From assembly GCA_019308655.1 (NCBI GenBank), contig JAFDHS010000012.1, positions 1-24,247 of the forward strand: a DNA stretch of 24,247 nucleotides, written 5' to 3'. This DNA is from Deltaproteobacteria bacterium (GTDB lineage: Bacteria > Desulfobacterota > Desulfobacteria > Desulfobacterales > JAFDHS01). The position numbers and the translations under genes were made by a program. Within the stretch, counting starts at the first letter, position 1. Each line of letters begins with the position of its first letter. Shown piece after piece: positions 1 to 24,247 of this stretch. The notes under the pieces were generated by a model. That model saw nothing but the letters and a program-made list of their open reading frames with translations, had not been told where the DNA came from and did not search any database.

Positions 1-881
1 GCTTCCGCACCGGCTAACCTTTCAACCAGCTTGTAACCGATATTTCCGGCATTGAGATCGGGAAAAACCAGAACATTGGCCTGGCCGGCTATGGTGCTTC
101 CAGGGGCTTTTTTAGCGCCGACCGCTTTAACCAATGCGGCATCCGCCTGAAGTTCCCCGTCAGCTTCAAGGTCGGGGTTTGTTTCCTTGAGAATCTTTAA
201 AGCTTCCTGGACTTTTTCAACATTTTTATGTTTTGCGCTGCCTTTGGTTGAGAAAGACAATAGAGCGACCTTAGGAGTCGTTTCAAGAAAAGCGGAGCAG
301 CTATCGGCGGAAGCGGATGCAATCTCGGCCAGTTGCGCGGGATTCGGATCGGGATTGACTGCACAGTCGGCAAAAATAATTGAGCCGTCTTTACCGAATT
401 CTTGTTTAGGGGTAACCATTATAAAGCAGCTTGAAACGGTTTTCATGCCCGGTTTTGTTCCGATAACGCGAAGTGCTGCTCTTAAAACATTACCTGTCGT
501 ATTTTTAGCCCCTGCAACGGCACCATGGGCCATCCCTTTTTTAACCAGCATACAACCGAAGAATAATACATCCCTCATGGACTGTTCAGCCTCTTCGAGG
601 GTCATGCCTTTTGCTTTTCTCATTTCATAATATTCTTCATAAAAAGGCTTTAAATGTTCACTGGTGTTTGGGTCAATGAAGGTACAATTGACTGGATATC
701 CTTTGTCTTTAAAGGCTTTCTCCAGATCCGCCTCATTCCCGAGTATGATGACTTCTTTTGCTAAACTATTTTTTGCAATTTCATTTGCGGCATCAATTGT
801 TCGTTCGTCATCGCCTTCAGGTAAGACAATCGTTTTTTGTTTTGTTTTTGCAATATCCCAGAATTTTGACATCAAAGACAC
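1..881 (-). CDS. pta: Phosphate acetyltransferase (short PTA_PTB-only type), 3' end outside the window
   Basis: Manual - strand translation from GTG at 881 (SD GGAGGT at 888-893, 6 nt spacing): [32 protein letters not shown]...[22 protein letters not shown]...[11 protein letters not shown]...[12 protein letters not shown]...[10 protein letters not shown]...[25 protein letters not shown]. These are hallmark Pta motifs. The frame is open to the window edge, so it is missing from the ORF track. Confidence 0.96.
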
Positions 882-1182
882 GATAGCACCTCCACTCTCC
901 ACTTTTATGATGATTAAATATAATGAGCCCGAGTTGCAAAAAGTCTCATTATACGGTTGCAATTTTAACAATATAATTATTATATTAAGATTACGGGGAG
1001 CCAAAAAATAAAAATGGTTAAGGCGAAAAAAAGCCAGCCACCATTGTGCTTCAAATAAACTGAATGGGTTTATTTTTTTAATTTTAAAAATAAAATTTAA
1101 ACTATACTACGCCTTTTTTTGAAGCGCAATAAAAAAATCCAATGTTAACATACATTAAGAGCTCTTTACGGAATTTTTAATT

Positions 1183-1836
1183 GTGTCAGGGATGGTGAAA
1201 ATTTTAATTTGCAGGGCAAAGCAAAGGAAGCGTATTTTAAAGAAAGTGGATCAGAATACAAAAAAAGTCGCTCTTTTTCCGGTAATACTCCAGGTTCCTT
1301 TTAAAAAGAAGCAGCTTAAAGGTAAAGAGCAGGTTGCATACCTTAGCAGGCATGCAAGGCGGGCCCTTCAAATGTCCGCCCGGAAGAGCGGCATCTTTTT
1401 GAGAACCCTTTTAAAGAACGAAAATGGTGCGCCCCTGCCTGTTGACGGAAACTTCTGGTCTCTTACGCACAAACCGGAATATGTTGCCGGTGTTGTTGCT
1501 TCGACAAGTACGGGTATTGATATCGAGAGAATAAGACCGTGCTCAGCGTCTCTTTTCAGAAAAGTTGCCGACGACAGGGAATGGGGTCTTGTTGATTCCG
1601 ATCCTTTGGAGCTTTTTTTTCGTTACTGGACTTCTAAAGAAGCGGTTCTTAAAGCGGCAGGGATAGGTCTTGTGGGCCTTTCAGAATGCCGGGTTGTAAA
1701 GGTAATAGACAAGAAGAATCTTATAATAAATTTCAGAAATAAAAATTGGCAAATAGAAAATTTTTTTTTCCAGGGGCATATCGCATCCGTAGCCCATAAT
1801 TTGTGCAGGATTAAATGGACACTTTCAAAAGCTTAA
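1183..1836 (+). CDS. 4'-phosphopantetheinyl transferase (Sfp/ACPS superfamily)
   Basis: Motifs SLTHK..., GIDIE and FFRYWTSKEAVLKAAGIGL match the Sfp-type GxDxE and WxxKEAxxKA signatures. Start uncertain (GTG 1183, ATG 1192 or GTG 1246). Confidence 0.88.
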   Translation: MSGMVKILICRAKQRKRILKKVDQNTKKVALFPVILQVPFKKKQLKGKEQVAYLSRHARRALQMSARKSGIFLRTLLKNENGAPLPVDGNFWSLTHKPEYVAGVVASTSTGIDIERIRPCSASLFRKVADDREWGLVDSDPLELFFRYWTSKEAVLKAAGIGLVGLSECRVVKVIDKKNLIINFRNKNWQIENFFFQGHIASVAHNLCRIKWTLSKA

Positions 1837-2798
1837 GAATATTTCAATCCGGCAATCAATCCCTTCATGTCTTCATGAACGGGTGCTTCAAAAAACAAAG
1901 ATTCACCGTTAACCGGATGAGTGAATTTAAGGCGCCATGCATGCAGCATTTGCCGTGAAGCTGATTTTACAAGGGTGCAAATATCCTGCCTTTTGTTTAT
2001 AAAATGATCGGTTCTCTTTCGGGGGCAGTATACCGGGTCTCCAACAACAGGATGATTGACGGCAGCACAATGAACTCTTATTTGATGTGTGCGGCCGGTT
2101 TTTAAATTTAACTCAAGTAATGTTGCGCCGTCAAAAGGTTCTCTGACTTTCCAGGTTGTTTCAGCAAAGCGGCTTCTACGGCTAAACGTTGACATTTTCT
2201 TTCTGTTGGAAGGATGTCGGCCGATTGGAAGTGTGATGCTTCCGGACTTGGAATCCATCTCGCCGTAAACAACTGCCAGGTACTTTTTTTGAACGGTTCT
2301 GTTTTTAAATTGAGATGCAAGTCCGGTATGCGCAAGATGGGTTTTTGCAACGACCATGATACCGGAGGTGTCCTTGTCCAGCCGGTGAACAATACCCGCT
2401 CTTATTTTTCCTCCCACACCTTCGAGGTCGGGGCAATGATACAGCAGACCATTGACCAGCGTTCCGGTGTAGTGTCCCGGTGCCGGGTGAACCACCAGTC
2501 CCGGTTGTTTGTTAATTACAATAATATATTTGTCTTCGTAGACGATATTTAACCGGATCGGCTCGGGTTCCAGGGGAAGCGGCTCCGGAGGAGGAATTCG
2601 TCCGCAAATCGTTTCACCTGATTTAACCCGATATCCAGGTTTTTTTAAAGCGTCATGAACACGTATCATTCCTTTTTGAATCAGGCGTGAAGCTATATTC
2701 CTGGAGCATAAAGGAATGAGGGAGGAAACAACGACATCAAGGCGTTTCCCGGAGTCGTTTGAGTTTACAAGAAAAGAAAAAGCACCTTTCTCAGACAT
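1833..2798 (-). CDS. rluD: RluA-family 23S rRNA pseudouridine synthase with N-terminal S4 domain (RluD-like)
   Basis: S4-like GKRLD...SR...LI..G, INKQPGLVVHP, catalytic HRLDKDTSG, LKTGRTHQIRVH, GDPVY, QMLHAWRL. Start trimmed to ATG 2798 (MSEKGAF) to avoid overlap with carD. Confidence 0.93.
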   Translation of the reverse strand: MSEKGAFSFLVNSNDSGKRLDVVVSSLIPLCSRNIASRLIQKGMIRVHDALKKPGYRVKSGETICGRIPPPEPLPLEPEPIRLNIVYEDKYIIVINKQPGLVVHPAPGHYTGTLVNGLLYHCPDLEGVGGKIRAGIVHRLDKDTSGIMVVAKTHLAHTGLASQFKNRTVQKKYLAVVYGEMDSKSGSITLPIGRHPSNRKKMSTFSRRSRFAETTWKVREPFDGATLLELNLKTGRTHQIRVHCAAVNHPVVGDPVYCPRKRTDHFINKRQDICTLVKSASRQMLHAWRLKFTHPVNGESLFFEAPVHEDMKGLIAGLKYS

Positions 2799-2829
2799 GA
2801 CTTCACTGGAAAACTTTTTCGGGAGCAAA

Positions 2830-3384
2830 TTATTGAAGGACTTCTTTGGGATTAAATAAAGATTCAATTTCAGACATCATGGAATTTTCATCCATGTTTT
2901 TGGCGGTGCAAAGTTCCTTTAATAGAAGACTCTGGGCTGTATCGAGGAGTTTACGCTCACCAAAAGACAAGTCCTTGGTCAGCTTGAGAAGGAAAAGATC
3001 TCTGAAAACCTCTGCCACATCATAAAGAGAACCGGTTTTTATCTTTTCCATGTATTCTCTGTATCGGCGATTCCAGGTCTGGTTGTCGAGTGAACCTTTC
3101 TTTCTGGTTAGCATCACCTTATAAACATTGGGAATATCATTCTTATTGATGACCTCTCTCAATCCTACTGATGCTACGTTGGAAGTGGGAATCATTATAA
3201 CCATTGCGTTTTCAAGAATCTTCATGATGTAAAAATCATGTGTTTCCCCGTTGATTACACGGCTTTCAATAGATTCGATACGACCGACTCCATGGGCAGG
3301 ATAAACGGCAAGGTCACCTACGTTAAAGTGCTTGATGGATCCTTTTTCAATCTGGACTTTCTCTTTAATTGCTTTTTCAGCCAT
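2830..3384 (-). CDS. carD: CarD/CdnL-family RNA polymerase-binding transcription factor
   Basis: FNVGDLAVYPAHGVGRIESIE (CarD_TRCF domain), VGLREVI, and TWNRRYREYMEKIKTGSLYDVAEVFRDL with the conserved Trp. Start trimmed to ATG 3384; the upstream in-frame stretch is AT-rich and looks non-coding. Confidence 0.95.
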   Translation of the reverse strand: MAEKAIKEKVQIEKGSIKHFNVGDLAVYPAHGVGRIESIESRVINGETHDFYIMKILENAMVIMIPTSNVASVGLREVINKNDIPNVYKVMLTRKKGSLDNQTWNRRYREYMEKIKTGSLYDVAEVFRDLFLLKLTKDLSFGERKLLDTAQSLLLKELCTAKNMDENSMMSEIESLFNPKEVLQ

Positions 3385-3425
3385 TTGTTTCACCAACGTC
3401 TTTAATAAGAATAAAAAATAAAACA

Positions 3426-3454
3426 ATGATACCGTAATTAAAAAAATCAATCAA
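3426..3454 (-). promoter_or_regulatory. Putative sigma70 promoter for carD-rluD
   Basis: On the - strand TTGATT-N17-TATCAT, about 40 nt upstream of the carD start and directly downstream of the hppA terminator. Confidence 0.55.
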
Positions 3455-3458
3455 CTAA

Positions 3459-3494
3459 AAAAGGGATTGACGATTTTAATCGTCAATCCCTTTT
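3459..3494 (-). terminator. Rho-independent terminator after hppA
   Basis: Perfect 17-bp inverted repeat AAAAGGGATTGACGATT (3459-3475) / AATCGTCAATCCCTTTT (3478-3494). On the - strand it ends in a run of 6 T, about 40 nt past the hppA stop. Confidence 0.88.
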
Positions 3495-3535
3495 CATGTT
3501 AACCCATTATAAAACCTGAAATAATCCCCGATATT

Positions 3536-5545
3536 TTAAATGAGGAAAGGCACCAGAAGGAGTGCAACAACGTTCAGGATCTTGATCATCGGGTTTACAG
3601 CAGGTCCGGCGGTATCTTTGTAGGGGTCGCCTATGGTGTCGCCGGTTACGGCAGCTTTATGTGCTTCGCTTCCTTTGCCGCCAAGGTGACCGTCTTCGAT
3701 GTATTTTTTGGCGTTATCCCATGCAGCACCACCGGTTGTCATGGAGAGGGCAACAAAAACACCGGTTACGATACTACCGATCAGAAGTCCGCCCAGAGCG
3801 ATTTTGCCGAGGAGAAGGCCGACCAGAATCGGTGTAATTACGGGCAGAAGCGCAGGAACCATCATTTCTCTAAGCGCAAACTTTGTTACGATATCAACGC
3901 ATGCAGCATAGTCGGGTTTTGCTGTCCTTTCCATGATTCCGGGAATTTCACGGAACTGGCGCCTGACTTCCTCAACAACGGCGGCGCCTGCATTTCCAAC
4001 CGCTTTCATTGCAAAGGAAGCAAAAAGATAAGGAAGAAGACCGCCGATAAAAAGACCGATAATAACATTTACATCACTCAGATCAAAAGTCAGAGCGCCT
4101 TCTTTTCCGTGAATAGCGAATTCCTGAACATAGCATGAAAAGAGAACCAGAGCGGCAAGAGCGGCAGAACCGATGGCATACCCTTTGGTAACGGCCTTTG
4201 TGGTATTTCCAACAGCATCCAGCGGATCGGTTACGGCGCGAACGCTTTCATCCATATCAGCCATCTCGGCAATACCGCCTGCATTATCCGTAATGGGACC
4301 GTATGCATCAATTGCGATAACCATACCGGTCATGGAAAGCATGGACATGGCTGCCATTGCGATTCCGTAAATTCCTGCAAAATTGAAGGCCAGTCCGATG
4401 CCGAGGCAGATGGCGAGAACCGGAGCTGCTGTTGACTGCATGCTGACGGCAAGACCGGCGATAACGTTGGTGCCGTGTCCTGTTGTTGAGGCCTCTGCAA
4501 TATCCTTAACCGGTTTGTAAATACCGGTGTAGTATTCGGTAATGATAACGATTACTACTGTAAGTACAAGACCGATAAGGGTACAATAATAAATTGACAT
4601 TGCCGTGGTTCCGGGAATGTCAACCATCATCTTATTCGCTGCGTAATAGAATGCGACTGCCGCAATGATTGCGGCGCCGAACATACCCTTGTAAAGGGCG
4701 CCCATGATGTATTGGGTTTTGCCGAGTCTTACGAAAAAGACGGCGATCATGGAGGAGACGATTGAAATCGAACCGAGTACGAGTGGAAATAATACAGCCA
4801 TTTGCTGTTCGGGAAAAAGAAGGTGACCCAAAAGCATTGCAGCAACGGCAGTTACCGCGTAAGTTTCGAAAAGGTCAGCAGCCATTCCGGCACAGTCCCC
4901 AACGTTATCACCAACATTATCTGCGATTGTTGCCGGGTTTCTCGGATCATCTTCAGGAATGCCGGCCTCAACTTTTCCAACCAGGTCTGCGCCAACATCA
5001 GCGCCCTTGGTAAAGATACCGCCGCCGAGTCTTGCAAAGATGGAAATCAGGCTTCCACCAAAACCGAGTGCAACAAGAGGCATAATTTCATGTGTGTACA
5101 TATAGAATCCGGCAACGGAAGTCAGTGCCAGACCGGCAACGATCATACCGGTAACCGAACCGCCTCTGAAAGCAAGGGCAAGTCCTGCAGCCAAACCTTT
5201 TCTTGCGGCTTCAGCCGTTCTTACATTGGCAATAACAGAGACTCGCATTCCGATATAACCGGCTATAAAAGAAGCAACGGCGCCGATCAGAAAGCCTAAA
5301 GCGGTCTGACTGCCCATTGTTGCGAAAATAACGACAAAAATAACAGCACCGGCAGCACCCATGCTTTTGAGCTGACGATTAAGATATGCGATTGCGCCTT
5401 CTTGAATTGCGGTGGCTATTTCCGTCATTTTTGCGTTTCCAGCCGGTGCACTTTTGACGACTCCGGCCAGAACCAGAGCAAACAGTATTCCAGATATACC
5501 GACCAGTGTGCTTATCAATGGAATGTTATTCATTACAAATTCCAT
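3536..5545 (-). CDS. hppA: Membrane-bound H+-translocating pyrophosphatase, K+-independent type
   Basis: [75 protein letters not shown] and [14 protein letters not shown] motifs. ATG 5545 is preceded by GGAGG. Confidence 0.98.
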
Positions 5546-5583
5546 ATTTCCCTCCATTCGATTTTAACATAAACCATGATCAT

Positions 5584-6162
5584 TTAATTAGAATTAAATT
5601 GACTCATCCCTTGTTTTAAGCCGTTACTGAGTATCGTAACGGTTGCATCCCTTGCTCTTGTTATGATCGGGTTCAGATGCTTTGTTTCATCAGCTGAAAA
5701 CCTTTCCAGTACATGACCAACAACATGAATGCGAGCGTCGGGACGTCCGATGCCAATGCGAATACGTACAAAATCACCACCCCCAAAGGCATCAATTAAA
5801 GACCTTATTCCATTATGTCCCCCATGCCCTCCTTTCTCTTTTATTTTTATTCTGCCATAAGTGAGGTCTATGTCGTCATGAATAACCAACATATCCCCAC
5901 ATAATATATTAAAATATTGTGCAAGCTTTTGCGTCGGCGGTCCGCTTCGATTCATAAAGGCCATCGGTTTTGCAAGAATAACAGGATTGCCGTTTATGGA
6001 TCCACAACCGAATAGAGCATCAAATTTTTGCTTGTCGAGTGGTATTGAGTAGGTGTCTGCGATTTCATCAACAACCATGAATCCAAGATTGTGACGGGTC
6101 TTTGCATACTTGTCACCTGGGTTTCCAAGACCGACAATGAGGCGAATTCTCTCGATAGACAT
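5584..6162 (-). CDS. pth: Peptidyl-tRNA hydrolase
   Basis: LIVGLGNPGDKYAKTRHNLGF, LAKPMAFMNRSG, VIHDDIDL, GGHGGHNGIRS, RIRIGIGRP. Confidence 0.98.
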   Translation of the reverse strand: MSIERIRLIVGLGNPGDKYAKTRHNLGFMVVDEIADTYSIPLDKQKFDALFGCGSINGNPVILAKPMAFMNRSGPPTQKLAQYFNILCGDMLVIHDDIDLTYGRIKIKEKGGHGGHNGIRSLIDAFGGGDFVRIRIGIGRPDARIHVVGHVLERFSADETKHLNPIITRARDATVTILSNGLKQGMSQFNSN

Positions 6163-6170
6163 AACTTCTT

Positions 6171-6815
6171 TTATTCTTCGCCGCCACCAGCTTCAGCTTC
6201 AGCTTCGACTGCTTCTTCCTCAGCAACTTCTTCTTCCGTTACTTCTTCAACTTCTCTCTTGGGAACAACAACGGTAGCAACGGTAAAATTAACATCTGAA
6301 GGAAATTCAGTATTCCCTTCAGCAGAGATGTCGTTGATATGAATCGAATCTCCCACATCAAGATCCGTAACATCGATATCAATTGAGTTGGGTATTTCCT
6401 GGGGCAGACACATGACTTCAAGTTCTTTTCGGATGAGCTGAAGAATGCCGCCGAGTTCAACTCCCTTTGAAATTCCGGTTATGGTAACAGGAACCTTAAC
6501 TGTTATCTTCTTCGCCATATCTACTTCATAGAAGTCAACATGCAGAAAGTTGCGTGAGACAGGATCAACCTGCAATTCCTTTATCATTGCAGATCTTGGC
6601 GTGTCCGTGTTTCCTACAACAAGATTCATAAGAATCTGACTCGCTCTGTTCTTTTTTAGTAAAAGCTCAAGATCCCGTGTATTAAGGGAAATTTTAACAG
6701 GTTCAACTCCTTTACCATAAAGTACGGCAGGTATCTGCCCCTGGCGTCGGAGAGCACGCGCATAGCCATTGCCTGTGGATTCTCTTATATTAGTTTTAAG
6801 TTCATGTAACTCCAA
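6171..6815 (-). CDS. rplY: 50S ribosomal protein L25 (long Ctc/TL5 type with acidic tail)
   Basis: ARALRRQGQIPAVLYG, KELQVDPV...LHVDFY, VPVTITG..KGV..GG, and an acidic C-terminal tail. The real start is TTG 6815 behind a strong SD AAGGAGGAG (6821-6829), not the track's 6920. Confidence 0.96.
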   Translation of the reverse strand: MELHELKTNIRESTGNGYARALRRQGQIPAVLYGKGVEPVKISLNTRDLELLLKKNRASQILMNLVVGNTDTPRSAMIKELQVDPVSRNFLHVDFYEVDMAKKITVKVPVTITGISKGVELGGILQLIRKELEVMCLPQEIPNSIDIDVTDLDVGDSIHINDISAEGNTEFPSDVNFTVATVVVPKREVEEVTEEEVAEEEAVEAEAEAGGGEE

Positions 6816-6849
6816 AAATACTCCTCCTTGAAATGTATCCTTAAATTTT

Positions 6850-7791
6850 TTATACAAACAGCGAGGTAACGGAATCGCCTTTATGGCTGCGAATGATCGC
6901 TTCACCAACGAGTTCGGCAATAGAGAGGACTTTTATCTTATCGCATGCCGCAGCCTTACTGTTTAATGGAATGGTATCCGTTGTAATTAAACTTTTCAGG
7001 ACTGAATCTGCTATTCTGTCAACTGCCGGACCGGATAAGACCGGATGGGAACAACATGCATGAACCTCGGCTGCACCATTTTCCATGATGGCGTTTGCGG
7101 CTTCTGTCAATGTGCCGGCAGTATCAACCATGTCATCAAGTATAATCGCTGTTTTTCCTTTAACATCGCCAATGATTGCCATTGCCTTGGCTTTGTTCGG
7201 TGCATGCCTGCGCTTGTCGACAATGGCAAGGTCTGCTTTAAGGCGTTTGGCAAAGGCTCTTGCTCTTTCCGCCCCGCCTGCATCCGGAGAAACCATTACG
7301 AAATTATCTTTATTATAATGATTTTTGATGTGTGCTAATATAACAGGAGCTGCATAAAGATTATCCACCGGGATATTAAAAAAACCCTGAATCTGTCCGG
7401 CATGCAAATCCATTGTTATTACTCGGTTTGCACCGGCTGTTGTAAGAAGATCAGCGATCATTTTTGCACTTATGGGAACACGGGGAGCTACTTTTTTATC
7501 CTGACGGGCGTAACCGTAATAGGGGATAACCGCAGTTATCCTTCTGGTGGAAGAACGCTTGAGGGCATCTATCATAAGAAGTAGTTCAACCAGATTGTCG
7601 TTCACGGGTGAACATGTTGACTGAACAACAAAAGCATCTTTTGACCTTACGTTTTCGTGTATCTCAATTTGTATTTCGCCATCGCTGAAAGTTTTTACCT
7701 TGGCATTGCCAAGAGGTTTGTTCAGATAGCCGGATATTTTTTTAGCAAGTACGGGATTTGAATTCCCTGTAAATATTGTAAATTTATTCAT
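6850..7791 (-). CDS. prs: Ribose-phosphate pyrophosphokinase (PRPP synthetase)
   Basis: [53 protein letters not shown]. Confidence 0.98.
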
Positions 7792-7886
7792 TTATGTTGT
7801 CGTTTCTTTATCAATGCGTAAAAATTTTGGGATAAGATCATTTAAGAATTTTGATGAAACCATCTTTTTTCAACACATTAAAAAAA

Positions 7887-7961
7887 TGGCTGGGGCGGGA
7901 GGATTCGAACCTCCGAATGCAGGAACCAAAGTCCTGTGTCTTACCGCTTGACGACGCCCCA
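7887..7961 (-). tRNA. tRNA-Gln(UUG)
   Basis: 75 nt TGGGGCGTCGTCAAGCGGTAAGACACAGGACTTTGGTTCCTGCATTCGGAGGTTCGAATCCTCCCGCCCCAGCCA. Acceptor stem TGGGGCG/CGCCCCA (U1-A72), anticodon stem CAGGA/TCCTG around CT-TTG-GT, T-loop GGTTCGAATCC, encoded CCA. It sits in the canonical ispE-tRNAGln-prs position. Confidence 0.98.
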
Positions 7962-8010
7962 GTATAAAAAATGAAAAAAATAATTTATATGTTGTCTTAA
8001 CTCATGATTC

Positions 8011-8853
8011 TCAAATCAGCATGTCTACAAGAAAAAACTGCCAGCCGCTCTTTCGGGACAGTTTGTCGTATGCTTTTTTTGCTTTCTCCAAGTCATGAAA
8101 AAGGCCGAATACACTCGGCCCGCTTCCAGACATCAGCACTCCCTCTGCTCCGTTTTTTACAAGAGCCTCTCTTGCCGCTTTGATTTCAGGATATATTGAT
8201 GAGGTCACCGTTTCAAGATCATTGCACAGATATTTCTTTACATCAAAAATAGTCTCCCTATTTAAGATGAACTGTTTAAGTTCTTTTTCGCATTTTGTCA
8301 ATCCCAAATTCAATTTTTTGTACACGTCTGCTGTTGAAACGTTAAATTCCGGGAATATTAATAAGACATGACAGGCTTCAAGGGCGTTGTATTCTTTAAG
8401 TTTTTCGCCAATTCCGCCGGCTATGGCCGGCTTTCCAAATATAAAAAAAGGCACGTCCGCTCCGATCGAAAGTCCCATGTGCATGAGCTCTTTCCGGGAA
8501 TATGGGGAACCATAAAAACGGTTCATGCCCAATAAAACGGCCGCGGCATTACTGCTGCCGCCGCCAAGGCCGGCGCCGACCGGTATTTTTTTATCGATAA
8601 AAATTTTTACGCCTTTACCCGTATTCAAAGTCTTTAAAAAAAGATTTGCAGCTTTATGTGCTAAATTCGTCTCATCTTCCGGGACTTCCGGGTGAGAACA
8701 GGATACAGCCGTCTTTCCAACATTAAAAGTCAATGAAAGGGTGTCGTAAAGTCCGATACGACACATAAGAGAAATCAGATTATGGTAGCCGTCAGGCCTC
8801 TTACCCGTTATGTGTAAAAATAGGTTTATTTTAGCCGACGAAAAAAGTTTCAT
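8011..8853 (-). CDS. ispE: 4-diphosphocytidyl-2-C-methyl-D-erythritol kinase
   Basis: SAKINLFLHITGKRPDGYHNL, GHMP motif KKIPVGAGLGGGSSNAA, IGADVPFF, NDLE, LMSGSGPSVFGL. Confidence 0.98.
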   Translation of the reverse strand: MKLFSSAKINLFLHITGKRPDGYHNLISLMCRIGLYDTLSLTFNVGKTAVSCSHPEVPEDETNLAHKAANLFLKTLNTGKGVKIFIDKKIPVGAGLGGGSSNAAAVLLGMNRFYGSPYSRKELMHMGLSIGADVPFFIFGKPAIAGGIGEKLKEYNALEACHVLLIFPEFNVSTADVYKKLNLGLTKCEKELKQFILNRETIFDVKKYLCNDLETVTSSIYPEIKAAREALVKNGAEGVLMSGSGPSVFGLFHDLEKAKKAYDKLSRKSGWQFFLVDMLI

Positions 8854-8859
8854 GAGAAT

Positions 8860-9144
8860 TTATATTTCATTAACGTACAGCATTCTTAAATTGTACAGAA
8901 TGTCTTTTAAGAGATTTTTTTCCTCGTTTGCCAAATTTCCGTGGGTTTTTTTCTCCAGCATAGCTATTATGTCTATGGTTTGTTTTGCTATGGGTAGATT
9001 TTTATTCTTTTTGCCCGTAGCAGGGTCCTCAACAACTCCAAGATGTACCAGGGCGGATGAGTTCAAAGAAAAGATAAAGGTTGAAAAATCAATCATCGGT
9101 AATTGACAATTTGAGGGAGTATTAATTTTTTTGCTTTCTGACAT
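8860..9144 (-). CDS. Small conserved protein, DUF1844-like
   Basis: PMIDFSTFIFSLNSSALVHLG...NLPIAKQTIDIIAMLEKKTHGNLANEEKNLLKDILYNLRMLYV resembles DUF1844 from memory. SD GAGGAG upstream. Confidence 0.8.
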   Translation of the reverse strand: MSESKKINTPSNCQLPMIDFSTFIFSLNSSALVHLGVVEDPATGKKNKNLPIAKQTIDIIAMLEKKTHGNLANEEKNLLKDILYNLRMLYVNEI

Positions 9145-9175
9145 CCCTGCTCCTCTGTTTGACTAAAGTAAAACA

Positions 9176-9203
9176 ACTCAGATCAACCATAGCTGATCTG
9201 AGT
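9176..9203 (-). terminator. Probable terminator hairpin downstream of serA
   Basis: 10-bp perfect inverted repeat ACTCAGATCA / TGATCTGAGT, extending to 12 bp with one G-U pair on the - strand, followed by TGTTTTACTTT. Confidence 0.55.
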
Positions 9204-9299
9204 ATCGGTCATTTGTTGTTGGATTGGTTTTGATCAATATGAGTATAAACCGATCAAAACCAATAACCTTCCTGAGCGCACAAGTCCTGATTTGTGTTC

Positions 9300-10883
9300 C
9301 TAAAGTTCAAAAGTCCTTGCCGCTTTGATTAATGGTAAGGTGCGTAGTTTCTCGAGAACATCATCGGGTATCGGCGTATCTGTTTGGAGAAAAATGATAT
9401 TTCTTTCGCCTTCTTCTTCCTGACCCACCTGCATTCTGGCAATGTTAATATTGTTTTCGCCGAGTGTGGAAGCGATACTGCCGATGGCACCGGGCTTATC
9501 AAGATTATGTATAAGTGATAAATACCCCTTCTTGAGGATCAACTCAAGACGGAAATTATTAATTTTCACCACTCTGGGGTCGTTTTTGCCGAAAATTGTT
9601 CCTGCAATCGTGTTTGTCATTTCCGTGGTAATGGCTTTTACCGTCATCAGGTTCGTATAATCCTGAGACGCGGAACTGGTTGTCTCGGTAATTTTTATTC
9701 CTCTCTCCTTTGCAAGAACAGGGGCATTAACGGAATTTACATCATCAGAGACTATTGGTGTAAGAAGTCCTTTCAATACAGCCGTTGTAACGGAAGCCAT
9801 GTCAAGGCCAAAAAAATTTCCCGTATACTCAATGGCTACTTCTTTTAAAGGCCCTTTGGAAAGTTGGGCCAGCAGAGAACCTATTCGGTCCCCGAGGGTT
9901 AAAAAAGGTCTGAGCTTATTCAGCAGTTCTCCGGTGACGGACGGGACGTTTACGGCATTGATGATCGTATTGTTTTTCAAAAATTCGATAATCTGTTCGG
10001 CCACTGAAACAGCTACATTGGTTTGAGCTTCATAGGTGGAAGCTCCGAGATGAGGCGTTGCAATTACCTGGTCCAGTTCAAAAAGAGGAGAGTTGTCGGG
10101 AGGTTCGATTTCAAAAACATCCAGTGCCGCTCCAGCCACCTTGCCCGACTTTATAGCATCATAAAGATCCTTTTCATCAACAATACCGCCACGGGCGCAG
10201 CATATGAGCATTACCCCATCTTTCATCTGCGCAAACGCTTCCTTGTTAATGAGCTTTGTCGTGCTTTTAAGTTTGGGAATATGTATCGTTATATAATCGG
10301 ATTGGTTGTACAACTCTTCAAGGGTTACGCTTTCAAATCCGGCTTTTTCGATCCGTTCGGGGGTCACATTAGGGTCGTAAATAATAACGCGCATTTTCAG
10401 CCCGCGCGCACGATCCGCCACAATGGTGCCGATATTACCAAATCCGATGATCCCGAGAGTTTTGTTGAAAATTTCTCTGCCCTTAAGTTTGTTTTTATCC
10501 CAGCGTCCGGCCTTTAATGATGCGGTGGCTTGTGGAATATTGCGGGTTAAGGCCATCATTAAGGAGAGGGTATGCTCGGCAGTGGTTACAACATTACCGC
10601 CGGGGGTGTTCATGACCACTATGCCATGCTTGGTTGCAGCCGGAATATCAACATTGTCAAGACCTATACCCGCTCGTCCGATCACCTTTAAGTGTTTTGC
10701 CGTATTTAAAAGATCCTCAGTTACCTTTGTAGCGCTCCGGATTATCAGGGCGTCGTAGTCTCCGATAATCGCTTTCTGCTCTTCGGGAGACAGCCCCGTT
10801 CTAACATCAACATCAATATCTTTTTCATCTTTAAGTAATTGAACGCCCCTTTCATCGAGATTATCACTGACCAGAACCTTCAT
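9300..10883 (-). CDS. serA: D-3-phosphoglycerate dehydrogenase, long type with ASB and ACT domains
   Basis: IIRSATKVT, IGRAGIGLDNVD, TAEHT, GIIGFGNIG, ALDVFEIEPP, TPHLGAST, and C-terminal NLDKPGAIG..IARMQVG (ACT). Start ATG 10883 after AGGGGG. Confidence 0.97.
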   Translation of the reverse strand: MKVLVSDNLDERGVQLLKDEKDIDVDVRTGLSPEEQKAIIGDYDALIIRSATKVTEDLLNTAKHLKVIGRAGIGLDNVDIPAATKHGIVVMNTPGGNVVTTAEHTLSLMMALTRNIPQATASLKAGRWDKNKLKGREIFNKTLGIIGFGNIGTIVADRARGLKMRVIIYDPNVTPERIEKAGFESVTLEELYNQSDYITIHIPKLKSTTKLINKEAFAQMKDGVMLICCARGGIVDEKDLYDAIKSGKVAGAALDVFEIEPPDNSPLFELDQVIATPHLGASTYEAQTNVAVSVAEQIIEFLKNNTIINAVNVPSVTGELLNKLRPFLTLGDRIGSLLAQLSKGPLKEVAIEYTGNFFGLDMASVTTAVLKGLLTPIVSDDVNSVNAPVLAKERGIKITETTSSASQDYTNLMTVKAITTEMTNTIAGTIFGKNDPRVVKINNFRLELILKKGYLSLIHNLDKPGAIGSIASTLGENNINIARMQVGQEEEGERNIIFLQTDTPIPDDVLEKLRTLPLIKAARTFEL

Positions 10884-11006
10884 TAACAATTCCCCCTGAA
10901 AATCAAAACATTATTATTTCCAAAAAACGCTCTTACAGTTTGTGAATGCTAAAGCGCTTGCCTGATATTTGTATTTTTTGATGAGCCTATGAATTATCGT
11001 TGCAAT

Positions 11007-11034
11007 AAAATATTAAAACAGCAGGGTTTGTCAA
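11007..11034 (-). promoter_or_regulatory. Putative sigma70 promoter for serA
   Basis: On the - strand TTGACA-N16-TATTTT, about 120 nt upstream of serA. Confidence 0.5.
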
Positions 11035-11212
11035 GTAATAATAAAGAATATTAACAAGTCTGACTGGGTCATTTCAGCTACCCTCCGCTTTTTTAAATTT
11101 TGAAACTTTTTGTCATACCGAACATCAGTAAACTCGCAATATTAATAAGGAGAAGGTAATCTTGAAATCATTGCAAATAATGGCTGAGTGGAAGATTAGG
11201 CAATAAATTTTC

Positions 11213-11241
11213 TTGACTTTCTTCATGGAATGTGTTTAAAG
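11213..11241 (+). promoter_or_regulatory. Possible promoter for the nuo-like operon
   Basis: TTGACT at 11213-11218. The -10 region (TTTAAA/TTAAAG at 16-17 nt spacing) is weak. Confidence 0.3.
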
Positions 11242-11348
11242 CCACTCTGACAAATCAGAGTTGCAGAGGTTGTTCTAAATGAGGATATTTTCCCATTAAG
11301 GGTTTTTATCCAGCAGTTGATTTTTTATGTCCCGGGACTAAAACCCTT

Positions 11349-11714
11349 ATGTACGTTGTAATTTTTCTTCTGATAGCTGTAATTGCCGGTTTTTCCCCTT
11401 TCATCGTTTCTAAGCTTGTTCGTCCTAAATCCCCCACTTCTGAGAGAACCCGTACGACATATGAATGTGGCGCATTGCCCTATGGTGAGGCTTGGAACTT
11501 TCGATTCGGTATTGCCTACTACCTATATGCCTTGATTTTTTTGGCTTTTGACGTTGATATCCTTTATCTGTTTCCGGTTGCCGCTGCTTTTGATAAGGTG
11601 CCTGGATTCCGGGGTATTGTTGAGTTGCTTATTTTTGTAGGTATCTTATCCTTGGCAATTGTCTATGCCTGGAACAAAGGAGTCTTTACGTGGAAGAAAA
11701 AAGAGGTCGCTTAA
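11349..11714 (+). CDS. nuoA: Complex I-like subunit A
   Basis: Three TM segments, TYECG loop, [30 protein letters not shown]. Confidence 0.96.
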
Positions 11715-12325
11715 CCCTTGATTCCTATGCAAAGGATCTCAAGGATAAGCTAAGGAAAGAAGTATCCGTTATACCCGGTGAAACGGATGCCGGGCCGTTG
11801 ACTCGTTTCGAGTTGACAGATAGAATAATAGATTTGTGTCGGGCAAATTCACTTTGGCCCATGACATTTGGAATTGCTTGTTGCGCCATTGAAATGATGG
11901 CGGCGGGAATGGCACGCTTTGATATTTCTCGATACGGATCAGAGGTTTTTCGACCCTCTCCCCGGCAGAGTGATCTTATGATTGTTGCGGGTACCGTGAA
12001 TAAAAAATTCGCTCCGATTTTGGTGACGCTTTATGAGCAAATGCCTTCTCCTAAATGGGTTATTGCTATGGGTAACTGCGCGATATCGGGCGGCCCGTTT
12101 GCTCCCAAAGAGAATTATAATATAATTGAAGGCGTGGATAAGTTGATTCCCGTTGATGTTTATGTGCCTGGTTGTCCCCCCCGTCCCGAAGGGTTGATTG
12201 AGGGGATTCTCAAACTGCAGGAAAAGATCACTAAAGTACGTTATCCTTTTCCCCAGAACAAGATGCCGGCGGAAGATACGGCGGGGATTCAAACCAGATG
12301 GCCAAAATGGGGAAAAGATAAATGA
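11690..12325 (+). CDS. nuoB: Complex I-like subunit B (N2 cluster)
   Basis: [17 protein letters not shown] (tandem Cys), [38 protein letters not shown] start preceded by AAAGGAG. Confidence 0.97.
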
Positions 12326-12849
12326 AATCGATGAATCAGTTTGTGGATGCTTTGAAGCGTCTGTCCGTTCAGATCAGCGAAGTCGATTACGACAGGCGCG
12401 GCTATCATCTTGAGGTATCGATGGCAGATAATCAGGTGCGTGAGTTTGCCAAAGCCATGCTTGATAACGAATTTTATTTGGTGTTTGTTACGGCGAATCA
12501 CGTAAAACCCGCCATTGAGGTTGTTTATCAATTTGCTCATTTTAGCACACCCTGTCGAGTATGTGCTCGGGCTTGTGTTGCTGAAGGCGAAAAAATATCT
12601 ACGATATCGGATATTTTTCATGGAGCGGATTGGCATGAGCGGGAGACAAAGGATTTTTTTGGGGTAAATTTTGAAGGGCACCCCAACCTTAAACCGTTGC
12701 TTCTTGCAGAAGATGATGCGGATCTTAAGCCACTCTTAAAGAGTGAAAAAATGTTGAAAAACGTGGAAGAAATCCGTTGGCAGGGAGAAAAGCCCGCTAA
12801 GCCTGCCGCCGCCGGTAAACAGGCTGAACAAAAAGCGGAGCAGAGCTGA
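12322..12849 (+). CDS. nuoC: Complex I-like subunit C
   Basis: [35 protein letters not shown] (ERE.. F.GHP motif). ATGA overlap with nuoB. Confidence 0.94.
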
Positions 12850-12854
12850 TAATC

Positions 12855-13970
12855 ATGAAATCAGAAACGAATACCCAGCAAAACCAATCTTTTACCTTGA
12901 ATATGGGACCGCAACACCCTAGTACGCATGGGGTTTTGCAGGTAATTCTGGAAATGGATGGGGAGTATGTTCTTGATCCTCAGCCGGTTTTGGGCTACAT
13001 CCATCGAATGCACGAAAAGATGGGTGAATCAAGGCCCTGTAGAAAATTTTTGCCGAATACCGGACGAATGGATTATGTTTGTGCCTTGCCTTTCAATCAT
13101 GGCTATGTCGGTCTCATTGAACGGGCGGCAGGAATTGAGGTGCCTCCCCGCGCTGAATACATTCGAGTAATCACTTCGGAATTAAACCGGGTCGCTAGTC
13201 ATCTTCTCTGGCTTGGGGCATTTCTTCTTGATTTGGGTGCCTTTACTCCGATTATGTATTCATTTGATGATAGAGAACAGATTCTTGATATTCTTGAAGA
13301 AATAACCGGATCGAGATTGACTTACTGTTACTTCCGGCCGGGAGGCGTTTACCAGGACATTAGTGATAAATTTATTGAAGGAACCAGGGCTTTTATCAAA
13401 CGAATGCGCAGTCGATTCAGCATTTATGAAAAACTGGTTGCTACAAATATTATTTTTATAAAGCGAGCAGAGGGAGTCGGAGTCATCAGCCCTGATATGG
13501 CTCGGAGATATGGTGTTACCGGCCCTCTTTTGCGAGGTTCAGGCATTTCGTATGACATTCGCAAACAAGAGCCCTATTCGGTTTATTCTGACTTTGATTT
13601 TGATGTCCCGGTGGGGGAAAATGGTGATTCTTTGGATCGCTATAAGGTCAGGGTTCAGGAAATGGAACAGAGTCTGCGGATCATTGAGCAAGCCCTTGAT
13701 AAATTGCCGGAAGGTCCTTATTTGGGTAAGGCTCCGAAAAAAATCAAGTTGCCACCGGGTGATAGTAGCTTTTCAGTTGAAGCGGCGCGTGGAGAACTTG
13801 CATATTATCTTGTAGGTGATGGAAGTGAGATACCCTATCGCTTAAAGATAAGAGTTCCCTCTTATTCCAATTTAAGTGTATTGCCGGAACTGGGCCGGGG
13901 TATACTTTTAGCTGACCTGGTAACGATTATGGGCAGTTTTGATCTGGTTATCCCCGAGATTGACAGATAA
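12855..13970 (+). CDS. nuoD: Complex I-like subunit D (quinone-binding, not a NiFe large subunit)
   Basis: NMGPQHPSTHGVL, GYIHRMHEK, RMDY, ELNRVASHL, EAARGEL, C-terminal DLVIPEIDR. No CxxC Ni-binding motifs. Confidence 0.97.
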   Translation: MKSETNTQQNQSFTLNMGPQHPSTHGVLQVILEMDGEYVLDPQPVLGYIHRMHEKMGESRPCRKFLPNTGRMDYVCALPFNHGYVGLIERAAGIEVPPRAEYIRVITSELNRVASHLLWLGAFLLDLGAFTPIMYSFDDREQILDILEEITGSRLTYCYFRPGGVYQDISDKFIEGTRAFIKRMRSRFSIYEKLVATNIIFIKRAEGVGVISPDMARRYGVTGPLLRGSGISYDIRKQEPYSVYSDFDFDVPVGENGDSLDRYKVRVQEMEQSLRIIEQALDKLPEGPYLGKAPKKIKLPPGDSSFSVEAARGELAYYLVGDGSEIPYRLKIRVPSYSNLSVLPELGRGILLADLVTIMGSFDLVIPEIDR

Positions 13971-13975
13971 AAATT

Positions 13976-14968
13976 ATGGAAATCACATCTTTTTTACCTC
14001 CTGACATTATTCGTATGATTGTTTCCGCAGTTGTCATTATCTCTTTTGTGTTTTTAAACGCTATGGTGATGACGTATGCGGAACGAAAACTCGCGGGACA
14101 CTTTCAGCGTCGTCCGGGACCCATGGAGGTCGGGTCACATGGGCTGTTGCAAGTGATCGTTGATGGTCTAAAACTGATCGGTAAACAGCTTATCCTTCCA
14201 AAGGACGTCGATCGACCTTTGTTTCGGTTAGCTCCTTTACTGGCGTTTATTCCTGTAGTTTTACCTTTTATTGTCATTCCTTTCAGTGAAAAATTGCAGG
14301 TGGCGGATTTGAATATCGGCCTGATTTTTATCCTGGCGATTTCATCCCTGAACGGTATGGCTGTCCTGATTGCGGGCTGGAGTTCCAATAATAAATATTC
14401 CTTGTTTGGCGCTTTACGTTCCGTAGCCCAGAATATAGCGTATGAAATTCCTATACTGCTGGTCGTTTTAACGGTTGCCCTGATGGCCAATACGTTTAGC
14501 TTGAAGGGTCTTGTCGAGGCTCAGAGCGGTATGTGGTTTATTCTGCTTCAGCCGGTTGCCTTTATAATTTACTTTATTGCCGGACTGGCGGAGACAAACC
14601 GTGCTCCTTTTGATTTGTCTGAGGCAGAAAGTGAATTAACAGCCGGTTTTCATACCGAATACAGTGGTATGGGATTCAGTCTCTTTTTTCTGGGCGAATA
14701 TGCGAATATGTTTGTCGTATGTTCGATAGCTACAATTCTCTTCCTTGGAGGTTGGCACGGCATTCCCTTGCCGTTCTTGGAATATACCGGGGTCTTCTGG
14801 TTTTTGTTAAAAGTGTACGCGCTTTTATTTGTTATGATCTGGTGCAGATGGACCTATCCTCGTGTGCGTTTTGACCAGTTGATGAATCTGGCTTGGAAGT
14901 ATTTGATTCCGTTTTCTCTGGTTAATTTTATAATAACAGCAATAGTACTGGTAATCGTGAAACTATGA
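13976..14968 (+). CDS. nuoH: Complex I-like subunit H
   Basis: AERKLAGHFQRRPGP, VDGLKLIGKQ, GWSSNNKYSLFGALR, AETNRAPFDLSEAESELTAGFHTEYSG, RWTYPRVRFDQLM. Confidence 0.97.
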   Translation: MEITSFLPPDIIRMIVSAVVIISFVFLNAMVMTYAERKLAGHFQRRPGPMEVGSHGLLQVIVDGLKLIGKQLILPKDVDRPLFRLAPLLAFIPVVLPFIVIPFSEKLQVADLNIGLIFILAISSLNGMAVLIAGWSSNNKYSLFGALRSVAQNIAYEIPILLVVLTVALMANTFSLKGLVEAQSGMWFILLQPVAFIIYFIAGLAETNRAPFDLSEAESELTAGFHTEYSGMGFSLFFLGEYANMFVVCSIATILFLGGWHGIPLPFLEYTGVFWFLLKVYALLFVMIWCRWTYPRVRFDQLMNLAWKYLIPFSLVNFIITAIVLVIVKL

Positions 14969-15408
14969 GCGGCTATTTTTCAGAAATCCTAACTGGCGGC
15001 AAGAGTCTTTTGGTGGGTTTAGGTGTAACCTTTAAGGCCATGCTCCAGCCTGTTGTTACCGTGCAGTATCCGCGGGAAAAGACTGATGTAACTAGCTCTA
15101 ACTACCGCGGGCATATTGAGTTGGTTAGAAACCCTGAAACCGGTTCTTTTAAGTGTATTGCCTGTGGCTTGTGTGCCAAGGCGTGTCCTTCTGAATGCAT
15201 CACTGTAAAAAGTGAAAAGAGGGAAGGTGTAAAGGGTAAGGTTTTAACGGTTTTTCAGCTTGATTTTACCAAATGCAGTCTGTGTGGTTCCTGTGTGGAA
15301 GCCTGTAATAAAGGGGCGATAAGATTCTCCCAGGATTACAATATTGCCGGTTTTACCAAAGAAGAGTTTCACTACGATTTGCTTAAACGGCTGGAGGAAA
15401 TGGGATGA
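14965..15408 (+). CDS. nuoI: Complex I-like subunit I (2x[4Fe-4S])
   Basis: VTVQYPRE, CIACGLCAKACP and CSLCGSCVEAC ferredoxin motifs. Confidence 0.95.
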   Translation: MSGYFSEILTGGKSLLVGLGVTFKAMLQPVVTVQYPREKTDVTSSNYRGHIELVRNPETGSFKCIACGLCAKACPSECITVKSEKREGVKGKVLTVFQLDFTKCSLCGSCVEACNKGAIRFSQDYNIAGFTKEEFHYDLLKRLEEMG

Positions 15409-15929
15409 TTTTCTACCGCTATATTGCAGAGTTTATGTTTTTTTTCTTCATTTTTCTTACCTTTGCCGGTGCTTTGCTGGCGGTTAGGACTAGATTATTG
15501 ATGCATGCACTTTTAGGCCTGGCGGTTTCGTTTTTAGGAGTTGCCGGGCTGTATTTTTATCTTGGCAGTTTATTCTTGTCAATGATGCAGATACTTATAT
15601 ATGTGGGGGCTATTTGCATTGTAATCGCTTTTGGTATTATGGTCGGTTATACGCCTGAGCAGTTGAAGGAGAAGAAGATTGCCGGTAAAAACCTGCTGTT
15701 GGGTGTATCTGCCGCTGTTGTCGTATTTTCCTTGTTGTTTGTAGCTATTTGGCGGACTGTCTGGGTTCCGGCTGTAACTCGGGTGGGAGATTTTTCTTTG
15801 GCTTGGCTGGGGCAGAATCTGCTCTACAATTATTGCTTGGCCTTTGAATTGATTTCGGTAGTGCTTCTGGCTGCTATTGTTGGAGCTATAATTCTGGCCG
15901 GTGAAGGAAGGGAGGAAAAGGTTCGATGA
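15405..15929 (+). CDS. nuoJ: Complex I-like subunit J
   Basis: Five TM segments, QILIYVGAICIVIAFGIM, YCLAFELISVVLLAAIVGAIIL. Confidence 0.94.
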   Translation: MIFYRYIAEFMFFFFIFLTFAGALLAVRTRLLMHALLGLAVSFLGVAGLYFYLGSLFLSMMQILIYVGAICIVIAFGIMVGYTPEQLKEKKIAGKNLLLGVSAAVVVFSLLFVAIWRTVWVPAVTRVGDFSLAWLGQNLLYNYCLAFELISVVLLAAIVGAIILAGEGREEKVR

Positions 15930-16243
15930 TGCTGAGCGATAATCTCAATACGTATCTGCTCGTTGCCGTTTTTTTGTTAATCGTTGGAATTTTCGGTATG
16001 ATTCAGCATCGATCTTTTATCGGAATGCTGCTTTCAACCGAACTGATTCTAAGCGGCGCAGGGCTTAATTTTATGGCGTTTAACCGTTTTTTGTCGCCAA
16101 ACCTGGCTGTCGGCCAGATTTTTACCATGTTTATTATGGGGATTGCGGCAGCGGAAGCGGCCATTGGCGTTAGTATTATCCTTGCGGTTTACCGCAAATA
16201 CAAAACTGTTGATCCGGATGAGGTTCACGATTTAAGGGGATAA
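15926..16243 (+). CDS. nuoK: Complex I-like subunit K
   Basis: Three TM segments, MLLSTELILSG, GQIFTMFIMGIAAAEAAIGVSII with both conserved Glu. Confidence 0.95.
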   Translation: MMLSDNLNTYLLVAVFLLIVGIFGMIQHRSFIGMLLSTELILSGAGLNFMAFNRFLSPNLAVGQIFTMFIMGIAAAEAAIGVSIILAVYRKYKTVDPDEVHDLRG

Positions 16244-16399
16244 TGCTCAAAGTGTTTTTTATTGCCTCCTAATGTTTTTTTCACCACAGAGGTCACGTAG
16301 AATTTAAGCGCTTTGCTTGATTACGGACAGCGGCAAAGTTAAATAAATATCTTCGTGTTCCTTATGGCTGATCAAGGGCGAAACTGAGAAGAAAATATA

Positions 16400-17893
16400 A
16401 TGGAAACAATCATCACCAATAAAATTTTATTGACCCCGGCTATTCCCATGATAACTGCTATTTTAATAATGGCTTCAGGGAAAAAGCCGAATTTGAGGGA
16501 GTCTTGGTCAATTATCGGGGCTATACTGACCTTCCTCTCTGTTGTTACCCTTTTGCCCCGGATTCTTGCAGGTGGATCATTTCAGTGTACCCTGTTTACA
16601 CTCTATCCCGGGATTTCGGTCAAATTCCATCTGGATGGTTTAGGCATCCTGTTTGCCGGGACGGCTTCTTTTTTGTGGATTTTAGCCGGTTTTTACTGTA
16701 TCGGCTACATGAGGGGACTCAACGAGCATGCTCAGACACGGTTTTATGTCTGTTATGCCGTGTCGGTCGGCGCTGCCATGGGTGCTGCGTTTGCCGGTAA
16801 TTTGTTTACACTCTACCTATTTTATGAAATCGTTTCTATCTTTACCTATCCGCTGGTTGCTCACCATCAGGATGCTGAAGGGTATGAGGGGTCTAAAAAG
16901 TATATCGTCTATCTGATGTTTACTTCAAAGGCTTTTCTTCTTCCGGCCATGGTTCTGGTTTACCTTCAGTGCGGGACGTTAGATTTTTCAACGACCGGTA
17001 TCGTGAATGGTATTTTTCCTCATGATGCAAGCGGTATCCTGGTTATTGTTACATATTGTCTTTGTTTTTTTGGATTTGCCAAGGCAGGTGTCATGCCGCT
17101 GCACAGCTGGCTGCCTTCGGCCATGGTTGCTCCGACACCGGTCAGTGCCCTTTTACATGCAGTAGTTGTTGTTAAGGTCGGTGTTTTTTCCGTCTGTAGA
17201 GTAATGCTCTCTGTTTTCGGAATCAACTTGTTACAGGGACTTCACCTGGGTATTGTTACAGCCTATTTCGTCTCTTTTACCATTGTCGTGGCCTCGGTGA
17301 TCGCTCTGAGCAAATCCAATCTCAAGGCGAGATTAGCCTATTCGACCGTCAGTCAGCTCTCCTATATAATTTTGGGTGTTGCAATGCTTACGCCAAATTC
17401 TATTACGGGCGGACTGATTCATATTGCCAACCACGCTTTTTCCAAGATTACGCTGTTTTTCTGTGCGGGTGCTATTTTTGTAGCCACCGGCAAAAAGGAC
17501 ATCAAGGAGTTGGGCGGCTTAGGTTATCGGATGCCTTTTACCATGATTGCATTTGGTCTGGCGTCCTTAAGTATGATTGGTGCACCACCGGTTTCCGGCT
17601 TCGTTACCAAATGGTATCTGGCTTTGGGAGCCATGGACTTGCATAATGTTATCCTTTTGGCTGTGCTTCTGGTCAGCAGTCTTTTGAATGCCGGTTATTT
17701 TGTACCCATTTTTCTGCAATCCTTTTACGGTAAACCTTTACCGGCGGATAAATCGGCAACGGGTTCCCTTGAGGCTTCTCCGCTTATAATGTTGATGGTG
17801 GTACCTCTTTTTATAACCGCTGTCGCCTCGGTATTGTTCGGCATTTACCCTGATCTTTTTCTCAATATTATAAACGTACTTGTGGGGAAATGA
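16400..17893 (+). CDS. Extra antiporter-like subunit (Mrp/NuoL-M-N superfamily, 14-TM type without lateral helix)
   Basis: LYLFYEIVS (TM5 Glu), FAKAGVMPLHSWLPSAMVAPTPVSALLHAVVVVKVG (TM7 Lys, TM8 His/Lys), LAYSTVSQLSYI, HIANHAFSKITLFF, GFVTKWYL. It ends shortly after GIYP, with no NuoL-type C-terminal helix. Confidence 0.9.
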   Translation: METIITNKILLTPAIPMITAILIMASGKKPNLRESWSIIGAILTFLSVVTLLPRILAGGSFQCTLFTLYPGISVKFHLDGLGILFAGTASFLWILAGFYCIGYMRGLNEHAQTRFYVCYAVSVGAAMGAAFAGNLFTLYLFYEIVSIFTYPLVAHHQDAEGYEGSKKYIVYLMFTSKAFLLPAMVLVYLQCGTLDFSTTGIVNGIFPHDASGILVIVTYCLCFFGFAKAGVMPLHSWLPSAMVAPTPVSALLHAVVVVKVGVFSVCRVMLSVFGINLLQGLHLGIVTAYFVSFTIVVASVIALSKSNLKARLAYSTVSQLSYIILGVAMLTPNSITGGLIHIANHAFSKITLFFCAGAIFVATGKKDIKELGGLGYRMPFTMIAFGLASLSMIGAPPVSGFVTKWYLALGAMDLHNVILLAVLLVSSLLNAGYFVPIFLQSFYGKPLPADKSATGSLEASPLIMLMVVPLFITAVASVLFGIYPDLFLNIINVLVGK

Positions 17894-18138
17894 TGGCACG
17901 TCTTTTTACTTATTTGAGAGATCACTCTCAGGTTTTGAAATGGCTGTTTTATGTTTTTTTAGCACTCGCAATTGCTTTTGATTTCTTTGCTGAACGGCAT
18001 CAACCTCATTTTTGGGGTGACGGTATCGTTGGCTTCTGGTCCATGTTTGGTATACTCGGCTGTCTGGGGATGATCATTCTTTGCAAAGGTCTTTCTCATG
18101 TCTGGCTTATGAAGGATGAAGATTATTATGATAAATAA
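17890..18138 (+). CDS. Small 2-TM hypothetical membrane protein
   Basis: 82 aa with two hydrophobic segments flanking HQPHFWGDGIVGFW and a C-terminal EDYYDK. It overlaps both neighbouring antiporter-like genes, which suggests translational coupling. Confidence 0.82.
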   Translation: MMARLFTYLRDHSQVLKWLFYVFLALAIAFDFFAERHQPHFWGDGIVGFWSMFGILGCLGMIILCKGLSHVWLMKDEDYYDK

Positions 18139-19897
18139 CAGTATTTTTATCCATCCGGCTACCTATTTTATACTCGGCGCCGTTCTTCTGCCCTTTTTAA
18201 AGCGGTTTAAACTGTTGCAGAAGATTATAATGATTATTATCCCTTTACTGGCATTTTACCAGATAAATTATCTGCCGGATACCTTTGGCGTTTGTGAGTA
18301 TATGGGGTTCAAGCTGATTTTCGGAAAGGTTGACAAGCTGACCTATGTTTTTCTGCATGTCTTTACCTTGATGGCCGTAATCGGCAATGTATATGGCCTC
18401 CATGTCAAAGAAACCGGGCAACGTATGGCCGGTCTTCTGTATGTCGCCGGTTCCCTGGGCGTAACCCTGGCCGGTGATTATTTGACGCTTTTTATATTTT
18501 GGGAGTTGATGGCTTTTGCATCGGTTTTTCTTGTCTGGTATCGTAAGAAGAAACAATCTATTCAGGCGGGTTACCGTTATTTACTGGTCCATACCGCAGG
18601 TGGTTTGATCCTTCTGGGTGGAATATTTTTACGTTATCAAAATATTCATGACCTTAGTTTTACGCAAATCGCAGTCAATGGCGCTACGTTCGCCGACTAC
18701 CTGATTATGATTGGGTTTATGTTGAATGCGGCTGTTCCTCCGATACATGCCTGGTTACCTGATGCCTACCCGGAAGCCACGGTAACGGGAGCTGTTTTCA
18801 TGTGCGCTTTTACGACCAAAACAGCAGTTTATGTTTTGGCGAGAGCCTTCCCCGGATTTGAAGCGCTTGCCATTCTGGGCGCAATAATGACCCTTTACGG
18901 TGTCGGCTATGCTGTGATTGAGAATGATGCCCGGCGGATTTTGGCTTATCACATTGTCAGCCAGGTCGGATATATGGTTTGCGGTATTGGAATCGGCACG
19001 GCTATGGCGATCAATGGTACTTGTGCTCATGCCTATGCTCATATCCTTTATAAGGCCCTGTTGTTTATGGGTGCGGGAGCCGTCCTTGAAATGACGGGTA
19101 GATCAAAGCTGAGCGAATTGGGCGGTCTCTATAAGTACATGCCTCTTACACTTATATTTACGGTGATTGGTGGAATCTCCATTTCCGGCTTTCCCTTTAC
19201 CAGCGGCTTTATCAGTAAATCGATGATCATTGCTGCTGCGGGCGAGCATCACCGTCTGGGTTTAATGATTATGATGACCCTTGCTGCGGTCGGTACATTC
19301 TTGTCGGTAGGTATTAAATTGCCTTATTTTATCTGGTTCGGCAAGGATTCCGGTGTAAAAGCCCAGGATCCTCCATGGAATATGCTGCTGGGTATGTTTA
19401 TTGCCGGGTTTATGTGCTTCTTTTTGGGCGTGTATCCTGAATACCTTTACCGCATGCTGCCGTACGATGTGGCTTATCATCCGTATACGATGTACCATTT
19501 GTCGGAAACCCTCCAGATTCTTGGTTTTACCGGCTTGGGCTTCTACTTCATGGTCAAGTATTTAAAACCCGAAGCGCATGCCAACCTTGATGTAGATTGG
19601 TTTTACCGTAAGGGAGCTCTCGTCTTCATGTGGCTTGCTTCCAAACCGATTGGTATCGCCAATGAATGGGTCGGAAATGTTTATAAAACGGTCGGCTTGC
19701 GATTTACTATGGCGGTAGCTAAAGCGCTTTCATGGTTTGATTGGGAAGGGATCGATTGGGTTATTGACGGATCGGCCAGAGGTGTTGTCAATGGAGGAGA
19801 TCAGATGCGCGGCTTTCAAACGGGTAAAGTCCAGCATTACATTGGGGGCGCTGTAGTTGTTCTGTCAATCGTTCTTATTGTAGTGGTTCTTTTGTAA
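18116..19897 (+). CDS. NuoL-like / Mrp-related antiporter subunit with C-terminal lateral helix
   Basis: FIFWELMA, HAWLPDAYPEA, LAYHIVSQVGYM, HAYAHILYKALLFMGAG, GFISKSMI. The C-terminus has the NuoL-type FD..GID..IDG...R.FQTGKVQHY plus a final TM. Start may be ATG 18128. Confidence 0.88.
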   Translation: MKIIMINNSIFIHPATYFILGAVLLPFLKRFKLLQKIIMIIIPLLAFYQINYLPDTFGVCEYMGFKLIFGKVDKLTYVFLHVFTLMAVIGNVYGLHVKETGQRMAGLLYVAGSLGVTLAGDYLTLFIFWELMAFASVFLVWYRKKKQSIQAGYRYLLVHTAGGLILLGGIFLRYQNIHDLSFTQIAVNGATFADYLIMIGFMLNAAVPPIHAWLPDAYPEATVTGAVFMCAFTTKTAVYVLARAFPGFEALAILGAIMTLYGVGYAVIENDARRILAYHIVSQVGYMVCGIGIGTAMAINGTCAHAYAHILYKALLFMGAGAVLEMTGRSKLSELGGLYKYMPLTLIFTVIGGISISGFPFTSGFISKSMIIAAAGEHHRLGLMIMMTLAAVGTFLSVGIKLPYFIWFGKDSGVKAQDPPWNMLLGMFIAGFMCFFLGVYPEYLYRMLPYDVAYHPYTMYHLSETLQILGFTGLGFYFMVKYLKPEAHANLDVDWFYRKGALVFMWLASKPIGIANEWVGNVYKTVGLRFTMAVAKALSWFDWEGIDWVIDGSARGVVNGGDQMRGFQTGKVQHYIGGAVVVLSIVLIVVVLL

Positions 19898-20015
19898 GGT
19901 TAGGGTGCATCAAAATAATCATTCCGATTGCTTTAGAACAAAGATGCGTGTGATATTTATTCCCCTTAATCTCTGTAAATTCTGACGATGTATTTTTGAA
20001 GAGCTTGGGAAGAAT

Positions 20016-21551
20016 ATGGAAAAATATTTAATATTTAATGCCTTGAATTATCCGATTATAACGGTGTTGCTGGTTGTACCCTTAATCGGGGCGGTGTTTA
20101 CTTTATTTCTGAAAAAAAAGAGCCTTTTGAGAGTTTGGGGTCTGGCAGTTACTTTTCTTACTGCCGCACTATCTCTGCCTCTTTATTTCAATTTTGATTT
20201 GACTACACCTAAATATCAGTTTGTCGAACTTGGGCACTGGTTTCCTTCACTGCATCTTAACTATGTCGTCGGTGTGGATGGTATCAGCGTTCTTTTGGTC
20301 ATGCTGACTACATTTATCATGCCCCTTTGTATTTTATGTTCCTGGACTTATATTAAAGAACGGTTCAAGGAATTTGTCATTGTCATTTTGATTATTGAAA
20401 CAACAATGATCGGGGTTTTTGTCAGCCTGAATACTGTTCTCTTTTATATCTTCTGGGAAGCGATGCTGGTTCCCATGTATCTGATCATTGCCGTATGGGG
20501 CGGGCCGAGAAAGGATTATGCTTCCGTTAAGTTTTTCCTTTATACATTTATCGGCAGTATCTTTTTGCTGGTCTCTATTATTGCGCTTTATATCAAAACC
20601 GGTACTTTCTTCATTCCGGAATTGATGGACCATACCTACGCTTTTGGGTATCAGATGTGGATTTTTCTGGGCTGCACTCTGGCATTTGCAATCAAAATTC
20701 CCATGTTTCCCTTTCATACATGGTTACCTGCTGCACATGTGGAAGCTCCCACGGCCGGTAGTGTGATTCTGGCCAGTATTTTGCTTAAAATGGGTGGGTA
20801 TGGATTTTTACGCTTCTGTTTACCCATAGCGCCGGCGGCCACTTTTTATTGTATGCCCTATTTGTTGGCTTTTTCCATTATATCAATTGTCTATGGTGGC
20901 TATCTGGCCTTAGGACAAAGTGATATTAAAAAACTGATTGCCTACTCCAGTGTCGGGCACATGGGGTTCGTCACCCTGGGTATCTTTTTACTTAATGCGC
21001 AGGGAATAAAAGGGGCCATCTTACAGATGATCAATCACGGTATAACTACCGGTGCTCTGTTTATTTGTATCGGCATCATCTATGAACGTACCCATAGCCG
21101 CGAGCTTAAAGATAATTCGGCTCTGGGAATGATGATGCCCATTTATGTGACCTTTTTAGGGATCTTCTCCTTGTCTTCTCTGGGTTTTCCGGGAACAAAC
21201 AGTTTTGTCGGTGAGTTACTTGTATTGATGGGTGCTTTTTCCGAGAACAAACTGGTTGGTGCGCTTGCCATTCCGGGAGCAATTCTGGCTGCGGCCTATA
21301 TGTTAAGATTGCTTCAGAAGATGGTATGGGCGGATTCAGACGGTCATGCACATCACCACAAACCGGGCCATCACGTATTATCTGATTTGAACGGTCGTGA
21401 AATTTTTACCCTTTTCACTTTGGCGGTTTTTGTTTTCTGGATTGGCTTTCATCCCACTCCTCTGTTGGATGTCATGGATAGTAGTGTAACCCACTTATTG
21501 CATCAGCTAGAAGCCGGAATGCATCATGTCGGTGGTGCAATACATCATTAG
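20016..21551 (+). CDS. nuoM: Complex I-like subunit M
   Basis: VGVDGISVLLVMLT, FYIFWEAMLVPMYLIIAVWG, AFAIKIPMFPFHTWLPAAHVEAPTAGSVILASILLKMGGYG, GFPGTNSFVGE. Confidence 0.96.
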   Translation: MEKYLIFNALNYPIITVLLVVPLIGAVFTLFLKKKSLLRVWGLAVTFLTAALSLPLYFNFDLTTPKYQFVELGHWFPSLHLNYVVGVDGISVLLVMLTTFIMPLCILCSWTYIKERFKEFVIVILIIETTMIGVFVSLNTVLFYIFWEAMLVPMYLIIAVWGGPRKDYASVKFFLYTFIGSIFLLVSIIALYIKTGTFFIPELMDHTYAFGYQMWIFLGCTLAFAIKIPMFPFHTWLPAAHVEAPTAGSVILASILLKMGGYGFLRFCLPIAPAATFYCMPYLLAFSIISIVYGGYLALGQSDIKKLIAYSSVGHMGFVTLGIFLLNAQGIKGAILQMINHGITTGALFICIGIIYERTHSRELKDNSALGMMMPIYVTFLGIFSLSSLGFPGTNSFVGELLVLMGAFSENKLVGALAIPGAILAAAYMLRLLQKMVWADSDGHAHHHKPGHHVLSDLNGREIFTLFTLAVFVFWIGFHPTPLLDVMDSSVTHLLHQLEAGMHHVGGAIHH

Positions 21552-21666
21552 GTTGGAAGTGGTTGTTTTTGTATCTTATCGGTAAAATATGGTTATTTTG
21601 CCCGGCTCATTAAGCTTGGGTTTAACGCTGGTTTTGTTTTTAAAATTTTAGTATTGGGAACTTCGT

Positions 21667-23238
21667 ATGCAGATCACTCTTTTTCTTCCTGAAATAGTTT
21701 TGACTTTCATGGTTTTGGCATTCTTTTTTGTTTCCCTGGGAAAACCCAAAAGCGGTTTTTTGCAAGGATTGGCGCTTGTCCTTTCCGCCGCGGCCATATT
21801 AGCATCCGTAGTCACCTATGGCCAGGAGGGATCACTCTTTTTAGATGTTTACCGGGTGGATGCTTTTTCACAGATATTTAAGGTTCTCATTACATTCGGT
21901 TTATTTCTGGTGATCTATCTGGCGCCGAAACTAACAGGGATCGAAAAAAATTTGCATCCCGAGTTTTATCTTTTTCTGGCTTTAAGTTCACTGGGACTGG
22001 TAATGTTAAGCAGTGCCGTAGAACTGTTGACTATATTACTCTGCCTGGAGATCTCTTCATACGCGATCTATATAATTATACCCCTTCGTAAGAACCATGA
22101 GCATAGGGAACAGATGGAAGCCGGGATTAAATATATCCTTTTCGGTGCGGCAGCTACCGGCGTTACTTTGTACGGTATGAGCTACATTTTTGGTTTGGCG
22201 CATACCACTTATCTTGACGGTTTGGTCAAAGTTCTTCCATCACTGATTCAAAGTCAACCGCTTGCAATTATAGGCATGATAATGATGCTTTGCGGCTTTT
22301 TTTACAAACTGGCCCTTTTCCCCATGCATTTCTGGACTCCGGATGTTTACGAAGGGGCATCTAATGAAACCACCAGCTTTGTAGCTACGCTTCCCAAGGT
22401 TGGTGCTGTTGCTCTGCTTATCCGGCTGGTTTCTCTTACAGGGGTTGATTTAGGACAGTTTACGTGGATACTGGCGACATTTGCCGTCCTGTCAATGACC
22501 CTCGGCAATCTTTCCGCTCTGGTCCAGAATGATATCAAACGTCTTTTGGCATACTCCAGTATTGCTCATGCCGGCTATGTGATGCTGGGTATTCTTTGTG
22601 TCAACGAATTGGGATTGTCTTCAGCGATTTATTATATCGCCGGCTATATGTTGATGAACCTGGCCTGTTTTTACGTTATTTATAACATTGCACCTTCGGG
22701 TAAAAACGTTAGTTTTGTCGACTTGAAAGGTCTATACAAAAATTCTCCTTTGTTGGCCTTTGCTCTTGCCGTAGGGGCATTTGGTATGGCGGGAATACCT
22801 CCAACGATCGGTTTTACCGGTAAGTTCCTTATCTTTACGGGTGCAATCAATAAGGGACTCTATGCCTTGGTGATTTTGGCGGTTATTAATGCCGGAATCT
22901 CTGCTTTCTATTATTTAAAGATGGTTAGAGCCGCTTACTCGACTTCTGGTACACCGATGGCTAAAATCAATCTTGGTTTTTCCACAAGTCTTTTAGGTTT
23001 TGGCCTTATTCTCGCAATTATACTTCTTGGAATTTTCCCGCAAAGTTTTATCGAACTTTCCAGAGAAGCAATTGTGGCAATTTTTTTATTCTTTTGCGCG
23101 TTTTTTTATGGGAATAATCATAGCTTCGGCCATTGTTGTATGGCCGAAATATTGAAAAGGCCGCAGATTACGAAAGAATCAGTAAAATGCCGGGAGTGGA
23201 TTCATCTGATTTTACGATTATGGATAGATCGGGAGTAA
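21667..23238 (+). CDS. nuoN: Complex I-like subunit N (last ~50 aa look like a non-homologous read-through tail)
   Basis: LEISSYAIY, EAGIKYILFG, FYKLALFPMHFWTPDVYEGA, KRLLAYSSIAHAGY, GIPPTIGFTGK, ISAFYYLKMV. Confidence 0.95.
   Translation: MQITLFLPEIVLTFMVLAFFFVSLGKPKSGFLQGLALVLSAAAILASVVTYGQEGSLFLDVYRVDAFSQIFKVLITFGLFLVIYLAPKLTGIEKNLHPEFYLFLALSSLGLVMLSSAVELLTILLCLEISSYAIYIIIPLRKNHEHREQMEAGIKYILFGAAATGVTLYGMSYIFGLAHTTYLDGLVKVLPSLIQSQPLAIIGMIMMLCGFFYKLALFPMHFWTPDVYEGASNETTSFVATLPKVGAVALLIRLVSLTGVDLGQFTWILATFAVLSMTLGNLSALVQNDIKRLLAYSSIAHAGYVMLGILCVNELGLSSAIYYIAGYMLMNLACFYVIYNIAPSGKNVSFVDLKGLYKNSPLLAFALAVGAFGMAGIPPTIGFTGKFLIFTGAINKGLYALVILAVINAGISAFYYLKMVRAAYSTSGTPMAKINLGFSTSLLGFGLILAIILLGIFPQSFIELSREAIVAIFLFFCAFFYGNNHSFGHCCMAEILKRPQITKESVKCREWIHLILRLWIDRE
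23125..23148. other. 9-bp perfect hairpin between convergent nuoN and HisKA genes (possible terminator or pause site)
   Basis: TTCGGCCAT (23125-23133) / ATGGCCGAA (23140-23148) with a 6-nt loop, 20 nt past the HisKA stop. No clear U-tract on either strand. Confidence 0.5.
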
Positions 23239-23818
23239 TCTTTTGCAAGGCCGCCCACTCGTTGGATGATGAAATGTTATGATTAAATCCTTCGGGTAAA
23301 TCCCCTTTGCAGGTAAAGTGAACCGCAGTTTGTTCTCCATTTTTTTCAAAGGATATGCTTATCTCTCCATGGGGCGGCATCTCTTTCAGGCAGCAGTCAA
23401 TACTTGCAAGTAAAGCCATTTGCAACTGGATGGGATTTGTCATAATCGTGATTGCCTGATTGGGCTGTCGAATTGTTAAAGAAACTTGTTTTAGAGTGGC
23501 AAAACGCTGGGATAGCATAACCAGGTTTTCGGATAATTCAAAAAGCTCAACGGTTGATGTTGTTTTATCCGGGCTATGGGCAAACCTGTTAAGTCTGTTC
23601 GTCAAATTCACTCCGCGTTTAACCTGGTTTTTTATAACAGACAGAGACTTTTGAAATTTTTCTTGATAAGGAGAAGGAGAACTTTGGGAAATCAATAACA
23701 AATCTTCCATCAGGCCTGATGACTCCTTGATGATGGCCAGAATATTTTTCATTTCATGTGTGGTTGCGGCGGTGATTTTTCCAAAAAAGGCGATTTCTTT
23801 GGGTTTTGGTACATTCAT
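23168..23818 (-). CDS. Sensor-less HisKA protein with degenerate HATPase_c domain
   Basis: H-box ATTHEMKNILAII and a DHp helical hairpin. N, G1 and G2 boxes are not recognisable. ATG 23818 is preceded by AGGAG (5 nt spacing). Confidence 0.8.
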   Translation of the reverse strand: MNVPKPKEIAFFGKITAATTHEMKNILAIIKESSGLMEDLLLISQSSPSPYQEKFQKSLSVIKNQVKRGVNLTNRLNRFAHSPDKTTSTVELFELSENLVMLSQRFATLKQVSLTIRQPNQAITIMTNPIQLQMALLASIDCCLKEMPPHGEISISFEKNGEQTAVHFTCKGDLPEGFNHNISSSNEWAALQKITPDLSIIVKSDESTPGILLILS

Positions 23819-23879
23819 AGTTTCTCCTGACAAAAATGGAGCAAAAGTTCAATTAAACTAAAATAATAAATGGGATCGT

Positions 23880-24247
23880 TTATTCTTTCTCAGTGCCTAA
23901 GGCTTCCAGCATTCTTTTTATTAAGTCTTCAATATTTAAAGGCTTCATCAAATAGTCGAAAGCACCCAACCGTTTTCCTTCAACTCCTTCTTTTTTTGAT
24001 CCATGACCGGTTAAAAGGATAACAGGGACTTTTGAATTAATTGCTTTGATTTGTTGAAGAACCTCTAAGCCTCCTATTCCCGGCATCATTACATCCAAAA
24101 CTACCACATGAGGGAGGTCGGCTTCAAAAAGGCGCAATGCATTTTGGCCGTCTGAGGCAATTCGGGTCTGAATGCCTCTCAGCTCCAGTCTTTCTGAAAG
24201 CGTTGTGACGAATTCTTCTTCATCATCCACAAGTAACACTTTAAAAT
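23880..24247 (-). CDS. Response regulator receiver, apparently stand-alone (5' end outside the window)
   Basis: FKVLLVDDEEEF, VVLDVMMPG (phospho-Asp), ILLTGHG, DYLMKP, then a stop soon after the REC domain. The frame is open to the window edge, so the track's GTG 24239 is probably not the start. Confidence 0.92.
   Translation of the reverse strand, partial: FKVLLVDDEEEFVTTLSERLELRGIQTRIASDGQNALRLFEADLPHVVVLDVMMPGIGGLEVLQQIKAINSKVPVILLTGHGSKKEGVEGKRLGAFDYLMKPLNIEDLIKRMLEALGTEKE

What the first reader, a model, noticed from the sequence alone, without database searches (positions are those of the whole stretch)
11349..23238. Complex I-like operon with FOUR antiporter-like pumping subunits
Seen: after nuoK there are four separate NuoL/M/N/MrpA/D-superfamily genes (497, 593, 511 and 523 aa), plus an 82-aa membrane protein, in one co-oriented cluster. 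Established: canonical complex I has three (L, M, N). From memory, cassettes with a fourth pumping subunit ('2M' complexes, Chadwick et al. 2018, ISME J) were proposed to translocate an extra proton. Here the extra gene is not a second nuoM. It has NuoL/MrpA-like motifs (APTPVSALLH, H..NHAFSK, GFVTK), lies upstream of the L-like gene, and is coupled to it through a small gene. Inference: an Mrp-derived three-gene module replaced nuoL, giving a higher ion/electron stoichiometry, for example for ferredoxin oxidation or reverse electron transport in an energy-limited anaerobe.
Basis: partly seen in the sequence, partly recalled or inferred. Interest (0 to 1): 0.85.

Follow-up and report, generated by a model that had tools for sequence, protein, structure and literature searches.

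The report
Four-pump complex I without NADH module
This is an intact 13-gene respiratory complex I operon with no NADH-binding module, in which the usual NuoL subunit is replaced by a three-gene cassette (two pump-like subunits and a small membrane protein) shared with Mrp antiporters; this arm design is already published as "green complex I" and is common in genomes, so it is an ordinary, biochemically unstudied member of a known kind.

Summary
On the + strand, 11349-23238 encodes nuoA-B-C-D-H-I-J-K, a 497-aa antiporter-like protein (X497), an 82-aa two-helix membrane protein (S82), a 593-aa antiporter-like protein with a NuoL-type lateral helix (L593), then nuoM and nuoN. There is no nuoEFG.

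X497 and L593 are not NuoL, M, N or classical MrpA/D orthologues. Each falls in its own clade, shared with stand-alone Mrp operons and with rhizobial "green complex I" (Degli Esposti & Martinez-Romero 2016, as cited in PMC9040806). On S. meliloti pSymA I found the same nuoK-X-S-L-nuoM order, at about 54% identity.

The trio occurs in at least 597 species genomes. Of the best 80 loci, 29 are NuoEFG-less operons like this one. This scan has already reported the design on other DNA at least eight times, so it is a new member of a known kind.

Points I could not find in the papers I could search:
- S82 belongs to a large family with no Pfam match (2,706 representative clusters). It lies between the two pump genes in 69 of 70 loci.
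- The L593 lateral helix has canonical length, with no insertion.
- L593 has Asn at the canonical TM7 lysine position.
- Metatranscriptome contigs cover all 13 genes.

Extra pumping stoichiometry and the electron donor remain inference.

The parts
11349..11714 (+). nuoA (121 aa)
   Evidence: PF00507, E 3e-28
11690..12325 (+). nuoB (211 aa). The N2 cluster ligand motifs are present: CC, GNC, GCPP.
   Evidence: PF01058, E 9e-30; sequence read
12322..12849 (+). nuoC (175 aa)
   Evidence: PF00329, E 7e-24
12855..13970 (+). nuoD (371 aa). It is the quinone-reductase type: the HGV and DYV motifs are present and there are no NiFe cysteine motifs.
   Evidence: PF00346, E 5e-95; sequence read
13976..14968 (+). 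nuoH (330 aa). It follows nuoD directly, so there is no nuoEFG.
   Evidence: PF00146, E 3e-122
14965..15408 (+). nuoI (147 aa), a 2x[4Fe-4S] ferredoxin-like subunit
   Evidence: Fer4 families
15405..15929 (+). nuoJ (174 aa)
   Evidence: PF00499, E 5e-30
15926..16243 (+). nuoK (105 aa)
   Evidence: PF00420, E 4e-21
16400..17893 (+). X497: antiporter-like subunit with a NuoL/MrpA-type core (E143, K228, K259, H341/H345/K349, K404). It has no lateral helix.
   Evidence: NF006236, 739 bits, above the cut-off of 663. Its clade of 81 sequences is separate from NuoL/MrpA/NuoM/NuoN/MrpD. Key residues.
17890..18138 (+). S82: two-TM hairpin protein with a conserved C-terminal EDYYD motif. It is the third member of the cassette.
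   Evidence: No Pfam match. AF2 pLDDT 92.8, helices 13-33 and 49-73. Found between X497-like and L593-like genes in 69 of 70 loci. 2,706 representative clusters.
18116..19897 (+). L593: antiporter-like subunit with TM15 (459-478), lateral helix (495-565) and TM16 (572-592). It has Asn204 at the canonical TM7 lysine position.
   Evidence: NF009310, 749 bits, above the cut-off of 564. AF2 pLDDT 89. Foldseek gives full-length matches to MrpA, NdhF and NuoL. Key residues.
20016..21551 (+). nuoM (511 aa). TM12 carries Glu400, as in NuoM.
   Evidence: TIGR01972, 585 bits; falls in the NuoM clade; residue
21667..23238 (+). nuoN (523 aa)
   Evidence: TIGR01770, 344 bits; falls in the NuoN clade

Best explanation
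The operon encodes a NuoEFG-less ('headless') complex I. Its Q-module and proximal membrane part (NuoA, B, C, D, H, I, J, K) and NuoM and NuoN are ordinary. Its distal end is of the 'green complex I' type: canonical NuoL is replaced by a portable cassette of X497 (a NuoL/MrpA-like 14-helix core), S82 (a two-helix protein) and L593 (a divergent core that carries the lateral clamp helix and TM16).

Inferred mechanism. An unidentified low-potential donor, most likely reduced ferredoxin, feeds the NuoI/NuoB clusters, and menaquinone is reduced at NuoD/NuoH. The resulting charge and conformational wave then runs along four antiporter-like subunits instead of three. This would allow about one more H+ per 2 e-. 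In reverse, it would let more ion-motive force drive ferredoxin reduction. S82 is probably a structural subunit at or near the X497/L593 pair. The most likely physical order is NuoN-NuoM-X497-L593, with the L593 helix reaching back over two neighbours.
For: Gene content and tight spacing with overlaps.

The same 13-gene order occurs in 3 other families of the same order and in 29 of the best 80 loci from species genomes.

X497 and L593 each fall in a clade that holds both Mrp-context and Nuo-context copies, apart from the canonical subunits. The Nuo-context X497 copies form one clade, SH-aLRT 96.

S. meliloti pSymA has nuoK-[487 aa]-[84 aa]-[586 aa]-nuoM at about 54% identity. The published description of green complex I is in PMC9040806.

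The proton-path residues are complete in X497 and mostly kept in L593.

L593 models as a 16-TM NuoL/MrpA-like protein with a 71-residue lateral helix.

NuoD and NuoB are of the quinone-reductase type.

The genome holds no NuoF (the only Complex1_51K match is RnfC), no canonical NuoL, and no MrpG or MnhB.

No terminator-like site lies in the intergenic gaps.

Metatranscriptome contigs at 90-99% identity cover every gene. One spans the X497 end, all of S82 and the L593 start (17805-18209). Another covers the whole nuoK-X497 gap and 89 nt of X497 (16231-16488) but only 13 nt of nuoK.
Against: No protein-level evidence exists for any complex of this type.

The lateral helix has canonical length (about 106 A). 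The tail from the helix-start motif to the C-terminus has a median of 103 aa in Nuo loci and 106 aa in Mrp loci. It therefore cannot span three further subunits, and the assembly and order of the four pumps is unproven.

L593 lacks the canonical TM7 lysine (N204), so it may not pump in the standard way.

The RNA-library contigs may contain DNA, and they come from close relatives, not necessarily this strain.

The genome is only 80.5% complete, so a separate NuoEFG or Mrp set could be unassembled.

The stoichiometry and the donor are pure inference.
Confidence: 0.8

Rival explanations
1. Same composition but a different order. L593 sits next to NuoM exactly as NuoL does, with its helix over NuoM and NuoN. 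X497 is then an add-on at the far distal tip, held by S82 and outside the reach of the lateral helix.
For: The lateral helix has canonical NuoL length and no insertion. According to PMC9040806, the homologous helix gains 26 residues where a second NuoM is present, which suggests that the helix measures the NuoM/NuoN stretch. In the bd-oxidase-linked version (L058), L593 has lost the helix while the X497/S82/L593 trio is kept, so the helix is not needed to hold X497.
Against: In the stand-alone Mrp operon the helix has the same length and there are exactly two other pump subunits (D1 and X497). This fits L593 lying distal to both. The gene order C-D1-X-S-L mirrors that arrangement.
Confidence: 0.3
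2. The cassette turns the enzyme into a sodium-coupled machine. The Mrp-derived pair exchanges or exports Na+, so the complex builds or uses a sodium gradient and does not simply pump one more proton.
For: The cassette's closest relatives sit in Mrp-type cation/proton antiporter operons. L593 has an unusual TM7 (Asn in place of Lys). The host lives in marine or estuarine sediment. An ion-pumping pyrophosphatase and Rnf are also present.
Against: In solved Mrp structures the proposed Na+ site lies in the small-subunit part, as discussed in PMC7419157. That part (MrpB/E/F/G, MbhD/E) is absent from this operon and was not found in the genome. X497 keeps the full proton-path residue set.
Confidence: 0.12
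3. X497-S82-L593 is an independent transporter that merely lies inside the nuo operon. Complex I here would have only NuoM and NuoN as pumps.
For: The same three genes work in other host complexes (Mrp, and a bd-like oxidase cluster). There is a 156-nt gap between nuoK and X497.
Against: Complex I would then lack any L-type subunit and any lateral helix. The position between nuoK and nuoM is conserved across several phyla in 37 of the best 80 loci. No terminator-like site lies in the gaps. An RNA-library contig covers the whole 156-nt gap and runs into X497, with only 13 nt inside nuoK.
Confidence: 0.04

Closest known systems
'Green complex I' of Rhizobium/Sinorhizobium and other Alphaproteobacteria (Degli Esposti & Martinez-Romero 2016, as summarised in PMC9040806 and PMC7415380)
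   Same: NuoL is replaced by the same two Mrp-type subunits, in the same nuoK-X-S-L-nuoM-nuoN order. The small protein is present too: it is annotated as an 84-aa 'hypothetical protein' on pSymA. X497 and L593 are about 54% identical to the pSymA proteins and fall in the same clades.
   Different: The rhizobial operon carries nuoEFG (an NADH module) and is rearranged: nuoJK-X-S-L-MN-ABCDEFG, with nuoHI divergent. The window is colinear (A-B-C-D-H-I-J-K-X-S-L-M-N) and has no nuoEFG. Its copies belong to a separate sub-clade of 25 sequences (support 99) made of Desulfobacterota and Verrucomicrobiota.
NuoEFG-less Nuo of sulfate reducers (D. magneticus, D. gigas; Pereira et al. 2011, as cited in PMC4287179)
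   Same: The nuo operon has no nuoEFG, and ferredoxin has been proposed as the donor. Desulfovibrionaceae loci in my sample have the same 13-gene layout (L035, L044).
   Different: The text of that paper that I could read does not mention the two Mrp-type subunits or the small protein.
Mbh-type Mrp antiporter with three D-like subunits (mrpE-F-G-mbhD-mbhE/mnhB-mrpC-D1-X-S-L)
   Same: It contains the same X-S-L cassette at 45-52% identity, and the L593 tail (lateral helix plus TM16) has the same length.
   Different: It has no redox module. It has MrpC/E/F/G/B, MbhD/E and a third pump, D1. None of these is in the window or was found in its genome.
'2M' complex I (Chadwick et al. 2018; I could not read the paper, and know it from memory and from citations in PMC9040806 and PMC7419157)
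   Same: It also has four antiporter-like subunits in one complex I cassette.
   Different: There the extra subunit is a second NuoM, and NuoL carries an insertion of about 26 residues in its lateral helix. Here there is one NuoM, no canonical NuoL and no insertion.
Complex_I_3 and TO_2 of Ca. Manganitrophaceae (PMC9040806)
   Same: They use the same two MrpD-like subunits. I found X497-like, L593-like and S82-like genes next to a bd-like oxidase in a Manganitrophaceae genome (L058).
   Different: Complex_I_3 has five pumps and a lengthened helix. In TO_2 the L593 homologue lacks the helix, and the host enzyme is an oxidase.

Membership tests
Green complex I (rhizobial type) | Canonical NuoL is replaced by two MrpD-like/Mrp-type antiporter subunits placed between nuoK and nuoM | tested here: met
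   No TIGR01974 (NuoL) match reaches the cut-off anywhere in the genome.
Green complex I (rhizobial type) | Orthology of the two subunits to the rhizobial ones (same clade) | tested here: met
   For X497, all Nuo-context copies including the rhizobial ones form one clade, SH-aLRT 96. For L593, all copies share one family clade with support 100, but the inner branching is poorly resolved.
Green complex I (rhizobial type) | Rearranged operon (nuoJK...MN before nuoA-G, nuoHI apart) | tested here: not met
   The window is colinear, A-B-C-D-H-I-J-K-X-S-L-M-N. The pSymA order is shown.
Green complex I (rhizobial type) | NADH-oxidising module NuoEFG is part of the operon | tested here: not met
   nuoH follows nuoD after 5 nt. 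The only Complex1_51K match in the genome is RnfC. The genome is 80.5% complete.
2M complex I (Chadwick 2018) | A second NuoM-clade subunit | tested here: not met
   Only M511 falls in the NuoM clade.
2M complex I (Chadwick 2018) | An insertion of about 26 aa that lengthens the lateral helix | tested here: not met
   The helix spans residues 495-565 (71 residues). The tail from the helix-start motif to the C-terminus is 100-109 aa in all 22 Nuo11 copies in which the motif was found. L593 covers the NuoL models end to end without extra length.
Mrp (CPA3) antiporter | Small subunits MrpB/C/E/F/G encoded together with the pump subunits | tested here: not met
   None is in the window. PF03334 and PF04039 were not found in the genome.
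Complex I (NDH-1) core, 11-subunit form | NuoA, B, C, D, H, I, J, K, M and N are present, with a quinone-type NuoD and N2 cluster ligands in NuoB | tested here: met
Complex I (NDH-1) core, 11-subunit form | The subunits assemble into one complex that pumps ions | not testable with these tools
   This needs purification, cryo-EM or multimer modelling.

The most novel reading that the evidence does not exclude
X497-S82-L593 is a portable 'two-pump cassette', and its small member S82 is an obligatory structural subunit that has not been described. S82 is a two-helix hairpin with a conserved EDYYD C-terminus, it matches no Pfam family, and its family has about 2,700 representative clusters. The cassette plugs into at least three different machines: the Mrp antiporter, complex I (with or without NuoEFG) and a bd-like oxidase. 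Because the clamp helix keeps canonical length, the four-pump arm would be held together in a way not seen in any solved complex I, with S82 as the likely adaptor.
Probability: 0.5. Interest if true: 0.5.

Novelty: new member of a known kind. Interest (0 to 1): 0.35.

Why it matters
Complexes of this type are probably the main quinone-reducing (or ferredoxin-reducing) ion pump of many sulfate reducers, syntrophs and Verrucomicrobiota in sediments. None has been purified. A fourth pump subunit would change the energy budget of organisms that live near the thermodynamic limit. It would also give a natural test of how far the coupling wave of complex I can travel. The conserved small subunit and the unextended clamp helix are concrete questions for structural work. 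This window itself adds only one more example.

Tried and rejected
- I could not read Chadwick 2018 or Pereira 2011; neither is held.
- Full-text searches for four-pump or MrpD-like complex I returned only PMC9040806 and reviews.
- Moparthi & Hagerhall 2011 (PMC3144371) does not mention extra pump subunits.
- S82 gave nothing in Pfam or NCBIfam, PDB sequences or PDB folds. hhalign against NuoA/J/K, MrpC/E/F/G and MbhD/E gave probabilities below 8%. The protein atlas returned only 'hypothetical protein' clusters.
- The promoter and terminator scan gave counts equal to the shuffled controls, so it is uninformative.
- The L593 tree did not resolve whether the cassette moved from Mrp to Nuo or the other way.
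I rebuilt it without that row.
- A cluster of 9 gappy rows in the FastTree overview is an alignment artefact. The 4 X497 rows and 1 L593 row among them were left out of the later trees.
- Rejected: a second nuoM.
- Rejected: a hydrogenase-type module, because NuoD has no NiFe cysteines.
- Rejected: pairing with an Mrp elsewhere in the genome.
Full report
**1. What is in the sequence**

The + strand from 11349 to 23238 carries thirteen co-oriented ORFs. Pfam and NCBIfam identify them as follows.
- NuoA, B, C, D, H, I, J and K come first.
- A 497-aa PF00361 protein (X497, 16400-17893) follows.
- An 82-aa protein with no family match (S82, 17890-18138) is next.
- A 593-aa PF00361 protein (L593, 18116-19897) follows it.
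- NuoM (511 aa; TIGR01972, 585 bits) and NuoN (523 aa; TIGR01770, 344 bits) close the operon.

nuoH follows nuoD directly, so there is no nuoEFG. S82 overlaps X497 by 4 nt and L593 by 23 nt. Longer gaps lie between nuoK and X497 (156 nt), between L593 and nuoM (118 nt) and between nuoM and nuoN (115 nt). None holds a terminator-like site, although that scan did not differ from shuffled sequence.

NuoD has the quinone-site His and Tyr motifs and no NiFe cysteines. NuoB has the N2 cluster ligands. The core is therefore a quinone reductase, not a hydrogenase.

**2. What the two odd pump genes are**

X497 and L593 pass the curated cut-offs of two NCBIfam equivalogs named 'cation/H+ antiporter subunit D' (NF006236, 739 bits; NF009310, 749 bits). 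Both are far below the NuoL cut-offs.

I built a tree of 281 antiporter-like proteins. It included E. coli and Ensifer NuoL/M/N and two Ensifer MrpA/MrpD pairs. The results were:
- X497-type proteins form one clade of 81 (local support 99).
- L593-type proteins form another clade of 74 (support 100, on a long stem).
- Both clades are separate from the canonical NuoL+MrpA, NuoM, NuoN and MrpD clades.
- M511 and N523 sit inside the NuoM and NuoN clades.

A residue map shows that X497 has the complete NuoL/MrpA-type set: E143, K228, K259, H341/H345/K349 and K404, plus PTPVSALLHA after TM7. L593 keeps E130, K235, H305/H309/K313 and K368. At the canonical TM7 lysine it has Asn204, and this Asn is nearly invariant in its family.

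AlphaFold2 with 47 homologues gives a confident model of L593 (pLDDT 89). It has 14 core helices, TM15 (459-478), one continuous lateral helix (495-565; 71 residues, about 106 A) and TM16 (572-592). Foldseek aligns the model over its full length with MrpA, NdhF and NuoL. The closest PDB sequences are MbsH' and MbhH of Pyrococcus.

**3. The cassette and its hosts**

S82 homologues occur in 17 of 41 genomes sampled from the window's order. The surrounding genes fall into two contexts.
- The identical 13-gene nuo operon occurs in three other families, at 57-77% protein identity for the four pump subunits.
- A stand-alone Mrp operon, mrpE-F-G-mbhD-mbhE/mnhB-mrpC-D1-X-S-L, occurs in seven genomes.

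A pattern scan of one genome per species found at least 597 loci that encode an X497 relative. I classified the best 80 by gene context.
- 29 are NuoEFG-less nuo operons like this one. They come from Desulfobacterota (Syntrophus, Desulfovibrionaceae, Desulfopila, Desulfobulbus, Desulfocapsa and others), Verrucomicrobiota/Opitutia and Marinimicrobia.
- 8 are nuo operons with nuoEFG. They come from Ensifer, Rhizobium, Leisingera, Inquilinaceae, Moritella, Acidobacteriota and Nitrospiria.
- 38 are Mrp operons. They come from many bacteria and also from ANME-2, Methanosarcinales and Archaeoglobaceae.
- 5 could not be classified. Two of these, from Ca. Manganitrophaceae and another Nitrospirota genome, are a third host context. 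There an X497-like gene, an L593-like gene that ends just after the start of the lateral helix and an S82-like gene precede a cytochrome bd-like/cytochrome c fusion, among c-type cytochromes. This matches 'TO_2' of PMC9040806.

**4. The small protein**

A profile built from S82 finds a family member between the X497-like and L593-like genes in 69 of 70 loci where both are present on one strand. The counts are 34/34 Mrp, 27/27 NuoEFG-less and 6/6 NuoEFG.

The family shares two hydrophobic helices, a His-rich loop, a Lys after helix 2 and a C-terminal EDYYD motif. AF2 gives a confident hairpin (pLDDT 92.8).

The family has no consistent Pfam match in any of 55 members. It has no PDB relative by sequence or fold. 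It shows no profile similarity to NuoA/J/K, MrpC/E/F/G or MbhD/E. Where a source names it, it is called 'hypothetical' or is mislabelled.

A profile search of 1.84 billion representative proteins finds 2,706 clusters at E <= 0.001 and 1,305 at E <= 1e-10. The best 150 listed are stand-alone proteins of 70-167 aa.

**5. Direction of evolution**

I rooted the X497 tree with D1 and NuoL. All 39 Nuo-context and TO_2-context copies form one clade (SH-aLRT 96), nested among Mrp-context copies. The window sits in a sub-clade of 25 NuoEFG-less copies (support 99). This fits a single capture of the cassette from an Mrp.

The root edge is weak (62). The L593 tree, which has a very long outgroup branch, does not resolve the polarity. 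I therefore treat 'the cassette is shared with Mrp' as shown and 'the cassette is derived from Mrp' as likely.

**6. Comparison with what is known**

This scan's earlier notes pointed to 'green complex I', and I checked that lead. [quoted passage not shown] PMC7415380 summarises the original 2016 paper.

On S. meliloti pSymA I found nuoJ-nuoK-[487 aa 'antiporter subunit D family']-[84 aa hypothetical]-[586 aa 'Na+/H+ antiporter subunit D']-nuoM-nuoN-nuoA-B-C-D-E-F-G, with nuoHI divergent. X497 and L593 are 54% identical to the two pSymA proteins.

The membrane-arm design is therefore published. The window differs from the rhizobial type in two ways: it has no nuoEFG, and it keeps the colinear gene order.

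NuoEFG-less nuo operons of sulfate reducers are also known (PMC4287179). The text I could read does not mention the extra subunits.

The '2M' type fails both of its defining features here. There is no second NuoM, and the helix has no insertion.

**7. How it most likely works**

Shown:
- The operon holds a complete Q-module and proximal membrane part, plus four antiporter-like subunits. X497, NuoM and NuoN keep the canonical charged residues; L593 keeps most of them but lacks the TM7 lysine.
- Only one lateral-helix subunit is encoded.
- The assembled genome (80.5% complete) has no canonical NuoL, NuoF, MrpG or MnhB. Its other PF00361 genes are Hyf-like fragments, and its only NuoF-like domain is RnfC.
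- Contigs from four metatranscriptomes (wetland, cold seep, marine sediment) match at 90-99% identity and cover all thirteen genes. One spans the X497 end, all of S82 and the L593 start. Another covers the whole nuoK-X497 gap and 89 nt of X497, but reaches only 13 nt into nuoK. RNA libraries can contain DNA, so this suggests expression but does not prove it.

Inferred:
- Ferredoxin, or another low-potential carrier, is the donor.
- All thirteen proteins form one complex.
- The complex moves about one more ion per turnover, or works in reverse.

Subunit order is open. The tail from the helix-start motif to the C-terminus has the same length in Nuo and Mrp contexts (medians 103 and 106 aa), and the helix has canonical NuoL length. 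It can therefore span two neighbours, not three. In the Mrp that fits the order L593-X497-D1. If the same order holds here, it gives NuoN-NuoM-X497-L593, with TM16 landing one subunit short of its usual place. The alternative is L593 on NuoM with X497 at the tip. That alternative is favoured by the helix-less TO_2 version and by the reported 26-residue insertion where a second NuoM is present. I cannot decide between the two with single-chain tools.

**8. Verdict**

This is a real and intact operon. The design is published (for rhizobia and Manganitrophaceae), common in genomes, and already reported several times by this scan on other DNA. It is a new member of a known kind.

The points worth carrying forward are the universally linked but unannotated S82 family, the unextended clamp helix, the Lys-to-Asn change in L593, and the use of the cassette in three different host machines.

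Noticed in passing
L058:8953-15031 (Ca. Manganitrophaceae, OY970371.1); also L066: This is a third host for the cassette. An X497-like gene (515 aa), an L593-like gene that stops just after the start of the lateral helix (514 aa, no TM16) and an S82-like gene (115 aa, ending EDYYD) are followed by a cytochrome bd subunit-I-like/cytochrome c fusion and flanked by c-type cytochromes. It matches 'TO_2' of PMC9040806. Here the gene order is X-L-S, not X-S-L.
   Followed up: partly
window:18116-19897 (L593), residue 204: The whole L593 family has Asn where every canonical antiporter-like subunit (NuoL/M/N, MrpA/D, X497, D1) has the TM7 lysine. The partner TM5 Glu (E130) is invariant.
   Followed up: partly
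window:3536-5557 (- strand): A 673-aa membrane ion-pumping pyrophosphatase (PF03030, E 2.5e-262) lies 6 kb upstream of the nuo operon, among housekeeping genes (pta, CarD, pth, L25, prs, ispE-like kinase, serA).
   Followed up: no
G000 contigs C428 (L011), C8 (L012) and C114 (L027): The genome's other energy-converting membrane complexes are fragments of a Hyf-type (hydrogenase-4-like) complex (HyfB-like on C428; NuoH-like, HyfF-like and NuoC-like on C8) and an rnfC-D-G-E-A cluster preceded by apbE and a ferredoxin gene on C114.
   Followed up: partly
window:16244-16399: The nuoK-X497 gap is 156 nt here but only about 27-66 nt in the three closest relatives (L013-L015). Metatranscriptome contigs of close relatives carry a 4-nt insertion after 16258.
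   Followed up: no
L099 (uncultured betaproteobacterium) and L065 (Desulfobacteraceae): Some genomes place an Mrp operon with the cassette next to a second nuo-like or second Mrp gene set on the same contig.
   Followed up: no

Follow-up and report, generated by a model that had tools for sequence, protein, structure and literature searches.

Gene cluster and family assignment

The window is a stretch of 24,247 nucleotides from a Deltaproteobacteria bacterium (assembly GCA_019308655.1, contig JAFDHS010000012.1) and carries one co-oriented cluster, nuoABCDHIJK-mrpD1-82aa-mrpD2-nuoM-nuoN. The gene names mrpD1 and mrpD2 follow Yu et al. 2022 (PMC9040806). The genes are situated as follows.

11349..16243, + strand: nuoA, B, C, D, H, I, J and K, with no nuoE, F or G in the cluster (open reading frame list; Pfam backs A, D, H, J and K)
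16400..17893, + strand: mrpD1-type antiporter-like subunit, 497 aa, without a lateral helix; proposed fourth pump beneath the helix (NF006236, 739 bits, cut-off 663; predicted interface with MrpD2)
17890..18138, + strand: 82-aa membrane protein, whose gene invariably lies between those of MrpD1 and MrpD2 (clusters of both the nuo type and the Mrp type)
18116..19897, + strand: mrpD2-type antiporter-like subunit, 593 aa, which bears TM15, a lateral helix and TM16; putative distal strap subunit (NF009310, PF00361, AF2 model with pLDDT 88)
20016..21551, + strand: nuoM (TIGR01972, 585 bits)
21667..23238, + strand: nuoN (TIGR01770, 344 bits, cut-off 332.6)

The 82-aa membrane protein yields no matches in Pfam or NCBIfam. 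All 80 related genome loci share this gene order as far as the contigs reach, with 71–82% identity; these loci are from Desulfobacterales, Desulfuromonadales and relatives. Cultivable organisms that carry a complex I of this type include Desulfuromusa kysingii DSM 7343 (L054), Desulfoluna limicola (L077) and Desulfobotulus alkaliphilus (L072).

[quoted passage not shown] The cluster displays this arrangement, with two MrpD-like genes replacing NuoL beside nuoK and followed by nuoM and nuoN. The second nuoM of a 2M complex I is not found in the cluster, which has a single NuoM gene (TIGR01972, 585 bits), and the two extra genes fit NF006236 and NF009310. NF006236 is an MrpD-type model distinct from NF009310; the latter corresponds to PRK12668, "Na(+)/H(+) antiporter subunit D", of the MrpD2 type.

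The 593-aa sequence gives 749 bits with NCBIfam NF009310 (cut-off 564), and residues 10–590 cover profile positions 5–581 of 584. Pfam PF00361 (Proton_antipo_M) is over its gathering score at residues 119–390 (164.7 bits). The same sequence falls below the NuoL models, with 161.1 bits for TIGR01974 (cut-off 407.5) and 167 bits for NF005141 (cut-off 556). Its C-terminal region nevertheless has canonical NuoL traits, i.e. TM15, a lateral helix, TM16 and the D..IDG and QTGxxQxY motifs, as seen in the AF2 model and by comparison of motifs with 17 NuoL sequences. Thus the description "NuoL-like subunit" in the initial annotation holds for the C-terminal architecture and motifs but not for the family. 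Judged by its profile matches, the gene product is an MrpD2-type subunit of a green-type complex I and not a NuoL in family terms.

The nearest solved relatives of MrpD2 by sequence are MbsH′ of the Pyrococcus MBS complex (6u8y_X) and MbhH. MbsH′ is the best solved match (E-value = 4.6e-36) and also has TM15, a lateral helix and TM16, but the match spans only the core (query positions 27–448). MBS has two pumps and a shorter helix (PMC8165549).

Among the close described systems is the green complex I of Rhizobium and Sinorhizobium, whose operon is induced in symbiosis. There, too, NuoL gives way to a pair of MrpD-like subunits flanking a small protein, with nuoM and nuoN next in line. A Rhizobium lentis plasmid encodes an MrpD2 that is 54% identical to that of the window. 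The plasmid operon differs in being rearranged (J-K-D1-small-D2-M-N-A-B-C-D-E-F-G) and in keeping nuoEFG.

Length of the lateral helix

The carboxyl end of MrpD2 consists of the following elements, all within the 593-aa open reading frame.

19490..19552, + strand: TM15, residues 459–479 (AF2 helix, inside the region superposed on E. coli NuoL with an rmsd of 2.6 Å)
19586..19609, + strand: family motif L-D-V-D-W-F-Y-R, residues 491–498, which opens the lateral helix (family conservation)
19595..19672, + strand: segment termed extra in the initial annotation, residues 494–519, which is the first half of lateral helix part 1 (within the continuous helix 494–545)
19595..19750, + strand: lateral helix part 1, residues 494–545 (DSSP helix, pLDDT about 72)
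19736..19771, + strand: NuoL-like "FD..ID..IDG" motif, residues 541–552, at the helix break (sequence; model break at 546–553)
19775..19822, + strand: lateral helix part 2, residues 554–569, ending in the QTG motif at 19817–19825 (DSSP helix, low pLDDT)
19829..19894, + strand: TM16 anchor, residues 572–593 (DSSP helix 572–592; most hydrophobic 18-mer, Kyte-Doolittle mean 3.2)

The distance from D494 of "VDWFY" (codon 19595–19597) to Q568 of "QTG" (codon 19817–19819) is 75 residues, as the initial annotation had counted. The same span in E. coli K-12 NuoL, for which the initial annotation gave about 46–48, begins at D542 and measures 46 residues if it ends at E587, which aligns with the Gln, and 47 if it ends at N588. 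In 17 canonical NuoL sequences from the phylum of the window the span is 50–51. These were taken from genomes of the phylum as sequences over the TIGR01974 cut-off; 3 of 20 NuoL loci (L173, L186 and L189) were left out, as the VDxxY and QTG motifs were not found in them and the longest open reading frame of L173 and L186 was in the wrong frame. Since 75 residues stand against 46–51, the net excess of the MrpD2 span is 24–29 residues. The excess is situated between "VDxxY" and "FD..IDG", where MrpD2 has 48 residues and NuoL about 23. Measured from the Asp to TM16, the distance is 82 residues in MrpD2 and 53–58 in NuoL. The R. lentis plasmid protein matches MrpD2 of the window in the motif and in both distances, with 75 residues to the Gln and 82 to TM16. 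In 78 orthologues with the same gene order there are 98–100 residues from the Asp to the C-terminus, and the long arm is therefore not a chance feature of one sequence.

Sequence alone cannot align the helix to a solved NuoL: phmmer searches of PDB sequences with MrpD2 residues 450–593 and 330–593 showed no match for the helix region. The arm was therefore compared with NuoL by structure and motifs. The AF2 model of MrpD2 (pLDDT 88) has helices at 459–479 and 494–545, a break at 546–553, a helix at 554–569 and TM16 at 572–592; confidence in the arm is moderate in the helix (pLDDT about 72) and poor past residue 546. Canonical NuoL/Nqo12 (E. coli 3rko and 7z84, Thermus 4he8) and MrpD2 have in common a 14-TM core, TM15, a lateral helix and TM16, as well as VDxxY, D..IDG and QTGxxQxY, and VIA-align gives Z-scores of 41–42, whereas sequence identity is 20–23% and the NuoL helix is 24–29 residues shorter past the conserved Asp. 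In addition, the linker from TM15 to the Asp is 17 residues longer in E. coli NuoL than in MrpD2. At the position of the MrpD2 "FD..ID..IDG" the canonical NuoL sequences of the same phylum display "FID..IIDGxVNG", and the QTGxxQxY motif is common to both.

VIA-align places model residues 9–513 on E. coli NuoL residues 2–561 with an rmsd of 2.6 Å, and D494 falls on D542 of "FDWLY". In looser superpositions, model residue ~546 coincides with E. coli residue ~593, at the beginning of TM16, and a further ~30 model residues follow before MrpD2 reaches its own TM16. A control AF fold of a short-arm three-pump Mrp homologue, P0178, has a helix at 491–535 and TM16 at 547–566 and superposes end to end (residues 1–566 on E. 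coli NuoL 2–613, and 1–567 on Thermus Nqo12 1–604). As the MrpD2 model overshoots NuoL and the control does not, the arm in the window does extend ~25–30 residues beyond the NuoL length. The lateral helix of MrpD2 is thus ~25 residues, or ~38 Å, longer than that of canonical NuoL. This is one pump width; the initial annotation had estimated ~39 Å for 26 residues.

Arm length, pump number and the predicted place of MrpD1

A review of MBH, MBS, Mrp and complex I reports that lateral-helix length tracks the number of antiporter-like subunits (PMC8165549). In four-pump clusters the distance from the Asp to TM16 is 81–82 residues, a length found in 80 of 84 nuo-type loci. Three-pump stand-alone Mrp clusters (mnhE-mrpF-mnhG-mbhD-mnhB-mnhC-X-mrpD1-small-mrpD2, by Pfam and gene layout) resemble the window in the MrpD1-small-MrpD2 block, with 40–57% identity and the LDxDWFYR helix start, but have neither nuo genes nor the IDG...QTG end. 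Most of their arms fall short of that in the window by 23 residues. In 67 of 69 three-pump Mrp relatives of a metagenome scan, 74–79 residues separate the Asp from the C-terminus, and in 85 Mrp-type loci the distance to TM16 is mostly 54–60, a NuoL-like length. At the other end, a five-pump cluster (L082, mrpD1-small-mrpD2-M-M-N) has 134 residues to the C-terminus and 113 to TM16.

L082 is a relative of the Complex_I_3 type. The Complex_I_3 of "Ca. Manganitrophaceae" (Yu et al. 2022, PMC9040806) carries the MrpD1-small-MrpD2 block as in the window; it differs by a second NuoM and by ~26–31 more residues inserted between IDG and QTG (113 residues from the Asp to TM16, against 82). The lengths in L082 fit the 26-residue insertion relative to the rhizobial protein reported by Yu et al. 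(PMC9040806). Nitrospira is reported to have a 2M complex I with four pumps, whose lateral helix exceeds the canonical one by ~26 residues and is read as spanning the extra pump (Chadwick et al. 2018, ISME J 12:2668, as cited in PMC9040806). In that enzyme a second NuoM provides the extra pump, and a true NuoL carrying an insertion serves as the strap. In the window the corresponding parts would be MrpD1, MrpD2 and an ancestral part of the helix.

The relation is not strict. Over 201 genomes of the phylum, three-pump stand-alone Mrp clusters of identical gene content have arms of 69–125 residues from the Asp to the C-terminus: L192, L195 and L167 reach 103, L193 and L194 reach 125, and L199, L206 and others also deviate. 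L191 has the exact four-pump gene order of the window and yet an arm of 125 residues. Its surplus is a tandem duplication of the IDGxVNG unit with an offset of 26 residues (self-alignment score 42 vs 21 ± 4 for shuffled sequences). The 26-residue repeat in L191 and L224 gives scores of 42–43 against 21–24 ± 4, with 0 of 200 shuffles as high. No spare nuoM is found in the L191 genome; other antiporter-like genes sit in a hydrogenase-like cluster, which also holds the only other NF009310 match at an E-value of 1e-60 or better. L081 has an arm of 138 residues directly after nuoK, with no mrpD1. Three length classes (about 76, 100 and 130) were considered as a strict ruler for 2, 3 and 4 bridged pumps and were rejected, being broken by L167, L192–L195 and L191. 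Arm length is correlated with pump number but is not a reliable counter.

These lengths bear on two statements of the initial annotation. It had held that the same length in three-subunit or stand-alone Mrp homologues would count against an added stretch; most of these arms are shorter by 23 residues, but several (103–125) are equal or longer. It had also called the length the best in-sequence evidence for a fourth subunit built into the arm. The helix is indeed longer and MrpD1 is predicted beneath it, but with some three-pump arms equal or longer and L191 at 125, length alone is suggestive and not the best evidence.

A prediction of the MrpD1-MrpD2 pair addresses the place of MrpD1. Residues 30–497 of MrpD1 and 9–540 of MrpD2, trimmed to 1000 residues in total so that both side-by-side arrangements remained possible, were folded together with paired alignments. 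The score is 0.57, with 0.00 for the best of 3 controls, and counts as weak support: of 80 solved complexes 58 pass the mark, and of 110 mismatched pairs 2 do so, but with a score of 0.60 or below it is passed by only 7 of the 80 solved complexes and by both of these mismatches. The alignments were self-made, and the prediction could also echo NuoL-NuoM or MrpA-MrpD structures known to the model. All 3 runs place the TM12–14 side of MrpD1 (393–444) against the TM4–5 side of MrpD2 (126–175), and residues 505, 507–509, 512–513, 516, 519 and 520 of the MrpD2 helix touch MrpD1. In complex I, a proximal subunit turns its TM12 side towards TM5 of its distal neighbour. The predicted interface has this NuoM-against-NuoL geometry, which would make MrpD2 the distal subunit and place MrpD1 beneath its arm. 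In the literature searched, no green complex I with a solved structure was found.

Taken with the arm length, the prediction suggests that MrpD2 is probably the distal strap subunit, with an arm that crosses MrpD1, NuoM and NuoN and is anchored by TM16 near NuoN/NuoK. A block of Mrp origin (MrpD1, the 82-aa protein and MrpD2) replaces NuoL in the green-type complex I. The surface helix begins after TM15 at LDVDWFYR (D494) and runs 82 residues to the TM16 anchor, and the NuoL-like IDG...QTG end and TM16 would presumably attach at NuoN/NuoK, like their counterparts in complex I. The resulting order would be MrpD2-MrpD1-NuoM-NuoN-NuoK/J/A-NuoH, with MrpD1 in line and flanked by MrpD2 and NuoM, and the extra ~25 residues (~38 Å, one pump width) would let the helix cross MrpD1. 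The arm as a whole consists of an ancestrally long Mrp-type first part and a NuoL-like end. That the strap helix is ~25 residues longer fits a reach across a fourth pump, but does not prove it; the proposal is partly supported.

The chief alternative, which is less probable, is that the surplus is lineage baggage with no spacing role. MrpD1 would then be situated elsewhere, e.g. distal to MrpD2, and the surplus helix would lie on MrpD2 or bulge. The spread of 69–125 residues among Mrp clusters of identical gene content speaks for it, as does L191, where four pumps go with an arm of five-pump length. So does the homology of the first 18 residues of the "extra" segment in three-pump homologues. 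However, the nuo-type length is tightly kept in the 78 loci and is the same in Rhizobium. The long Mrp-type arms, as judged by eye, carry their surplus as charged, hydrophilic stretches before TM16, unlike the window. Finally, the three complex predictions all put MrpD1 on the helix side, despite the opposite interface being available. The distal strap with MrpD1 beneath it is thus the preferred reading.

Nature of residues 494–519 and origin of the arm

The initial annotation had described residues 494–519 as a 26-residue insertion that looked like a partial duplication. Neither description stands. In an alignment of 141 diverse family members, D492, D494 and R498 are conserved in at least 90%, and in 66 paired nuo-type and Mrp-type sequences L491, D494, W495 and Y497 are conserved in at least 90% while D492 and R498 are invariant. 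The segment therefore starts within the family motif, and the LDxDWFYR start of the helix is present in stand-alone Mrp homologues too. As a separate observation, a proline ~17 residues past the Asp (P511 in the window) recurs in several nuo-type and Mrp-type tails.

Partial duplication of residues 494–519 is ruled out by shuffling. The local alignment of 494–519 with 518–545 scores 18, against 20 ± 4.3 for shuffled sequences, and self-alignment of the whole arm scores 18 against 22 ± 4, with 88% of the shuffles scoring at least as high. A recent insertion or partial duplication of 26 residues in an otherwise NuoL-type helix is thus very improbable. The surplus relative to NuoL does map between VDxxY and FD..IDG, and genuine 26-residue tandem duplications exist in the relatives L191 and L224, but these duplicate the IDGxVNG unit, at another place. 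Besides lacking an internal repeat, the segment begins at the motif that is best conserved in the MrpD2 family, and the protein fails the NuoL model. On the sequence comparisons, residues 494–519 are neither an insertion within their own family nor a duplication.

The segment is moderately amphipathic, as had been claimed, and the 18-residue Kyte-Doolittle means do not exceed 0.86, compared with 3.2 for TM16, so it is not TM-like. Conservation over 79 distinct orthologues has a helical periodicity within 494–519, and its peak at 105 degrees is what a helix packed on one side should show. The earlier question whether the segment would model as a TM helix or a loop is answered by the model, in which 494–519 is part of one surface helix (494–545) and neither of the two. 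An extra transmembrane or re-entrant helix or a loop, for which the hydrophobic ALVFMWLA followed by K-P-I-G as a possible helix breaker could be cited, is hardly credible given these hydropathy means, the continuous AF2 helix 494–545 that superposes on the NuoL lateral helix, and the inverted TM16 topology that an additional TM helix would bring.

The long first part of the helix (44–50 residues) is ancestral to the MrpD2 family and is present in three-pump complexes too; it did not evolve for the fourth pump. The MrpD2 of green complex I may possibly be a chimera, with a core, TM15 and long first helix of Mrp type and an end (IDG...QTG) and TM16 of NuoL type. A ready-made pair of Mrp pumps could thus have been docked onto NuoM/NuoN. 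The arm would then grow in steps of 26 residues through tandem duplication of IDGxVNG, and its length from the Asp to TM16 (about 56, 82 and 108–113) would pre-adapt it to a bridge of 2, 3 or 4 pumps, or be a record of how many it bridges. Arms that are "too long", such as that of L191, might be the sign of an enzyme that takes in a pump from another locus.

Lengthening of the arm for extra pumps is already a published concept, and the cluster type and the family are likewise known. The only new point may be that the green MrpD2 arms of the window and of R. lentis are already one pump width longer than NuoL. For genome surveys, arm length alone should not serve to count pumps. In anaerobes and in symbionts that fix nitrogen, complex I variants with four pumps are believed to carry a fifth ion in each cycle or to power reverse electron flow more strongly. 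The length of the two green arms, together with the predicted contact of the first half of the arm with MrpD1, argues for the in-line order MrpD2-MrpD1-NuoM-NuoN.

Lateral helix and arm length in MrpD2-type subunits

Two relatives of the window's mrpD2 gene, L191:8995-10830 and L224:1464-3515, carry a tandem duplication in the lateral helix. The 'FD..VDGxVNG' unit is repeated with an exact 26-residue offset, and the self-score is 42-43 vs 21-24 +/- 4 for shuffled sequences. Despite the duplicated helix unit, the L191 operon, which has the window's gene order, contains four antiporter-like genes only. A search of the L191 genome for a spare nuoM found none.

A widespread Mrp-type cluster, mnhE-mrpF-mnhG-mbhD-mnhB-mnhC (L097, L167, L190-L222), stands alone without nuo genes, has three antiporter-like subunits and terminates in the mrpD1-small-mrpD2 block that the window also carries. 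The MrpD2 arm, counted from the conserved Asp to the C-terminus, ranges from 69 to 125 residues in these clusters with constant gene content. As judged by eye, the surplus arm sequence is mostly charged and lies ahead of TM16.

One Mrp-type cluster (L208:8894-12616) shows a tandem pair of MrpD2-type genes. Neither arm is truncated: one extends 104 residues past the Asp and the other 106, and the cluster has four antiporter-like subunits and two straps in all. The longest arm observed, 138 residues, is that of an MrpD2-type gene at L081:1572-3593. It directly follows nuoJ-nuoK, with mrpD1 and the small protein missing between, and unrelated genes are found downstream, thus nuoM and nuoN are located elsewhere or are absent.

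Small membrane protein upstream of mrpD2

17890-18138, gene for an 82-aa membrane protein without a Pfam or NCBIfam model

This gene overlaps both of its neighbours: at its start with the stop of mrpD1, and at its end, over 23 bases, with the start of mrpD2. A 68-107 aa gene is found immediately upstream of mrpD2 in all contexts listed with called genes, both nuo-type and Mrp-type. With the 82-aa protein as query, tblastn recovered the small gene from the majority of surveyed loci, though not from every one.

Subunit ends and related operons

21667-23238, nuoN open reading frame, 523 aa

The nuoN open reading frame extends approximately 50 residues past the end of NuoN models (the TIGR01770 match stops at residue 461); called homologues elsewhere are 473-475 aa. 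The additional tail is rich in Cys/His and charge and may be a real extension or reflect a lost stop. Two histidine-rich stretches, …GHAHHHKPGHH… and …HHVGGAIHH, are present at the NuoM end (21350-21551).

The window's own MAG contains two further antiporter-like genes with ~28% identity to NuoL, on very short contigs, C428 and C8 (L230, L231). Comparable genes in one related genome are part of a hydrogenase-like cluster (L232).

The green complex I operon on Rhizobium lentis plasmid p1 (L233, NZ_CP071455.1) has the order nuoJ-K-mrpD1-84aa-mrpD2-M-N-A-B-C-D-E-F-G. As this order includes E-F-G, the NADH module is retained in the rhizobial operon, whereas the window's cluster has none.
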